From positions 32,001 through 96,000 of IMG/VR virus record IMGVR_UViG_3300025949_000001: a DNA stretch of 64,000 nt. The stretch is one strand, 5' to 3'. Positions within the stretch are counted from its first letter, which is position 1. Every line of letters begins with the position of its first letter. This DNA comes from a virus. This document shows, piece after piece, positions 1-64,000 of this stretch. Under the pieces are notes generated by a model. It did no database searches. It was not told where the DNA came from and was given only the letters and a program-made list of their open reading frames with translations. The position numbers and the translations under genes are program-made.

Positions 1-113
1 GCGCTGTTCGGCGAGGACGAGGAGCTGCTGTGCGGCGGGTGCGTCGCCGAGAGGGAAGCCCTCAACGCGATGGCGCGCACGGAGTCGCAGCGCCGCCGCT
101 GGGCGGAGGCGAC

Positions 114-449
114 GTGAACCGGTACCGATCCCGGATCTACACACCACCGCCGCTCACCCAGCGCGGCCGGCAAATCCGCGAAGAATCCCGCGGAGCCATC
201 CTCGATCTGCGCCCGTACGAGGCCCCGCCGAACCTGCGCCTGCCCAGCGGCCAGCGCGCCTACTGCCGGCGCTGCGTGCGCCACTGGCTGAACGGCGCCT
301 GGTACTGGGATTTGCCGATCATCGGGCCGGGCGGCACGTGGCGCTGCGTGCTGTGCTGCGGGCTGGCGGCCGACGAGGCGGAGTGCGAGTGCTGCGGGCT
401 GCCGCGCGAGGTCAACGCCGCATTGATCACGAAGGGGCGCTGGACGTGA
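114..449 (+). CDS. Cys-rich (Zn-binding) hypothetical protein
   Basis: GTG overlaps the upstream TGA (GTGA); CxxC/CC motifs. Confidence 0.6.
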   Translation: MNRYRSRIYTPPPLTQRGRQIREESRGAILDLRPYEAPPNLRLPSGQRAYCRRCVRHWLNGAWYWDLPIIGPGGTWRCVLCCGLAADEAECECCGLPREVNAALITKGRWT

Positions 450-923
450 CCCGCCGCAAGCGCCGTCGTCCGCCGTGGCCGTTCCAGCTGCTCGGCACGG
501 CCGGGGCGCTCGTCGTGGCGGCGCTCGCGGTCACAGCCGTGGCGCACCTGCTGATCGGCGGACCGTGGTGAAGTCAGGACCCGGCGCGCTTCCCGACCCC
601 CACGCCCCCATCACGGTCGTGTACTGGCGCTGCTGCGCCGGATGCGCCGCATGGCTCGCCTACCCCTACGCACCGCCGCAGGACGAGCGGACCTACTGCG
701 GGCCCTGCGACACGCGTCGCGAAGCATCATGCGCCGGATTCGACCCACGCCCGCACCCCTCGCCCGACGCCTGCGTGCGCCGCCACTCCGCGCCCGGCTT
801 CTGGGTCGTGCTCGCCCGCGACAAAGACACCCTCACCCTGCGCCGCCTCGGCCTGCCCGACGCGGCTCCCGCCACCGTCCACCTGTCCGACACCTACCCC
901 CGGACCGACTTCAGGCAGAGCCC

Positions 924-1190
924 GTGACCGACAAAGCACTCACCAAACACCGCGCGTACCTGCGCCGCGCTCAAGGCATTCCCGGCTTCGTCCCCTCGCC
1001 GACCGTCGCCGCGCACCTGCGCGCGCTGCGCGCGGCCGGATGGACCGTCCGGCAGATCGGCGAATGGTCCCAGGTCAGCGAAGGCACCCTCTACCGGATC
1101 CTTGGCGACGCACGCCGCAGCGTGCACCTGCGTACCGCGACCCGGCTCGCCGCCCTCGCCCCCGACCGTGTCCCGCCGAGGATGCGCTGA
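924..1190 (+). CDS. HTH DNA-binding protein
   Basis: LRALRAAGWTVRQIGEWSQVSEGTLYRIL helix-turn-helix; coupled to neighbours on both sides. Confidence 0.7.
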   Translation: MTDKALTKHRAYLRRAQGIPGFVPSPTVAAHLRALRAAGWTVRQIGEWSQVSEGTLYRILGDARRSVHLRTATRLAALAPDRVPPRMR

Positions 1191-2851
1191 TGGCCGCCCC
1201 GCGCGAACGCGATCTAACCGTCACCCTCGACGCGGCCTGGCTCGCCTACGAGAAGCACCTGCTCGCCCGCGTCGACGCCGACACCTTCAGCGCCCAGTCC
1301 GCCCGCGGCTACCTCGCCTACTCCCGGCGTCTGGTCGACCATCTTGGGCCGCAGCGCACCTGCGACAGCGTCGAGGCGTCCGAGATCGTCGAATGGCTCG
1401 CGCACTACCGCGCCCAAGGCGCCCGACGTCCGGACTACGTCCAGAAGGGCGCGGGCCCCGCGACGCTGCGCCACTGCCACAAGTCCGCCAAGGGCCTCTT
1501 CGCGTTCGCCGACGCGAACAGGTGGCTGCGCGAGAACCCGATGCGGGACGTCGCCGCTCCCCCGCTGCCGCGCAAGAAAGCCGGACCGGAACGCGCGGCG
1601 CTCTCGCGCCCCGAACTGGAGGCGATGATCGCGGCGGCGCGCACCGGCCACGGCTCCTACCACGGCGACCGCGGCGCGTGGGTGCGCGACGAGATCGTGA
1701 TCCGGCTGACCGGCGAGTCCGGGCTGCGCAACGGCGACGTGCAGAACCTCGACCTCGGCGACATCGAGGCCGAACCGTCTGGGCACTGGGTGGCGCAGAT
1801 CCGCCGCGGCAAGGGACGCAAAGCGCGCACGGTGCCACTCACCGACGCCTGCGCCACCCTGATCCGCGACTACATCGACCAGTGGCGCCCGCAGCCTGCC
1901 GGGACACCGGACCGCTACGACAAGAACCACCACCTGATCAAGGGCGACGCGCAGGCGCTGCTGCTCTCGCCGGAGCGGCACCGGTTCAACGCGGCGATGG
2001 TGCGCCGGATCGTGGAACGGTGCGCGCAGTCCGCGCTAGGACGCCACTACGTGCCGCACGGGCTTCGCCACACTACCGGCACGCTGCTGGCCCGCGAGGC
2101 AAAGGCAGACCCGGCACTGATCGCGCACATCCTCGGCCACTCGGACATCTCGGTGACGTCGGTGTACCTGGACACGACCACGGACGAGGCGGCGGCTGCG
2201 GTCAATCGGCGCAAGGTCGGAGCGAAGGCTCGGGCGCCGAAGGAGTTGCCGCCGAGCACGGACGATCCGCGCTGGCCGGAGTGCGGCACGCGGGAGGGCT
2301 GGAACCGGCATAAGCGCGAGCGGATCCCGAGGTGCGCGCCGTGCCGGATGTGGAAGCGGGAGGACGCGCAGCGCGGTGAGGCGCGGGCGCTGGAGCGGGA
2401 GTTGACGGCCGCGCGCCGCCGCCTCGCCGCGCAAGAGGTGCAACTCGCGGATCTGCGGGCGCAGCGCGAGCGGCAGCGGCAGGTGATCGCCTCGCAGGGT
2501 GCGCGGATCGAGGCGCTGCATGCGCAGTTCAAGGCGTCGCGCGGGCTGACCCGGATGCCGAAGCTGTTCGCGGCGCAGTCCGCGCAGGACGTGTGCGGCT
2601 CGCCTGCTGGCTACAAGCGGCACCGGCGACTCGGTGAGGACCCGTGCCCGGCGTGCCTCGACGCGGTGGCCGCCTACAGCCGCGAGCGGCAGGCGCTGGC
2701 CGAGACGGGGCGACCGAAGGGGCTGTGCCCGGCGTGCGAACAGCTGCGGGCGGTGACGGCCAGCGGCGGGATGCGCAAGCACGGGTGCGCGGGCGACGGG
2801 CAACCGCCGAAGCCCGTTGATGCGCCGATGGAACTACGCCAGGTGGCGTGA
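1190..2851 (+). CDS. Tyrosine recombinase (XerC/D-like) with C-terminal Zn-binding and coiled-coil extension
   Basis: Catalytic set GLRNGD, GKGRK, HGLRH, LGH, TSVY; TGATG coupling to the upstream gene. Confidence 0.9.
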   Translation: MAAPRERDLTVTLDAAWLAYEKHLLARVDADTFSAQSARGYLAYSRRLVDHLGPQRTCDSVEASEIVEWLAHYRAQGARRPDYVQKGAGPATLRHCHKSAKGLFAFADANRWLRENPMRDVAAPPLPRKKAGPERAALSRPELEAMIAAARTGHGSYHGDRGAWVRDEIVIRLTGESGLRNGDVQNLDLGDIEAEPSGHWVAQIRRGKGRKARTVPLTDACATLIRDYIDQWRPQPAGTPDRYDKNHHLIKGDAQALLLSPERHRFNAAMVRRIVERCAQSALGRHYVPHGLRHTTGTLLAREAKADPALIAHILGHSDISVTSVYLDTTTDEAAAAVNRRKVGAKARAPKELPPSTDDPRWPECGTREGWNRHKRERIPRCAPCRMWKREDAQRGEARALERELTAARRRLAAQEVQLADLRAQRERQRQVIASQGARIEALHAQFKASRGLTRMPKLFAAQSAQDVCGSPAGYKRHRRLGEDPCPACLDAVAAYSRERQALAETGRPKGLCPACEQLRAVTASGGMRKHGCAGDGQPPKPVDAPMELRQVA

Positions 2852-2856
2852 TGCGG

Positions 2857-3090
2857 TCAGGTCTCGCCCAGGGGAAGCCCGGCCGCTTCGCGCCGCTCGG
2901 CTGGCGTCATGTCGTTGTAGCGGACGAGGAACCGCGTGATGACGTTGGTGATCGTCGTCCCGTCGCCCTCGGCTTTCTCAAGTGCAGGTTTCCAGACCTC
3001 GTCCTTGACGCGGAGATTCCGGACGGGGGTGACTCCGGTGGCTGGTCTCGGCACGCGATCAGTGTCGCATGTGTACTTACGGGTTTCCAT
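2857..3090 (-). CDS. Ribbon-helix-helix-type transcriptional regulator
   Basis: TPVRNLRVKDEVWKPALEKAEGDGTTITNVITRFL pattern; start uncertain. Confidence 0.65.
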   Translation of the reverse strand: METRKYTCDTDRVPRPATGVTPVRNLRVKDEVWKPALEKAEGDGTTITNVITRFLVRYNDMTPAERREAAGLPLGET

Positions 3091-3109
3091 GATTCTTTCC
3101 CTCCGGGAC

Positions 3110-3149
3110 TTGAATCTGTACTTACAGAATCGTATGCTGTAAGTACAGA
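3110..3149 (+). promoter_or_regulatory. Sigma70-type promoter overlapped by a 13-bp inverted-repeat operator
   Basis: TTGAAT-17 nt-TATGCT; TCTGTACTTACAG-N9-CTGTAAGTACAGA. Confidence 0.75.
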
Positions 3150-3172
3150 AACCGGCAAGGGGAGGACCTGAG

Positions 3173-3346
3173 ATGACCGCCACGCAGACCGCTTACAGCC
3201 AGTGCGACGAGGCGAAGTGCACCAAGAAGGTCGACGCCATCGTGCGCAACGAGCACACCGGCCGCATCGACTTCCGGCTCTGCAGCGGTCACGCCAACAT
3301 CGCCGAAAGCGTCGGCTACGGCTACGTCGAGCGGCTCGGCCACTGA
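3173..3346 (+). CDS. Small hypothetical protein (57 aa, not in the ORF track)
   Basis: GGAGG RBS, ATG, GC3-rich codons; directly follows the promoter. Confidence 0.65.
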   Translation: MTATQTAYSQCDEAKCTKKVDAIVRNEHTGRIDFRLCSGHANIAESVGYGYVERLGH

Positions 3347-3351
3347 CCTTC

Positions 3352-3374
3352 CGCCCGGCCCTTCGGGGCCGGGC
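3352..3374 (+). terminator. GC hairpin with cUUCGg loop
   Basis: GCCCGGCCC-TTCG-GGGCCGGGC; no clear U-tract. Confidence 0.5.
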
Positions 3375-3419
3375 ATCCTCGCTCGCCCGATCAGAGAACC
3401 AACCGGAGGGGACCCCGAG

Positions 3420-4049
3420 ATGATCACCGAGAAGCGCGCAGACGAACTGGCAGTTGGCGACCTGTACGACACACGCTGTGGCGTCGCCGACCTCGCCTTC
3501 CAGACGATCACCAGCGTTGAGCGCTTCACCCTCCCCGGCGGCGGCGACCGCGTCGAGATCAGCTACACCGGCGACGCGATCTGCAACAGCCGCATCCTGG
3601 TCGGCGCCTCCACGGTCCGCGTCAAGACGGACGATCCGGCGCCCGCCCAACCCGCCAGCGAGTTCGCCCGCAGTATCTGCCCCGTCGCCGACCACCAGCC
3701 CAAGCGGCCGCGCCGCTCCTCCGGCAAGGTCGGCTCCACGATGTCGACCGCCCGTCGCCGCGCCGTCCTGCTCCGGCTGGCCGAGCGCGTGAACTCGGGT
3801 GTGCTGACCGCCGCCTCGTACCTGCGCGACCTGGGCGCGGACGACGACACGGTCCGCCGCTACGCGTCCACCCTGGGCAAGCGCGTCAAGGCCCTGGCCG
3901 CCGCGAAGGGCATCACCCCCGCGCTGTCGGGTCTGGCCGTGGTCGGCCGCCGACTGGTGCGGTGCCTGGCGTACTCCCCCGCCGAGATCGAGATCCTGCG
4001 CTCGGCCACCGCCGACTACACGCGCACCGCACACCTGATCGGATCCTGA
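3420..4049 (+). CDS. Hypothetical protein
   Basis: RBS GGAGG; codon bias. Confidence 0.65.
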   Translation: MITEKRADELAVGDLYDTRCGVADLAFQTITSVERFTLPGGGDRVEISYTGDAICNSRILVGASTVRVKTDDPAPAQPASEFARSICPVADHQPKRPRRSSGKVGSTMSTARRRAVLLRLAERVNSGVLTAASYLRDLGADDDTVRRYASTLGKRVKALAAAKGITPALSGLAVVGRRLVRCLAYSPAEIEILRSATADYTRTAHLIGS

Positions 4050-4050
4050 G

Positions 4051-4287
4051 ATGGCCGCGCGCGCCGCCGCCAACACCCTCAACCAGTGGACCGTCGTCAC
4101 CTACCGCGGGTCGCTCACCCAATTCCACGGCCCGGCCCGGTTCGAGGACGTGTGCGACTGCTACTACGGCCCCGACCGCGACAAGGACTGCTGGGGCTAC
4201 GCGCTCATCCTCGCGGACGGCCGCCGACTGCTGCACGTCAAGCCCGAGTCGTTCGACATTCCCGCCAACGCATTGATCGGAGCCTGA
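4051..4287 (+). CDS. Hypothetical protein
   Basis: Tightly packed operon; codon bias. Confidence 0.6.
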   Translation: MAARAAANTLNQWTVVTYRGSLTQFHGPARFEDVCDCYYGPDRDKDCWGYALILADGRRLLHVKPESFDIPANALIGA

Positions 4288-4290
4288 GAG

Positions 4291-5160
4291 ATGACCACCA
4301 CGAAGAACGGGCTGAAGGCCACTGCGGTGCGCGGCCACTCGCGCGTGTTCCTGGTCGAGAAGCCGGGTCGCGGCCGCGTCGAGTTCATCGAGATCAAGTC
4401 CGGCGTCGCGATCGAGGAAGTCGACACCGACGCGATCGAGCGCAGCGGAGAGGAGACCTTCGACGCCTTCATACACGCCAGGAAGCTGGATCGACGCGAT
4501 TGCGAAGACCGCGCCCAGGCTGGCTGGTACGTCTCCTCCGCCTTCACCCACTGCGGCCCGCTCCCGACCAAGGCCGAGGCGATCAGGCAGATGCGCCTGA
4601 TTCTGGCCGACGTGAAGATCTGGTGTTGGCGCGACATCCCGAAGCCCGCGAAGGCCACGAAGGCCGAGGCCGCGCAGTGGCTCGCCCGCGAAGCCCGCGC
4701 CCGCGCCCGCGAAGCACACCGGCGCGGCGCGGCCGGCACGAAGATCACGCGCCGGTTCGTCGAGGAGGTCGCGAACCAACTCATCTGCGACGGACGTCTG
4801 ACCGAGGACGACGCCGACCCCGCCGCAGTCCGCAAGGCCCACCGCATCGCCGTCGAGACTAGTTACGAGTACGGAGACCGCCACCTGGTCAACCTCGCCG
4901 ACGTGCCAGGCCTGCGCCTTACCGCGCGCGACCGCATTGATTTGGCCGCAGCCGAGCACGGCTGGAGCGTCGAGCAGATACCCGCCGGATGGGCGACGTC
5001 CGAGAAGCGGCGGTACAGCAGGGGCGACGACTACATCTCGGTGAAGTTCTCAAAGAGCGGCCACGTCACCGGGCTATACAACCCGCTAAGGAATTTCGAC
5101 CGAACCTGGACCGGCAAGGCCGAATCGGCCATCGCCTACCTCACCGGAAAGAAGGCGTGA
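4291..5160 (+). CDS. Hypothetical protein
   Basis: Tightly packed operon; codon bias. Confidence 0.7.
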   Translation: MTTTKNGLKATAVRGHSRVFLVEKPGRGRVEFIEIKSGVAIEEVDTDAIERSGEETFDAFIHARKLDRRDCEDRAQAGWYVSSAFTHCGPLPTKAEAIRQMRLILADVKIWCWRDIPKPAKATKAEAAQWLAREARARAREAHRRGAAGTKITRRFVEEVANQLICDGRLTEDDADPAAVRKAHRIAVETSYEYGDRHLVNLADVPGLRLTARDRIDLAAAEHGWSVEQIPAGWATSEKRRYSRGDDYISVKFSKSGHVTGLYNPLRNFDRTWTGKAESAIAYLTGKKA

Positions 5161-5161
5161 C

Positions 5162-6451
5162 ATGGCCGCGCAGCCCAGTGCAGAGCATGTCGTCCTAGCC
5201 GCTGCTGTGCTGCGCCGGGGCGACGAGCACCCCTGGTACGCGCCTTCTTCACACGCCTTCTTCACACGCCTGCTCGACCGGTTCGGGCGCACGGAGGCGT
5301 CCCGCATCTGGATCGAGGCCGTGCGGATCGTGGAGGCCGAGCACCCGCTCGACCCGCCGACACACTGCGCGCCGGACTGCGCCGGCTTCTGCGGCGAGTC
5401 GTACATCGACGAGGACTGCGCGCCCTGCCAGGAGCTCGAAGCGATCCGGTACCCGGCCGCCGAGAGCGGCCCGCACACGTGCGGATGCGGCGCGGTGATC
5501 CCCGCCGACCAGCACGAAGCAATTTTCGACCACATCGACCAGTGCCCGTCCGCCTGACGGCGCAGACCACGAAGGAGGCGCGCCGTGCGCCGCGAACTTG
5601 AGATCACGATCAGCCTGGGCAGCGGCTCCATCCGGGAGCGCGTCGCGCTGCCCGAGGGCTGGGACGAGATGACCGGCGAGGAGCAACTGGCCGCCATCGA
5701 CGAGGAGGCCGACACGATCATCTGGAACCGCAAGCACGTGACCGGCACCGTCGTGGAGGCGTCGGAGCGATGACCAACCCCATGGCGCCCACCAAGACCG
5801 AGCGCGCCCAGCGGATCGCCCTGAACGCTCGGGCGTTCGTCCGCAAGGCGCGACGCGACGGGCACACCAACCTGATCACCGGAATGCTGCTCGCCGAGTC
5901 CGCGCAGGCCTTGAAGCTGCTCGACACGGACGGCTGGACCATCCGCAAGGCCGCACGCCTGACCGTCGCAGAACTGGAGCAGGCGCAGGAGCTCGTGCGC
6001 GCCGAGGTGCCGGACCTGACCGTGTACGACGCGGACGGCCGCTACGTGCTCGACGGTCCCGGGCAGGCCCCGGTCTTCCACCTGGGCGGGTGGCGGTTCG
6101 GTGGCGGTAGCGCGTACAGCGCGCTGGTCGAGGTCGCGGACCTGCTGATCCTCAACCCGCGCACCGGACCGGGGGCCTGACATGCCCGCCCTCTCCCCCG
6201 CCCAACTCGCGGTCCTGCGCGCCGCGGCTCAGCGCAACGTGTGGGCCGACGCGACGCGCGAACCGGTGCGCTGGATGGTCGGCGCCGACGAAGACGCCCG
6301 GCCGGACACCCCCGCCGTGCAGTCCCTGATCGACGCCGGGCTGCTCGCCGATGACCGACGCGTGGCGGCCGACATCGGCACCTGGTGCTTCGCGACGCCG
6401 ACCCTCGCGGGCCGCGCCCTGCTCGACACCCTCAACCCGGAAGGCCGCTGA
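5162..6451 (+). CDS. Four hypothetical genes (5162-5557, 5585-5773, 5770-6180, 6182-6451)
   Basis: Abutting or overlapping start/stop codons; codon bias. Confidence 0.6.
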
Positions 6452-6453
6452 CC

Positions 6454-7095
6454 GTGCTCCCTACCGCCACATTCGCCATCGACCGGCCCGCACCCGGTGT
6501 CGCCGTCGTTGCGGCCACCGGGAGCCTGGACGTGTACAGCGCACCTGACGCCCGCAGCGTCCTGCTCGACGCGATCAACGAGGGCCGCTACCGGCAGGTC
6601 GTGGACCTGCGCGCGGTGGGCCTGATCGACTCGACCGGGTTGAGCGTCATCGTGGGCGCGGCCAAACGCGCGCGGGCTCACGGCGGCGCCCTGGCGCTCG
6701 CGGTGGATCTGGACAGCCGCGTCGGCAACGCGCTGCGGATCGCCGGTCTGCACAAGGCGATCGCGCCCGCCGAGTCCGTGGACGGGGCGCTGGAAATGCT
6801 TGCAATGCTTGCGCCGCAGACCTCGGAGCCGACTGCCGAGCTTGCAGCGCCTGCCGCTCCGTCGTTCTGGCCGCCGCAGCCCGGCGACGTGTGGCTCGCG
6901 TGCCTCGACGCGCAACTCCCCGATCCGTGGGTGTGCCCATCCGGGGGGAAGCTGAGGGCCTGCGGCATTGTCCGGGCGGCCGATCGAGTGTGGAGCGAGT
7001 TCGGCCCGCTGCGGCTGGTGTGGCGTGACAGCGCGCTCGTCACCGCGATGCACTCCAGCGAACTGCCCGACGCACCCGCCGCGGAAGGCCGCTGA
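6454..7095 (+). CDS. STAS-domain anti-sigma factor antagonist with C-terminal extension
   Basis: GSLDVYSAP...VVDLRAVGLIDSTGLSVIV, RsbV/BldG-like with the phospho-acceptor Ser motif. Confidence 0.85.
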   Translation: MLPTATFAIDRPAPGVAVVAATGSLDVYSAPDARSVLLDAINEGRYRQVVDLRAVGLIDSTGLSVIVGAAKRARAHGGALALAVDLDSRVGNALRIAGLHKAIAPAESVDGALEMLAMLAPQTSEPTAELAAPAAPSFWPPQPGDVWLACLDAQLPDPWVCPSGGKLRACGIVRAADRVWSEFGPLRLVWRDSALVTAMHSSELPDAPAAEGR

Positions 7096-7097
7096 CC

Positions 7098-8296
7098 GTG
7101 GGCGACCAGTTCACCGACGACCCGGTCGGGCGCCTGTTCAAGGCGTTCTCCGACGCTGTCGACGCCCGGCTGGCGGCCAACCCGCCGCGACCGGCCCGCC
7201 GACGCAGGAGCCGACCGGTCGGCGCGAAGCAGCGCCCCGCCCTCGTCGACGACTTCGATCGTCCCGCTGATGGCTGCTTCTGCGCCGCGACCCCGTACCC
7301 GCCGTGCTCGCACTGCGAACCGCCTGCCTGACCGTTCTTCCTCGCCCGCGCCCCACACCGCGCGGGGCCACCCGATCCACTACCAGCGAAGGAGCACCAT
7401 GACCGAATCAACCGCACTCGCCCAACTCGGCGCCGTCGAGGCGTTCACCGCGTGGCTCAAGGTTGACAAGGAGAACCACCCCGGCGACCGGCGCCTCGCC
7501 ATCTCCTACGAAAGCGCACCCGTCCTGCGCAGCCATATCGAGGCGCTGCTGGACGCCGCCCGCGAGATGGCGCTGATCGCCAACGAGCGGATCGGCCAGC
7601 TGAGCGAGGCACAGGAGTTGGCCAGGGCCTTGTACCGGCTGTTCGATCCCATGCCGTTCTGCATCGACGACCTCGACGAGCGCATGTCGATCGAGCGGCT
7701 GCCGCAGTGGCTTGGCGGCGAGGCCGAGACCTGGCAGCGAGAGGGCGGCGAGTGATGGCCGCTGCGATCAACATCTTCGACCTGCGCTCGGTCCTGGGCG
7801 CCCAGATCCGCGAGGCCAGCGGCGCCGACATGTACGACCTGGCGTCCGTGAACCTGAATGCCAACACGATCGAGATCCGGTTGCGTCTGCGCGACGCCGC
7901 GACGCTCAGCGCCCACTTCGCTAACGCCGACCGCTGGCGCAATGCGTTCGAGGCGCTGCACGCCCGGCTGCTGCGCGACCTGCCCGGCGACGCGAGCGAA
8001 CTGCCGCCGCCCGGCGACGAGTACTGGGCGCGGACCCTGGACGAGCTGCTGACGTTCGCGGCCGAGACCGCGCTCACGGCGGAACGGGGCGCGTGATGCC
8101 CAATCCGACGATCGACCCGGAGCGTATCGAGCAGTACGAGGCGGAACGCGCCGCGATCATGCGCGAGCACACGCCCCGGCTCAAGGCCATGGCCGGCAAC
8201 GACCCGCGATACCCGCGCGTGTGGAACCAGCGCGCCGACGCACTGCGCGCACTCGCGGACAAGTACCGGATGCCGACCGAAGGAGGAACGCGATGA
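7098..8296 (+). CDS. Four hypothetical genes (7098-7331, 7399-7755, 7755-8096, 8093-8296)
   Basis: Coupled starts/stops; RBS. Confidence 0.55.
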
Positions 8297-8634
8297 GCGA
8301 CGCCTGGGACCTGTTCGCGCAGGTGCGCGACATCACCGCGTGGCTCGACGCGGACGGCGCGCTCACCGACGAAGACCACGTGTTGAAGATCGGCGCCGAG
8401 CTCGGCGAAGCCATCGACGCGCTCGCCGGGATGAAAGGCACGAACCGGCGCAAGGGCGTCACGCACACCATGGAGCAGGTGCTTGAGGAGCTCGCCGACG
8501 TGATCCTCGCCGCCGCGTGCACGATCGAGCATCTGCGTCCCGGTGCGGACGCCGTTCGCGGGGCGCTCGCGTCGAAGGTCGCCGGGATCATGGCGCGCTC
8601 CGACATCCAGCCGCTCGCGCAGGCAGGTGCGTGA
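8293..8634 (+). CDS. MazG-like nucleotide pyrophosphohydrolase
   Basis: LKIGAELGEAIDA...RKGVTHT...EELADV. Confidence 0.75.
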   Translation: MSDAWDLFAQVRDITAWLDADGALTDEDHVLKIGAELGEAIDALAGMKGTNRRKGVTHTMEQVLEELADVILAAACTIEHLRPGADAVRGALASKVAGIMARSDIQPLAQAGA

Positions 8635-10545
8635 TGGCCGCGAAGCAGCGCAAGCCGGACCCGTTGCAGCCCGGCGACGAGCAGATCGCCCGCGAAGAAG
8701 TCGAGGCGTACTTCCGGCACCAAGCCGAACTGGCTGCCGAAGAACTCGCGCAAGCACAGGCGCGGTTCGATCGCCTGCAGGCCAAGGCCGACGCGGCGAT
8801 CTCCGCGTTCCGCGCCGGCGAACGCATCGAGCAGGTCGACGCGTGGTCGATCGAGTTGCACGCGGGCGGCCACACCGAGATCGGGATGGCCATCCTCAAC
8901 GGCCGATCCACCGACCACGCGGCGTACGGCGCGGCGAAGGCACGCAATGAGGCCACGGCACGGTGGCTGCGGTCGCAGGGCTATGAGCCGATCGAGGACA
9001 GGAGACGCTGATGGCCGTCAAGACGACGCTCACGCTCAACGAGGACGAGCTCTGGCTGCTCTACCGACTCGTGGTCGACGAGGTGTCGGGCGGTCCGTGC
9101 CTGCTCGAGCAGCCGCATATCGAGCACGAGACGGCGGCCGGCACTGCGCTGGCCAAGTTGTCCGACGCGGTGCTCGCGATCCAGGAGAGGAACGCTGGCG
9201 ATGGCCGATCTTGACGTCCTGGCCGGGGAACTCGCCGAGTCCCTGATCGAGTGGCGCGCCCGCAGTGCCACTCGGCGGGAGGCGCAGAACGAGGTCGGCG
9301 ACGTGGCGGACCTGACCGACGACGAGCGGGAAGCGCTAGTTGACATGGTGCTCGACAAGATCGAGCGCGCCGACATCGAAATCACGATCAAATAAGGAGT
9401 ACGGCATGGGCTGGGCAAGCGCAGGCGAGATCTTCGACCCGGCGGCGAAGGCGCTGGTGGAGCTGAACGCGCCGGACGAGATGAAGATCCGTGTCCTCGG
9501 CGACCTGATCGGCGCACTCCAGGACGGAGACTGGGACACCGAGGACGAGTCTCTCGACGAATTCCAGAACGACCCGGCGATCGTCGAGGCGTTCCGGCGG
9601 CACGACGTGTACATCAGGTGCGACGACGAGCATGCGACCGACGACCGTGGCGATGCCACCTGGTGTACGGGTGAGCGTGGCCACGATGGTTTGCACGCAG
9701 ACGATGACGGGCGGGAGTGGTCGTGACCGACCTAACCGAGGCCCGCGCCCTGGCCGCTGCGGCGCGTGCGGACACCTCCGACGGGCTGGAGGCGCGCGAG
9801 AAGCTGCCGGACGTGGTTGACCAGCTACTCGACCTGATCGGCGAGCCGTGGACCGAGTGGGCTGCGCTGACCGACAAGGCCGCCGGGCATCCGGTGACGA
9901 AGCCGTGCGACGACGAGCAGGACGCCCGCGAGTTCGTCGCACTCATGCCGCCGGGCGCGTGGGTCGTGGTGCGCCGCACCCGCTACAGTCACGCCGAGCC
10001 GTGGGTCGAGGTCCCGACGGGCGCAGAGGCCGGCGATGTCTGAGACGACACACGGCACCGCGCGCGCCGAGCAGCGCATCCGCGCCCTGCTGGCCGCACT
10101 GCCGCCGGGCACGCGCAACCTCGGCGGCGAGTTGGTCCACAGCGCCGCGTTCCGTTCCGAAGAATGGCCGCGCGGAGTCTACGCGCTGGAACGCACCGAC
10201 ATGGAGGCCGTGCTCGCGCTGCTCGACGAAACGCGTACGGCACTCGCCCGAGCACGCTCGCTGTGTCTGGCGCATCCCGCCGACGCCGTGGACCCCGAGC
10301 GGCACACGCCCGAGCGGGTGCGTGCGTACTTGCAGCGGCTCGGCTGGGTGCGGGAGGGCGGTGGGCGAGTGGCCGAGCTGTGGCATCCCGTCGGTGCGCC
10401 CGAGCAGCGGGTGACCGTGCCGCTGATTCCGACGGCGCCGGATTACGCGAAGGTGTTGGGCTTCCTAGTCTCGGATCTCGCTGATCTGTACGGGCCAGGC
10501 CAGCTTGTGGTGCTCGCGGCCATCGAGGCGGCGTGCGATGCCTGA
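8634..10545 (+). CDS. Six hypothetical genes (8634-9011, 9011-9214, 9201-9395, 9407-9726, 9723-10043, 10036-10545)
   Basis: Coupled starts/stops; codon bias. Confidence 0.55.
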
Positions 10546-10963
10546 GTACGAGACCTACTGCTGTCGCCACCCCGAGTCCGAGTGCGCGAAGGCGGGCGGC
10601 TGTTCGGGCTCGTGCAACTGCGGCGCGGGCGGGGACGAGTGCCGCCCGGTGACGCTGCTGTCGGGCGAGACGATCCCGGTCCTCGGCGCACGCGAGCTGT
10701 CGCCGGCCGGTGTCGCAGCTATGGGCGAACTGGTCGAGGCCGTGCGGCGCAAGGCCGCTGCGGAGAACCCGCCGGACCCGGACGCCGCGGCGCTGTGGGC
10801 CAGGATCGACACAGCGCGCCATGCTGCCGGACTGTCGCTACGGGAGGTGTCCGGGCTGTGCGGGGTGAAGTTCTCCGTCCTGTTCCGCACCGCGCAGGGG
10901 CGGATGCCGGGCGCGGACGACCTGGCGGCGATCGAAGCGTGGCTAGCCGCGAACGGCGGCTGA
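10538..10963 (+). CDS. Cys-rich N-terminus plus XRE-type HTH protein
   Basis: RHAAGLSLREVSGLCGVKFSVLFR. Confidence 0.65.
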   Translation: MPEYETYCCRHPESECAKAGGCSGSCNCGAGGDECRPVTLLSGETIPVLGARELSPAGVAAMGELVEAVRRKAAAENPPDPDAAALWARIDTARHAAGLSLREVSGLCGVKFSVLFRTAQGRMPGADDLAAIEAWLAANGG

Positions 10964-11650
10964 GACGCTGCCGCCCCGGCGAGACGGGGGTCGGCCGGGG
11001 CGGCAGGCCCGAATGTTCCGGGCATCGGGCGCGCCGATCGCGGGGGGCGTGGCTGGCGCGCAGTTTCGAGACTAGCGCGCCGATACGACGCGGCGGGTGC
11101 GTTTGTCGCAGGGCCGTGGTTCCATCAGCGCATGGCGATCGCCGAGGACTGGCCGTGGCTGCTGCTTGACGCACTGGACGCTACGGCGCAGCAGAGCGCG
11201 CAGTTGCACCTTGACCTGTGCCCGTTCTGGCAGGGCGATCCGTGCTCGTGCGGGGTGCCCGCGACGATCGTCGCGGTGCGCGACCGGGTGTTCGCGCAGG
11301 CGGGTGACCGGATCGCGGAAAGGGTCAGCCAGACGCCGGCGGCGTGAACTCCACGGGCGGCGGACTGTGCCTCGGGCAGTCGCGGCAGGGCATGTGGATG
11401 GAGATCAGCGCCGGGTCGTGCCCGGTGCGTCGCGCCGCCAGCGCCCGCAGATGCTCGCCCAGTTCCCGGTCGGTGAGTGCGGGCGGCCACGGGAACACGG
11501 ACGGGCCGCCGGGCAGTGTCAGCTCGAACAGCCGCCATCCGGCCAGTTGCGGGTGCTCGCAGTAGGCGCCGCGAAGGCGCAGCAGGCGGAAGAAGTCGTC
11601 CGGGTGCATCGGGATGCGCGCCGAGGCGTGTTGCGTCCGGGCCCGTGCAG

Positions 11651-12238
11651 TCACCGGCGGCGGTCGCGAATCTGGTAGACCCGCTCGCGGGAGAGCCCCG
11701 TGTGTCCGCTGACCACAGAGACGGGGACCCCCTCGGCGATAGCGGCGCGGATCGCGTCGTCGCGTCGCGCCGTCTGACGGTCGTGGAGGGCCACGTCGGC
11801 CTGCGCTGCCACGAGCTCGTTCACCTCCGGCGCTCGCTGGCTGGTGTCAAGGGGAACGACGTGGGCGGTGAGCGTGTCGACGATGCCCTGGATCTCTCGG
11901 ACGGCCCGCTCGACGTCGGGACCGGTGGCTCGGTCGGGCCGGGCACGGACGTCCTCGGTGTGGATGGTCTCAGCGATCGGCGCGGCGGCCGTGATGATCT
12001 CATTGAGCTGTTCGACGGTCGGCTGGCCCGGGATCGGCCAGTAGCGCGTGTTGGGGTCCTGCTCCTTCGGCCTGTCTGTTGCGCGCGGGAGGCTGTAGCC
12101 GACGCGGAGGGTGTCGTGGTAGCCGTCGAGGATCAGCATGACGGCCATGGGGACAATGCCGTGGGTGCGGTTGCGTTCGTAAATGTCGGCTTCGCGATCC
12201 GCGTTGTCGTTGTCGAGGTACTCGATGTGGAGTGCCAT
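11651..12238 (-). CDS. Hypothetical protein with C-terminal HTH
   Basis: RRDDAIRAAIAEGVPVSVVSGHTGLSRERVYQI; RBS. Confidence 0.7.
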   Translation of the reverse strand: MALHIEYLDNDNADREADIYERNRTHGIVPMAVMLILDGYHDTLRVGYSLPRATDRPKEQDPNTRYWPIPGQPTVEQLNEIITAAAPIAETIHTEDVRARPDRATGPDVERAVREIQGIVDTLTAHVVPLDTSQRAPEVNELVAAQADVALHDRQTARRDDAIRAAIAEGVPVSVVSGHTGLSRERVYQIRDRRR

Positions 12239-12264
12239 GGCCTTCCCCCATCCGCCGCCACACC

Positions 12265-12323
12265 GTGTAGCGCGCTACACATATACTCCCGCTACGGGAT
12301 AAGGCTGTCAAGCGTGCTACACA
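12265..12323 (-). promoter_or_regulatory. Palindromic operator and promoter upstream of the HTH gene
   Basis: Perfect palindrome GTGTAGCGCGCTACAC (12265-12280); partial second copy at 12311-12323 next to TTGACA on the minus strand. Confidence 0.6.
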
Positions 12324-12344
12324 TCCGCCCATGACTGGAACAGC

Positions 12345-12380
12345 AAAACGCCCCGGTCGCAACACACTCGGCCGGGGCGT
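12345..12380 (-). terminator. Intrinsic terminator
   Basis: ACGCCCCGGTCG...CGGCCGGGGCGT stem, followed by a T-run on the minus strand. Confidence 0.6.
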
Positions 12381-12577
12381 TCGCTCGGGCCCGACCACCA
12401 TCCGTGGCGCGCGGCCAAGCCCTCATCGCGGGCGGGGCGGGCGCGCCGGCTCTCGGTTGCCGAAACCGGCCGGTACGTGCCGCCACGGGCGGTGACCGGT
12501 CTACCCCTCGCTGATGCCTGCCCCTAGTGGGAGTCCTGCGTGCAGGCTACCGCGCTGCACGGATGGCGGCGTCGAGA

Positions 12578-15500
12578 TCAGCCATAGCGTTCCTCCATCT
12601 CGCCGACGATCGCGTGCATCGCGTCCAGGCCCGCGTTGATCTCCGCGTCCAACTCTTCGAGCGTGCGCGTACTCGGCGACAGGGACCGCCGGTACTCGTC
12701 CCGCCGCTGCGCGCTGGTGGCCAGGTGCTGCTCGCACAGGTCGAGCAGTTCCCGGACCTGGCTGGGGTGGACGTCGGCGGTCTTCCACCCGCACCGGCAT
12801 TGGCCGCGCTTTCGGCTGTGGTCGGTGGCGTGCATGGCGATCGTGGCATCGCAGTACCAGGTCCAGTCCGGGCCGGTGGCGAGGACGCGGATCGGGGGCG
12901 GAGCGTCAGGCATGGCGCCAGTGTCGCATTGCCTATTTCAACTCGACATTCCCGCGCCAGGGTTCGAGCGCCGCGGTCCGCAACTCCTCGGGAAGCGTCT
13001 CGGCGGCCAGGCCGATCGCGGCGCCGAGCTCGTTGGGTTCGTACATGCCGTACCAGGCGATGCCGGGCCGGTCCACGACCGGCATGACGCGCGCCCGGCC
13101 CTCGGGGATACGGCACCAGCCGAACCGGCCGCGTCCGGTGGTGCGCCCGTCCTGCTGCCACGCCCCGAGCCAGGCGAGCAGCGCCGTCCACTCGCCGTCG
13201 GGCGTGCGCGCCCACGCGAGCGCGACCGTGTCGGTGTGGCCGCCGCGTCGGCGCGGGTCGGGGTGATTGAGATTGTTCACGCGCAGCCGCTGGGCGCCTC
13301 GTACCGCGATCAGGTGTGGCGGCGGGGGCGGGAGTTCGGACAGCGGCGGATCGTCCACCCACCTGCCTCCGATGTCGGCCACTTATCGAGCCTACGCAGT
13401 GCGCGCCTCCACCGCCGCCGCACCAGCCATCCGGGCGTACGGGACGGCTTGAGCCCGCGAACGGGGCGCAGGAACGGCGGCCAGTGGCTCGGCGCGCACC
13501 CGAACTCTGGCGCGCTCACCAGGGCCGATCTCGATGTCGGTCCAGCCACTCCCAGACAGCCCACCAGGCGAGCCACAACACGGTCAGCGCGCCGATGACG
13601 ATGCCGCACCACTCGTACGCGGTCAGGATCGCGCGGGCCTGGCGGCGGGTGCAGTTGTGCATCAACTCGCACGTCGGCGGAAGGATCACGGCGCTGATGG
13701 TCACGGCAGGCCGCCGATGGCGTCCGGGCGCCCGGCGACCGGCAGGCTGATCCACCGCCCGCCGTCGCCGAGCCGCCAGATGGCGCTGACCCGCCCGTCA
13801 TGCTCGCGTATGTGGACTTCGCCGGTCGGCAGCGCGTCGTCGACGAGGAGCGGGATGCCGAGCAGCGAGCCGAGCGGGTTGCGCAGCGGTGACGGCCCGC
13901 CTTTTGGGGCGCCCGCGATCAGTGCGTCCAGGGTCGCGCCGTCGCTCACGGCGATCTCGCGCGGTAGCGGGGGGCACGTCGGCGAGCGGGCCCTCGAGTT
14001 GGGCGAGCAGGCCCGCGTACATCGGCGGCTCAGTCATGTGTGGCGTCCTCAGCCCGTTCGCGCCCGTCGAGCGAACGGTGCACGATCAGCCAGCCCATCG
14101 AGCCGTCCTCGCGTTTTTCCGGGCGCACCTCGGGGCCGCACACGCAGTCGGGTTCGCCGGTGGAGGTGTCGTGCTCGACCAGGTCGCCGACGGGCCGCAC
14201 GTGCAGGATGTCGGTCATCGGGCCGCGCTTCGCAGCCGGGCCCGCGCGTTCTCCATGGCCCTCGCCAGCACTGCGGCGGCTTCCCGCTCATCGCCGGGCA
14301 CGCGCACCGCAGCGTAGAACCGGCCGCCGCCCACGTCGGTGACGCGCTGCCATTCGACTGTCGGCTGGTGGTCGAGCAGTTCCTCGATCAGTTCGTCGCA
14401 GAACGCCGCAGCGCGGCCGGGGGCGATGTTGTAGTCGGCGTAGGCGAGGTTGAACTGGTGGGTCGGCACGTCAGCCGCCTTCCGGGTGCGCGTACTCGCA
14501 GTCGGGGTTCTGGCAGGCGTGCTGTCCGATCGAGGGCGCGTAGATCATGGGTAGGCCGTCGGCTGGGCAGGCGCAGGACTCGTCGCAGCGGTGGGTGCGG
14601 CGCTCGGCTTCCGGGACAGTCGTGAGCGCCAGGTCGAGCGGGCCGTAGATCCTCTCCCATGTGCGCGCCGAGACCATCGACGGCGGCCAGGGCGTCTGCC
14701 GGTCCGCGGTCATGGCGCACCTCGCAGCCGCATCTTGATCCGGGTCCATCGCGGGATGTGCCCGAGGCACCAGTACCGACTGCGGTTCGGCCAGCCGGTC
14801 TCGAACGCCAGGAAGCCGGGGTTCATCCGGCCGCAGCGCGAGCACGGGTACGTCTTCACGTCCCTCCCCTGGCGGCGTCTCGTTCGGCCCGGTGCGCGGC
14901 CCAATCTTCGGGCCACTTCGCGAACTGCTGCGGCTCGATCGGCGCGCGCAGTTGGCGTATCGCTTCGCCGACTGGCACCGGGCGGTATGTGCCGTCCGAC
15001 TGGCGGGCGCCCTCCAGGAACCACGCGGCGGCCCCGGCGCGGGCTTCGTGGGCTCGGCGTTCGCCGTCGATCAGGCGCCGTTCCTCTTCGAGCGTGGCGT
15101 CCAGGTGCTGGTTCTCGGCGCGCAACCGGTCGCGTTCGGCAAGCAGTTCGTCCGCTTCGACCTCGGCGCACCGGTGACAGTGGGCCGCACCGCCGTCTTC
15201 GCAGCGTTCGCCGTCGCAGGGCTCGCTCGCCCCGATGGAGCACAGACGCCTGCACGGCCCCGCCGATCTGCACCGCGGCGTCGCGCCAAAGCCGGTCTAG
15301 CGCCCGCTGCGGCACCAGGCGCAGCCACCACGGCAGCGTGATGTAGTCCGCGGCGATCAGGTCCGCGCCCGCTGACTCGGTGGCCAGGTCCCGGATCTCG
15401 TACGGCAGTCGCAACGGCCCCTGGTCGGCGATCGAGTCGTGTTCGGCGCGTCGGCATGCCCGACGGTGCGCGCAGTACTCGCTGCGGGTGCCGTCGGCGT

Positions 15501-15854
15501 GCAGGATCGCGGAGCGGGTGTTGTGGGCGACACGCCTGCCGCAGTGCGTGCAGCGGGGGCGCTTGCCGACGAACTCGGCGGCCGGGTCGCGTGCGGTGCG
15601 GGTCTCGGGGGTCACTCCACGCCCCATCGGGCCAGCGCGTCCATCGCGGTGAGATCGGGGACGACCTGGTTGCCGTACGGGCCCGTGGTGGCGTTGGCCA
15701 TCACCCGGATCGCGCACCACATCACTAGGCGCTTGGGCAGTTTCCAGACGAGCCGGAGCATCCACTTCTCGGCTTTTCGCTTGGCCCAGTACTTGAGTTC
15801 GGTCATGTCGCTCTCCGGTGGGGCCGTCAAGGTGTGGTGCTGGTGGCGTGCCAA
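12578..15854 (-). CDS. Run of small hypothetical genes (e.g. 12578-12913, 12933-13382, 13701-13949, 14030-14218, 14215-14469, 15612-15854)
   Basis: Coupled minus-strand ORFs with codon bias; individual boundaries uncertain. Confidence 0.5.
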
Positions 15855-15885
15855 TTCTCGCAGGCCGCGCCCACAACGCGGGCGG

Positions 15886-17184
15886 TCACGCCGCCATCTC
15901 CCGTTCGCCGACGGCCGTGCGCGCCATGGCCTTGAGGCAGTCGATCACCGCGAGGCAATCCCCGAGCGCCCGGTGGCCACCGTTCAGCGGCTGCCACCTG
16001 TTGTTGCCCCAGTAGTCGGACCATTCCCCCACCCAATCCGAATAGGGGATCATGACGTCCTCGGCGCGCAACTCCGCAGCGAGCCACGCGTCCGGGCCGA
16101 CATCGATCAGCCACAGTTCGTGGCGCACGCGGCCGACGTCGTAGCCCTCGTTGTAGATCAGTACGCGCCTTCCGTGCACGGCCGCCGTCAACCTCGGCAG
16201 TATCTGCGCGAACGTGGGCGCGTCGGCCACCATCTCGTCGGTGATCCCGTGGATCGCGGTGGCTTCGGCCGGGATCGGCTCGCCGGGGTTGATCAGGGTG
16301 TCGAGCAACACCTGCCCGGCGCCGGTGACGACGGCGATGTCCACGATCCGCGCCTCATCGTGCAGGCCGGTGGTCTCGGTGTCGAGGATCACCGTGTTCG
16401 GGTCGGCGAGCGCCGCGGCGGCCCAGGCGGCGAGTTCTTGGACCTCGCGGCGGCGTGCTTCCCGCGCGGCGCGCTCGGCCGCCTGTGCGGCGGCGCGTTC
16501 CTGCGCCCAGCGCGCTTCGCGTTCGGCGCTGAGCCGGGCCTGCTCGGCGCCGTGTGCGGCCTGGCAGGGCTCGCAGCGGCGTTGCCAGCGGGCGATGGCT
16601 GAGCGGGTCTCCAGCGCCCAGGCGAGCACTTCCCGCTTGGTCGCGGTGCGTTTGCCGCAGCCGCCCGCGCACCGGATCGCCGCCCGCAGCAACTCTTCCT
16701 TCTTCCGATTGCGTTCGGCGACGCAGAACCGGCACAGCCGTTGCGTGTTCCACGCGCCCACCAGGATCTGCGGGTACGGCTTCGAGCCGACGCGCCGGCA
16801 GCCGCCGCAGGTGCGCGCCCAGCGCGCCGCGGTCTTGGCCCGGTCGGCGGCGGCGCACTTGCCGCACTGGCGCCCGTGGATGACGTACTCGCGGACCTTG
16901 CCGCAGCGCGGGCAGGTGCGCCGCGCCCTCCACGCCCACTCGTCGCCGACCGAGCGAACGATCGGGGCGGCGTCGGCGGGTTCGTACAGGGCGCGCCGCT
17001 CGTCCGGGTGGTAGTAGGGGATCACGTAGCAGACGGGCCGTTGGCCGGGTGCGGGTTGCAGGCGTATCGCGGCCAGTCGGGTGACGGTGCGCAGATGCGC
17101 CGGGGCGGTGCCGTGCTTGTACAGCGGCAGGCCCAAGTAGGTGCCGATCGGTGCGGAGGCGGGTGCGGTCTGAATGCCAGTCAC
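15886..17184 (-). CDS. DEDDh 3'-5' exonuclease (DnaQ-like) with N-terminal multi-CxxC Zn-binding region
   Basis: ILDTETTGL, IYNEGYD, GHRALGDC motifs. Confidence 0.9.
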   Translation of the reverse strand: MTGIQTAPASAPIGTYLGLPLYKHGTAPAHLRTVTRLAAIRLQPAPGQRPVCYVIPYYHPDERRALYEPADAAPIVRSVGDEWAWRARRTCPRCGKVREYVIHGRQCGKCAAADRAKTAARWARTCGGCRRVGSKPYPQILVGAWNTQRLCRFCVAERNRKKEELLRAAIRCAGGCGKRTATKREVLAWALETRSAIARWQRRCEPCQAAHGAEQARLSAEREARWAQERAAAQAAERAAREARRREVQELAAWAAAALADPNTVILDTETTGLHDEARIVDIAVVTGAGQVLLDTLINPGEPIPAEATAIHGITDEMVADAPTFAQILPRLTAAVHGRRVLIYNEGYDVGRVRHELWLIDVGPDAWLAAELRAEDVMIPYSDWVGEWSDYWGNNRWQPLNGGHRALGDCLAVIDCLKAMARTAVGEREMAA

Positions 17185-17190
17185 ACGGCT

Positions 17191-17213
17191 ATCGTCGCAG
17201 GTGGCACCGACAA
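17191..17213 (-). promoter_or_regulatory. RecA-NDp/PafBC-type DNA-damage promoter motif (leaderless)
   Basis: TTGTCGGTG-8 nt-GACGAT-6 nt-GTG. Confidence 0.55.
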
Positions 17214-17285
17214 GCACGCCCGTCTACGGCGCTTTCCCGCGGGTCGAGGGCAAATCCGCTGCGAGCGTCGGCTTGGTGCGGATCT

Positions 17286-17597
17286 CTAGCCGCGCCGTCG
17301 GCCGTCGGCATGGTCGAGCGCGGCGCGTCCCGCGTCGGTCAGCACGGCCGGCGTGTACCTCGGTCCGGGTACGCCCGGCTCGGCCAATCCCTCCCCCTCG
17401 ATGACGTTCATGGCGCTGTACATCGGCCGGAATCCGGACGGGCGCGACGGGTCCGCGATCCACCAGTTGGAATAGCGCCGGTTGGGCTTGGAGACCTTTC
17501 CCTCGGCGATGGCGCGCAGGATGGTGAGCTGGTATCTGGTCAGTTTCACCGGCACGGCGATCTCCTCGGGCTCGCTCGCGGGACGCGGGATGGTCAA
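17286..17597 (-). CDS. Hypothetical protein (winged-helix-like)
   Basis: LTRYQLTILRAIAEG...LTDAGRAAL. Confidence 0.55.
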   Translation of the reverse strand: MTIPRPASEPEEIAVPVKLTRYQLTILRAIAEGKVSKPNRRYSNWWIADPSRPSGFRPMYSAMNVIEGEGLAEPGVPGPRYTPAVLTDAGRAALDHADGRRRG

Positions 17598-17848
17598 TCC
17601 TCCCGCAGGGCACTGACACTCACAGCGGCCGTCCGGCGCTTAGCCGCAGCGCTAGACGCGATCTACGGCGCTCCCCACGGCGCCCGGGGATGATGAGGGC
17701 GCTGTGGGCGCTGGCTTGGTGCGGAATTCCAGGCGTCCGACGCAGTTGATGTTCTGGAAGTCGCCGTCCGCGACGTCGATCCAGTGTCCGCTGTCCGGGT
17801 GGCCGTCCACGACGATGCGCCACTGGTGGCCGGGCGCGGGGTTGTCGG

Positions 17849-18703
17849 TCACGCGTCGGCACCCCTCTGCGCAGCGGGCTCGGCCGCCAGGTCATCAAGC
17901 GCCAGCAGCTCCCACGAGTCCGTCTTACGGTAGGACGACGACCCGGCCGCGGCGGGATCGGCGTCCAGTCCAACCACGGTAGTCCACGAATCCCCCGCCG
18001 AACGGATCTGGTCGCGGTACGGGTAGTGCAGGTGGCCGTGCACCAGCAGCCGGGGGCGCAGCGCGGTCACGGCGCGCTGGATGCGGTCCTGGTTCGGCCA
18101 ACACTCGGGCAGGTCCTTGCGGTTCCAGCGCGGGTCGGAGGCGCGCGGCTTGTCGTGGGTGAGCATCACGTCCACCGGGCCCGGGTCGGCCAGGGCGGCG
18201 GCGAGCTGCTCGTCGGTCAACTCCTCCTCGGGGAACCACAGCGTCCCGGCGGCGTCTGCGGGGGTGCGGCTGTACCGCGCCGCAGCGCGCTCGAGCTTGA
18301 GCGTCTTCTCCCGCTCTGCGCGCACCCGCCAGGGCTTGTCCACGCTGTACGCGCCGCCGAGGGCGATGAACCGCACGCCGCCCCAAGTCCAGCGGTGCCC
18401 GCGCGGGGCGTATCGGACGTGCTCGGAGATGACGACGAAGCCTTCGTCGTCGGTGGCGGTGTGGTCGATCAGGCTGGAGCGGTCGTGGTTGCCGTCCAGC
18501 CACCAGATGGTGCGCCCGGCTTTCGCGGCGAACTTCTCGACGTCGCGCAGGAACGCCCGGCCGTCGGCGGTGTGCGGCCAGTAGCCGAAATCCCCGAGTT
18601 GGAACAGGTAGGTCGCGTCGTGGCGGTTGGCGGTGTCGAGCAGGTGGCGCAGGTGCGCGAGGTTGCCGTGGGTGTCGCCGACCAGCAGGACGCTCCCGCT
18701 CAC
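17849..18703 (-). CDS. Calcineurin-like metallophosphoesterase
   Basis: GDTHG, GDFG, GNHD, THD, HGHLH motifs. Confidence 0.9.
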   Translation of the reverse strand: MSGSVLLVGDTHGNLAHLRHLLDTANRHDATYLFQLGDFGYWPHTADGRAFLRDVEKFAAKAGRTIWWLDGNHDRSSLIDHTATDDEGFVVISEHVRYAPRGHRWTWGGVRFIALGGAYSVDKPWRVRAEREKTLKLERAAARYSRTPADAAGTLWFPEEELTDEQLAAALADPGPVDVMLTHDKPRASDPRWNRKDLPECWPNQDRIQRAVTALRPRLLVHGHLHYPYRDQIRSAGDSWTTVVGLDADPAAAGSSSYRKTDSWELLALDDLAAEPAAQRGADA

Positions 18704-19100
18704 GCCGGCCCTCCCGGTTGCGCGGCGTGCATGTGGTCGATCGCGACGTCGGCGTGCCGCCACACCCGCACGAGGCGCCCGCCGGGCCGGCCGTGCCCGT
18801 CGGTGCCGTCGGCCATCAGGGCGGTGCGTTCGGCGCGCAGCGCGATCTCGTAGCCGCACGCGGCGGTGCCCTGCGCGCCGCTGCCGACCAGCGCCGCGCA
18901 GGTGCCGTGGTCGCCGTGTTTCGGCGCGGGGCCTTCCTCGGCGTCGTTCTCGTAGCCCCTCGCGAGCTGGTCGATCCTGGCCCGGATCTCGGCCGGGTCG
19001 TCGCGTGTCGCGGGTTGCAGGCGGCGTTCGTTCGCGCCGGCCACGAGCGCGGCCACCTGCGCCGGGTCCAGGCGCTGCGGGTTGTAGTTGTCGGCGTCGT

Positions 19101-19292
19101 TCACGACTGGGTCCTCCGCGGATGCGAGCGCGTCAGGGTCGCGAGATGGGCCTCGACGGCGTCGATGACGACGGAGGACATGCTGCGCCCCGCATAGCGG
19201 CAGTGGGCTTCGAGTGCGGCCCACACGTCGGCGGGCCTGCCCGGTGGCACGGAGATGTTCTTGCGTTGCGTCGCTGGCACGTTTTCCGGCAC
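19101..19292 (-). CDS. Ribbon-helix-helix-like small regulator
   Basis: KNISVP...VWAALEAHCRYAGRSMSSVVIDAVEAHL. Confidence 0.55.
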   Translation of the reverse strand: MPENVPATQRKNISVPPGRPADVWAALEAHCRYAGRSMSSVVIDAVEAHLATLTRSHPRRTQS

Positions 19293-19348
19293 GCCGTGAG
19301 TATCCCCGAAGGCGCCCACATTCTTTGTGTACCGCCCGGCCGGTCCGG

Positions 19349-19897
19349 TCACGGCACGAGCACCGCCAGGTCGACCAGGCGGAACGCCATCGCCTCGTAC
19401 GGCACCTGGAACAGCTTGTGCAGGTCCGTGACCATCCGCTCGCGATCGGACGCGGTCGTGCGCCCGCCGAGCCACACCGCCAGTTCCCGCATGATCGCGG
19501 CCTCGGGCATCAGCAGTCCGGCGGCGAAGCGGTTAGCGGCGCGCTCCTGCGCCATCGTCGCCGTCGAGGAGACGGGTAGGCCGTTCGGGGCGCGGATCGC
19601 GTGGTCGATGCACAGGTCGTATTCGTGCAGCAGCGCGTGCCCGAGGCCGTGGGCCAGGGCGAAGCGCTGGCGGGCACGCCCGTGGGCGCTGTTGACGCCG
19701 AGGATGACGCTGCCCTGTGCGTCGCGGGCCGTGAAGCCAACGGCGTGCGTGCCCTCGTGTTTCTTGCCGGCGCGGCGCATGCCGCACTGCTGGACGAGGG
19801 TGTCGACGGGGATGGGGATGTTCAGTGCGGGGTGGTGCGTCGCGAGGACGCGTTCGGCTTCGCGGGCTGCCGAGGCGGCCACGGTGCGGGCGGCCAC
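19349..19897 (-). CDS. ImmA/IrrE-family metallopeptidase-like protein with HExxH changed to HGxxH
   Basis: RQRFALAHGLGHALLH and ERAANRFAAGLLMP. Confidence 0.85.
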   Translation of the reverse strand: MAARTVAASAAREAERVLATHHPALNIPIPVDTLVQQCGMRRAGKKHEGTHAVGFTARDAQGSVILGVNSAHGRARQRFALAHGLGHALLHEYDLCIDHAIRAPNGLPVSSTATMAQERAANRFAAGLLMPEAAIMRELAVWLGGRTTASDRERMVTDLHKLFQVPYEAMAFRLVDLAVLVP

Positions 19898-20181
19898 CGG
19901 TCAGTCCTCGCCGTCTTCGTCGTCGTGGCCGCAGGGCCGGTTGAAGAACCACACGAACGCCCCCAGCGGCGGCGCGATCAGGAGTTTGGAGGCGCGCTGC
20001 CCGTCGCAGGCGTCGACGGCCCGCGGCAGCCGCCAGCGGGTGACGCCCCAGGGCGGCCAGTACTGCCAGCGGCGGGCGTACACGCGCCCCCAACCGGCCC
20101 AGGAGTACGGGGCGCGGGTGTCGTCGAGGTTCTGGTTCGGGCGGCGCCACACGACCATGCGCGACGGAGGCTCGGGTCCGG

Positions 20182-20664
20182 TCATGGCCGCACCGCCGCG
20201 GTACCCGCGCCCTCGACCCAGCCGGGCACGACCGTGACCGGGATTCCCTCGGACCGCCACAGCTCGACGATCGCCGGGTTGTCGTCGTACGCGTGCACCG
20301 GCCGGTACTGCTGCCGGATCTTCGCCAGGATCTCGCGCTTGACCACATGGTCGGGCCGGTAGTCTCCGTTCGCCCGCATCCACATCGCATCCGAGGGCAC
20401 GCCGTGCAGGGCGAGCCAGAACGCAGTGGAGTTGCGGAGCCGCGCCTCGCGCGCGGTCACGACCAGCACGGCGCGGGCCGCTGCGTGTTCGGCGCGGGCG
20501 GCGTCCACGACCCAGGCGTTCGGGGGGCAGTTGACGGCGTCGCGGTGGAACGCGTCGAAGTTCTTGCGGTAGCCGTTGGCGGGGCCGCCGAGTACGTGGT
20601 GCCGGATGGCGCGCACGTCGCACAGGGTGCCGTCCATGTCGAACAGGACCGCCTCGGGCAGCAT
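20182..20664 (-). CDS. HAD phosphatase (PNKP 3'-phosphatase-like)
   Basis: FDMDGTL, VTAR, RPDHVVK, YDDNP. Confidence 0.85.
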   Translation of the reverse strand: MLPEAVLFDMDGTLCDVRAIRHHVLGGPANGYRKNFDAFHRDAVNCPPNAWVVDAARAEHAAARAVLVVTAREARLRNSTAFWLALHGVPSDAMWMRANGDYRPDHVVKREILAKIRQQYRPVHAYDDNPAIVELWRSEGIPVTVVPGWVEGAGTAAVRP

Positions 20665-21626
20665 CAGGGCGCCGCCTTCGCGACGGTGTAGTGCTCGGCG
20701 CGCACGCGGTAGACGCCTCGGGCGACTCGGACCACGAACCCATCGTTGGCGGCGTCACTGAGGAGCTGGTACGCGGCGCCGAGCGTCTTTCCGGTTCGTT
20801 CGGCTAGCGACGGGGCCGTGATTGGGCCGATCCACCCGGCGAGCAACGCCCGATACTGCTTCGGCTGCGGCGTCCTGGCGCGTCGTGGCTGGCGCGGTTT
20901 CAGCGCCCTTCGCTTTCGCGACGTCTCACGTGCGCAGGCGCGGCAATAGCGTTGGCCGTCGTACCATCGCGTGTTTTCCTCGGTCCACTCATGGCCGCTG
21001 CCGCACGCTGTTGCCCGAGTCAGTGACTTCGTGGCCGCGACGGAAGCCGTGCGCTTCGCTATCCACTCGGGCGACTGCTTCCTGCCGCATAGGGAGTCGC
21101 TCCGCTTTCGCAGCGTCTTCGCGCTGGGTTTCTTTCCCATGTTCGCGGCGGACAACTTCGCGCGCGTCTCGGGCGACCTGGGTTTGCCAATCTTGGCTTG
21201 AGCACTCTTACGTACAGACTCGGATGCCATTCGCCATGTGCCCCCTGAGACGCCGCCCGTGGACAAGTTGAGCAACGGCGCACCCGCGAGTCGCAGGCGT
21301 TCGATGTGCCGCCTTTCGGCGGCGTCTAGGCCGGTAGCGGGTATTGGCCCCTCGATGAGGAGGATTCCCGGCACCGCGCCGGCCTCGGCGAGCTCGGCAA
21401 TCCAGCGGCATACGGGCCGGCTCGGCGAGCGGCGGTCCGCCAAATGCCCTTTCAGCCTGCGCTTCAGTGCTTGACGCGTCTGGCCGACGTACCGGATGGT
21501 CCCATCGATGTCGCGAAGCCCGTAAATGACGCCCATGCCAGGCGTCGGCTTCGCCCGTTCCGCGTCGCAGGAATCAGCTTGCATACATCTATTATCGCAG
21601 GTAGCGCCGACATTCCGAAGGTTCAT
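20664..21626 (-). CDS. GIY-YIG homing endonuclease with NUMOD3-like repeats
   Basis: VIYGLRD..IRYVGQT; SPETRAKLSAANMGK; start at 21626 (ATGA-coupled) or 21584 (leaderless). Confidence 0.85.
   Translation of the reverse strand: MNLRNVGATCDNRCMQADSCDAERAKPTPGMGVIYGLRDIDGTIRYVGQTRQALKRRLKGHLADRRSPSRPVCRWIAELAEAGAVPGILLIEGPIPATGLDAAERRHIERLRLAGAPLLNLSTGGVSGGTWRMASESVRKSAQAKIGKPRSPETRAKLSAANMGKKPSAKTLRKRSDSLCGRKQSPEWIAKRTASVAATKSLTRATACGSGHEWTEENTRWYDGQRYCRACARETSRKRRALKPRQPRRARTPQPKQYRALLAGWIGPITAPSLAERTGKTLGAAYQLLSDAANDGFVVRVARGVYRVRAEHYTVAKAAP
21591..21613 (-). promoter_or_regulatory. RecA-NDp/PafBC-type promoter motif for the GIY-YIG gene
   Basis: ATGTCGGCG-8 nt-GATAAT-6 nt-ATG. Confidence 0.5.
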
Positions 21627-22333
21627 GCGGCAGCTCGCGGAGCGATATAGTGCTGCGCCCGGACCCTCTTCAACCACCCCTCAACGACACCGTAACTCGG
21701 CTCATCGGGCAGCGCCGTCCTGGCTGCGTCGAAGGCTGCGACCGTCTCGGCAATCAGCTTCTCTGCGGCGGTCGGGTCCTTCGCGACCTGCTCGCCGAAG
21801 TCGAGGTACTGCTGCGGGTCCTCTAGGGCCACCGTCAACCTCCCCGAGGTGTAAAGCTCAAGACCTTGGCGGCTCAGGCGCAGTAGGTGGCGCGCATGTT
21901 TGGCCGTGCGCTTGCGAGTGTCCGCGCTGAAAGACCCGTCGCCCCGGTTGAGCAGTTTCCGGCACTGGGCGACCGCGTATCCGCAGTAGGCGTCCCTCAC
22001 CAGGCGGGCGCTCGGGAAGGCGCTGCGAATGCCGACCAGTTCATCGCCAAGCGCCGTCTTGATCTCGTAACTCTCAAGGAAGAGCAGTTCAAGGACGGTC
22101 GGGTTGGACTTGAGCATCAGCCTCGCAGCTTTGGCCGCCTCGTGATACGTCACGTCGGGTTTGGTGGTGACGATGGAGTCGTTGGGCGCGGTCAGGCCCA
22201 TGAACCGGGTGGTGGGCCAGGTGAACACGCCGAGCCGGTCGATGTCGGAGTCGGGTCCGGCCAGGCCGTACGCGGTGGAGCCGACGACGCCGGCCAGCAG
22301 AACGCGCATGTCGGACTCCTCGGCGGCCGTCAC
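21623..22333 (-). CDS. RlaP/YcgL-like nucleotidyltransferase (pol beta superfamily)
   Basis: VVGSTAYGLAGPDSDIDRLGVF; LKSNPTVLELL. Confidence 0.85.
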   Translation of the reverse strand: MTAAEESDMRVLLAGVVGSTAYGLAGPDSDIDRLGVFTWPTTRFMGLTAPNDSIVTTKPDVTYHEAAKAARLMLKSNPTVLELLFLESYEIKTALGDELVGIRSAFPSARLVRDAYCGYAVAQCRKLLNRGDGSFSADTRKRTAKHARHLLRLSRQGLELYTSGRLTVALEDPQQYLDFGEQVAKDPTAAEKLIAETVAAFDAARTALPDEPSYGVVEGWLKRVRAQHYIAPRAAA

Positions 22334-22875
22334 AGTGTGGTCTCCAGTTCGCGGATGTTGGCCGCCCACCCGGCGACCCGGTCCACGTCCTGCTGCCGGA
22401 TGCCGAGGCTGATGTGCAGCAGCAGCGTCGGGATGCCGTCCTCGGTGCGCGTTTTCGCCCACTCGAAGTCGCCGGGCTCGAAGTCGTCGTCCAGCCATGC
22501 GAACGCCCGCTCGCCGACGTACGCCTCGACGGCGTCGCGCTTCCAGATTTGGCCGAACGGGAACGGTCCACGCGAGGGGAACTCGATCACCGGCAGTTGC
22601 GGCAGGCCGACCACGGGCGCCACGAGCCGGTTCGCCGAGTGCTCCCAGGTGGTGGCCCAGGCCAGGTCTACCAGGTGGGTCAGGGCGAGCAGCATGGGTC
22701 CGTGCGCAGGGTTGAGCCAGACACGGATGGAGCGTTTGCCGCTCTGTGCCCAATGCCAGCCGTCCGCGCCGGTGCGGACATGCCGGGTGGTGTATCCGTC
22801 GGGCCGCTGGGTGGGTTTCGCGCCGTAGGGGTTAAGCGGTCCGTCTACGTCGAGCAGGAGCAGGGGTTTGGTCAC
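22330..22875 (-). CDS. HAD phosphatase, Swiss-army-knife RNA-repair type
   Basis: LLLDVDGPLN, WATTW, AWLDDD. Confidence 0.85.
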   Translation of the reverse strand: MTKPLLLLDVDGPLNPYGAKPTQRPDGYTTRHVRTGADGWHWAQSGKRSIRVWLNPAHGPMLLALTHLVDLAWATTWEHSANRLVAPVVGLPQLPVIEFPSRGPFPFGQIWKRDAVEAYVGERAFAWLDDDFEPGDFEWAKTRTEDGIPTLLLHISLGIRQQDVDRVAGWAANIRELETTL

Positions 22876-23047
22876 GTGTCCTCCTGGGTTCGGTTGATGG
22901 TTGCGTGTTCGCGGGTGTCGCGCGATGTGTTTCGGGCCGGCCGCGTCGGCTGCGTCTCGATCCGGTCGCGGTCCGGTCGCGCCGGCCCGTGCCGTACGCG
23001 CCGGGCGTAGCGTGGTGGCCTGTCAGGATTCGAACAGTGGGGGGATC

Positions 23048-23506
23048 ATGCGCCGTCGTTCCGGCACGTCCGTTGTGGGTCTGCTTGTGGGTCTGGCCGT
23101 AGGTGTGGCCGGCTGCTCATCCAGCGCCCCGGCCACGCCCGCTCAGGTGCACCTGAAGGGCACACTCACCCTGTCCAGCGGCTACCTGGACAACTCGACC
23201 ACGAGTTACGTGCAGACCGACGGCGACCCTTGCGCCGGGGGCGAGGGTTACAGCGACATCAGTCAGGGCGTTGCCGTGACGGTCGGCAACCAGACGGGCG
23301 CCACCATCGGTGTGGGCGCGTTGAGCGGCGGGGTGGTGCAGGGTGCGCGGACTACCGGCACGGTGACGACGGGTACATGCGTGTTCTCGTTCGATGTGCC
23401 GGTGCCGGGCGGGCAGTCCGAGTACACGGTGACGATCTCGCATCGGGGGACGCAGACGTACACCCTGGACCAGGTTGCGGCGGGTATCGCGCTCACGCTC
23501 GGCTGA
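23048..23506 (+). CDS. Lipoprotein (inverted relative to neighbours)
   Basis: Signal peptide with lipobox VAGC. Confidence 0.75.
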   Translation: MRRRSGTSVVGLLVGLAVGVAGCSSSAPATPAQVHLKGTLTLSSGYLDNSTTSYVQTDGDPCAGGEGYSDISQGVAVTVGNQTGATIGVGALSGGVVQGARTTGTVTTGTCVFSFDVPVPGGQSEYTVTISHRGTQTYTLDQVAAGIALTLG

Positions 23507-23604
23507 TCGGGCGGCGGCGCCGGACATGCGCCCGCGCTGTTCCTGCCGGGCGACCCGTCGCAGTCCTGCACGATCAGCGCGGGGTCGGACGCTCCGTAGC
23601 CGGG

Positions 23605-24741
23605 TCACGAGATGCCTTCCAGGTAGACGGACTGGTCCACGGGGTTGCGGTAGGGCTGGTATCCACCGGCGGCAAGGATGCGCTTAGCTTCCTCACCCGC
23701 GCGGTCCGCCTCGGCGAGCGCGCGGCCGGTGGCGGTGGGGCGGGATTCTCCTACTGCGCGGGGGTGACAGTTAGGGCAGCGCCCGGGATGACTGGAGTCC
23801 CAGTCGATCATTCGGGTGGACTGCTCACACTCACCGCACCATGGCGGCCGACTACTACCAGCGCCTTCGTCTCTGCGGCGCGGTGCACCGAGGTCCTTGG
23901 CGCGGTAGATGGCGGTTCGTACGCGGTCGTTGGCGCCGGTCCAGTCGCGGTCGAGGGTGGCGATCAGGTCGGGCACCGTCCATCCGGCCGCGAGGGCCGC
24001 GGTGATGGGGGCGAGGAGTTGGGCTCGTTCGCTGCGGCCTGGTTGGCGTTGCAGGTCGAGTTTGTCGATGACGGTGTCCGCGTCGGGGTTGGGTTCTTGT
24101 TCGGCGTAGCCATCCCCCGCCGCCGCCCTAGGGCTTGCGTGGATCGCGACCGCTGGTCCGCTGGAGGTAGGAGGAGGTCTGTCTGTCTGAAAAACGTCTG
24201 TATAAGGAAGGGGAACGGCTGAGCCGTTTTCGGTGCGACCTGCGGAAACGGTCGTTTGTGCAGGTGGGACCGGGACCGCCTGGGCCGTTTCCGGTCCCAC
24301 CTGCGCGTTCGCATCATCCTGCCTGCTCGCGCCGACACCGGCTGAGCCGTTATCGGTCTGACCTGGCGTAATGAGGGTTTCCGCAGGTGGTACCGGCGAC
24401 GGCTGAGCCGGTGTCGGCCCCGCCTGGGCGTTTACCGATTCAGCGTAGATTGCGATGATTGTCGTCATCCGGCCGTCGGCCGACCTGACCTGAGTGCGCA
24501 CCAGGTGTCCGGCTGCGGCGAGTTCCTTGGCCGCCTCGAGGTAGGCGTCTCGGCCGCCGCCGCGCTTTCCGCTGCCGTAGTACTCAGCCACACCTGCGAT
24601 GGAACTGAACTTGTTCCCGTCGATGAGCAGACGTGCGAGTAGGCCAAGTGCGGCGAGGGACAAGTCCAGGTTGCGTGCGGCCTCGTTGGGGAAGCGCTCG
24701 AAGCCGCCGCGGTTCTTCGACAGGCGGGTCACCTCGATCAC
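23605..24741 (-). CDS. Phage replication initiator-like protein (N-terminal HTH)
   Basis: FERFPNEAARNLDLSLAALGLLARLL N-terminus; internal DNA repeats; C-terminal WCGEC...CPNCHP. Confidence 0.65.
   Translation of the reverse strand: MIEVTRLSKNRGGFERFPNEAARNLDLSLAALGLLARLLIDGNKFSSIAGVAEYYGSGKRGGGRDAYLEAAKELAAAGHLVRTQVRSADGRMTTIIAIYAESVNAQAGPTPAQPSPVPPAETLITPGQTDNGSAGVGASRQDDANAQVGPETAQAVPVPPAQTTVSAGRTENGSAVPLPYTDVFQTDRPPPTSSGPAVAIHASPRAAAGDGYAEQEPNPDADTVIDKLDLQRQPGRSERAQLLAPITAALAAGWTVPDLIATLDRDWTGANDRVRTAIYRAKDLGAPRRRDEGAGSSRPPWCGECEQSTRMIDWDSSHPGRCPNCHPRAVGESRPTATGRALAEADRAGEEAKRILAAGGYQPYRNPVDQSVYLEGIS
24216..24430. repeat. Four ~61-bp-spaced quasi-palindromic repeats (candidate iterons)
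   Basis: CGGCTGAGCCG at 24216, 24339 and 24400; CGCCTGGGCCG at 24277. Confidence 0.7.
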
Positions 24742-24851
24742 GCGGCGCACCCTGCTAGAGCCCAATGCTGCAGATGTAGTAGGGCAAGCACTACGGTGAC
24801 ATCTTTGAAGAGGTGGTCAACTTCTTGTGAGAAGTTCCCGAGGGGAGACGC

Positions 24852-25595
24852 ATGTCCGATGGATCGAAGCCGACCCGGCGAGAGAAGATCGCCAACGACC
24901 TGAGGAGTCAGATCAGGGAAGGCAAACTGCCGCCTGGGGCCGCCGTTCCGGGCGAGAACGCCATCGCGAAGGAGTACGGCGTTTCGCAGCCAACCGCGCG
25001 GGCCGCGTTGGCGATCCTCCGAGGTGAGGGGCTGATTCGCGTCGAGCGCGGCAAGGGCGCGTACGTGCGCGACTTCAAGCCGATCCTGCGTGACGCGACG
25101 ACGCGCCTGTCTGTCGAGCAGTGGGGGTCTGGGCATGCCATTTGGAGTGCGGACCTCCAGTTGCGCCCGCTGTCCATCGTTTCGGTGGATGTGACCGCGG
25201 GTGCTGCATCGCCTGACGTGGCCGCGCTGCTGGGTACAGCGCGGGTCGTCGTGCGTGACCGCGTGTATGCGGTTGACGGTCGGATCGTTCAGGCGGCGGT
25301 GTCCTATCTGCCGGCCGACCTCGTGAAGGGTTCGCCGATCGAGAGGCCCGACACTGGTCCAGGAGGTACATACGCCCGCCTGCGCGAGTTGGGGTTCGAG
25401 CCTGCGAAGTTCGTCGAGCAGGTCAGGATTCGCATGCCGCAGCCGGAGGAGCGCAAGCGACTGAAGCTGGATGTCGGCCAGCCGATCGCTGCAATCCGCC
25501 GCACGGCGGCGACTGAGACGGGGCGCGTTGTGGAGGTCAACGACATGGTCCTGGTGGGGGAGGCATACGTGCTGCAATGGTCATTCACCTCCTGA
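24852..25595 (+). CDS. GntR-family regulator with UTRA domain (KorSA-like)
   Basis: IREGKLPPGAAVPGENAIAKEYGVSQPTARAAL...GKGAYV. Confidence 0.9.
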   Translation: MSDGSKPTRREKIANDLRSQIREGKLPPGAAVPGENAIAKEYGVSQPTARAALAILRGEGLIRVERGKGAYVRDFKPILRDATTRLSVEQWGSGHAIWSADLQLRPLSIVSVDVTAGAASPDVAALLGTARVVVRDRVYAVDGRIVQAAVSYLPADLVKGSPIERPDTGPGGTYARLRELGFEPAKFVEQVRIRMPQPEERKRLKLDVGQPIAAIRRTAATETGRVVEVNDMVLVGEAYVLQWSFTS

Positions 25596-25609
25596 TTCCC
25601 GAGTGATCG

Positions 25610-25643
25610 AGAGCCCCGGTGCCCGCCGGGGCTCTTTTGTTTT
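25610..25643 (+). terminator. Intrinsic terminator
   Basis: AGAGCCCCGG...CCGGGGCTCT followed by a T-run. Confidence 0.8.
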
Positions 25644-25674
25644 CTATGTACTCCATGAACTAACTAGATCCTAC

Positions 25675-25709
25675 TTGACTTCTTAACAGATGTCACCCAT
25701 GCTGGGGTT
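25675..25709 (+). promoter_or_regulatory. Promoter of the excisionase-like gene (leaderless)
   Basis: TTGACT-17 nt-CATGCT-6 nt-ATG. Confidence 0.6.
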
Positions 25710-25937
25710 ATGAAGCTCACTGAGAACACGGCAACTGGAGTAGCCGCTGAGGGCGACTGGCTCACCGTCGCCGAGTTCGCGGCGATCTTCCGCATTTCAG
25801 ACGGAGAGGCCTACGCGGCGATCCACCGCGGCGAGATCCCGGGCGTGATCCGGATCGGAACCCGGCGCGGCTACCGCATCCCCCGCGCCTCGGTCGCCCC
25901 GTACGCCGAAGCCCAGCGCGTCAACGCCGCCGTTTAG
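25710..25937 (+). CDS. Excisionase-like HTH (MerR-type) protein
   Basis: WLTVAEFAAIFRIS...IHRGEIPG.IRIG...YRIP. Confidence 0.8.
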   Translation: MKLTENTATGVAAEGDWLTVAEFAAIFRISDGEAYAAIHRGEIPGVIRIGTRRGYRIPRASVAPYAEAQRVNAAV

Positions 25938-26034
25938 CGACCCCCGATCGCCGCCCGTGCGCCGCGCCGACCCCCCGGCGCGCGTGCGACACACCACCGA
26001 ACCGACCGGAACCGCCCGAGGAGAGAAGGCACCG

Positions 26035-26298
26035 ATGCAGATCTGGATCCTCACCAAGACCACCGACATCGACCCGACCCAGATCCTCGGCGCCTACGAC
26101 CAGCAACCCGGCACCCGCCGCTTCGCCGAGGAGGCGACCCGCATGCTCGAAGCCGCCGCACGCTCCCTGTACGGCGAGGGCGGCGAGCCGATCCCGGATC
26201 CGCTAGCCGTCTGCGGCCGGGGCGAGGACGGGTCGCTGAACCTGACCGTGCGCGACGACCTGCTCGCGCTCGAACCTATCGAGTACGTCACGGCCTGA
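26035..26298 (+). CDS. Hypothetical protein
   Basis: RBS; codon bias. Confidence 0.6.
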   Translation: MQIWILTKTTDIDPTQILGAYDQQPGTRRFAEEATRMLEAAARSLYGEGGEPIPDPLAVCGRGEDGSLNLTVRDDLLALEPIEYVTA

Positions 26299-26963
26299 CC
26301 GGCCCCCGCGCGCCGCCCGCGCCGGAAACCCGAACCCGAATCGAAGGAGCATCCCCGTGTCCTGCACCGCGAGCAAGTTCGACCGCGACTGCGGCGGCTG
26401 CCGCCATTGCGCCGACTGCCCTCCCACCCCCGGCGAGCCCGGAATCCTGCACCTCGACCCGCAGGCAGTCGCCGACGCCAGGGTCTGGCGGCGCCACCGG
26501 CTGCGCGAGCGGCTGATCGGCGACCGCGCCAACAACTGACCGGCCAGGCCGAGCGGCACGCTCCACGGTTCGAGCCCGTGGCGGCCACGCAGCACAGCAC
26601 GACCGCCGAACAGCAAGCGGCCCGACCGCGTCGCAGGCAGCCGGGCCACACGATCCAAGCCTGGAGGGGCAAGAACCGTGGACACCACCGTAGCAAGCGG
26701 CACCGACAGGGCCACTGGCCGCGCCGCCAAGCGCGTGAGTCGCGCCCTGGTCGCCGTGCGCACCAGCGGTCGCAGCGAGGCTGACATCGCCGCCCTGCGC
26801 CAGGCCCTGCGCCGCAGCGGCCAGCGCGTCACCCGCCGCCAGCTCACCCACCTGCTCGACCTCGCCGCCGGGAGCGCCGCCTGATGACCGCCGCCGCGAG
26901 CGTCTTGGCCCCGAGTCCGCACCTCGGGCCGGACGCTCGCGGCGGTGTGCTTTGCGCGCGGGC

Positions 26964-27401
26964 TCAGTCGCCCAGCGCGTCGTCGAGGAACTGTTGGACG
27001 GGCCCGAAGAACCCGTGCGGCACCAGCTCGGCGAGTTGGTCGCGCGGTGCCCAGGTGACCGCGTCGATCTCCTCCGGGTCGCCTACCTTGACCTGTCCGC
27101 CGACGACCTCGCACGCGACGTACGACATCTGCCGCCCGGTCGCGGGGTGCACGCGCTCCCCCAGCAGCGCCTCGGCCTTGACGTCCAGGCCGGTTTCCTC
27201 GCGTGCCTCGCGCACCGCCGCCTCCTGCGCGCTCTCCCCGTCCTCGATCGCGCCGGCCGGGAACTGCCACGACAGGCTTCCTTCAGTGACCCTGCGGCGC
27301 ACCATCAGCACGCGCCCGTCTTTGACGATCACGGCGGCGGCGATCGGCGGCCTCGGGTCGCTCGCGGGCGCGGTCGTCGGCTCAGTCTGCGGCTGGGTCA
27401 C
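26964..27401 (-). CDS. NUDIX hydrolase
   Basis: Intact box GAIEDGESAQEAAVREAREETGL. Confidence 0.9.
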   Translation of the reverse strand: MTQPQTEPTTAPASDPRPPIAAAVIVKDGRVLMVRRRVTEGSLSWQFPAGAIEDGESAQEAAVREAREETGLDVKAEALLGERVHPATGRQMSYVACEVVGGQVKVGDPEEIDAVTWAPRDQLAELVPHGFFGPVQQFLDDALGD

Positions 27402-28050
27402 GCTCGGCCTCCAGTGCGTCGAGGATCGGCGGGTACACGGTATCGGGCGGTATGAACCGGCCCAGGCTGTCGATCGGCGCCCACGCGACATCCAGATTCT
27501 CGAGGGTGTCGGCATTGCGGGCCTGGCCGGTCAGGTAGTCGCACAGCAGGTACTCGCACACCACGCCCGTGAGCGGGTGCACGCGGCGGCCCAGATGCTC
27601 GCGGACGGCGGCGTGCACGCCGGTCTCGGCGAGGGTTTCGCTCACCGCGACCGCAGCCGGGTCGGCGCCGGGTTTGACCACGCCGGCCGGGAACTGCCAG
27701 CGCAGCGCGGCATTCTGCCCGGCGCGCCGGCACACCAGCAGCACGCTGCCTTCGCGGCGCACGACCGCGATGGCGACCGTGAGTGCCTGCGGGCCGGCGA
27801 CGGCGTCGCCTTCGCGGGCTTCCAGCAGGTGGGTGAAGCGTTGCGTCGCGGCGGCCGGGGCTTGCTCCAGGGCGGTGTCCAGGATCTGCTGCACCTCGGC
27901 GCGCGGCACCAATGCGGGCTCGGCGTGCCAGGCGGCCACGGTGCGCACCGCGACCCCGAGGCTGTGCGCGAAGGACTCGTTGGTGTGGCGCAGTGCGGCT
28001 TGCAGCAGGCAGGCGCGTTCGCCGGTCCAGCGTTCGACCACGACCGCCAC
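27382..28050 (-). CDS. XRE-like HTH fused to a degenerate NUDIX domain
   Basis: NESFAHSLGVAVRTVAAW; box degenerated to GVVKPGADPAAVAVSETLAETGV. Confidence 0.8.
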   Translation of the reverse strand: MAVVVERWTGERACLLQAALRHTNESFAHSLGVAVRTVAAWHAEPALVPRAEVQQILDTALEQAPAAATQRFTHLLEAREGDAVAGPQALTVAIAVVRREGSVLLVCRRAGQNAALRWQFPAGVVKPGADPAAVAVSETLAETGVHAAVREHLGRRVHPLTGVVCEYLLCDYLTGQARNADTLENLDVAWAPIDSLGRFIPPDTVYPPILDALEAERDPAAD

Positions 28051-28188
28051 GGAACTCGCCCCTCGTCGGGACTGCACTGCCGCTGCACCGCCGCATCCTC
28101 GATTGCGCGGCCCGCAACCAATGTACTCATTCGCGTGGAACGCAAGAATGGCCTGGGCGCGGCTGGCGATAACCTCCGAGACTCCCGG

Positions 28189-28680
28189 TCAGCTCGGCAC
28201 GATCTGCGGAATGCCGCACGCCGCGTCGAACGGCCCCTGGTCCGCCACCATCCTGTCCAGGTCGCTCGTCAGCGCCGTCAGCGCCGCGTTCTGCTTATCG
28301 AGGTCGTGCGCCTGCTGGGCGCCCTGCAGCTGGATGTAGTCCGTCGAGAGGCGCTCCGCGTCCTGCGCGACGGCGACGCTGAGCGGGTCGGAGCCGCCGT
28401 TCTCGGAGAAGACCAGGGTCAGTTGCGTGTAGAACGCGCTGGCGTCCGCGGCCTGCTTGTCGTCGGGTCCGTTCGCGTCGGCGGCAAAGGTGGCCTGCAT
28501 GCCGGCGACCAGTGTCCGTGCGGCGGCGCACAGGGCCGGGTTCGGGCCGGTTGGTGCGGCGGAACCGGGGGCCGGGCCGGTCGGGGAGCCGCCTGCGGAT
28601 GGCCGGTTGACGCCGCTCGAGCAGCCCGCGAGCGCGATGAGCCCGGCCGTGATGGCTGCGGCTGCGGCGGTGTGGCGCAT
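28189..28680 (-). CDS. Lipoprotein
   Basis: Lipobox LAGC. Confidence 0.75.
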   Translation of the reverse strand: MRHTAAAAAITAGLIALAGCSSGVNRPSAGGSPTGPAPGSAAPTGPNPALCAAARTLVAGMQATFAADANGPDDKQAADASAFYTQLTLVFSENGGSDPLSVAVAQDAERLSTDYIQLQGAQQAHDLDKQNAALTALTSDLDRMVADQGPFDAACGIPQIVPS

Positions 28681-28809
28681 GTCGGTGTCCTCTCCCCCGC
28701 GCGGCCTGGTGCCGCGCACGCGCGCAGACTACGAGGTCTGCGACGCCCGGCGCGGCGCGTTGGCCGGATCGTGACCATCGCCCCCCGGGGGCGGCGCGAC
28801 CTCGGGCGA

Positions 28810-28919
28810 AAGAAGGCACGAAGTGTGGGGGGAACGCTCCTTTATGGCCAGCGTGACCCACGGGGGCAGTCCCATCTCTGGAGAGATGGATATATAGACC
28901 CAACACTTCGTGCCTTCTT
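28810..28919. repeat. 17-bp inverted repeat enclosing a second hairpin and an AT patch (candidate origin)
   Basis: AAGAAGGCACGAAGTGT / ACACTTCGTGCCTTCTT; inner CCATCTCT-GG-AGAGATGG. Confidence 0.65.
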
Positions 28920-28920
28920 C

Positions 28921-30216
28921 CTACCCTCCGGTAACCCGCAGGTTCCGCCGGTCGTCGCGGTTGGCTTTGCACACCTTGACGGCCAGGGCGCCGTACTCGC
29001 CGGCGAGGCGCCACGGGCGCGGGACGCCGTGCTGCGGCTCGTCGAACTCGGACTCCTCCTCGACTGGGCACGCCGCCAGGCCGACCACCTGAAGGTCCTC
29101 GGCGGTGCGCCGCGCGACATGCTTGTGCAGTCCTGTGCGGCGGTGCAGCTCGGCCACCGTCAACTCCTCCCCCAGCGACAACTCGGCGAGCACCGCCATG
29201 CGCGGACGCGGAATCGTGTCCAGCGCGCACTGGCGGCAGATCGCAGTCGCGAACTCGTCCGGCTCCCCCAGCGCCTTCAGCGACTTGGCCAGTGCCTCCA
29301 ACTGGTGAACCAGCCGAGGCGGCTCCTCGATGGTGGGCAGGCCCTCCACTTCGCGGCGTCCGTAGGGATTGCGCGGGACGTCCGCGCGGCCGTAGCACGT
29401 CACGATCGCCGCATCCTCGATGGCTTCGTACACCTCGTCCGAGAGGTCGATCGCGCGCACCAGGCCGCGAGCCTCGCGGACCAGCTCGGCGGCGTAGGCG
29501 GCGGCGTCCTTCTGCCGCTGCTTGAAGTCCACGCAGTTGCGGCGCTTGCGTGCGGCGGCGCGCTTGGACTCGCTGTCCGATTCCGGCAGGCGACAGTAGA
29601 GCCAGCGCGGGCCGAGCGCGTCGGTGTGGCTGGTGTAGTTGTCGATCGCCGGGGTGACGCCTGCGAGCAGCGTGAGTCGGCCGGTCCAGCGCAGCGGCTC
29701 CATGTTGCCCACATCGCGGCTGACGCTGCCGTCGTAGGCGCGGCGCAGCAGGGCGAACAACTGGTCTCGCCCGCCGCGATCGCTGGTCGCCAGCACGGTG
29801 GAGAAGTCGCCGATGGTGACGAAGGAGCGCGACGCGTTGCGCGACAGGATTCCGGTCGGCCGCGGGTTCTTGCCTTTCGACCACGAGAGCAGCGCCGGAC
29901 CGGTCAGGTCGTCCACGTGGTCTTGTACGACGTCGTTGAGCAGGTCGATGGCCTCGGTCTTGCCGCCGGAGGGCGCGCCGACGATCTGGCCCCACAGCGG
30001 GTCGCCGTCCAGGGCGGAGGATACGGCGACCGCGACGGCGAATCGTATGTGGCCGTCGCCGTTACCGAGGTAGAGGTATTCGGCGGCGAGTTCGAGCAGT
30101 CGCGCGAGGTTGGGTCCGGGCGGCGGCGGGATGTGCTTGGCGATCTCCGTGTCATCCCAGCCCTGTTCGCGCAGCGCGGCGGCGTCGTCAGGGCCGGGCG
30201 CGAGGGCGTCGCTCAT
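28921..30216 (-). CDS. P-loop ATPase, probable replicative helicase of a mobile element
   Basis: Walker A GAPSGGKT; LRRAYDG motif; C-terminal HTH. Confidence 0.65.
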   Translation of the reverse strand: MSDALAPGPDDAAALREQGWDDTEIAKHIPPPPGPNLARLLELAAEYLYLGNGDGHIRFAVAVAVSSALDGDPLWGQIVGAPSGGKTEAIDLLNDVVQDHVDDLTGPALLSWSKGKNPRPTGILSRNASRSFVTIGDFSTVLATSDRGGRDQLFALLRRAYDGSVSRDVGNMEPLRWTGRLTLLAGVTPAIDNYTSHTDALGPRWLYCRLPESDSESKRAAARKRRNCVDFKQRQKDAAAYAAELVREARGLVRAIDLSDEVYEAIEDAAIVTCYGRADVPRNPYGRREVEGLPTIEEPPRLVHQLEALAKSLKALGEPDEFATAICRQCALDTIPRPRMAVLAELSLGEELTVAELHRRTGLHKHVARRTAEDLQVVGLAACPVEEESEFDEPQHGVPRPWRLAGEYGALAVKVCKANRDDRRNLRVTGG

Positions 30217-30569
30217 GCGGCACGCTCCGGCGCGTCGGCCTGCTCGGCGAAGTACTGCTCGGGCGTGAGTCGGCCGGTGAAGTCCCCTGGTCTGGGTTTG
30301 GCCCGCTCAAGTTCGCGCTCGCGCCGCCCGGCATGCGAAGGCCGGTTCGCTCCGGAGCGAACCGTAGTCGCCAGGTGCGCCCACCAGGCCGCCATCTCCT
30401 CGTGCGCCGCAGCGTACCCGGCCTCGTACCCGTCGCCGTGTCCCGCGTCGTACGCCCACTGCTCGCGCCGCTGGACGTCGCGCAGTTCGGCGGCGAAGTT
30501 CGGCATCCACGGGCAGCGCGTCACTTCGCAGCCGCTGAGCCCAGCCGGACGTTCATCGAGGGCCGTCAC
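30213..30569 (-). CDS. Hypothetical protein
   Basis: Coupled to the ATPase gene. Confidence 0.55.
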   Translation of the reverse strand: MTALDERPAGLSGCEVTRCPWMPNFAAELRDVQRREQWAYDAGHGDGYEAGYAAAHEEMAAWWAHLATTVRSGANRPSHAGRRERELERAKPRPGDFTGRLTPEQYFAEQADAPERAA

Positions 30570-30591
30570 CGGACAGCCGCCGAACTGGCCG

Positions 30592-31362
30592 CTAGTCCAC
30601 CGGGACGCGGTACCTGAACTCGAAGCGGTCGCCCGCGCAGGCGAACACGGTCACCTCTACCGGACGGTCGTCCTGCGTGTAGAGGGTCCGCACCAGATCC
30701 ACGACGGGAGTGCCCGGGTGCAGCCGCAGCGCCGCCGCCTCGTCGGGCGTCGGCATCCGGGCCACCAGATCCTCCACCGCATAGGCCAGTGGCAGTCCCA
30801 GTTCGCGCTTGAGGTAGGCGTGCACGCCGCCCGGCACCTCTGCGGCGGTGCGCAGCACAGGGTCCTCGGCGAACTCCTGCGGGAAGTAGCTCAGCGCCAC
30901 CTGCGCCGGTTCCCCGTCGAGCGTCAGCATCACCCGGCGCAGCAGCAGCGCATCGCCTTCGCCGACCCCCAGCAGCTCGGCGACCTTCGTCGGCGCGGGT
31001 TCGAGGCGCGCCGTGGTGACCTCCTGGCCTCGCTCGAAGTCCTGCTTTTTCGCCTCGGCCTTCATCGGCGGCGTCCCCTCGGGTCGGCGCTGCGAGAGGT
31101 GTCGTGTCGATCCCTCGCGGCGCATTCGGCGCGGGTGCCGTACGAAGGTGCCTTTGCCCTGCCGGGTGACGACCAGTCCTTCGGACTCCAACTGGCCGAT
31201 GGCCTGCCGCACGGTACCCAGGGCGCTGCCGGACTCTTCGATCAACTCGCCGAGGGTCGGGAGTTTGTCGCCGTCGCGCAACTCCCCGCGCGTGATTCGC
31301 CTGCGCAGGCCGTTCGCGATCTGCGCATAGGCCGGCGTCGGGTCGCCCGGATTGACGGTCAC
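30592..31362 (-). CDS. GntR-family regulator with UTRA domain (KorSA-like)
   Basis: AYAQIANGLRRRITRGELRDGDKLPT...QGKGTFV. Confidence 0.9.
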   Translation of the reverse strand: MTVNPGDPTPAYAQIANGLRRRITRGELRDGDKLPTLGELIEESGSALGTVRQAIGQLESEGLVVTRQGKGTFVRHPRRMRREGSTRHLSQRRPEGTPPMKAEAKKQDFERGQEVTTARLEPAPTKVAELLGVGEGDALLLRRVMLTLDGEPAQVALSYFPQEFAEDPVLRTAAEVPGGVHAYLKRELGLPLAYAVEDLVARMPTPDEAAALRLHPGTPVVDLVRTLYTQDDRPVEVTVFACAGDRFEFRYRVPVD

Positions 31363-31450
31363 AACTCAACTCCCTGTCCTCGCCTTCTTTGAGTCTAGCG
31401 ACAGAGTTGACAGAGCCACACTTATAGAAGACTATCAGAGGTAGCACACC

Positions 31451-31714
31451 GTGAGAATCGATGCAAACGCAGCAACGGCAGCGAGGGAGGCGTCAGTGAG
31501 TAGCCCCAAGGCCCCGGCCGGATTCAACGAGCCGAGCTTCTCGGTGGGGGAGTTCGCCGACGCCATCGGCGTGCACCGCGTCACGGTGCGCCGCTGGATC
31601 AACCGGGGCCTTCTGGCGCACTGGCTGACCCCGACCGGGCGTGTCCGCATCCCGCAGAGCGCAGTCGACTCGGGCGTCAAGGTCCGGGCTGCCACCGAGA
31701 CGCACGCCGCATGA
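31451..31714 (+). CDS. Excisionase-like HTH protein
   Basis: FSVGEFADAIGVHRVTVRRWINRG...TPTGRVRIP; divergent from GntR. Confidence 0.8.
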   Translation: MRIDANAATAAREASVSSPKAPAGFNEPSFSVGEFADAIGVHRVTVRRWINRGLLAHWLTPTGRVRIPQSAVDSGVKVRAATETHAA

Positions 31715-33886
31715 ACACGAAAACGGCTCGGCTGGAGGGCGAACTCCAGCCGAGCCGACGATCCGCCACCTTGGAGGGAAACCGGATCATGCAGAGCCTA
31801 ACCGGAACCGACACCACCGCGCTCGCTCTGGCCGCGGCGGCCACCACCGCCTGCCAGGTGCTGCCCGGCTGCACCGTCGACCACGGCGACCCGGAGATCG
31901 GCGACGCCTTCCACTACACCCGCAACACCTGGACCGGCCCGATCGCCACCAACGTCGAGATCACCACCGACGGCGAGGTTGTCCTCGCGATCGGCAACGG
32001 CTCCGACCCCGAGCGCCTGGACGCCGACGAAACCGCCGCCCTGATCGCCGCCCTGATCGCGCACCGCGAGCGCATGAACAACCTGCGCGCCGAGATGACC
32101 GCGACGATCACGAACCGGGGCGCGCGATGACCATCCACGCGGCGAACACCAACACCCACTCCTGGCGCTGCCCCGCATGCGGCACCTGCAAAGCCGGCTA
32201 CCCCTCCCAGAGCGCCGCGCACCGCGCCGAAACCCGCCACGCCGACACCGCGCACCACAGCGCCGCAGCGAACGGCGGCGCGCGATGAACCCGAACACGC
32301 ACCCCGCTGCCACGCCTGCCATCGTTTCGCTGAACACCCTCGCCCGCTGGACCCCGGCCAACGCCGACGAACTGGCCCGCGTCCTGCAAGCCGTCCACAA
32401 CCACAGCGAGCACACCATCATCAGCGCGCTGCTCGACGTCCTGGACAACCTCGCCACCGCGGCGTTCGGCATGCAGGGCGTCAACCCCGAGCAGGCCCGG
32501 CTGATCGCCGGACACCTCGAGCGCGCCGGCCAGGGCATCGCCGCAGCAGCGGCCGACTGGATCGACCGGGCGCGCGAAGCCACCGGAGCGGAGTGGACGC
32601 GATGAGGCGCCCCCCGATCGCACTCGCCGCCGCGCGCCTCTACCTGCGCCTGTGGCCCCTCGCCGGCGTCTGCGGGCGCTGCGGACACCGCATCAGCGCC
32701 GACACGCACTCCGTCCTCGTGCTGCGCAACTACAAGACCCTGCGCCGCGTGCTGATCCACCAGGGGCCGTGCCCGCCGCAGCCCATGCAGAAGGAGTCCG
32801 CGCGATGAGGCGCCTGCTGCACGGCCTCGGCCGGTGGCGCGGCACCCACTGCGACACCTGCGGGCGGCGCATCGCCCCCAACCAGTCCGCCGTCGCCGGA
32901 CCCGGCAACACCCGGCTCGTGCACTACAACCCCGACCACTGCGACAGCGCGACCCGCCGGCCGCGCGACCGCCGCCGCGCAGCCCGTGTCGCCATGGCGG
33001 CCACCGCGATCCTCACCCTCGCCGCCATCGCCGTGCTGTTCCTCGACCACAACCGCGGCCACCACCGCCCCGAACTGGCCGCCATCGCCGCCACCGCGGT
33101 CGCGCTCAGTGCCGCGCAGATCATCGAACGGCGCCAGCACATCCGCCGCCTGGCCGACAACGACCCCGCCCTGCGCGAGATGACCCGCAAGGACAGTGAG
33201 CGATGAGAACCTACAAGCGCCTGATCGCGCAGACCCACGACATCAACGCCGAGTCCCCCGCGCAGGCCGACGAGATCGCCCACATCCGCGCCCGCGCCGT
33301 CGACACCATGCTGCGCGGCCTGAACATGGGCACCGCCTGGGCGCCCACCATCGCCGACGGCGCGAGCGGCGCCGACGAACTGGTGGACATCCTCGAAGGC
33401 ACGCACCTGGCCGACGAAGTCGACGACAATCCGGAGCGCAACCCGCGCCCCGGCTACGTCCCGATCGAGGACACGACGATCCCCGAGCGGCTGCTCGCCT
33501 GGCGCGACGCCGCGATCCAGCAGGCGCTGCGCGATGCGATCCCCGCCGCCACCCTCGACGACCTGCGCGCCATCCGCGAAGACGCCGCCGCGTCCATCAA
33601 CGACCCCGCCAGGCGCCTGGCCGCCCTGCACCGCATCGTCGCGACCGCGTCCCGGATCGCCGACGGGCTAGACCTAAGCGGCCTCGCCGGATGGCAAGAC
33701 GGGATCACCTGGTCGTGCGCGCACCACGGCGAGGCGGGCGACGACACCGAGCACTGCCCCACCTGCATCGAGATGGGCATCATCAGCGCCCCCGCCCCGA
33801 CGGCCAGCTCCAACGCCGCCGCCGCCGGATGGGGCGAGCCGCTGCCCGCGCACGCGTACAGCGACAGCGACGGGGAGGCGGACTGA
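31711..33886 (+). CDS. Run of AICE-like small hypothetical genes (including 33203-33886)
   Basis: ATGA-coupled ORFs; very strong C-ending codon bias. Confidence 0.55.
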
Positions 33887-33887
33887 G

Positions 33888-34754
33888 ATGACCACCACGA
33901 CCGCCACCCCGCCCGAACACGGCACCACCCGCCGCTACCGGCTCGGCTGCCACTGCCAGGAATGCCGCGCCGCCGCCGCCCGCCAAGCCAAAACCCGCGT
34001 CTACGCACACCACACCGGCACCTGGCGCGACCCCTACACCGACACCGCCCGCGCCTGCGAACACCTGCGCACCCTGACCGACGCCGGCCTCACCCTCAGC
34101 GAAATCGCCCGCCTGTCCGGCGTCAACCACGACACGCTGCGCACCATCACCGGCCGCCGCCGCGGCATCGAGCGCCGCCGCATCACCCGGGTCAACGAGC
34201 AGCGCATCCTCGCCGTACGCCTCGACCTGGACCGCCTGCCCCCGCACGCCCTAATCCCCGCCACCGCGACCCGCCGGCGCCTGCAAGCCCTCGCCGTCAC
34301 CGGCTGGAGCGCCGCCGTCCTGGCCGAGCGCGCCGGGGTGCAACAGCAGGCCCTGACCCTCCTGCGCTCCGGGCGCCAGCCGCTCGTGCGCGCCGGCACC
34401 GCCCGCGCGGTACGCGACCTGTTCGAGCGGCTGGCGTGCACGGACGCGCTGGGCCTGGTGCCGGACGCGGCGAAAGCGAAGCTCGTCAAGACCCTCGCAC
34501 GCCGCCGCGGCTGGGCCCCGGCTGCCGCATGGGACGAGGACACCATCGACGACCCCGCGGCCGAACCCGACCTCGGCGCCCGAACGCGCCGCCAGGACGC
34601 GATCGCGGAAGACGCCGCGTGGATCGCGCGCACCGAGGTCGCGGACCGCGACCTGATCGCCGCGCGCCTGGGCATCAGCCGCGACTACCTGGACCAGGCG
34701 CTCACCCGCGCCGCCCGCGAACCGGTCCGCGAGTTGGCGGGAGCGGCCCGATGA
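33888..34754 (+). CDS. Multi-HTH DNA-binding protein with N-terminal Zn motif
   Basis: HGTTRRYRLGCHCQECR; GLTLSEIARLSGV; RRRLQAL..GWS. Confidence 0.75.
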   Translation: MTTTTATPPEHGTTRRYRLGCHCQECRAAAARQAKTRVYAHHTGTWRDPYTDTARACEHLRTLTDAGLTLSEIARLSGVNHDTLRTITGRRRGIERRRITRVNEQRILAVRLDLDRLPPHALIPATATRRRLQALAVTGWSAAVLAERAGVQQQALTLLRSGRQPLVRAGTARAVRDLFERLACTDALGLVPDAAKAKLVKTLARRRGWAPAAAWDEDTIDDPAAEPDLGARTRRQDAIAEDAAWIARTEVADRDLIAARLGISRDYLDQALTRAAREPVRELAGAAR

Positions 34755-36248
34755 GCGGCATCGAAACCGGCCCGAGCCCCGCCGACATCGTCAACCGCGC
34801 CGCCGACGCGCTCGAGGCCGCAGGCAAGCCGCTGCTCGCACAAGCCGTAAGACTGCTCGCCGAACGCGCCGAGGACCTGGCCGTGGACGCCGAGCAGCTG
34901 CACGCCGCGCTCGCTGACGCGACGGAAGCAGCAGAAACCTGGGCCGCCGTCCACGCGCAGACCGAAGAGACGGCGGAAACCCGGGCCCGCATGTACCGGC
35001 TCGCCGCAGAGGACACCGCCCACTACCGCGAGACCCTCCAGCGCATCGCCAAGGCCACGAGTCTCGAGGACGCGCGGCGGATCGCGAACGGGGCGCTGTC
35101 ATGACCAGCCACCCGATCACCGCCGCACCGACCGTCACCAGCGGCTGCTGCGTGGCCTGTCAGGCAGGCCAAACGCGTGCCGCGTGCGACACCAGCCTGC
35201 CCGTCGTGCAGCGCGCCAGCATCACCGCGATCGCCCGACGCGCCCCGAACCCCGACATCCCCGGCTACCTGGCCGAGGCGGTCCCGGCATACCCGTCCAT
35301 CTAAGGAAACGATCATGACCGCGTACACCGACCGCCTCCTTGACGAGAACGACGACCTGACCCCGGACCCCGCGCTCGTGCGGCGCGTCGCAGCACGTGT
35401 CAAGGCGCACCTCGGCCACCGCCGCACCGGCAAGGTCATGTTCGACGACATCGTGGCCGCCATCCTCGCGGACCCCCAGCTCACGGCCGAGGTCGCCCGG
35501 CTCGACGACGGCGCGCGAGAACTGCTGCTTGACGACGTCCAGACCGAGATCGGCTGAGCGTGATGAACCGCAGGCAAACTCGGCCGCTGTGGCGCCGCTA
35601 CCTCAACAGCCTCATCGACACTCGGCGCCGCCACGCCAACTCTGCCCAGAGCGCGCACGCCGGCCCGCAGGAGTGCCTCGACGACCACCGGTCCTTGCCG
35701 CTGTGGCGCCGCGTCCTAGTCGGGCTGCTCGGCGTCCGACTCGAGCGCGAACACCGCCGGTCCTGACCGTCCACCGTGGCCGACCCGAACCCGACACCAA
35801 AGGAGCCATCCATGCCCGACCAGGAAGTCACCGTCATCACCGGCAACGGCGCCCAGACCAGCGGCCCCATGCCCCAGCGCGACGCCGAGATCGTCAAGGC
35901 ACTCGCCGAGATCAGCGGCAACATCGGGAACAGCAAACCCGCCAAGTAGCCGACCAGCCAGCCGCAGGCGACCAGCCCGGACCAGCAACCCCGAAAGGAA
36001 CACGATGCCCCGCAACACCAGCCGCCGCACCACCACCCCGGCCGACGCCCCGAACCCCACCCCCGAGAACGACCTCTACGACGACACCGACACCGACGAA
36101 ACCCAGGCCGCCACCGCGCGCGGCGGCCGGACCGTCATCAGCGCCGCCGCCCTCTTCGGGCGCAAGACCAAGTAGCCCACCAGGCGCCCGGCCGACCACC
36201 ACCGGCCGGGCCGACCATCCAACGACACCGCCGAAGGAGGCGAGACCG

Positions 36249-36539
36249 ATGCTCGCGATCACGCTCACACTGCTGGTTCTGGGCGCGCTGCTCGCCGCCT
36301 TCGGCACCGCCGGGTTCGCATTGAACTGGACGGCACCCGACCACGACAGCCTCCGGTACACCCAGGGCATCGCCAAGGCCGGGCGCCGGCTGTCCGCCGC
36401 CGGCCTGACGCTGTACGCCCTGCATTACGGCGCGAGCGGCCCGGCGCTGATTGCGCTGCTACTGGCCGCCGCGCTCGCACTCGCGACCTACCTCACTCGA
36501 ACAACGAGCACCTTATTGGCGGACGGTGGTGGCCGGTGA
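36249..36539 (+). CDS. Small membrane protein; last 16 codons supplied by the TnpB insertion
   Basis: Hydrophobic segments; GAAGGAGG RBS; TGA overlaps the tnpB GTG. Confidence 0.75.
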   Translation: MLAITLTLLVLGALLAAFGTAGFALNWTAPDHDSLRYTQGIAKAGRRLSAAGLTLYALHYGASGPALIALLLAAALALATYLTRTTSTLLADGGGR

Positions 36540-37786
36540 AGCAAGCAAAGAGGTTCCGGCTCTACCCGACGCCCACGCAGGAGCAGACCCTGCTCACGCA
36601 CTGCGCGCACGCCCGGTATGTGTGGAACCTGGCGATCGAGCAGCACTCCTGGTGGACGCCTCGGCGCGGACCTGCGCCGACGTTTGCGGCGCAGTGCCGC
36701 CAACTGACCGAGGCCCGCGCCGAGTTCGAATGGCTGCGCGAAGGCTCAGTAAACGTCCAGCAGCAGGCGCTGCGCGACTTCGACCAGGCTATGCGGCACT
36801 TTTTCAACCGTACCCACGGACGCCCCAGCTTCCGGAGTAAGCACCGCAACGAGGGGTTCCGCATCACCGACAGATGTGACGTGCAGAAACTCAACAGGCG
36901 CTGGGCGCAGGTGAGGATTCCCAAGATCGGATGGGTGCGCTTCCGGCTGTCCACGGCGCTCCTGCCGGACGCGAAGTCCTACCGGGTGACCTGCCGCAAC
37001 GGTCGGTGGCACGTGGCGTTCGCGGTCATTCCCGACCCGATCGAGCCGCCCGGTACCGGAGAACTGGTCGGGATCGACCGGGGCGTAACGATAACCGCCG
37101 CACTCTCGGACGGGCGCACCTTGAACTGCCCTCAGTCGAGCGTCAAAGAACAAGCCCGCGTTCGCAAGCATCAGCGTCGCGCAGCCCGCGCGCCGAAGGG
37201 CAGCGACGAGAAGGGCGCCGAGTACGCGCAAGTCGCCAAACTGAAGGCGCGCGAGGCGGACCGGCGCAAGGACTGGGTGGAGAAGACCAGCACGGATCTT
37301 GCGCGGCGTTTTGACCTGATCCGGTTCGAGAAGCTGAACATTCGGAACATGACCGCCTCGGCACGGGGAACCATCGAAGCGCCCGGCCGCAACGTCAGGC
37401 AGAAGTCCGGCCTGAACCGGGCGATCCTCGCCCAGGGCTGGGGGCAGCTTCGACTGCGCACCGGGCAAAAGGCGCCCGGCCGGGTTGAGGATGTCCCGGC
37501 GCCGTACACCTCGCTGCGATGCAGCGCCTGCGGGTGGATCGAGAAGGACTCGCGCAAGAGCCAAGCCGAGTTCGTCTGCGTGTCCTGCGGGTTCGCGTGC
37601 AACGCAGATGTGAATGCAGCAGTGAACGTCGCGGCGGGGCACGCCGCAGGGATGACGCCGTGCCAGCGGCCGAGCATCCGTGGACCTCGGCCCGTACGGG
37701 CCGGAATCCTGCCTAGAGCGCAGGAGGGTGCCAACTACCTGACCGCCACCACCAACACCATCGTCCCGAGCGGAGCCACGCCGTGA
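36536..37786 (+). CDS. tnpB: RNA-guided endonuclease TnpB (solitary, no TnpA)
   Basis: FRLYPT HTH; RuvC GIDRG / RFEKL / NADVNAA; CSAC-CVSC zinc ribbon. Confidence 0.95.
   Translation: MKQAKRFRLYPTPTQEQTLLTHCAHARYVWNLAIEQHSWWTPRRGPAPTFAAQCRQLTEARAEFEWLREGSVNVQQQALRDFDQAMRHFFNRTHGRPSFRSKHRNEGFRITDRCDVQKLNRRWAQVRIPKIGWVRFRLSTALLPDAKSYRVTCRNGRWHVAFAVIPDPIEPPGTGELVGIDRGVTITAALSDGRTLNCPQSSVKEQARVRKHQRRAARAPKGSDEKGAEYAQVAKLKAREADRRKDWVEKTSTDLARRFDLIRFEKLNIRNMTASARGTIEAPGRNVRQKSGLNRAILAQGWGQLRLRTGQKAPGRVEDVPAPYTSLRCSACGWIEKDSRKSQAEFVCVSCGFACNADVNAAVNVAAGHAAGMTPCQRPSIRGPRPVRAGILPRAQEGANYLTATTNTIVPSGATP
37600..37754 (+). ncRNA. Predicted omega/reRNA; scaffold ends about 37734, guide from 37735
   Basis: Hairpins ending GGAATCCTGC...GCAGGAGGGTGCCAA, resembling IS605 right ends; 5' boundary is a guess. 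Confidence 0.6.
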
Positions 37787-38409
37787 ACCTCATCCCCAAC
37801 CGCTGGCGCCGCGACCCGCGCCGGGCAGCCAAGAACATCTACTTCGCCATCGAAGAAAACCCCCGCACCGAGGCCGCCCGCGACACCCTGCGCCACAGCA
37901 GCGACCCCGCGCAGCGCTACCACGCCCTCGACTTCCTCGCCGAGCGCGAACTGAGCCTCTACCGCACCCACGACGGCGCGTTCGGCCACCAGCCCTGGGC
38001 TGACGACATCGCCGGGGACGCCGCGACCGGTCTCGCCTACGGCGTGATGGCCCTGCGGCTGCTGCGCGCCCTCGAATGGGGCCGCACGGCCCAGCGGTCC
38101 TGGCGCTCCCACTGGCAGCCGATCGCCTGGGGCCGCGTCGACCTCACCGCTGCCGAGCAGGCGCTCGCCGACGCGTGCGGCCCGCTGCTCGACCTGCTGT
38201 CCAACGAGGACCCGACCGAGATCGCGGTGCTGTACACGCGCCTGTGGATCGCCGCCTACCCGATCATCGGCGGCCAAGCGGCCGAATGGATCGCGGTGCT
38301 CGGCAACGACTGGCAGTGCCGCGCCGCCGGGGTGCAGGACGGCCCCGACACCATCCTCACGATCCCGGACGCCCGCTACAGCCCGGACGCCACCCCCAAC
38401 CCCGCATAG
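37783..38409 (+). CDS. Hypothetical protein
   Basis: GTGA-coupled; codon bias. Confidence 0.7.
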   Translation: MNLIPNRWRRDPRRAAKNIYFAIEENPRTEAARDTLRHSSDPAQRYHALDFLAERELSLYRTHDGAFGHQPWADDIAGDAATGLAYGVMALRLLRALEWGRTAQRSWRSHWQPIAWGRVDLTAAEQALADACGPLLDLLSNEDPTEIAVLYTRLWIAAYPIIGGQAAEWIAVLGNDWQCRAAGVQDGPDTILTIPDARYSPDATPNPA

Positions 38410-38419
38410 GAGTCCAGCC

Positions 38420-38608
38420 ATGGCCAAGCCCAAGTACGTGATCACCGCGACCGACAAGGACGGCAAGTCCCTCAGCGCCGTCGACCGCGCGCTCGGCGTC
38501 GTCGGAGGCGCCACCGTCTACAGCGACGACGACCTCGCCAAGCGCCTCGCCGACCTGCCGACCCACCCCGACGTCACCGTCACGATCCGCAACGCCAACG
38601 ACTGCTGA
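38420..38608 (+). CDS. Small hypothetical protein
   Basis: AGGAG RBS; codon bias. Confidence 0.65.
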   Translation: MAKPKYVITATDKDGKSLSAVDRALGVVGGATVYSDDDLAKRLADLPTHPDVTVTIRNANDC

Positions 38609-38893
38609 CCCGAAGACTCCCCGCGCGCGTCCAGGCGCGGCGCGGGAAACCTGCCACCGCGCTAACGGCGGCAGAGCGCCCGGCCCCGAATCGTGAACCC
38701 CTCCACATCGATTCGGGGCCGGGCAACCACCACATTCAGAAACAACACCAGAAACAAACCGAACCCTGATTCACCGCCACGGAAAACGTCCGGAGAGGAG
38801 CGTACTGTGGATATCAACAATGCAGCGTCGGACCAGTGCGCTAACACCGATCCGACGCCGACTAACACGAGCCGCTATCCAGGAGCGACCAGC

Positions 38894-39823
38894 GTGCCTA
38901 CGGCAGAGAATAACCGCGCGCCCAAGGGCAAGCGAACCCGCCACGACGACGCGCCCACCCCCGACGCGCCCGGCGACGTCATGGCCGTCCTACGGCACGG
39001 CGGAACCGCCGCCCTCGCCTGCGCCGCAGCCAGCTCCGCCGTCTCCCTGTACTGGCTCGCGATCCTCGTCGGCTGGCCCGCCGCCCTCGCCTGGCTGCTG
39101 CCGGCGAGCCTCGACGTGTACGCCGGCACCAGCCTCTACGTCGGGTACCGCCTACCGGTGCGCCACCCGGCCGCAAGGACTGCGCGGCGCAACGCCCGCT
39201 TCGCGCTGTCCCTCTCAGTCGCCTGCAACGCGATCTATCACGCGCTCGTCCTGTTCGGCACTGCGTGGCCGACCTGGGTCCACGACTCGCTCCTCGTCGC
39301 GGTTTCAGCGCTCCCGCCGATCGTGGTGGAACGCCTGCTGCACCTGCGTTCCAAGGTCGACACTGGAACCCCCGCAGCGGGTTTCGGGACCGTTCCAGCG
39401 CCGCGCGCTGAAATCCCGCAGCAGGTTCCACGCGAACGTCCCGCAACTGCGGCCCTCCGTCCCACTGGAACCCCCGCAGCGGTACCGCCGCCAGTTGCGC
39501 GACCCCAGGTTCCGGTTCCAGCCGCGCCGGCGGCACAGGTCCCGCAACCCGCGACCGCGGGTGTGGACGGAACCGAACTACCGGCTCTCGGGGAGCGCCG
39601 CGACCTGGTCGCCGCACAGCTGGAGACCGTGAAGGAACTCGTGCGCGAGCACGGCCCGGAGGTCACCCTCTCCACGATCATGGCGCGCACCGGGTGCAGC
39701 AAGTCCACCGCAAGCCGCCGCCGGGCCGACGCCATCGACGCGTTGAAAACCGAGGCGCGAGCGCACCGGGAGCCCGGCGCAGAACCGGCCGACGAACCCG
39801 AACGAGACGGCGAGGTCGCCTGA
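38894..39823 (+). CDS. DUF2637/Spd-like membrane protein with C-terminal HTH
   Basis: LAWLLPASLDVYA, SVACNAIYH, VSALPPIV; lies upstream of TraB; start uncertain. Confidence 0.7.
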   Translation: MPTAENNRAPKGKRTRHDDAPTPDAPGDVMAVLRHGGTAALACAAASSAVSLYWLAILVGWPAALAWLLPASLDVYAGTSLYVGYRLPVRHPAARTARRNARFALSLSVACNAIYHALVLFGTAWPTWVHDSLLVAVSALPPIVVERLLHLRSKVDTGTPAAGFGTVPAPRAEIPQQVPRERPATAALRPTGTPAAVPPPVARPQVPVPAAPAAQVPQPATAGVDGTELPALGERRDLVAAQLETVKELVREHGPEVTLSTIMARTGCSKSTASRRRADAIDALKTEARAHREPGAEPADEPERDGEVA

Positions 39824-42147
39824 TGCGCGCCAAGCGACGCCACGCCACGAACGAGGAAAACGAGACGCAATCGGCATTCTCCGCCGAACCCGGCACCGCT
39901 CTCGCGCTGCGTGGCGTGGCGCAGCCCGCGCTCGCCGCACACGCACCGCAGGTCAACCCGTACGCGCCGATCTACGGCACCGGGAACCTCGCCACGAACG
40001 GCGGCTACCCGTCCGTGGCGTACAACCCCTACCCCGGCCTGCCCGAGCACGTCGCCGACCAGCTCACCCCGGGCCTCGCGGACCGCACCGGATGGGCCCT
40101 GTTCCAGTGGATGCAGGACCGCCACCTGCTGCCCGGAATCGGCGTGCTGGCCGGCGTCGCCTGCGGCTGGGGGGCTGCGGCGACCGAACCGATGCACCCC
40201 TGGTTCGGGTCCGTCGCCCTCGGCATGGGCGCCCTGGGCGGCGTCACCTACGCCGGGATCCACGTCATCCGCTCGATCAACGGAGACGACGACGCGGAGC
40301 CCGTCCCGGTAGGAGTGCACATCATCGGTCTCGGCGGGATAGCGCTGACCGCGTTCGGCGTCGCCTGCATCACGGGACTGTCGTTCCTCTCCGCCGGTGT
40401 CACGCTGGTTCCACTGGCGGCCGGGTACTACGCCTGGTTCCAGAACCGCAACAGCCGCCTGGAAGGGCAGCGGCGTTTCATCGTGGACTACACCGCCGCG
40501 TCCACCCCGGCGCTGGTACCCATGCCTGGAACCGCGATGGCACCCCCCGCCGCGATCCCTGGAACCGTGGTGTCCCACGAAGAGGCGATGGTGCGCCGCG
40601 CCTTCGAAGGCATGAACATCGCGCTGCAGGACGTGTACGGGTTCGAGCGCATCGACGCCGACTCGTTCGCCCTCACCGTCGTGTTCGCCCCGGCCTCCAA
40701 CGTCTCGCCCGAGTCGGTGATCGCCCGCAAGGACGTCCTGGCCAGTTCGCTCGGCGCCCGGCAGCTGATCGCGCTGACGACGCAGCGCGGGCACGAACTG
40801 CGCCTGACGATCCGCTACGGGGAGATCGACCCGCTGGCCGAGACCGTGCCCTTCCCCGGCCCGGTCGCCACCTCGATCACCGAGCCGATCCCGATCGGGG
40901 TGTCCGCTGACGGATCGGCCTCCGAGATCACCCTGCTCGGCGTGCACACCCTCGTGGGCGGTGCGACGGGCGGCGGGAAATCCGTCATCGTCAAAATTCT
41001 GATCACCTCGATCGCGGCGATGAGCGACGCGGTGCTGTGGCTTATCGATTTGAAGCCCGGCCGTATCGAGCTCGGTATTTTCGAACCCGTCGCCGATCGT
41101 TCCGCACGTTCTTTGGCAGACGCCGCGATGATGTTCGAGGCGCTTATCGCCGCGGCGAAAGCCCGCGGGGAGTATCTCGCGTCGCTGCGCGATGAGACCG
41201 GGCAGCCGGTGGAGAAGTGGGACCCCACCGTCCACGGCCCGGTGATCGTCGTGGTCGTGGACGAGCTGGCGGAGTTGGTGCGCCAGGGCAAGAAGGTGCG
41301 CAAGGGCGAGTACGGCGACCGCATCATGGAAGCGATCAAGTGGGTGGTGTCGAACTTCGAGACCGCCGCGCAGGTCTACCGGGCGCTCGGCATCCAACTG
41401 GTGATCGCGACCCAGTCCCCGTCCTCGGCGATCACCTCGGGAGACGGCAAGGACGCGATCGACCAGTTCCAGAACCTGCTGTGCGTGCGCACCGCGAAGG
41501 TGTCGCAGACCAACATCGTGCTCGGGCAGGGCGCGCACGGCGACGGGTTCCGCGCCAACACCGACCTGTACGTCTCGGGCATGTACTACATGAAGACCCC
41601 GCAGCTGTCGGTGCCGATCAAGCACAAGGCGTACTGGAGCGAGAACGAGGAGATCGTCGGCTACATCAACCAGTACGCCGACACCCGGCCGCCGCTGGAC
41701 GAGCGCACCGGCGAGGCGGTGGCCGCGGTGCTCGGCACGATCGGCGCGACCCCCCGCACCGGGCCGGGCGGCGGGGGTAGCCGGACGGTGCCGATCCGGG
41801 ACGCGGCCGAGGCGGCGGCGCGCCCGAACCTGCGCAGCGTGCCGAGCGGCGACCGCGACGGCTACGACGGGCCGCGCTACCCGGACCGCCGGCCGGTCGA
41901 GCCCAAGAAGCAGCCGCTATGGAATCTGCTGGACTCGCCGCAATTCCGCGCTAGCGGCGCGACGGTCGGCGAACTTGCGGCGGCTGCCGCGCGGGCGGGC
42001 CACGACGCGTCGTCGCTGGCGTGGGTGCGCGACCGCTGCAAGGAGTGGCGCGAGGCCGACTATGTCGTGTTCGAGAAAGAAGGCCAGGACTACCGGTACT
42101 GGCGCGACGACTACACGCTGGCGGCTCAATTCAAGCGGGAGGCATGA
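39823..42147 (+). CDS. FtsK/SpoIIIE-family conjugative DNA translocase (TraB-like)
   Basis: N-terminal TM helices; GGATGGGKS, IDLKPG, VVVVDELAEL, LVIATQ; C-terminal wHTH. Confidence 0.85.
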   Translation: MRAKRRHATNEENETQSAFSAEPGTALALRGVAQPALAAHAPQVNPYAPIYGTGNLATNGGYPSVAYNPYPGLPEHVADQLTPGLADRTGWALFQWMQDRHLLPGIGVLAGVACGWGAAATEPMHPWFGSVALGMGALGGVTYAGIHVIRSINGDDDAEPVPVGVHIIGLGGIALTAFGVACITGLSFLSAGVTLVPLAAGYYAWFQNRNSRLEGQRRFIVDYTAASTPALVPMPGTAMAPPAAIPGTVVSHEEAMVRRAFEGMNIALQDVYGFERIDADSFALTVVFAPASNVSPESVIARKDVLASSLGARQLIALTTQRGHELRLTIRYGEIDPLAETVPFPGPVATSITEPIPIGVSADGSASEITLLGVHTLVGGATGGGKSVIVKILITSIAAMSDAVLWLIDLKPGRIELGIFEPVADRSARSLADAAMMFEALIAAAKARGEYLASLRDETGQPVEKWDPTVHGPVIVVVVDELAELVRQGKKVRKGEYGDRIMEAIKWVVSNFETAAQVYRALGIQLVIATQSPSSAITSGDGKDAIDQFQNLLCVRTAKVSQTNIVLGQGAHGDGFRANTDLYVSGMYYMKTPQLSVPIKHKAYWSENEEIVGYINQYADTRPPLDERTGEAVAAVLGTIGATPRTGPGGGGSRTVPIRDAAEAAARPNLRSVPSGDRDGYDGPRYPDRRPVEPKKQPLWNLLDSPQFRASGATVGELAAAAARAGHDASSLAWVRDRCKEWREADYVVFEKEGQDYRYWRDDYTLAAQFKREA

Positions 42148-42351
42148 GATGGAACCCGGGACGTTCGTCGTCGGCTGCACGGCTGAGGGCGAGCCGGTGA
42201 CGGCCGAGACGTATCGCCTTCCCGATCGGGTGATCGGCGTCTGGATCGATGAACTGGCCGAGTCGGCCCGGACGCCGAGGCTGGACGCGCCGTCGGCCGC
42301 GGCGCTGTGGGCGGCGATGCGCGCGAGCGGGCCGACCGCCCGGGGCGCGTG

Positions 42352-43575
42352 ATGGCCCGCCGCCAACGCCGCAGGGCCCGGCTGCGCGGCTGGATGCCGA
42401 ACCGGGTCGCCGCCCGATTCATCTCCGGCGGCAAGCACCAGACGTTCACCTCGATCGCGAAATCGCCGTTCCGCGTAAAGACGATCACGAACAAGAACAA
42501 CCGGCGCCAGCAGTACCAGGCCGCGCGCCGACGCGAAGCCCGCGCCCTCGCAGCCGCCAAGCGCAAGGCAGTCCGGGATGCCGCCGCGCAGAAGAAGGCC
42601 TACGCGCGCCGCGCCGCCGAACTGAAGAAACTCGCGCCGAAGCCGCCGCGCAAGCCGCGCCCGAAGTCCCCGCCGATCGCCGTCGACCCGCGCACCGGCC
42701 AGCCGATCACCTGGCCGCAGGCGCAGAAAGCGCTGCGGGAAGCACAGGAGCGCGCCGAACGCCTCGCCGCAGGGCTGCCCGGCGATGCGCCCGTCAAGGC
42801 GCCGCGCAAGACGGCGGCGAAGAAGACCGCTGCGGCGCGCCCTGCAAACCGCTCCCCGGCCGCGCGCCGCAGCGGGACCGCCCGGCCCAGGAAGCCCTCG
42901 AAGCCCCGCAAGGCGACCGCCATCCCGGCGCCGCCCACTTCGCCCGGCAAGACGCTCACCGGCGTGTACTGGGCGCTGACCTGCGCATGCCAAGGCACCG
43001 GCCGCATCGTCCAATACGCCGACGACGGCACCCCGAACGGCTCGATCTCCTGCCCCACGCACGGACGCAAAGCGCGCGGCGGACGCAAACTCACCTCCCG
43101 GCGCGCGATCAAAGAAGCCGGGCTGCCTGGCCTCGGCTCCTGGCTCGAGGGCAAGACGCGCCGCGGGCGGGGCAACCTCGACAAGAAACAGGAGCGCGCC
43201 CGCGACCGGGCCAAGGCGATACAGAGGCACGCCGGCCCGACCACGCAATGCGGCGCCTGCGACGAGGGCATCGTCAACCGCGGGTTGACCGACCAGCTGC
43301 GCGATGCGTACATCGGCGACCTGATCGCGAAACTCGAAGCGCAGGAAAAGCGGATCCCCCCGAGTCGGACACTGAACGCGGCGGCGCGCAAGGCGTACCC
43401 GTACGACCACTGCCGCCGGTGTGCAGGGCTCGGCCGCGCCCCGAAGGCGGCCGACGGCGACTGGTACGAGAGCGCGGGCCTGAAGGAGAAGCACCGGTTG
43501 ACACCGCGCGAGAAAGCCGCCGGGCAGATCGACCCGGCGCTGCGTATCCGCAACTCCCGCACCCGGCGCGGCTGA
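42352..43575 (+). CDS. Basic protein with DnaJ-like CxxCxGxG motifs
   Basis: CACQGTG, CGACDEG, CRRCAGLG. Confidence 0.65.
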   Translation: MARRQRRRARLRGWMPNRVAARFISGGKHQTFTSIAKSPFRVKTITNKNNRRQQYQAARRREARALAAAKRKAVRDAAAQKKAYARRAAELKKLAPKPPRKPRPKSPPIAVDPRTGQPITWPQAQKALREAQERAERLAAGLPGDAPVKAPRKTAAKKTAAARPANRSPAARRSGTARPRKPSKPRKATAIPAPPTSPGKTLTGVYWALTCACQGTGRIVQYADDGTPNGSISCPTHGRKARGGRKLTSRRAIKEAGLPGLGSWLEGKTRRGRGNLDKKQERARDRAKAIQRHAGPTTQCGACDEGIVNRGLTDQLRDAYIGDLIAKLEAQEKRIPPSRTLNAAARKAYPYDHCRRCAGLGRAPKAADGDWYESAGLKEKHRLTPREKAAGQIDPALRIRNSRTRRG

Positions 43576-43655
43576 GCGCTCGGCGCTGCGGCACTGCTCG
43601 CGTTCGGGCGCTGACTGCGATACTGGCCGCAGCCACCCCGCGACCGAGGAGAACC

Positions 43656-43811
43656 GTGGACACGACCACCGCCGAGACCGCCACGCGCACCGAACTGGTC
43701 GGCAACGTGCGCGACCTGCGACACGTCCCGCTGCGGCAGATCGCCGCGCAAGCCGCCGCGAGGGCAGGCAACACAGCCGGGCGCGCCGGGGAGTTCAACT
43801 CGTCAATCTGA
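43656..43811 (+). CDS. FxSxx-COOH (FxsA-type) RiPP precursor peptide, orphan
   Basis: GAGGAG RBS; leader DLRHVPLRQI; C-terminus GEFNSSI-stop. Confidence 0.75.
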   Translation: MDTTTAETATRTELVGNVRDLRHVPLRQIAAQAAARAGNTAGRAGEFNSSI

Positions 43812-44037
43812 CGGCGCGACGGGCAGCACCCGCGCGACCAAGCCCCGTTCATCCGGCGGGGCTCCCGCTTATGTGTGGCAGGCGTGCCTCACGACCCCGT
43901 GTCCGGCCGCGTCCGATCCGTGTTGCGCGGCAGATTCCCACCCGCCACACTCGGCGCAGAAACAATCACGCCCGCCCCAATGACCAGTGAGGACGGGCTG
44001 CGCGTCCGTTCGAATGCTTGGCGGCTACGCTCACCAT

Positions 44038-44478
44038 ATGGACTTTCGCATCAGGGACTTCATTGCTGCGCGGCTGGACGAGCGGGAGACGGCGGCGAAG
44101 CGCGCCATCGAAGCGTCCGGCGGCGAGATCTGGCGCGCATCGGACGGCGGACTGTACCCCGAAGACAATCCCTCGCAGCACCCGGGGGCGTTCCTGGCGG
44201 ACTACTACGGCTTCACCGACCCCGACTACGGCGATCACATCGCGCTTCATGATCCCACGTGGACGCTGCGGGACATCACGGCGAAGCGGCAGATCCTCGG
44301 CGCATACGATCGCGCTACCGCCCGCTTTGACGAAGCCCTCAGCAGTCCGCCCGACATCGACGCCGACGCTAGCGCCTTCAGCGCGCGGTCTCACATGGAT
44401 CTGGTGTTGCGGCTGCTGGCCGCGATCGATGCGGATCACTCGGACTTCAACCCGACATGGAAGCTGGACGTGTCATGA
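44038..44478 (+). CDS. DUF6221-like protein
   Basis: FIAARLDE...HIALHDP..TLRDITAKRQIL...LRLLA..DADHSDF..W. Confidence 0.75.
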   Translation: MDFRIRDFIAARLDERETAAKRAIEASGGEIWRASDGGLYPEDNPSQHPGAFLADYYGFTDPDYGDHIALHDPTWTLRDITAKRQILGAYDRATARFDEALSSPPDIDADASAFSARSHMDLVLRLLAAIDADHSDFNPTWKLDVS

Positions 44479-45079
44479 CAGGCGAGCTCGGACCGCTGGT
44501 GGTCCGCAAGTTCTCGATCCCGCTGAGCGTTTCCGCTGCCGACCTGGCCGACGCGCAGGAGATGCGCGAGCACGAACGCCGCTTGGCCGGCATGTCGCCC
44601 GAGGAGCGTGCCGAGCGTCAGGCGCGACAGGACGCCGAACGGGCGGTCGCGCTCGCCTCCGCAGTCGCCGACTGGCGGGTTGTGCGCGATCGGCTTGCCG
44701 GGAACGGGCCGGCGCTCGCCGCGTTGAAGATCCATCGCCCGGCCGATAGCGGTTCTTTCGCAGGCGTCGTGTGTGCGCAGCGCGAGCGCAGCGATGATCC
44801 AGACGAGTGGCCGTGCGAGACGTTCACCGCGATCAAGGAGGCGTGACCGTGGAGCTGCCGAAGGAGATCCGCGTCGAGTCCGACCGGACCGGTGCCCCGC
44901 GCGTCACGATCGACGGGCAACCGCTGCTCTGGTACACGGCGGGGATCGTCGTGCCGCCGCCTTCGCGCGACCAGATGCCGACGGTCGTGCTCACGATCCC
45001 GGCGGAGAAGGTCGTCATGGTCAACGAGATGCAGCCGCCCGCGACCGGCTTGCCTGAGGGGAGTTCACAAAGCGCATGA
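44475..45079 (+). CDS. Two hypothetical genes (44475-44846, ~44843-45079)
   Basis: Coupled ORFs. Confidence 0.55.
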
Positions 45080-45408
45080 TGGGCGGCGGAAATCGGTCTC
45101 GGCCGCCCCGTGTTCGGGCGAGTGCACCTATCGCATTACGGCTTGTGGGCCCAGTGTTGCTCGCTTTTATGTTGCTCGCGGTGCTGCGCTTCGGGCGATA
45201 AGCGGGATGCAGTCTGCATCCCGGATTTCATGCGACGGCGAATAGGTCAAGCCCCGGCTAGTCCGGGTACTGCGTCGCTTCCCATGGCTGCGGCTTCGGC
45301 CGGAACGAGATCACATCCTGGCCGTCGCCCGTGTGGGTCCATTCGGAGCGGGCACCTGCCCCGCTGAATCTCAGTAAGTCTCAGTCCTTCTAGGCGTATA
45401 CTGGGCGA

Positions 45409-45978
45409 GTGAAGCTTTCGGAGTGGGCGCGCCGCGAAGGCGTGCACTACCAGACCGCGTGGGAGTGGGCGAAGAACGGGCGCATGCCCGTGCCCGCCTA
45501 CCAGACCCCGTCCGGGACATGGATGGTGCGCACCGAACCCGACGCGCCCACCGGGCGCGTCGTCGCCTACGCCCGCGTCTCCAGCGCCGACCAGAAGCCC
45601 GATCTCGAGCGCCAGGCCGGGCGCGTGGTGACGGGCGCGACCGCCCGAGGTCTCGCCGTCGCCGAAGTCGTCACCGAGATCGGTTCCGGACTGAACGGCG
45701 AGCGCCGCAAACTGCACCGGATCCTCGCCGACCCCACCGCCGCAGTGATCGTGGTCGAGCACCGCGACCGGCTCGCGCGCTTCGGTGTCGAGCATCTCGA
45801 TGCCGCCCTGCAAGCGAACGGCCGCCGCATCGTCGTCCTCGAACACGACGAGACCAGCGACGACCTCGTACGGGACGTGGCCGAGGTACTCACCTCGATG
45901 TGCGCCCGGCTGTACGGGCGCCGCTCCGCCAGGAACCGGGCCGCGCGCGGCATCGCCGCCGCGACGGGCGAGCGCTGA
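45409..45978 (+). CDS. tnpA: IS607 serine transposase
   Basis: N-terminal HTH; YARVSSADQKPDL; DRLARFG. Confidence 0.95.
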   Translation: MKLSEWARREGVHYQTAWEWAKNGRMPVPAYQTPSGTWMVRTEPDAPTGRVVAYARVSSADQKPDLERQAGRVVTGATARGLAVAEVVTEIGSGLNGERRKLHRILADPTAAVIVVEHRDRLARFGVEHLDAALQANGRRIVVLEHDETSDDLVRDVAEVLTSMCARLYGRRSARNRAARGIAAATGER

Positions 45979-45981
45979 TCC

Positions 45982-47361
45982 ATGGCCGTGCAGGCCTACC
46001 GGTTCGCCCTCGACCCGACGCCGGCCCAGGCGCGCAACCTCGCGCGGCATGCCGGCGCGGCGCGGGTCGCGTTCAACTGGGGACTCTCGGCGGTCAGGGC
46101 GAACTTGTCCCAGCGTGAGGCCGAACGCTTCTACGGCATCGACGGCGACGACCTTACCCCGGCGCTTGGCTGGTCGATGTATGCGCTGCGCAAGGCCTGG
46201 AACCAAGCCAAGGGCGACATAGCTCCATGGTGGTCGGAATGCTCGAAAGAGGCGTACGCCAGCGGGCTGGAGCAACTCGCCCGCGCGTTGAAGAACTGGT
46301 CCGACTCCAAACGCGGCAAGCGCGCCGGCCGACCGGTCGGGTTCCCGCGGTTCAAGGCGAAGCGTCGCGCTGCGCCGTCGGTGAGATTCACTACCGGGAC
46401 AATCCGCGTCGAAGCCGACCGCATGCACGTGACGCTGCCGGTGCTGGGCCGGATCAAGACGCACGAGTCCACGCGCAAATTGGAGCGCAGGGTCGCGAAC
46501 GGCACCGCGCGGATCCTGTCCGCGACCGTGCGCCTTGAGGCGGCCCGCTGGTTCGTCGCGTTCACCGTCGAAATCCGGCGACCCGAGAAGTCCCCGCGCC
46601 GACCGGACGCGGTAGTCGGCGTCGACCTGGGAATCAAGACGCTGGCCGTCCTGTCCGAGGGCGAGCCGGTCGGGAACTCGCGGTACTACGATGCGGCGCG
46701 CCGGAAGTTGGCCCGCACCTCGCGCACCGTTTCGCGCCGCCAAGGACCGGACCGGCGCACCGGGCAGGCCCCTTCTAGCCGGTGGGTGCGGGCGAACGCC
46801 GCGCGCAACAGAGTCCACCGCCGGGTTGGAAACCTGCGCCGCGACGGGATCCACAAACTCACCACCGCGCTGGCCCGCGAGTACGGCACGGTCGTGGTCG
46901 AGGACCTGAACGTCGCCGGGATGGTCCGCAACCGGCGGCTCGCACGCGCGATCTCCGACGCCGGGTTCGGCGAGATTCGCCGCCAGTTGGCGTATAAGGC
47001 GGCGTGGAACGGCGGCCGGCTCGCCGTGGCGGACCGCTGGTTTCCCAGTTCCAAGACGTGCTCGGGCTGCGGGGCAGTGAAACCCAAACTGTCCCTGGCC
47101 GAGCGCACCTACACCTGCATCGAATGCGGACTGGTCTTGGATCGGGACCTGAACGCGGCGCTCAACCTCAAGCAGTTGGTTGAGCGCACCGTCGCCGGGA
47201 GTGGCCCGGAGACGTTAAACGGACGTGGAGCCGACCGTAAGACCAGCGTGCTGGCAGGTGGCCGTGAAGCGTCTACCCCGCACCCGGCTCTCGCCGGGGT
47301 AAGACGGGGACTCTTGCCGGGCAACCGGCAAGTCCTAGGCAGGCATTCGCTGAAACTCTAG
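45982..47361 (+). CDS. tnpB: IS607 RNA-guided endonuclease TnpB
   Basis: GVDLG, VVEDL, DRDLNAA; zinc ribbon. Confidence 0.95.
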   Translation: MAVQAYRFALDPTPAQARNLARHAGAARVAFNWGLSAVRANLSQREAERFYGIDGDDLTPALGWSMYALRKAWNQAKGDIAPWWSECSKEAYASGLEQLARALKNWSDSKRGKRAGRPVGFPRFKAKRRAAPSVRFTTGTIRVEADRMHVTLPVLGRIKTHESTRKLERRVANGTARILSATVRLEAARWFVAFTVEIRRPEKSPRRPDAVVGVDLGIKTLAVLSEGEPVGNSRYYDAARRKLARTSRTVSRRQGPDRRTGQAPSSRWVRANAARNRVHRRVGNLRRDGIHKLTTALAREYGTVVVEDLNVAGMVRNRRLARAISDAGFGEIRRQLAYKAAWNGGRLAVADRWFPSSKTCSGCGAVKPKLSLAERTYTCIECGLVLDRDLNAALNLKQLVERTVAGSGPETLNGRGADRKTSVLAGGREASTPHPALAGVRRGLLPGNRQVLGRHSLKL

Positions 47362-47748
47362 GAACGGTCGCGCTCCCAGTCCTCGCCGAACACCAGCTCG
47401 TGGCTCGGCACGCCAAGCTGGCTCACTAGGAACAGCACCTGCGTCGGGGCCTCACGCGGCGTCTCGTCGGGCTCGACCTTGAACAGCGCGTCGATCGGCC
47501 CTTCCGGGAAGGCCACCGAGCAGCGTGCGGGCGGCATGGTCGCCCCGTCGCGCAACCTGATGTCTACGGATCGCGAGAGGTTGGCGTCGGTCTGCTGCGC
47601 GAGCAAGCCGAGGGCTGTTTCCAGTGGCGAGCGCAGCACCATCTCGACGCGCGTGCTGTCGATCAACGCGGTGGGGGCCGGGCCAGGCGACCGTCAGGAG
47701 CATCTCGCGGGACGGGGTGAGGGGCATGGCTCAAGTGTCTCGCACGAC

Positions 47749-47914
47749 TGGTAGGCCGAGGGACTCGAACCCTCATCTCCCGAACGCGGACCAGGCCGCT
47801 CAGCCCCGGGCTCTAGAAACCCATCGCGCCCACGCGTCCGCGGGGAAACGCTGCGGCGTCGGAATCGCCGCTCGCCGCGACTGTCGGGTGTTCTGCCCGC
47901 TGAACTATCGGCCC
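47749..47914 (-). ncRNA. tRNA-like RNA with 100 nt in place of the anticodon loop
   Basis: GGGCCGA-TA-GTTC/GAAC D arm; CCCGA/TCGGG stem; GAGGG-TTCGAGT-CCCTC T arm; ends ACCA. Confidence 0.7.
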
Positions 47915-47958
47915 ATGACCGGCGTCGCACCTACTACGAGGATAGCCCGGCAAAGCGA

Positions 47959-47988
47959 AACGCCCCCAGCTCGAAAGCCGAGGGCGTT
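47959..47988 (-). terminator. Hairpin terminator between the two tRNA-like RNAs
   Basis: AACGCCCTCGGCT-TTCG-AGCTGGGGGCGTT followed by TCGCTTT. Confidence 0.6.
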
Positions 47989-48080
47989 CGCCGGGTCTGC
48001 CGTCGTCCGCTTCACTGCTGCGGCACCGGACAGGACCCTCGCGGGCGGGGGCAGATCGCCCCCTCAATCGGTAGTCTCGC

Positions 48081-48196
48081 GGCGCGCCCGTCGGAGTCGA
48101 ACCGACCCCTGACCCTTACCCCTGGGCCGTAGCCCTCAGGATTCCGGCTTGCGGGCCGGTCGAGTCAGATGCCACCCGTACACTTCCAGGCGCGCC
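48081..48196 (-). ncRNA. Second tRNA-like RNA with 50 nt in place of the anticodon loop
   Basis: Terminal stem GGCGCGCCT/GGGCGCGCC; CTGAC/GTCAG stem; GTCGG-TTCGACT-CCGAC T arm; no encoded CCA. Confidence 0.6.
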
Positions 48197-48206
48197 TACG
48201 GCCAGG

Positions 48207-51200
48207 TTACTCTTCCCATCCCGCCTGACATAGGCAAACGAGTTTGATCTCGTACCGTTCACGGCTGGTGGTCACGGTGTCGTTGTAGACCTCGACATCG
48301 CAGGCACCCCAGCTGTGTTCTTCGCGTTCGTGGTCGCAGATGCACGTGCCCTGGAAGGTGGGGAACTCCTCCCAGCCGTCTTCGTCGTCCGCGCTCACAG
48401 CGTCTTCGGCTTCAGGTCCGCGACGTCCTCCACGTACGTGCCGCCGCCGTTTCCCGTGGCCGCCTTGCCATCGGGCAGGTAGTTCAGGAAATAGTCCAAC
48501 CGGCCGCCGACCACCACCAGGTCGTAGCGCTGCAGCTTGCCCGTGAACCCCTCGCGGGCGCAGCCCCAGGCGCGCAGCAGCATGAACCGGTCGATAGGCG
48601 CGGTGAACTGCGCGGTCTGGCCGCACCGCGAGCAGGTGGCGTCGGTGAGAGTGAACTCCGGCGCGGCAGGATGGGGGTGGGCGCCGGTAGTCTGCCAGTC
48701 GTGGCGCTCGCGGTCGTTTTTGATCCGCGTCGGGGTGGCCGGTTTGGCGTCCCGTGGTTCGGCTGCTCGCCGTCGCCAGTTCATATCAAGCCTCGATCTG
48801 TCGTCGGACGACTTCGCCGGGAACCGGTTCGCGAGACTTCGCTCCACGCACGAGCCAGACCCGCTCGCGCGGCTCGGCGCCTGGTCGACGGAAGTCGCCG
48901 CCCTCCCACGCGGAGACGATATCGATGTCGTGCTCCAGAATCCCCGAGAGCGCTTCGGCGACGCGCGGCATGTCCAACTCATCGCTGATGCCGTCGAGGT
49001 CTTTGCTAAACAGAGCGACCGCCCGCACCTGATCGTCGGGCGTGCGCCGCAACGGCATGACGACCGAGAAGAAATCGCCGTCCACCCGCCGCGCGGCGTC
49101 GATGAATGCCTCGACGCGGTCGGGATCGTCGTAGAGGAATGACGTGACGTGCACGTGCCGGTAGCTCACGTCAGCCTCCGATCGCGTGCTGGTCGCGCAC
49201 AACCTCGCCATCTATCACGGTGGGCTTGGGTGTCGCCTTGATCCGATAGGCGAGGGATGGCGTGTCCTGCCAAATCATCATCTCGGTGCCCTCGAAATCC
49301 GTGATCTCCTCGGCTGTGATCATCACTTCGCCGCCGAGACGCGAGACGAGTATCCCGATCAGCCAGTTGCGCAGTTCGACGGCATCCGTTGGTCCGCTCA
49401 TTGGCTCCCCGTTCCCGGGCGCTGGATCGTGAAATGCGTAGGCACCGTGAACGATTCGCCGGCGCCGCATCGGGAGCAAGTCCCAGCGAAGGTGATGAAG
49501 TCGGGCTCGCGGGACACTCCCGGCGTGAACAGCGTCGGCCCGATGGAGTGGTGACGCCAGGAATGGCCGATAACGCAGCAGACCAGCCGCCGCCAGCGGG
49601 TACTTTTCCGATTCAAGGCGCCCCCGCCTCAGTCATCTGCTCCTCGACCGGTCCGGCTGGCGCTGGCCCGTTGTCCTCGGTGAGCATCTTCAGGACCGTG
49701 GCCCGCGAGTAGACCGGGGCGGCGGTTCGGGCGATCTCGTTGCGCCCGACACCGTCCCGATCGGCGGCGGCGAGCGCGGCACGCAGCACGTCACGAGATG
49801 CAACGAATCGCTCGACGGCATCGTGCAGTGTGACCGACTCCAGGTCGATGTCGGCGGCGAGCACGAGGATCGGGTGGTCCGGGAACTGGGTGCCCATCTG
49901 TTCGCCGATGCGCTCGATCTCGCCGTAATCCATGTCGGGCGGCACGCGCAGCAGGATCGTGTCGCCGGGATCGAGTGCGAGCCGGGACGCCTCGGCGAAA
50001 CGGACCTCGACCTCAGCCACGGTGTGTGACGCCTTCCCCGGCCGGCGGCAACCCGAGAGACGCGAGTAGTTGATCCCGCACGCGCCGCACGCCATCCGGG
50101 CCCGTGTGAGCCTGGCACAGCGCCCGCAGCGGCCCTGCGCGGAAGTACTCGACCCACTCGGTCTGCCACCCGCAACGCCGACACTTGCCGTAGAGGCGCT
50201 CGTTGAACTCGTCCTCGGCGATCCCGCCATAGCAGTCCGGCCGGCCGCCGCTGCCCGCGGCCACGAGCCGGATCGGCTGCTTGAAGCGTTCCCGCCGCGC
50301 GTCCTGCCCGAGCGCATGCCGGTAGGCGGCGCGCACCAGCCAGGAACGCCGGTCCAATGCGACGCGTTCGGTTCGCCACCCGCAGGCGCAGACCGCTTCG
50401 AGGTCGGCGACACAGGAGGCGTACGGGTCGGTGACGGTGATCGCGCAGTCCTTGGTCGCGTCGCCGTATTCGAGAAGTGAGACCCTCGCCATGCGGTCGA
50501 GGGCTGTGTGCGGGACGTATTCCCAGGGGATGACGCCTTGTTCGGCGAGCCCGGTCGGGACGTGCTCGAGCAGGTTCCGCTCGCCCCGGTGCGCGCTCTC
50601 GCTCCAGCCGATCCGGACGGGCCGCAGCAGGCCTAGCTGATCCGTGTAGGTGATGGTGCGCAGCTGGTAGTACACGACATCATCGGTGACCGTGACTGCC
50701 TTCTCTGGGTCGAACGCGGCGATGCTGAACGGCTGGGGTATGACGATCGCGTAGGAGTACTTGCACTCTTGCGGGATCGCGCGGGAGTGCCCAGCCATGG
50801 GGCCGTCGATCAGGATCGTGTCGCTGTTGACCGGCTCAGTCATCGGTGAGACACTCCCATCCCGCCGCGCGCAGCAGTTCGGCCGGATTGCCCCGCGCGG
50901 AGTTCCATGGCAGCCACATCAGCCGCCCGTCATCGCCCACCGGATCGGCGCGGGTGGCTGAGTCGAAGATCATCTGGACAACCTCGACCGCGACCGCGCC
51001 GTCCGGGCGCCACCAGCGACGTTTCACCGGCACGAGCGGGCCGTCATGTTCACCCCACAGTTGCACGTCGTCGCCGACGCCTGGTAGGTGCGCGGTGTCG
51101 ATGGCGCGCTGCCACCAGGTGTCGTTGAGCGGCGCACCACCGACGCGTACGCCGGAGTGGTCGAGAACGCGCAGGCGCAGGATGACCTCAGCCACGGTAC

Positions 51201-52053
51201 GTGATCCTCCCACCGTCGATGGTCGCGTCACCGATGGCCCCGAACTCGCGGGCGCACCAGGGCTGCTCGCGTCGGCGCGCCGCAGCCTCGTCGAGCAGCC
51301 GCTCCATTGCCTGCACCGAGGTGAGCCACGGGCCGCGCTGTTCGTGGCGCTGCTCACACCCGTCGCCGTGTTCGTGGATCTCGTAGCGGCCCGCTGCGGC
51401 CGTGGAACACGGGTGGCAGCAGTAGGCGACGCCGGTTTTCACCTGCCGGAAGCAGTCGGGCTTGTCGCACTTGTGCAGGCCGCTGTACGCGCCGTCTTCG
51501 GTGAGCATGGCCACGTACCTATCTGACTGGGTACCGTTCATAGCCGCTTGACCCACTGGCGGCCATTGGCCTCCCAGGCTGCAGTGAACTGGTGCACGTC
51601 CGGGGGTGCGTCGCCGCGGCGTTGCGCCGCCTGACAGAACTCCATGAACGCAACCGCGAGACGCGTCTCGTCATCGACTTCAACTGGCTCTTGCGTCCGG
51701 CTGCGGAACCTGGGATCGGCCGGTGCAGCGAACACGATGCGGGTCGCTCCGCCGTGCCCGTTGATCGCGGCCACGTCCTCGATGCTGTTCCAATTCACCG
51801 TCGAGGGCCGCTGCCCGCGCCAGCGGACCGTGACGGTGCCGTCCGGCCACAGCACGCCGTCGGCGACTCGGCCTGTGCCGGAAATCCCGGACACATCAGT
51901 GTCGCGTTCGAGGGCGAACAGTCGCGGCGCGGGGATTTCGGGCCACGCGCTGTAGAGCAGGTCGTACGCCTCGAACCCGTCCTTGGCTTTGCCTGCGGCG
52001 TCCCAGCGTTCCTGTGGGGTGGGCTGCGTCATGTCGTCCATCGTGACACTCAT
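48207..52053 (-). CDS. Operon of hypothetical genes (48207-48398, 48395-48784, 48786-~49170, 49171-~49401, 49398-49616, 49613-50020, 50013-50843, 50836-~51195, 51188-~51541, 51538-~52053)
   Basis: Coupled minus-strand ORFs. Confidence 0.55.
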
Positions 52054-52111
52054 TCGCCCCGCCCACCGCGCGGTACCGTGATCCCATCAACCGCCCAGCC
52101 CGGGAGCAGTC

Positions 52112-52705
52112 ATGCCGCGCGCCGCCGACACGAAAACCGACCCCGCTGCGGCGAAGACCGCCCAGGCCAAGTGCGACATGGCCGCCGTCACCCACGCCGA
52201 GGCCGTCCTGCGCCTACCCGGAACTCCGTACGTCGTGCTCTCCTTCGACGGCCCCGTCGAGCCCGAGCGACTCGCCCAAGCCGCCGACCGGCTCGCGCGC
52301 CGCGACAAGGTGCCCGTCATCCTCGGCGGCGACGGCCTCAGGGTCAGCGAAATGATCGAGGAAGACGCGCTCGAGACCGTCGAGAAGACCCAAGAGCGGC
52401 AAGCGCAATGGGGTGAAGCCTTCGGCGCCGCACTCCAGGCGGTCGACACCTTCACCGCCGATGAACAGGCCGAACGCGCCGACGAGGACGGGGGCGTTGA
52501 CGAAGACGAACCCGAACCGCAGCCCGCCGAGATCATCCTCGCGTACCTGCGCGAACACGGACCCGGCTCACCACAGGACATCGCCGCCGCCACCGGCCTG
52601 CCGCGGCGCACCACCACCGTGGAACTGGTGCGCATGACCAACGCGGGCACCGTGCACAAAAACGGACTGGCCTACGCCGTCAGTGCAGCCTCAGCAGAAG
52701 CGTGA
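52112..52705 (+). CDS. Hypothetical protein with C-terminal winged HTH
   Basis: ILAYLREHGPGSPQDIAAATGLPRRT. Confidence 0.7.
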   Translation: MPRAADTKTDPAAAKTAQAKCDMAAVTHAEAVLRLPGTPYVVLSFDGPVEPERLAQAADRLARRDKVPVILGGDGLRVSEMIEEDALETVEKTQERQAQWGEAFGAALQAVDTFTADEQAERADEDGGVDEDEPEPQPAEIILAYLREHGPGSPQDIAAATGLPRRTTTVELVRMTNAGTVHKNGLAYAVSAASAEA

Positions 52706-53174
52706 CGATCACACCCAGCGTCGCGACCGCGCCCACCAGAATCACCCACCCCGCGTTCAACCCGCTGCTACGCCCCTGGCTCGTATCCATCCGGGTCGTC
52801 AGCGCCGCGAGCTGAGTCGCGACCACCTCCACCCGATCCGACACCGCCTTGATCTGCAGCAGGCCTTCGACCTTCGTCATAAACGTCAGAACCTGATCGT
52901 TCAACTGCCCCCGGAACTCGTTCACCGCCGCGAACCTCTCGCCCGACGCGACCTCCGCCTTCGCCACGGCCTTCTCCTGCGCCGCCAACGCCGCGGCGAT
53001 CGCCTCCTTCTGCGCGGCGAACGCGGCGCTCACCGCGATCTGCTGGTCCGCGAAACGCTGCCCCGTCAGTTTCTCCGCCGCCGCCAGGGAGATCGCGGCG
53101 ACGTTCGCGGCGTGCTGGATCGCGGCGTCGGTGTAGACGCGCAGGATGTCGATCTCGCGCTGCGGCTGAGGCAT
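52680..53174 (-). CDS. Coiled-coil protein with C-terminal TM helix (lysis cassette)
   Basis: AAQEKAVAKAE...NEFRGQL; hydrophobic C-terminus. Confidence 0.7.
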   Translation of the reverse strand: MPQPQREIDILRVYTDAAIQHAANVAAISLAAAEKLTGQRFADQQIAVSAAFAAQKEAIAAALAAQEKAVAKAEVASGERFAAVNEFRGQLNDQVLTFMTKVEGLLQIKAVSDRVEVVATQLAALTTRMDTSQGRSSGLNAGWVILVGAVATLGVIVTLLLRLH

Positions 53175-53436
53175 GGCGCTCCCTGCGTCTAGGGCGTGCG
53201 GCGCGGCAGCGGCACGAGCTGCAGCGGCCACAGTGCGGAGCGCGGCGCGGGGGCGGGGGATGGTGCGCTGGGGCGGTTGTAGCCGTGGGCGTCGAGACGG
53301 CGGGCGGATTCACGAGTCCCCGCATGGCGGTGAGCGTGACGGGGGTGACGGAGCTTACCTGTCTTGAGCAGCACGAACGGCACCTCGGCACGCGCCAACC
53401 GGATAGAATGGAGCCTACTGGACTGAAGGGGTCTGA

Positions 53437-53931
53437 ATGGCTGCTATAGGGGGCGCTTACACGCCCATCAGCACCGAACGGCGCTTCGCCCTCAAGGTGG
53501 ACAAGACGGGCGAAGGTGGCTGTTGGAACTGGACAGGGAAGATCAATGAGGGCGGATACGGGATCTTCACGATCAAGCACCACACCTTGCGCGCCCATCG
53601 AATCGCCTGGGAGTGGCATCATGCACTGCCGATTCCCGAGGGGCAGATCATCCGCCACATGTGCGATAACAGGCGCTGCGTGAACCCGTCCCACCTGGTT
53701 GCCGGGACGTATTCCGACAACAACGCCGACGCCGTGCGTCGGCAGCGCGCCGCGACGCTGGTTGGCGAGAAGGTGCCGTCGGCCAAACTGACCGTAGACA
53801 AAGTGCAGTGGGCTCGCCAGCAGTTCGATTCTGGGACGATGAGCAAGACGGCAATCGCCCGTGAACTCGATGTCGCACCAACGACGATCGATGCCGTCGT
53901 GTTGCGCAAGAGTTGGAAGCACGTCAAATAA
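53437..53931 (+). CDS. HNH homing endonuclease
   Basis: [35 protein letters not shown]. Confidence 0.9.
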
Positions 53932-53935
53932 CACG

Positions 53936-54793
53936 TCACATGCCTCGCCGATAGAACGGCACCCCGAACAGCAAGTCAACCCATCGTTTAGGAGTGGGCT
54001 TCGGGGTGCCGTTCTTCACCATTGGAGCCGACGCTGTCGCCGAGGATGCCGCAGGAACGCTCGGGGCAAGCGGGGAAGTCCCGGCCGATGGTATCGCTGA
54101 TGACGTTAGTGTCTGCGATGGGGAAGCGGAGGCTGACGCAGATGCCGTGGATGTCGGCGGGCAGGTGTAATGAGGCGCCGGCGTCCCGTTGTCGGGTACG
54201 CACTCATACGTCACACCATTAACCTCGAAGGCCCAGCCCGCGGGGGGGCTGCCGGGGGCGCCATCTACACCTGGATTCCCCTGTTTTCCGTCTTGTCCAT
54301 TTTCTCCCGGGCTACCGGGTGGACCGCTGGGCGCGGGGTGCGCGGCCATGTACGCGGCCACCGAAGCGTCGATCTGCGCCGCCGTCGCATCTCTGCCCGG
54401 CGCGGGCGGGTGCGCCGACAGATAACTCGCGACATCGGCCTCGACCTGCGCGGCGGAAACCCTCCCGGTTGGCGGGTTCGCGGCCAGGTACCCGTCGACC
54501 GCGAGCTGCACCTGCGCGTCCGACGGCCCCGGACCCCGAACACCCTGAGGGCCCGCGACACCCGAGACCACGGCTGCCGGCGGCGGCACGTTCGGCGTGG
54601 CGCCCAGCGAGATGATCTGCGCCCTGGCGGAAGCAACCGCCGCGGCGAGACCCTCCACCGCCGCGCCCTGCGCGTCGATCTTGCGGCCGTCCGCTTTCTG
54701 CCCCAGCAGCAGGAACACCACCAGGCCGAGGCCCAGCACGCCGCACAGCAGCCACGCGACGGGCCACCAGCGCGGCGAGAACCGGCCCTGCAT
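53936..54793 (-). CDS. Membrane-anchored collagen-like protein (lysis cassette)
   Basis: N-terminal TM, coiled coil, Gly-X-Y repeats. Confidence 0.75.
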   Translation of the reverse strand: MQGRFSPRWWPVAWLLCGVLGLGLVVFLLLGQKADGRKIDAQGAAVEGLAAAVASARAQIISLGATPNVPPPAAVVSGVAGPQGVRGPGPSDAQVQLAVDGYLAANPPTGRVSAAQVEADVASYLSAHPPAPGRDATAAQIDASVAAYMAAHPAPSGPPGSPGENGQDGKQGNPGVDGAPGSPPAGWAFEVNGVTYECVPDNGTPAPHYTCPPTSTASASASASPSQTLTSSAIPSAGTSPLAPSVPAASSATASAPMVKNGTPKPTPKRWVDLLFGVPFYRRGM

Positions 54794-54795
54794 CG

Positions 54796-55134
54796 TCAAT
54801 GACCTCCCTGATGGACGGCGGTGTACCAGGCGGCGGCGAGCACCGCCAGGATGCTCGCGATCCCCAGCACCCGCTGCCAGGTGATCTCGGAGCGCTGGCT
54901 GACGGACTTCTTCACGTCCGCGAGCGCCGCCATGACGATCTGGTGGCGTTCCTCGCAGTGCGCGTCCACCTCCGCGATGTCTTTCGCCAGGTGGCTGTTC
55001 TCCCGCGTCCACGAGTCGACGGACACGGTGGACTGGGCGAGGGTGTTCACGCGGGTGTCGATCGCGGACTGGTCTCTGCGCACGTCCTCGAATTTGCCGA
55101 GGATCTCGCGGTTGGTAAGGGGTTCGTCGGCCAT
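54796..55134 (-). CDS. Membrane protein (lysis cassette)
   Basis: C-terminal TM; RBS. Confidence 0.65.
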   Translation of the reverse strand: MADEPLTNREILGKFEDVRRDQSAIDTRVNTLAQSTVSVDSWTRENSHLAKDIAEVDAHCEERHQIVMAALADVKKSVSQRSEITWQRVLGIASILAVLAAAWYTAVHQGGH

Positions 55135-55184
55135 GGTGCGGCCCTTCTGGTCGACCGGGGTCTGGGGCCGACGTGCGCGGGGTG

Positions 55185-55481
55185 TTACGTGTCGGTGCGG
55201 GCGGGCGCGGCGAGCGCGTCCTCGTGCTCGTTCACGACGCGCCGCACGACGGGCACGGGCATCGTCTTTTGCAACTGCCGGTACGCGGATTCGGTGACGC
55301 CGGCCAGCAGCGACCACAGGCCGGACCAGCCGGTGATGTGCCCGCCGGTGGCCAGCAGCTGCGCGCCGAGGGTGTACGCGAACACGCGCCCCAGGCGCCA
55401 GGCCTGCGCGGGCCAGTGGTGGTGCGCGGCTTCGAGCGCCAGGTCCGCGCGCAGCGAACGGAACACCGAGCCGACCGTCAC
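55185..55481 (-). CDS. Putative holin
   Basis: Small hydrophobic protein coupled directly downstream of the endolysin. Confidence 0.5.
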   Translation of the reverse strand: MTVGSVFRSLRADLALEAAHHHWPAQAWRLGRVFAYTLGAQLLATGGHITGWSGLWSLLAGVTESAYRQLQKTMPVPVVRRVVNEHEDALAAPARTDT

Positions 55482-56293
55482 GCCAGCACGTCCGCCCCGA
55501 CGATCCCGGAGCCGGACTCCAGCAGCAGGGAGACCTTGTTGATCTGCGGCGGCAGCGGGATCTTCAAGGCTCCGGCGACGCGGCCCGCCGGGTGCGTGGC
55601 GACTGCCCATCCGGTTTTGATGTCGAACAGCGCGACACGCACCACGGCGTCGGCGAAGTCGCTGGCGAGCAGCAGTGTTGCGGTCTGCATGGTGACCGCG
55701 CCGGGGTTGGTGAACACCACGGGCTTGTTGGGCTGCAGGTCGACGTGCATGTCGTTCTCCCGGTGGGCTGTGGCGGTGTGGGTCGGGGTGGATTTGGCTG
55801 CGACGATCTGGGTCGCGCGGTTCACGATCGCCTGGCGCTGGGTCAGGATCGGCGCCCCGGGGCAGTCGTAGTGGCCGCCGCCCGCCGCGCCCAGCAGTCC
55901 GTGCCCGATGACGCCCTCGCCGCGCGGGTCGTCGGTGACTTGCAGCTTGGTGCCGTGCACGCCATGGACCCAGGCGAGGATCTGCGCGGCGTTCTCTATC
56001 TGTGAGGCGGTCAGGCTGTCGCCTGAGTGGCCTTCGTTCTCGATCGAGATGCCCACCCCGTTGTAGGCGGCTTCGGCCCACGCCACTTGGCTGGTGTCGA
56101 CCCACTGGTCGGGTTTGCCGGTTTTGGGGTTGCCGAAGTGCGCTGAGACCTGCGCGGCGGGGTTGTGGATCCAGGCGTCGCTGCCCGCCTCGCTGCCGTC
56201 CTGGATGTGGATGACGAAGAGGCGGTACTCGGTCATGGCGCCGCCCACGTTGGGTACGGGTCCGCGCCAAGTGGCGCCGGGGTATCTGCTCAT
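55478..56293 (-). CDS. Endolysin, N-acetylmuramoyl-L-alanine amidase
   Basis: VIHIQDG, SAHF, AW..A.YN, ISIENEG, GH....HYDCPG. Confidence 0.9.
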   Translation of the reverse strand: MSRYPGATWRGPVPNVGGAMTEYRLFVIHIQDGSEAGSDAWIHNPAAQVSAHFGNPKTGKPDQWVDTSQVAWAEAAYNGVGISIENEGHSGDSLTASQIENAAQILAWVHGVHGTKLQVTDDPRGEGVIGHGLLGAAGGGHYDCPGAPILTQRQAIVNRATQIVAAKSTPTHTATAHRENDMHVDLQPNKPVVFTNPGAVTMQTATLLLASDFADAVVRVALFDIKTGWAVATHPAGRVAGALKIPLPPQINKVSLLLESGSGIVGADVLA

Positions 56294-56776
56294 GCGGGTC
56301 GGCCTGCTTTCTACGCGAAGGGCCACCACCGGATGTCGGCAGTGGCCCGTTTGCGCTCGGTCGTTAGCCGCGCGCTTGGCTGGTCGTGGTTGGCGTTCCC
56401 CGCGTGATGTGGTGGATTACCCCGGACTGCACCTTGAGCCCCCAGCCGCCAGATACGTCCCAGAAGTAGGTCCAGCCGTCGATTTCCTCCGTGCCGGTCG
56501 CTGTGACCACTTCGGGGGTCTTGTCGGTAGTGAATGTGACCTCGTACCGGAATTCCTCGGCACGACCGCCTTTGACGTTCAGGCTGTCACGCATGCTGGC
56601 CGCCTTACGTAATCGCGACATGGGAGACACTGAGCGCGAACGCCAGGGCGAACGCGGTGAGGCCGGCCGCGACGAACACGGCCCAGTACGTCTGGTGCGC
56701 TCGGGGCGTCTGGAGCGCTGCGGCCACGAACGCGACGGCGAACAACACGACGGCGGCCCACGCGGCGATCTTCATG

Positions 56777-57259
56777 TCAGGCGGCGGGCGTGTTCGGGGC
56801 CGCGGAGTCGCTCAGTGCGACCGACGCCGGGGTGTTGTCCACGATCGTGACCGTGTCCTCGGCCGCGATGCCGTTGCTGGTGGTCACCGTCACGGTCACG
56901 TCCCCGGCCGGCGCGTTCTCCAGGGTCGCCCACAGCGGGTTGGACGGGTCGGCGGTGACGGTGCCTGCGCTCGCGGACCACGTCACCTCGTCGGTGATCT
57001 GTACCTGCTCGGCGTTCTCGACGACGGCGGCGAAGTAGACGGGGACGCTGAGTGGGTAGCTGCTCATGGGCGGGCCTTCCGGGTATGTGCTGGCGGTCAG
57101 GGTGATGTGCGTCGGTTCGCTGCCGCACCGGTGCTCGCAGCAGCGGTCCCGGATCTTGTGTTCGAGGCGCTCGAAGTGGCGGCGCAGTTCGGTTTGCACA
57201 TCCCCGGCCAGGTCGAGCAATGCGCGGATCTTGGCGAGCTCCCGCCGGACCGCGCTCAC
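56777..57259 (-). CDS. Protein with an Ig-like beta domain
   Basis: VTWSAS...GDVTVTVTT.NG....TVTIV. Confidence 0.55.
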   Translation of the reverse strand: MSAVRRELAKIRALLDLAGDVQTELRRHFERLEHKIRDRCCEHRCGSEPTHITLTASTYPEGPPMSSYPLSVPVYFAAVVENAEQVQITDEVTWSASAGTVTADPSNPLWATLENAPAGDVTVTVTTSNGIAAEDTVTIVDNTPASVALSDSAAPNTPAA

Positions 57260-57522
57260 TTCGCGGGCGCTGCCGGGGCGCTGCCGGTGGCGCCGGAGAC
57301 GATCGCGCCCGCATCGCGCCCGGCTTCGGTCAGCAGCGCCTTGCCGTCGGCGACCGCCTCGGAGCCCAGCTTCTCGGCGTCGGCGATGGCCTGTGTCTTG
57401 ATCTGGTCCAGTTTGCCCGCGACGGTTTGGGCCTGCGCCGTGACGTTGGGATCGGTGTGCGTGAGCAGCTTCTCGATCTCGGCGATGGCCTCGTCCACGA
57501 GGGTCTTGAGCGACATGCGCAC
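57256..57522 (-). CDS. Small helical hypothetical protein
   Basis: Codon bias; coupled to the next gene. Confidence 0.6.
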   Translation of the reverse strand: MRMSLKTLVDEAIAEIEKLLTHTDPNVTAQAQTVAGKLDQIKTQAIADAEKLGSEAVADGKALLTEAGRDAGAIVSGATGSAPAAPAK

Positions 57523-57593
57523 TCCCGATTAGTGAGGCGTTGTGACTATGTACGGATGGTACCTTAAGCGGTGGTCACGGCAGAGGGGTACGC

Positions 57594-58429
57594 ATGATCA
57601 TCATTGCCTGGACGGGCACACCCGCCGAAGCGCCCGACCTGCGCCACATCCAAGGCGAGATCATGCGCGCCTGCCTCTCCCGGCCCGACCTCACCCTCTA
57701 CGCGCCCGGGTTCCCCGTGAACGCCTCCGACCCTCTGTGGCGCCTCGGCGACCGGCTCGTGACCGATACCGCGCCCCGCCGCATCGACGTGCACCTCTTC
57801 CCCCTCGCCGCCGACGTGCGCGACGAACAGCCGCTGATCGACCGGACACTCGCCGCGATGGCCGCGCGCCAGGCGATCATCGCCACCGACCGCGACCCGC
57901 TGCGCAGGCTGCTGTGGCCCAACCGCAACGGAATCCTGATCCCCGGCGAGCGGCTGCACGACTGGAACCGGGCAATCCTGCGCCTAGCCCGCGAAGCCGA
58001 CGAGCGTGCGCGCATGGGCCGCAACGCCGGCAACACGGCCCGCGCGATCGAGAAGGCCGACGCCTAATGGCGGGCGAGGCGCCGGTGCAGGCGGACGCGC
58101 GGCGCGTGATCGACTGGTACCGCGAGCGGCTGGCGGCTGAACAACACAATCTGGCTTTTGCAACCTGCGCGCTCGCAGCCGAACAGGAACAGGTAGCCGG
58201 GCTGCGCGGAGACCTGGCTGAGATGCGCGTCGCACTCAACGAGCTACAGGACGCCGTGAGCAGGGCGTCCAGCGAGGCGCACTGGCTGCGGCCGGAGCAC
58301 CCAGACTTCCCCGCGTGGGTGTCGCAGCATTGGGACGAGATCCAGGACGCGCGCCTGGCGCACATGGTCGAGCAGGCACATCCGGTAGCGGCGGTCGCGG
58401 CGCGCCCCGTGGTCCGGGAGCAGCCGTGA
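57594..58429 (+). CDS. Two hypothetical genes (57594-58067, 58067-58429)
   Basis: RBS; TAATG coupling. Confidence 0.6.
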
Positions 58430-58746
58430 GCACGCCCGGCCGCGCCGAGCCGCCGAACACCTGGCCGGGCAACGAGACCGTGTTCGCCATCGGCTCCGAC
58501 GAGTACGCCGACTGGGAGACCGAGCGCGGCACCGGCCGACGCATCGGCCTGCACACCTGGCACTGGGACTCGCAGCGCGGGCAGTGGTGCGGCGGCTGGC
58601 TCGGGTTCACCAACGTCGAAGGTCATCTGCCGCGCAGCAAGCACGAGCTGGTCAGCGAGGATCCGCTGACGATTTCGCCGTCGCTGCTGTGCCCGACCTG
58701 CCAGCATCACGGATTCATTCGAGAGGGACGATGGGTGGCGGTATGA
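58426..58746 (+). CDS. DUF6527-like protein
   Basis: PLTISPSLLCPTCQHHGFIREGRW. Confidence 0.55.
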   Translation: MSTPGRAEPPNTWPGNETVFAIGSDEYADWETERGTGRRIGLHTWHWDSQRGQWCGGWLGFTNVEGHLPRSKHELVSEDPLTISPSLLCPTCQHHGFIREGRWVAV

Positions 58747-61165
58747 GCGAGGCCGAGGCCGTGCAGCACGAGCCGCCGCCGATGAGCCAGCAGGCACCGT
58801 TCCCCCGCATCCTCGCGAGTCTCGTCGAGCGCCTGACGTACCGCAAAGGCTGGCTGTTCAGGCTGGCCGACATCGACCGGGGCCAGGGCAGCACCGGGCT
58901 GACGCTGATCATCACGACGCTGGGCGTGAACAGCTACCACCCGGAGCAGACCGGCTACCGCGTCAACCACTACATGATCGTCCCGGCCGCCGCGTACGAC
59001 GAACGCTCGTGGCGCCGCTGGCTGCTCGAGCAGGTGTCCCTGGTGGAACTACACGAAACGATGGAGTTCTTCCAGATCGACGACGACAAGCCCTTTGCCC
59101 CGTCCCACGGTTTCGGCCAGAACCCCTACCTCGCGCGGGAGCTGGGCACCGAGCAGGACCGGCGCATGTCCTTCCGTAACGAGGTCAACGAGTGAGCCGA
59201 CAACCGGCCGAGAGACCCACGCGCAGGCAACTGCTTGACCTTCCGCACGGCGAATCGATCAGGTGCGGCGAGATGAGCGCCTACCGTGCGCCGGTCGACC
59301 CGGGCGTCCGCAGGAAGCAGATCGACCCGCGCGAGGTGCACTTCTCCAAGCACTACCTCGAAGGCAAGCTCACCTGCACCATGGCGGACGAAATGATCGA
59401 AGACGTGCTCCCCGATCCGTGGGCGCTCATCGAGCAGCGCCTGGACGCCGCCGCGCGCGACCGGAACGCCCACTACCGCGACGGGAGCCGCGTGCGATGA
59501 CCACAGCCCGCGACCGCAACAACCACTACGTGCCCGACGGGCTGTCGCACGGCGGCAGGAACATCACGACGCTCGGCACGGGAGACGAACCCCTCCCACT
59601 GCGCCTCGGCCTCGCCGACGAACTGAATCGTGAACGCAACTGGTGGTGGGCGGATACCAGCGGAGACGGCGCGCACTGGTCCCGCTTCGACGGCCATCAT
59701 CACCAGGTGGACATCGGGTACCGGACCTGGAACCGGCGCGAGGTCAATGAGTGGAAGGGCCGCGACGAGATCCGCAAGGACGGCCGGTGGACGATCGCGA
59801 TCAACCGGGAGCAGGTGTGGGAGGGCTTCTGCCACGACGTGCTCGAAGATCTGCTGACGATCCGGCGCACCGTGCAGCGACTGCTCGATCATGACGCGAT
59901 CAACTGGAACGACGGACAGCGCGCCGCCGAACAACTACTCGGGCGCAAGGTCTGGTATGAGCGCACGGCGGCCGTCGTGTCGAGCGTTTCCGTGCTGGAT
60001 CAGGGCTGCGTGATGCTCAAACCGGAGGGCGTCGAGGCCTTCCCGTGCCTGCAGTCGCAACTCAACGACGCCGACCCGGACCTTGACGAGAACGACGAGC
60101 TCAAGGTGGAGTTGTTGAGCCGCAGCGTCTGGTGGTGGCGCGAGCGGTGAGCGAGAACACCGATCAGCCGGTCGAACGCGTCGGGCCCTGGGCATTGACG
60201 CCCGAGCAGGCGCTCCCAGTGCCGCCGCTCACGGGCTATCCGCTGCCGGACGAGGCGTACACCGACGATCCGTCGCACATCGCGTGCCTGCTGCCCCCGG
60301 TCACATCGCATGCGGGCGCGCCGCTGCGACTGCTGCCGCTCGGTACGCGCTGGCGGTGCGGGGACTGCGGCACGGTACACGTGGTCGTCATGACGAGCCG
60401 TGGCCGCGACTGGAAGATCGAGTGCGCGCCGGGCGTCCGAGTAGGCCGCTGACGGTGGACAATTTAGCCGTGCTCGACCTTCCCGCGCCCACGGCGCACG
60501 CCTGCGGCTACCGTCCGCCGCGCCTGGGGGACCTGCTGCATGTGAGTCTCGACGACGGGGATGTGCACTCGGCGATGGTGCAATCCGTGTCCGACGACGG
60601 CGATTCGCTGATCGTGCGCGGCCCGGCCGAACCGCTGCGACGCAAGGATCTGATTATGGTCATCCGGCGTGTCGGCGGCACAACAACCGAGGAATAGATG
60701 CCCATGACCGCCTACGTCATCACCGATCTGCGCCGCGAACTGGAGAAAACCCGCATCGCCCTCGTGGCCGCGCGAACCCACCTCGCCGCGCACGCCGAAG
60801 CCAACGCCGCACTGCACATGGCCGCAACCGTCATGTACTCGCCGCTGCACGCCCACGTCACCGCCGCCATCGCGGGCGCCGAACAGGCACTGGAACGCAC
60901 CGCGCAGGCGCCGGAGCAGGCGCAGCGCGACGCCGCTCTGGTCGCGGTGCTCGCCGATCTGGACCGGTGCGCGCACGGGCGCCACGAGGGCGACGTATGC
61001 GCGGACTGCGGCGGCCCGTCGAGGGGCAACGACCACCTGCGGCCCGGAACGGTGATCGGCTACGACATCGGCGGCAGGCCGGTCGTGATGCCGGACCGCG
61101 AGCACAAGCACGACCCGCAGGCGTGGCGCGCGGACGAGCGGGCGAAGCGTGCTGATCCTCAGTAG
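58743..61165 (+). CDS. Six hypothetical genes (58743-59195, 59192-59500, 59497-60150, 60147-60452, ~60455-60697, 60698-61165)
   Basis: Coupled ORFs; codon bias. Confidence 0.55.
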
Positions 61166-61634
61166 CTCTCTGGTTGGCGAGATGATCGCGCATGCCCGCG
61201 AGCAGCACCCGGTCGAGGCCTGCGGCATCATCGCCGGACCGGCGGGCGGCGACCGACCGACGCGGCTGCTGCGCATGCGCAACGCCCTGGAGTCGGCCAC
61301 CGCGTTCCAGTTCGACCCCACCGAGCAGATGGCCGCCTACCGGCAGATGGACGCGCGCGGCGAAGACCCGATCGTCATCTACCACTCGCACACCGCCAGC
61401 CCGCCGTACCCGTCCGGCACCGACACCCGCCTCGCGGCGGACCGCGACGCCTACTACGCGATCATCTCCACCGCCGACCCCGAACGGACCGAAGTGACCT
61501 TCTGGCGCCTAACCGGCCCGAACGCGTTCCCGTGGAGCCAAGACGATGTCATGGTCGATGATCCGCTACAGCACTGGCAGTGGCCAAGCGTCTCGGCGTA
61601 CCTGGCATCCAGCCAGGCCCCGAGCGGCGCGTAG
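61149..61634 (+). CDS. JAB/MPN+ (M67, Mec-like) metallopeptidase
   Basis: PVEACG...YHSHTASPPYPSGTD JAMM motif. Confidence 0.9.
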   Translation: MLILSSSLVGEMIAHAREQHPVEACGIIAGPAGGDRPTRLLRMRNALESATAFQFDPTEQMAAYRQMDARGEDPIVIYHSHTASPPYPSGTDTRLAADRDAYYAIISTADPERTEVTFWRLTGPNAFPWSQDDVMVDDPLQHWQWPSVSAYLASSQAPSGA

Positions 61635-61643
61635 CGGCTCCGG

Positions 61644-62471
61644 CTAGCCGAACACGAGGAACCAGCCGGCCACCGCGCTGCTCGCATACGCCGCGCCCCC
61701 GTTGTCCCAGTACGTGCTGAACCCGGCCGACGACAGCGACGACGCCGACTTGCACACCACCCCCGCCGGGCCCGTGCCCCCGTTGCGGCACACCAGCACC
61801 CCCGACGGGGTGAACCCCAGCGCCAGGCCGGACACCGCGAGATTGCCCGACCCGTCCGTCGTGCCCGAGAACGCGCCCATCCGCACGAACTTCGCCGCCG
61901 AACCCGACGCCGGGACCACGTCGTTCTGCAGCGCCGAACCCGTCACCAGCGCACCCCCGGACACCGCCGACCCGGACGCGGGCTGCTGCGCCGTCACCCC
62001 CCACTGATCCCACACCAGGTTCGTCAGCGCCGCCGTCCCCACGTTCTGCGCCCAGCCCAGCGACCCGCGGGCCGCATTCGCCCCCGTTCCCCCGCCGTCC
62101 AGCAGCACCGACGCCGCCGACAGCTGCGCATCCGCCGACGAACGCGGCCCGGCCAGCACCATCTCCTCGAACGGCTGATTCGCCCCCGCAGTCACCTCGC
62201 GGCTGTAGAGCTGCGGCGCGGACGCGCTCGACCCCTGCCCGTCGCTGAAAATCATCGCGGGGCTCGACGTGCCCGGGGAGGGCAGCGACGGATTCGGCGC
62301 GAGCGCGAGCGTGCCGTTCGCGCCCGTGACCGTCACCGACGGGAACGCCGCAGCGCCGCCGCTGCCCGTCCCGAGCGTGTTGGTGCGCTGCTCGAGCACC
62401 GTGATGCGCTCGCGCAGGTCCCGGATCGTCTTGGCCAGCTGCTGCTCCAGCGGCGTCGGATACCGGGTCAC
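61644..62471 (-). CDS. Minor tail / fibre-associated protein
   Basis: N-terminal coiled coil then Gly/Ser/Ala-rich beta region; follows the tail gene. Confidence 0.65.
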   Translation of the reverse strand: MTRYPTPLEQQLAKTIRDLRERITVLEQRTNTLGTGSGGAAAFPSVTVTGANGTLALAPNPSLPSPGTSSPAMIFSDGQGSSASAPQLYSREVTAGANQPFEEMVLAGPRSSADAQLSAASVLLDGGGTGANAARGSLGWAQNVGTAALTNLVWDQWGVTAQQPASGSAVSGGALVTGSALQNDVVPASGSAAKFVRMGAFSGTTDGSGNLAVSGLALGFTPSGVLVCRNGGTGPAGVVCKSASSLSSAGFSTYWDNGGAAYASSAVAGWFLVFG

Positions 62472-63601
62472 GCCGCCACATCCCCCACCGTCAGCGTGAT
62501 CTTCCCGTCCTGGCCCTGGTCCGGGGGCGTGACCTGCCAGCCGATGATCCGCACCAGCGCCTGCAAGCCCGGGGAGCCGTCCGCCCTGGCCGGGTGCCGC
62601 TCGCTGGTCGCCGCCAGCGCCGCCTGATCCCCCAAACCCAGCGCCTTGATCGCCGGGGCGGAGGGCGCGGAGGCGTCGATCACGATCGGCGGCACGCACG
62701 GGCTGTGCCCCGTCACCCCCAGATGTCCGTCCGCGTAGGCGTCGATCTGCGCCTGCGACATGATCGCCGCCCCGTTGTACTGCACCGCGCTCTCCAACAG
62801 CGGATATCCCGCCGCCAGGTCCGCCTCGTCCACGCCGTGGCCCGCGCCATACCCGGAGGTCCATGTCCCCGCGCCGGACGTCGGCGCGGTGGCGATCACG
62901 AAGTTCGCGCCTTGGCTCCCCATCCGCGGCCAGCCGTAGTCCACCAGATTCCCCGGGTACTGCAGGCGCAGCCCCGTGTTCTGGTACGGCTGCCCCAGGC
63001 TCGCCCCCACGCGCGCGACGATCGCCAGGCCCCCGGATCCGTCGAGCACCGGTTCGAACGTCGCCTCGAAATCCCCCGCGGTCTCCAAGTCGCTCAATGC
63101 GCCCGCCACGTCCTTCAAATCCCCGGCAGCATAGGAGGTGGTCAGCGTCGCACCGATCTGGGTGTCCTGCGGCGAGAGGCCGGCGACCGCCGCCTGCGGG
63201 CCCTTGAGCACCGGGTCGGTGGCGTAGCGAAGCAGCGCGCGCCACACGTCGCAGTAGTCCAGGTTCCGGTACGAGAGGTTGTCGCGGATGCGGCGGCGCG
63301 CGAACAGCGATTCGAGGGTCTTGGCCTGGATCTGGTACTGCTTGGGCAGGATCGAGGCGGTCGGCTCGTCCCACAGCACCCCCACCCACACCGGGTAGCC
63401 GTCCTCAAGCACCCACAGCAGCGTGCGCCGCGTCTCCAACGCCGGCAGCAGCCTCGCGGTGGCCGCAGTCAGGTCCATATACCCGGCCAGCGGCGTCTCC
63501 TGCCCGATCTGCCGCGCGAAGCCCTGCACGTGCAGCGGCAGTTCGTCCGCGAGCAGCCGCCCGGTGACCACGTCGGTGCTGACATACCGGTATTCGGTCA
63601 C
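62468..63601 (-). CDS. Siphovirus minor tail protein (hub-like)
   Basis: YRYVSTDVVTGRLLADELP, VWVGVLW, YPGNLVDYGW, GYPLLE motifs typical of actinophage minor tail proteins. Confidence 0.75.
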   Translation of the reverse strand: MTEYRYVSTDVVTGRLLADELPLHVQGFARQIGQETPLAGYMDLTAATARLLPALETRRTLLWVLEDGYPVWVGVLWDEPTASILPKQYQIQAKTLESLFARRRIRDNLSYRNLDYCDVWRALLRYATDPVLKGPQAAVAGLSPQDTQIGATLTTSYAAGDLKDVAGALSDLETAGDFEATFEPVLDGSGGLAIVARVGASLGQPYQNTGLRLQYPGNLVDYGWPRMGSQGANFVIATAPTSGAGTWTSGYGAGHGVDEADLAAGYPLLESAVQYNGAAIMSQAQIDAYADGHLGVTGHSPCVPPIVIDASAPSAPAIKALGLGDQAALAATSERHPARADGSPGLQALVRIIGWQVTPPDQGQDGKITLTVGDVAA

Positions 63602-63608
63602 GTTCGGC

Positions 63609-64000
63609 TCACAGCGGCGCCGGCTCGGCGATCAGGTCGATCGGCTGGCCGGAGTCGGCGTACATCTCGAAAGATTTGGCGGCGGAGAAGTTCAGCATGT
63701 ACAGCGCGTAGGTGTGCGTGCCCGCCGGGGGTGTCTCCACGGCCTCGATCGCGTGCCCGTCCATGTTCACGTTCGCGCTCTGCGCCCGGAACTGCAGCAG
63801 CGACTTGATCTGCGTGGAGTCGCGCCACAGCAGCATCATCACCTCGTCGCCCACGCTCGCGCTCAGCGCGGCGATGTACGGCCACGACGCGTTCACCTTC
63901 ACCTGCGTCGCGCCGTCGACGGTCACGGTCACGCTCGCCACCAGTTGCTTGACCGTGTTCGACGTGCACGTGACCGGGCTGGTGACTTTCGCGGACACCG
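63609..64000 (-). CDS. Minor tail protein, 3' part (runs off the window)
   Basis: Beta-rich, PPAGTHTYAL; position in the tail module. Confidence 0.6.
   Translation of the reverse strand, partial: VSAKVTSPVTCTSNTVKQLVASVTVTVDGATQVKVNASWPYIAALSASVGDEVMMLLWRDSTQIKSLLQFRAQSANVNMDGHAIEAVETPPAGTHTYALYMLNFSAAKSFEMYADSGQPIDLIAEPAPL

Follow-up and report, generated by a model that had tools for sequence, protein, structure and literature searches.

A phage tnpB cassette lacking transposase and left end carries a spare tail for the gene it interrupts and may act as an RNA-guided homing element

A tnpB cassette interrupts a small membrane-protein gene

The window analysed here is a stretch of 64,000 nucleotides (positions 32,001 to 96,000 of IMG/VR record IMGVR_UViG_3300025949_000001) from a soil phage. 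A tnpB cassette is located 16 codons before the end of gene X, which encodes a small membrane protein. All parts of the cassette locus lie on the plus strand, in the order X body, candidate TAM ending in GAC, replacement tail (T'), tnpB, omega-RNA scaffold, displaced original tail (T) and downstream gene Y. The interrupted X reading frame (36249..36539, 96 aa) remains whole thanks to the element-borne T' (36488..36539; YLTRTTSTLLADGGGR followed by a stop codon), which occupies the position of an IS left end and is missing from the empty alleles. The tnpB reading frame (36536..37786, 416 aa), lacking its own stop codon, terminates at the TGA of T (37735..37786). As described in the initial annotation, the TGA of X (36537-36539) overlaps the tnpB GTG (36536), while tnpB runs in frame through ...GGAGGGTGCCAA (ending at 37734) into YLTATTNTIVPSGATP and its stop codon, the TGA of which overlaps the GTG (37783) of Y (37783..38409, 208 aa). 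A re-reading of the window found all sequence statements of that annotation to be correct apart from a single base. The layout stands, but the CTACCT homology of the two copies begins at 36488 and 37735, with an additional C that forms the third position of the Thr80 codon. This places the insert at 36488-37734 (1247 bp), or up to 6 nt further right.

Neither X nor Y matched a Pfam family. Homologues of X (n = 28) are 93-102 aa in length, and those of Y (n = 19) occur in metagenomes with 57-70% identity; a different gene is found at the position of Y in phage G001. Searches of 50,697 phage records by megablast and tblastn detected no relative of the locus or of Y. The locus is evenly covered in the source rhizosphere run, and identical short pieces of tnpB are present in two other metagenomes from other years, one of which also contains pieces of Y.

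The nuclease is intact and has no transposition partner

The TnpB protein matches the HTH_OrfB_IS605, OrfB_IS605 and Cas12f1-like TNB domains of Pfam (E-values of 1e-10 to 6e-15, all above cut-off). It aligns to the ISDra2 TnpB structures over residues 6-390 (E-value 9e-23), with the motifs GIDRG, FEKLN and NADVNAA aligning to solved TnpB. The RuvC D-E-D residues, initially reported as intact, are indeed present (D181, E265 and D358), as is the zinc finger (C329/C332/C348/C351), and all of these positions are invariant in the clade alignment. A comparison to tnpB of a sister cassette on the related phage contig L013 gives a dN/dS of 0.12. Judged by the sequence, the nuclease gene is intact and under purifying selection. 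Assignment as a TldR, a nuclease-dead TnpB-like repressor, was ruled out by the presence of all three RuvC acidic residues. The closest database proteins (P0022-P0025) are 73-77% identical, and Streptomyces copies 62-67% identical, within what is a large actinobacterial IS family; TnpB matches in the 50,697 phage records were all below 60% identity.

A search for Y1 TnpA (PF01797) returned nothing in the complete 115,995-bp phage record, with control genomes scoring positive; the initial annotation had noted that no tnpA adjoins the cassette. Ordinary members of the family possess a conserved left end of 100-290 nt. A left end with a subterminal hairpin is absent from the cassette, and nothing to the left of tnpB codon 7 is common to the sister cassette, the TnpB of which is 86% identical. 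Membership of IS607 was rejected on account of there being no serine-recombinase tnpA directly upstream of tnpB. A separate, canonical IS607 tnpA-tnpB element is located 9 kb away (45347-47365), with a TnpB 30% identical to that of the cassette. The term solitary, used in the initial annotation, is therefore true of the cassette but not of the genome, which also contains a tnpA-tnpB pair of a different TnpB lineage.

The same genome harbours a homing-type gene with GIY-YIG and NUMOD3 domains that also displays a T'-nuclease-T layout, with an empty allele in phage G001. The spare tail of this GIY-YIG cassette is likewise low in GC3.

The right end places the predicted guide in the displaced tail

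The family-wide omega-RNA end motif GAGGAYGYCAA, located in 132 of the 189 family loci scanned, matches the right end of the window cassette, and the guide is thus predicted to be the displaced original tail, read immediately 3' of this end. Where located, the motif lies 138-189 nt after the CxxC..NAD motif (93 nt at one locus). The scaffold region (37586..37734, the 5' limit being approximate) overlaps the 3' end of tnpB and ends in ...GAGGGTGCCAA. It is directly followed by the predicted guide template CTACCTGACCGCCACC (37735..37750), its length of 16 nt being an assumption taken from ISDra2. This template has no other match with one mismatch or fewer in the window.

Single-sequence folding of the scaffold region was not significant (z-score -1.3), and the case for the scaffold therefore rests on the alignment, in which ~12 of 31 sequences carry compensatory changes that preserve the terminal hairpin. 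Furthermore, dS is low and dN/dS is ~1 across the last 33 tnpB codons, pointing to nucleotide-level (RNA-type) constraint in the overlap. Rfam contained no matching omega-RNA family, the sole match being a chance one to snoU83B. A promoter scan of the locus found none, which is weak evidence as streptomycete promoters fit the consensus poorly.

The right end of the window departs twice from the family consensus (GAGGGTGCCAA versus GAGGATGTCAA), as might be seen in a decaying relic that arrived once and in which TnpB or its RNA no longer works. We consider this very improbable, given that the terminal hairpin is kept, that the ..GCCAA ending is common to the window, L013 and other members, that the 416-aa frame is open with all catalytic and zinc residues present and a dN/dS of 0.12, and that identical pieces recur in metagenomes of other years.

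Empty alleles reveal the target and a candidate TAM

The initial annotation proposed a search for the uninterrupted allele. This allele, ...GCGAC directly followed by CTACCTGACCGCCACC..., was found verbatim in two related IMG/VR phage contigs without TnpB (L009 and L010), which match 37735-37756 (22 nt) exactly. The site of the L013 cassette and its empty alleles are preceded by CGGAC or CCGAC. Taken together, GCGAC, CGGAC and CCGAC precede exact matches of 18-22 nt at two sites and in five alleles. Both target sites are preceded by SGAC, and T begins at the nucleotide right after the TAM position in both cases. The TAM is thus probably ..SGAC, as deduced from two sites, with GCGAC (36483..36487; common core GAC or SGAC) the candidate in the window. 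Ordinary family members differ in being flanked by TCA(Y).

Exact searches of the IMG/VR records available, from which close relatives may be missing, revealed no second occupied genome at the X site. The junction of right end and T gave 7 matches in IMG/VR, all of which are chance occurrences coding for ANYLTA; the genes concerned are unrelated and not homologous to the element. The joint of the empty allele is absent from Logan metagenome contigs, which cannot reveal rare variants.

A sister cassette mimics the tail of a different gene

The L013 contig derives from a related phage and carries a cassette of the same layout in a different target gene, encoding an LPD29-domain protein. By blastn, window positions 36554-37736 correspond to L013 2504-3690, with nothing in common further left. 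The conserved mobile core thus starts at codon 7 of tnpB and extends as far as the right end (36554..37734, 82% nucleotide identity). At both sites tnpB is in frame with T, though the frame of the right end differs between the two. The initial annotation had suggested that close homologues be compared, and that the same 48-nt left segment at unrelated sites would mark a normal IS left end. L013 instead has a different left segment that mimics the tail of its own target gene, and the 48-nt segment is therefore not a fixed IS left end.

In the window, T' and T are of equal length (16 codons each) and identical at 7/16, as had been claimed. Once the pair of codons within CTACCT is set aside, 5/14 residues are identical in register, a level attained by 0.27% of random coding 14-mers drawn from the window, and by this estimate the likeness of T' to T exceeds chance. 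In an unconstrained nine-frame scan of 113 related loci, the best match between upstream and downstream sequence began at the right-end junction in the window and L013 alone, among the loci inspected. Other high-scoring matches, including L060, L045 and L145, start off-junction and were rejected as apparent low-complexity chance. Owing to the recoding, a nucleotide-level repeat test did not separate the window pair (score 14) from controls; the codon-aware test alone finds the pair.

These observations bear on the possibility of an ordinary non-autonomous IS200/IS605 (IS1341-type) element, mobilised by a host TnpA in trans, with the left 48 nt representing a normal left end of chance likeness. 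Such an element would be in keeping with a right end and TnpB typical of the large actinobacterial IS family, and with an insertion that is precise relative to the empty allele. Nevertheless, no left-end hairpin is present, nothing is shared with the sister left of codon 7, and both cassettes mimic the tail of their own target in register from the junction, for which the chance estimate is 0.3% when the window is taken by itself and falls much further once L013 is included. The ordinary-IS reading is already contradicted by these sequence features, and we regard it as extremely improbable. Comparison of the two sites indicates that the cassette, although it has no transposon left end, has changed location at least once.

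The replacement tail is diverged, and in L013 re-spelled opposite the guide

T' contains 7 rare codons (ACT, CGA, ACA, TTA, TTG and GGT twice), TTA accounting for 1 codon in 4812. Its GC3 is 10/16, compared to 15/16 for T, and values of 10/16 or less occur in 4.4% of 16-codon windows; the atypical codons noted initially at the end of X are thus borne out by count. T' is an outlier among the 28 natural X tails and ~59% identical to T, and an exact 21-mer of T' was found nowhere else in IMG/VR. It mismatches the guide at positions 7, 10, 11, 12, 13 and 16 of 16. The earlier description of T' as recoded holds in that the two sequences differ after 6 nt, but the recoding is not light, half of the tail being changed at protein level. 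On these comparisons, the window T' belongs to the natural tail family but has diverged strongly within it. T, on the other hand, matches the functional tail in phage G001 at 94.5% identity across 55 nt, the flanks being otherwise unrelated. A pristine T beside a strongly diverged T' is consistent with a travelled cassette having invaded a naive allele, and not with duplication on the spot, and in-situ duplication as the origin of T' was hence ruled out for the window.

In L013, T is also closer to relatives than T'. Here, T' encodes the same peptide as the natural uninterrupted allele in the window's own genome, reproducing LLILNP and the whole peptide. It differs from this allele by 6 synonymous changes, 5 of which lie inside the 18 guide-matching nt and all depart there from codons shared by three natural copies that are identical over these 18 nt. 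A Poisson estimate for this clustering gives P ~0.002. The distal parts of T' and T in L013 already represent different natural alleles. In both cassettes T' has 4-6 mismatches to its own guide, at positions 6-16. Neither T' copy shows any change within the initial 5-6 nt behind the TAM, which counts against the homing reading proposed below.

Divergence of the window T' extends over its full length and in part to the protein, such that some of it needs another cause; a foreign source, selection against recombination between T' and T, or relaxed constraint may contribute. Taken further, the divergence could be entirely a guard against direct-repeat deletion, or foreign DNA acquired via mosaic recombination, with TnpB targeting irrelevant. 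The differences along all 51 nt of the window T', rather than in the guide segment alone, would fit this explanation, as would the low GC3 of the GIY-YIG cassette's spare tail and the finding that nuclease genes mark exchange boundaries in phages (PMC10448857). However, the extra synonymous changes in L013 affect the 18-nt stretch that would, unchanged, be a guide match behind a TAM, a length short for recombination but exactly the size of a TnpB target, and at both sites the nucleotide following the TAM is the first of T. We therefore view an origin unrelated to targeting as improbable. Our preferred guess is that the first T' was a captured drive-resistant or foreign allele.

Proposed mechanism

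We consider it likely that the locus represents a transposase-independent, left-end-less RNA-guided TnpB homing cassette with a target-immune rescue tail, akin to an intronless homing endonuclease gene. Cleavage, the TAM, self-immunity and copying or homing are inferred from sequence. In this mechanism, translation of tnpB would be coupled to that of X, and TnpB would process its own transcript to an omega RNA, the last ~16 nt of which are copied from T. In a co-infected cell, the complex would cut rival phage genomes with an uninterrupted X (TAM plus T). Repair of the break from the cassette-bearing genome, with X body/T' as left homology and T together with whatever follows as right homology, would copy the cassette in. 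The resident genome would be safe because T follows ..CCAA, which is not a TAM, while T', which does follow the TAM, has a re-spelled seed. The phage would bear little cost since T' keeps X at full length, and the tnpB stop at the old stop of X maintains coupling to Y.

The same anatomy could serve as an exclusion weapon: the cassette would be fixed, TnpB would mainly destroy co-infecting relatives with an uninterrupted X (localized marker exclusion), to the advantage of the carrier phage, and copying would be rare or incidental. Exact targets in TnpB-free relatives, purifying selection on the protein and the failure to find a second occupied genome are all consistent with such a role. However, when phages co-infect a cell, a break beside homologous DNA is usually mended using the other genome as template, making exclusion hard to part from homing, and the pristine T beside a travelled T' suggests an actual invasion event. 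Exclusion as the main function hence appears unlikely to us.

Relation to known systems

TnpB cuts DNA that carries a TAM and matches the guide (Karvelis 2021, PMC8612924), and processes its own mRNA into omega RNA (PMC10278001). A homing role of IS200/IS605 TnpB has been put forward (Meers et al., bioRxiv 10.1101/2023.03.14.532601). The cassette resembles ISDra2-type IS200/IS605 TnpB in protein family, domain order, RuvC D-E-D and zinc finger, in an RNA scaffold that overlaps the tnpB 3' end, in a predicted guide derived from DNA just outside the right end, and in a predicted empty-site target that adjoins a short motif. It differs in that it lacks a left end and its own start region, as well as a Y1 TnpA either in cis or elsewhere in the genome, with a copy of the target-gene tail in the left-end position. 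Furthermore, its presumed target is the allele of a rival genome rather than the sister chromatid after excision, and its presumed TAM is SGAC as opposed to the TCA(Y) of ordinary relatives.

TnpA-independent drive by TnpB is itself already experimentally known for plasmids: Mears et al. 2025 (PMC11870625) demonstrated that IS spread in multicopy plasmids is driven by TnpB without TnpA, through cutting of IS-free replicon copies and biased inheritance, a process that a review names transposon non-restorative homing (PMC13565253). That work concerned complete IS elements in laboratory plasmids, without rescue, and treated phages as a theoretical case. The cassette described here is natural, resides in a phage, lacks transposition parts and repairs the gene it splits. 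If the proposed mechanism is true, it would provide natural evidence for TnpB, the Cas12 ancestor, as a pure RNA-guided homing endonuclease without transposase, where earlier support came from such laboratory plasmids. We found no paper on a TnpB cassette with a spare gene tail.

An identical layout is seen in the fungal mitochondrial mORF gene hybrids (Glomus atp6/atp9/cox2/nad3, PMC3630166; the Allomyces atp6 hybrid of Paquin et al. 1994 as cited therein), in which a gene body is followed by a foreign C-terminus, an endonuclease ORF and the native C-terminus. There, too, the endonuclease ORF is sometimes in phase, the native copy is near relatives and the inserted copy is diverged. The mORF nucleases are protein-guided LAGLIDADG or GIY-YIG enzymes, whereas the cassette uses TnpB and its displaced native end doubles as the predicted guide-RNA template, such that the scar itself would specify the target. 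By analogy, the cassette is best read as the TnpB counterpart of these hybrids. Phage free-standing (intronless) homing endonucleases such as SegF and MobE (PMC13565253, PMC2988022) similarly lie between conserved genes, with present/absent polymorphism and self-protection through sequence differences near the insertion. The cassette, by contrast, would recognise its target through RNA, and its insertion point lies within a gene, for which it supplies a rescue tail.

In the synthetic ClvR drive, a nuclease destroys the wild-type allele and is linked to a recoded, uncuttable rescue copy; it is an engineered system without homing, and its action on an essential gene is exerted in trans. The cassette shares the linkage of a nuclease to a recoded rescue copy of target sequence, but rescues the last 16 codons alone and sits in the target itself. 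It would constitute a natural answer to two gene-drive problems, namely rescue of the disrupted gene and carrier protection by seed recoding. The L013/window pair would give a direct readout of the guide positions altered by selection, and each cassette supplies a triple of TAM candidate, guide and non-target control for testing a new TnpB of high GC. A route for guide exchange without transposition would also bear on how TnpB-like nucleases become programmable immune effectors.

A possible class of retargetable cassettes

More tentatively, the two loci could belong to a class of actinophage TnpB cassettes that spread without transposition: RNA-guided cleave-and-rescue homing elements, retargetable without a transposase and mutually targeting. 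We regard this wider reading as possible, though rather doubtful. The target of each cassette would be written in the displaced gene end, the spare end would be recoded in the seed and may have been captured from alleles resistant to the drive, and the cassettes of one phage community would target each other's carriers. If true, this would amount to a natural RNA-guided gene-drive network shaping phage mosaicism. The window's own genome contains an uninterrupted allele of the LPD29-domain gene (6142..6180, plus strand; LLILNPRTGPGA followed by a stop codon), which presents an exact 18-nt target for the L013 cassette directly after SGAC.

A TnpB cassette supplies a spare end to the gene it interrupts

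The source IMG/VR record is a complete virus genome (115,995 bp, direct terminal repeats, G+C ~70%), of which the window represents bases 32001-96000; no close isolated phage is present in the reference phage set. Gene X, encoding a 96-aa membrane protein (36249-36539, plus strand), has the C-terminal end YLTRTTSTLLADGGGR, and its TGA overlaps the tnpB GTG at 36536. The tnpB gene lacks a stop of its own, passing ...GAGGGTGCCAA (37734) and continuing in frame to YLTATTNTIVPSGATP, where the TGA overlaps the GTG of the downstream gene Y (37783). The end of X carried by the cassette (the spare tail, 36488-36539) and the end read by tnpB (the displaced tail, 37735-37786) each contain 16 codons and have 7 residues in common. 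This architecture, as described in the initial annotation, was confirmed on the sequence, as was the difference in codon usage: the spare tail has a GC3 of 10/16 with 7 rare codons, including TTA (1 in 4812 codons), compared to 15/16 for the displaced tail. The proposed homology between the tails is also present, but it starts (with CTACCT) one base earlier than suggested, at 36488 and 37735. The TTA at 36513-36515 is brought into gene X by the spare tail. In Streptomyces, TTA translation relies on the bldA tRNA.

The empty allele expected from this arrangement was found in related genomes. Two IMG/VR contigs contain an exact match to the predicted junction (GCGAC, then CTACCTGACCGCCACC): L009 (genome G001, a complete 109.5-kb phage) and L010 (genome G002). 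The X homologue is unbroken in both and terminates in YLTATTNVIVPSGATP, likewise with a GTGA overlap. No TnpB gene is encoded in either genome. The precise empty junction and the uninterrupted X hence define the insert as 36488-37734 (1247 bp). The window phage and G001 are mosaic relatives, with 84% identity over the body of X, 90% over later genes and 94.5% between the G001 tail and the displaced tail (over 55 nt); in G001 a different gene occupies the position of Y. Logan contigs from two metagenomes, one of soil (2021) and one of drinking water (2024), contain exact matches to window positions 36694-36925, 37174-37417 and 37953-38097 (tnpB, and gene Y in one case), thus the carrier phage or cassette is not limited to the source rhizosphere sample.

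A sister cassette occupies a different gene

The closest TnpB (P0021, 86% identity) is located on a 44-kb metagenome contig, L013, which has an LPD29-domain gene and a STAS-domain gene in common with the window phage. The L013 cassette splits the LPD29-domain gene rather than X, with an equal layout: the interrupted gene ends LLILNPRTGPGA, tnpB begins directly past that TGA, and past the right end ..GAGGATGCCAA come LLILNPTAGARPGA, in frame with tnpB, and then the next gene. An identical left segment at an unrelated site would count against the initial annotation. Instead, the DNA of the cassettes aligns from tnpB codon 7 to the right end (82% identity), with nothing in common leftward, and each cassette mimics the gene that it interrupts. 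The L013 site is empty in L193 (a 202-kb IMG/VR contig) and in the window's own genome at 6142-6180; the latter allele is preceded by CGGAC, ends LLILNPRTGPGA and has a peptide product identical to that of the L013 spare tail.

Right end and predicted guide

The window TnpB has the full TnpB domain order (Pfam), and residues 6-390 align with ISDra2 TnpB structures. The RuvC D-E-D triad reported as intact corresponds to D181, E265 and D358, which are invariant across the clade along with four zinc cysteines. The absence of an adjacent tnpA extends further, as the complete genome encodes no Y1 TnpA at all. Streptomyces provide the nearest cellular relatives (62-67% identity).

In actinobacterial TnpB family loci where it could be located, the right-end motif GAGGAYGYCAA lies 138-189 nt (93 at one locus) past the CxxC..NAD motif, and the DNA 3' of it differs from locus to locus without relation. 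A hairpin just 5' of the motif is kept by compensatory changes in a 31-member alignment, with both sides changed in 12 sequences for each of two pairs. The window retains this terminal hairpin, and has the ending ..GCCAA in common with several family members, L013 among them. When the window is compared with L013, the final 33 tnpB codons show a dS of 0.25 and dN/dS of ~1, compared to 0.75 and 0.12 for the remainder, which indicates RNA-level constraint at the tnpB 3' end and protein-level constraint elsewhere. As TnpB guides derive from the DNA just past the right end (PMC8612924), this boundary places the predicted guide at 37735 onward.

Spare tails differ where the predicted guide would match

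The L013 spare tail differs from the natural allele at 6142-6180 by 6 synonymous changes (CTG>CTC, ATC>ATT, CTC>TTG, which counts as two, CCG>CCT and GCC>GCT), 5 of which fall within the first 18 nt, with one difference in the next 21 nt. These first 18 nt, the predicted L013 guide, are the same in three natural copies (window, L193 and the L013 displaced tail), and every change within this segment departs from the codons common to them. Taking the distal rate as expectation, we calculate a Poisson P of ~0.002 for at least 5 changes in 18 nt. Recoded tail duplication, sought among close TnpB homologs at the suggestion of the initial annotation, is found in L013. Mismatches between spare tail and own guide occur at positions 6, 9, 10 and 12 in L013, and at 7, 10, 11, 12, 13 and 16 in the window. 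Selection for immunity of the TAM-adjacent copy would produce such a pattern; the two sites yield SGAC as candidate TAM (the short motif 5' of the target). The L013 guide has an exact 18-nt match, preceded by CGGAC, in the window allele at 6142-6180, and hence two phage lineages could attack each other at different genes.

The tails of 28 X homologues follow the pattern YLT(R/A/K)T(S/T)N.I(V/I)P(T/A)GA... The YLTRTT of the window spare tail fits common natural variants, while ..STLLADGGGR is unique, in place of a nearly invariant Ile. Judged against these homologues, the spare tail belongs to the tail family, from which it has long diverged, over its whole length, and the displaced tail nearly matches a relative's functional allele. 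Such asymmetry speaks for the entry of a travelled cassette into a naive allele. A decayed local duplication as source of the spare tail is disfavoured by the pristine state of the displaced tail compared to the far-diverged spare copy. A diverged inserted end with a near-native displaced end is also seen in fungal mitochondrial gene hybrids (PMC3630166).

Proposed homing mechanism

Given the observed anatomy, occupied/empty polymorphism, conservation and recoding, known TnpB biology suggests the following route. Translation of tnpB would be coupled to X, and TnpB would process its own transcript into guide-bearing omega RNA, as described previously (PMC10278001). The TAM plus original tail would then be cut in co-infecting cassette-free genomes, and repair from the carrier genome would copy the cassette in, analogous to IS605 in plasmids (PMC11870625). 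The carrier genome would be safe, since its displaced tail follows ..CCAA and its spare tail is mismatched in the seed. New tail pairs may arise when illegitimate recombination within the first codons of tnpB captures a resistant or foreign allele, a route favoured because the first six tnpB codons are also site-specific. Every comparative test available favours the homing-cassette interpretation, with function predicted from sequence. We found no paper describing TnpB cassettes with replacement gene ends, and in a 2026 review the homing of TnpB from phage to phage is a theoretical case (PMC13565253). The same layout is already known for protein endonucleases of fungal mitochondria; the putative homing cassette is related to two kinds of element described before, endonuclease gene hybrids and homing TnpB.

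Gene-end replacement among other family members and nucleases

When 113 non-redundant loci were scanned with a codon-aware method, the window scored 39 (P 0.005) and L013 34 (P 0.02) against cross-locus controls. Among eleven top-scoring loci inspected, only these two have a match beginning at the junction. Ordinary family members have a conserved 100-290-nt left end and TCA(Y) flanks. A phage-borne TnpB at L005 (55% identity) is without the normal left end and lies between two exact 16-nt copies of its predicted guide in direct orientation (2945-2960 and 4245-4260), the left copy being preceded by CTCA, consistent with the TCA-type TAM of the family. At L107 (2383-2400 and 3767-3810), where the TnpB is also phage-borne (48% identity), there are two copies of the right-end motif GGGAGGGTGCCAA separated by 17 nt. 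This 17-nt interval includes the RBS and ATG that belong to an HTH gene on the minus strand, with a diverged copy at the element's left end, an arrangement that may represent 'head replacement'. Both loci are suggestive of further related cases. The doubled motif of L107 resembles a one-spacer mini-array.

Within the window, a GIY-YIG+NUMOD3 homing-type gene (20664-22753, minus strand) shows the order spare tail, nuclease, displaced tail, like the TnpB cassette. The RlaP-like gene has the end RVRAQHYIAPRAAA, written in codons of low GC3, and the GIY-YIG ORF continues into RVRAEHYTVAKAAP, where the TGA overlaps the next ATG. In G001 the nuclease is absent and both flanking genes are adjacent. 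A canonical IS607-type element (45347-47365; serine-recombinase tnpA 45409-45978, tnpB 45982-47361, 30% identity to the cassette TnpB) lacks a replacement tail, being a plain insertion with its own transposase; compared to G001 it is a clean 2019-bp insertion with junctions ..cattcgg/agcggg and ..gaacgg/tcgcgc. An HNH_3 homing-type endonuclease gene (53437-53931) lies on the strand opposite to its neighbours.

In many relatives (L002, L003, L007, L017, L019, L067 and L127), the DNA immediately upstream of tnpB contains an inverted repeat and a divergent gene for a 50-aa ribbon-helix-helix protein, matching the recently described Arc repressor of IS605 elements (bioRxiv 10.64898/2026.09.24.754181); this gene is missing from the window cassette. 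The left junctions of the ordinary chromosomal members L060, L048, L045, L062, L031 and L049 adjoin the ATG of a divergent host gene, and as the flank ends TCAT, the TAM overlaps the host start codon.
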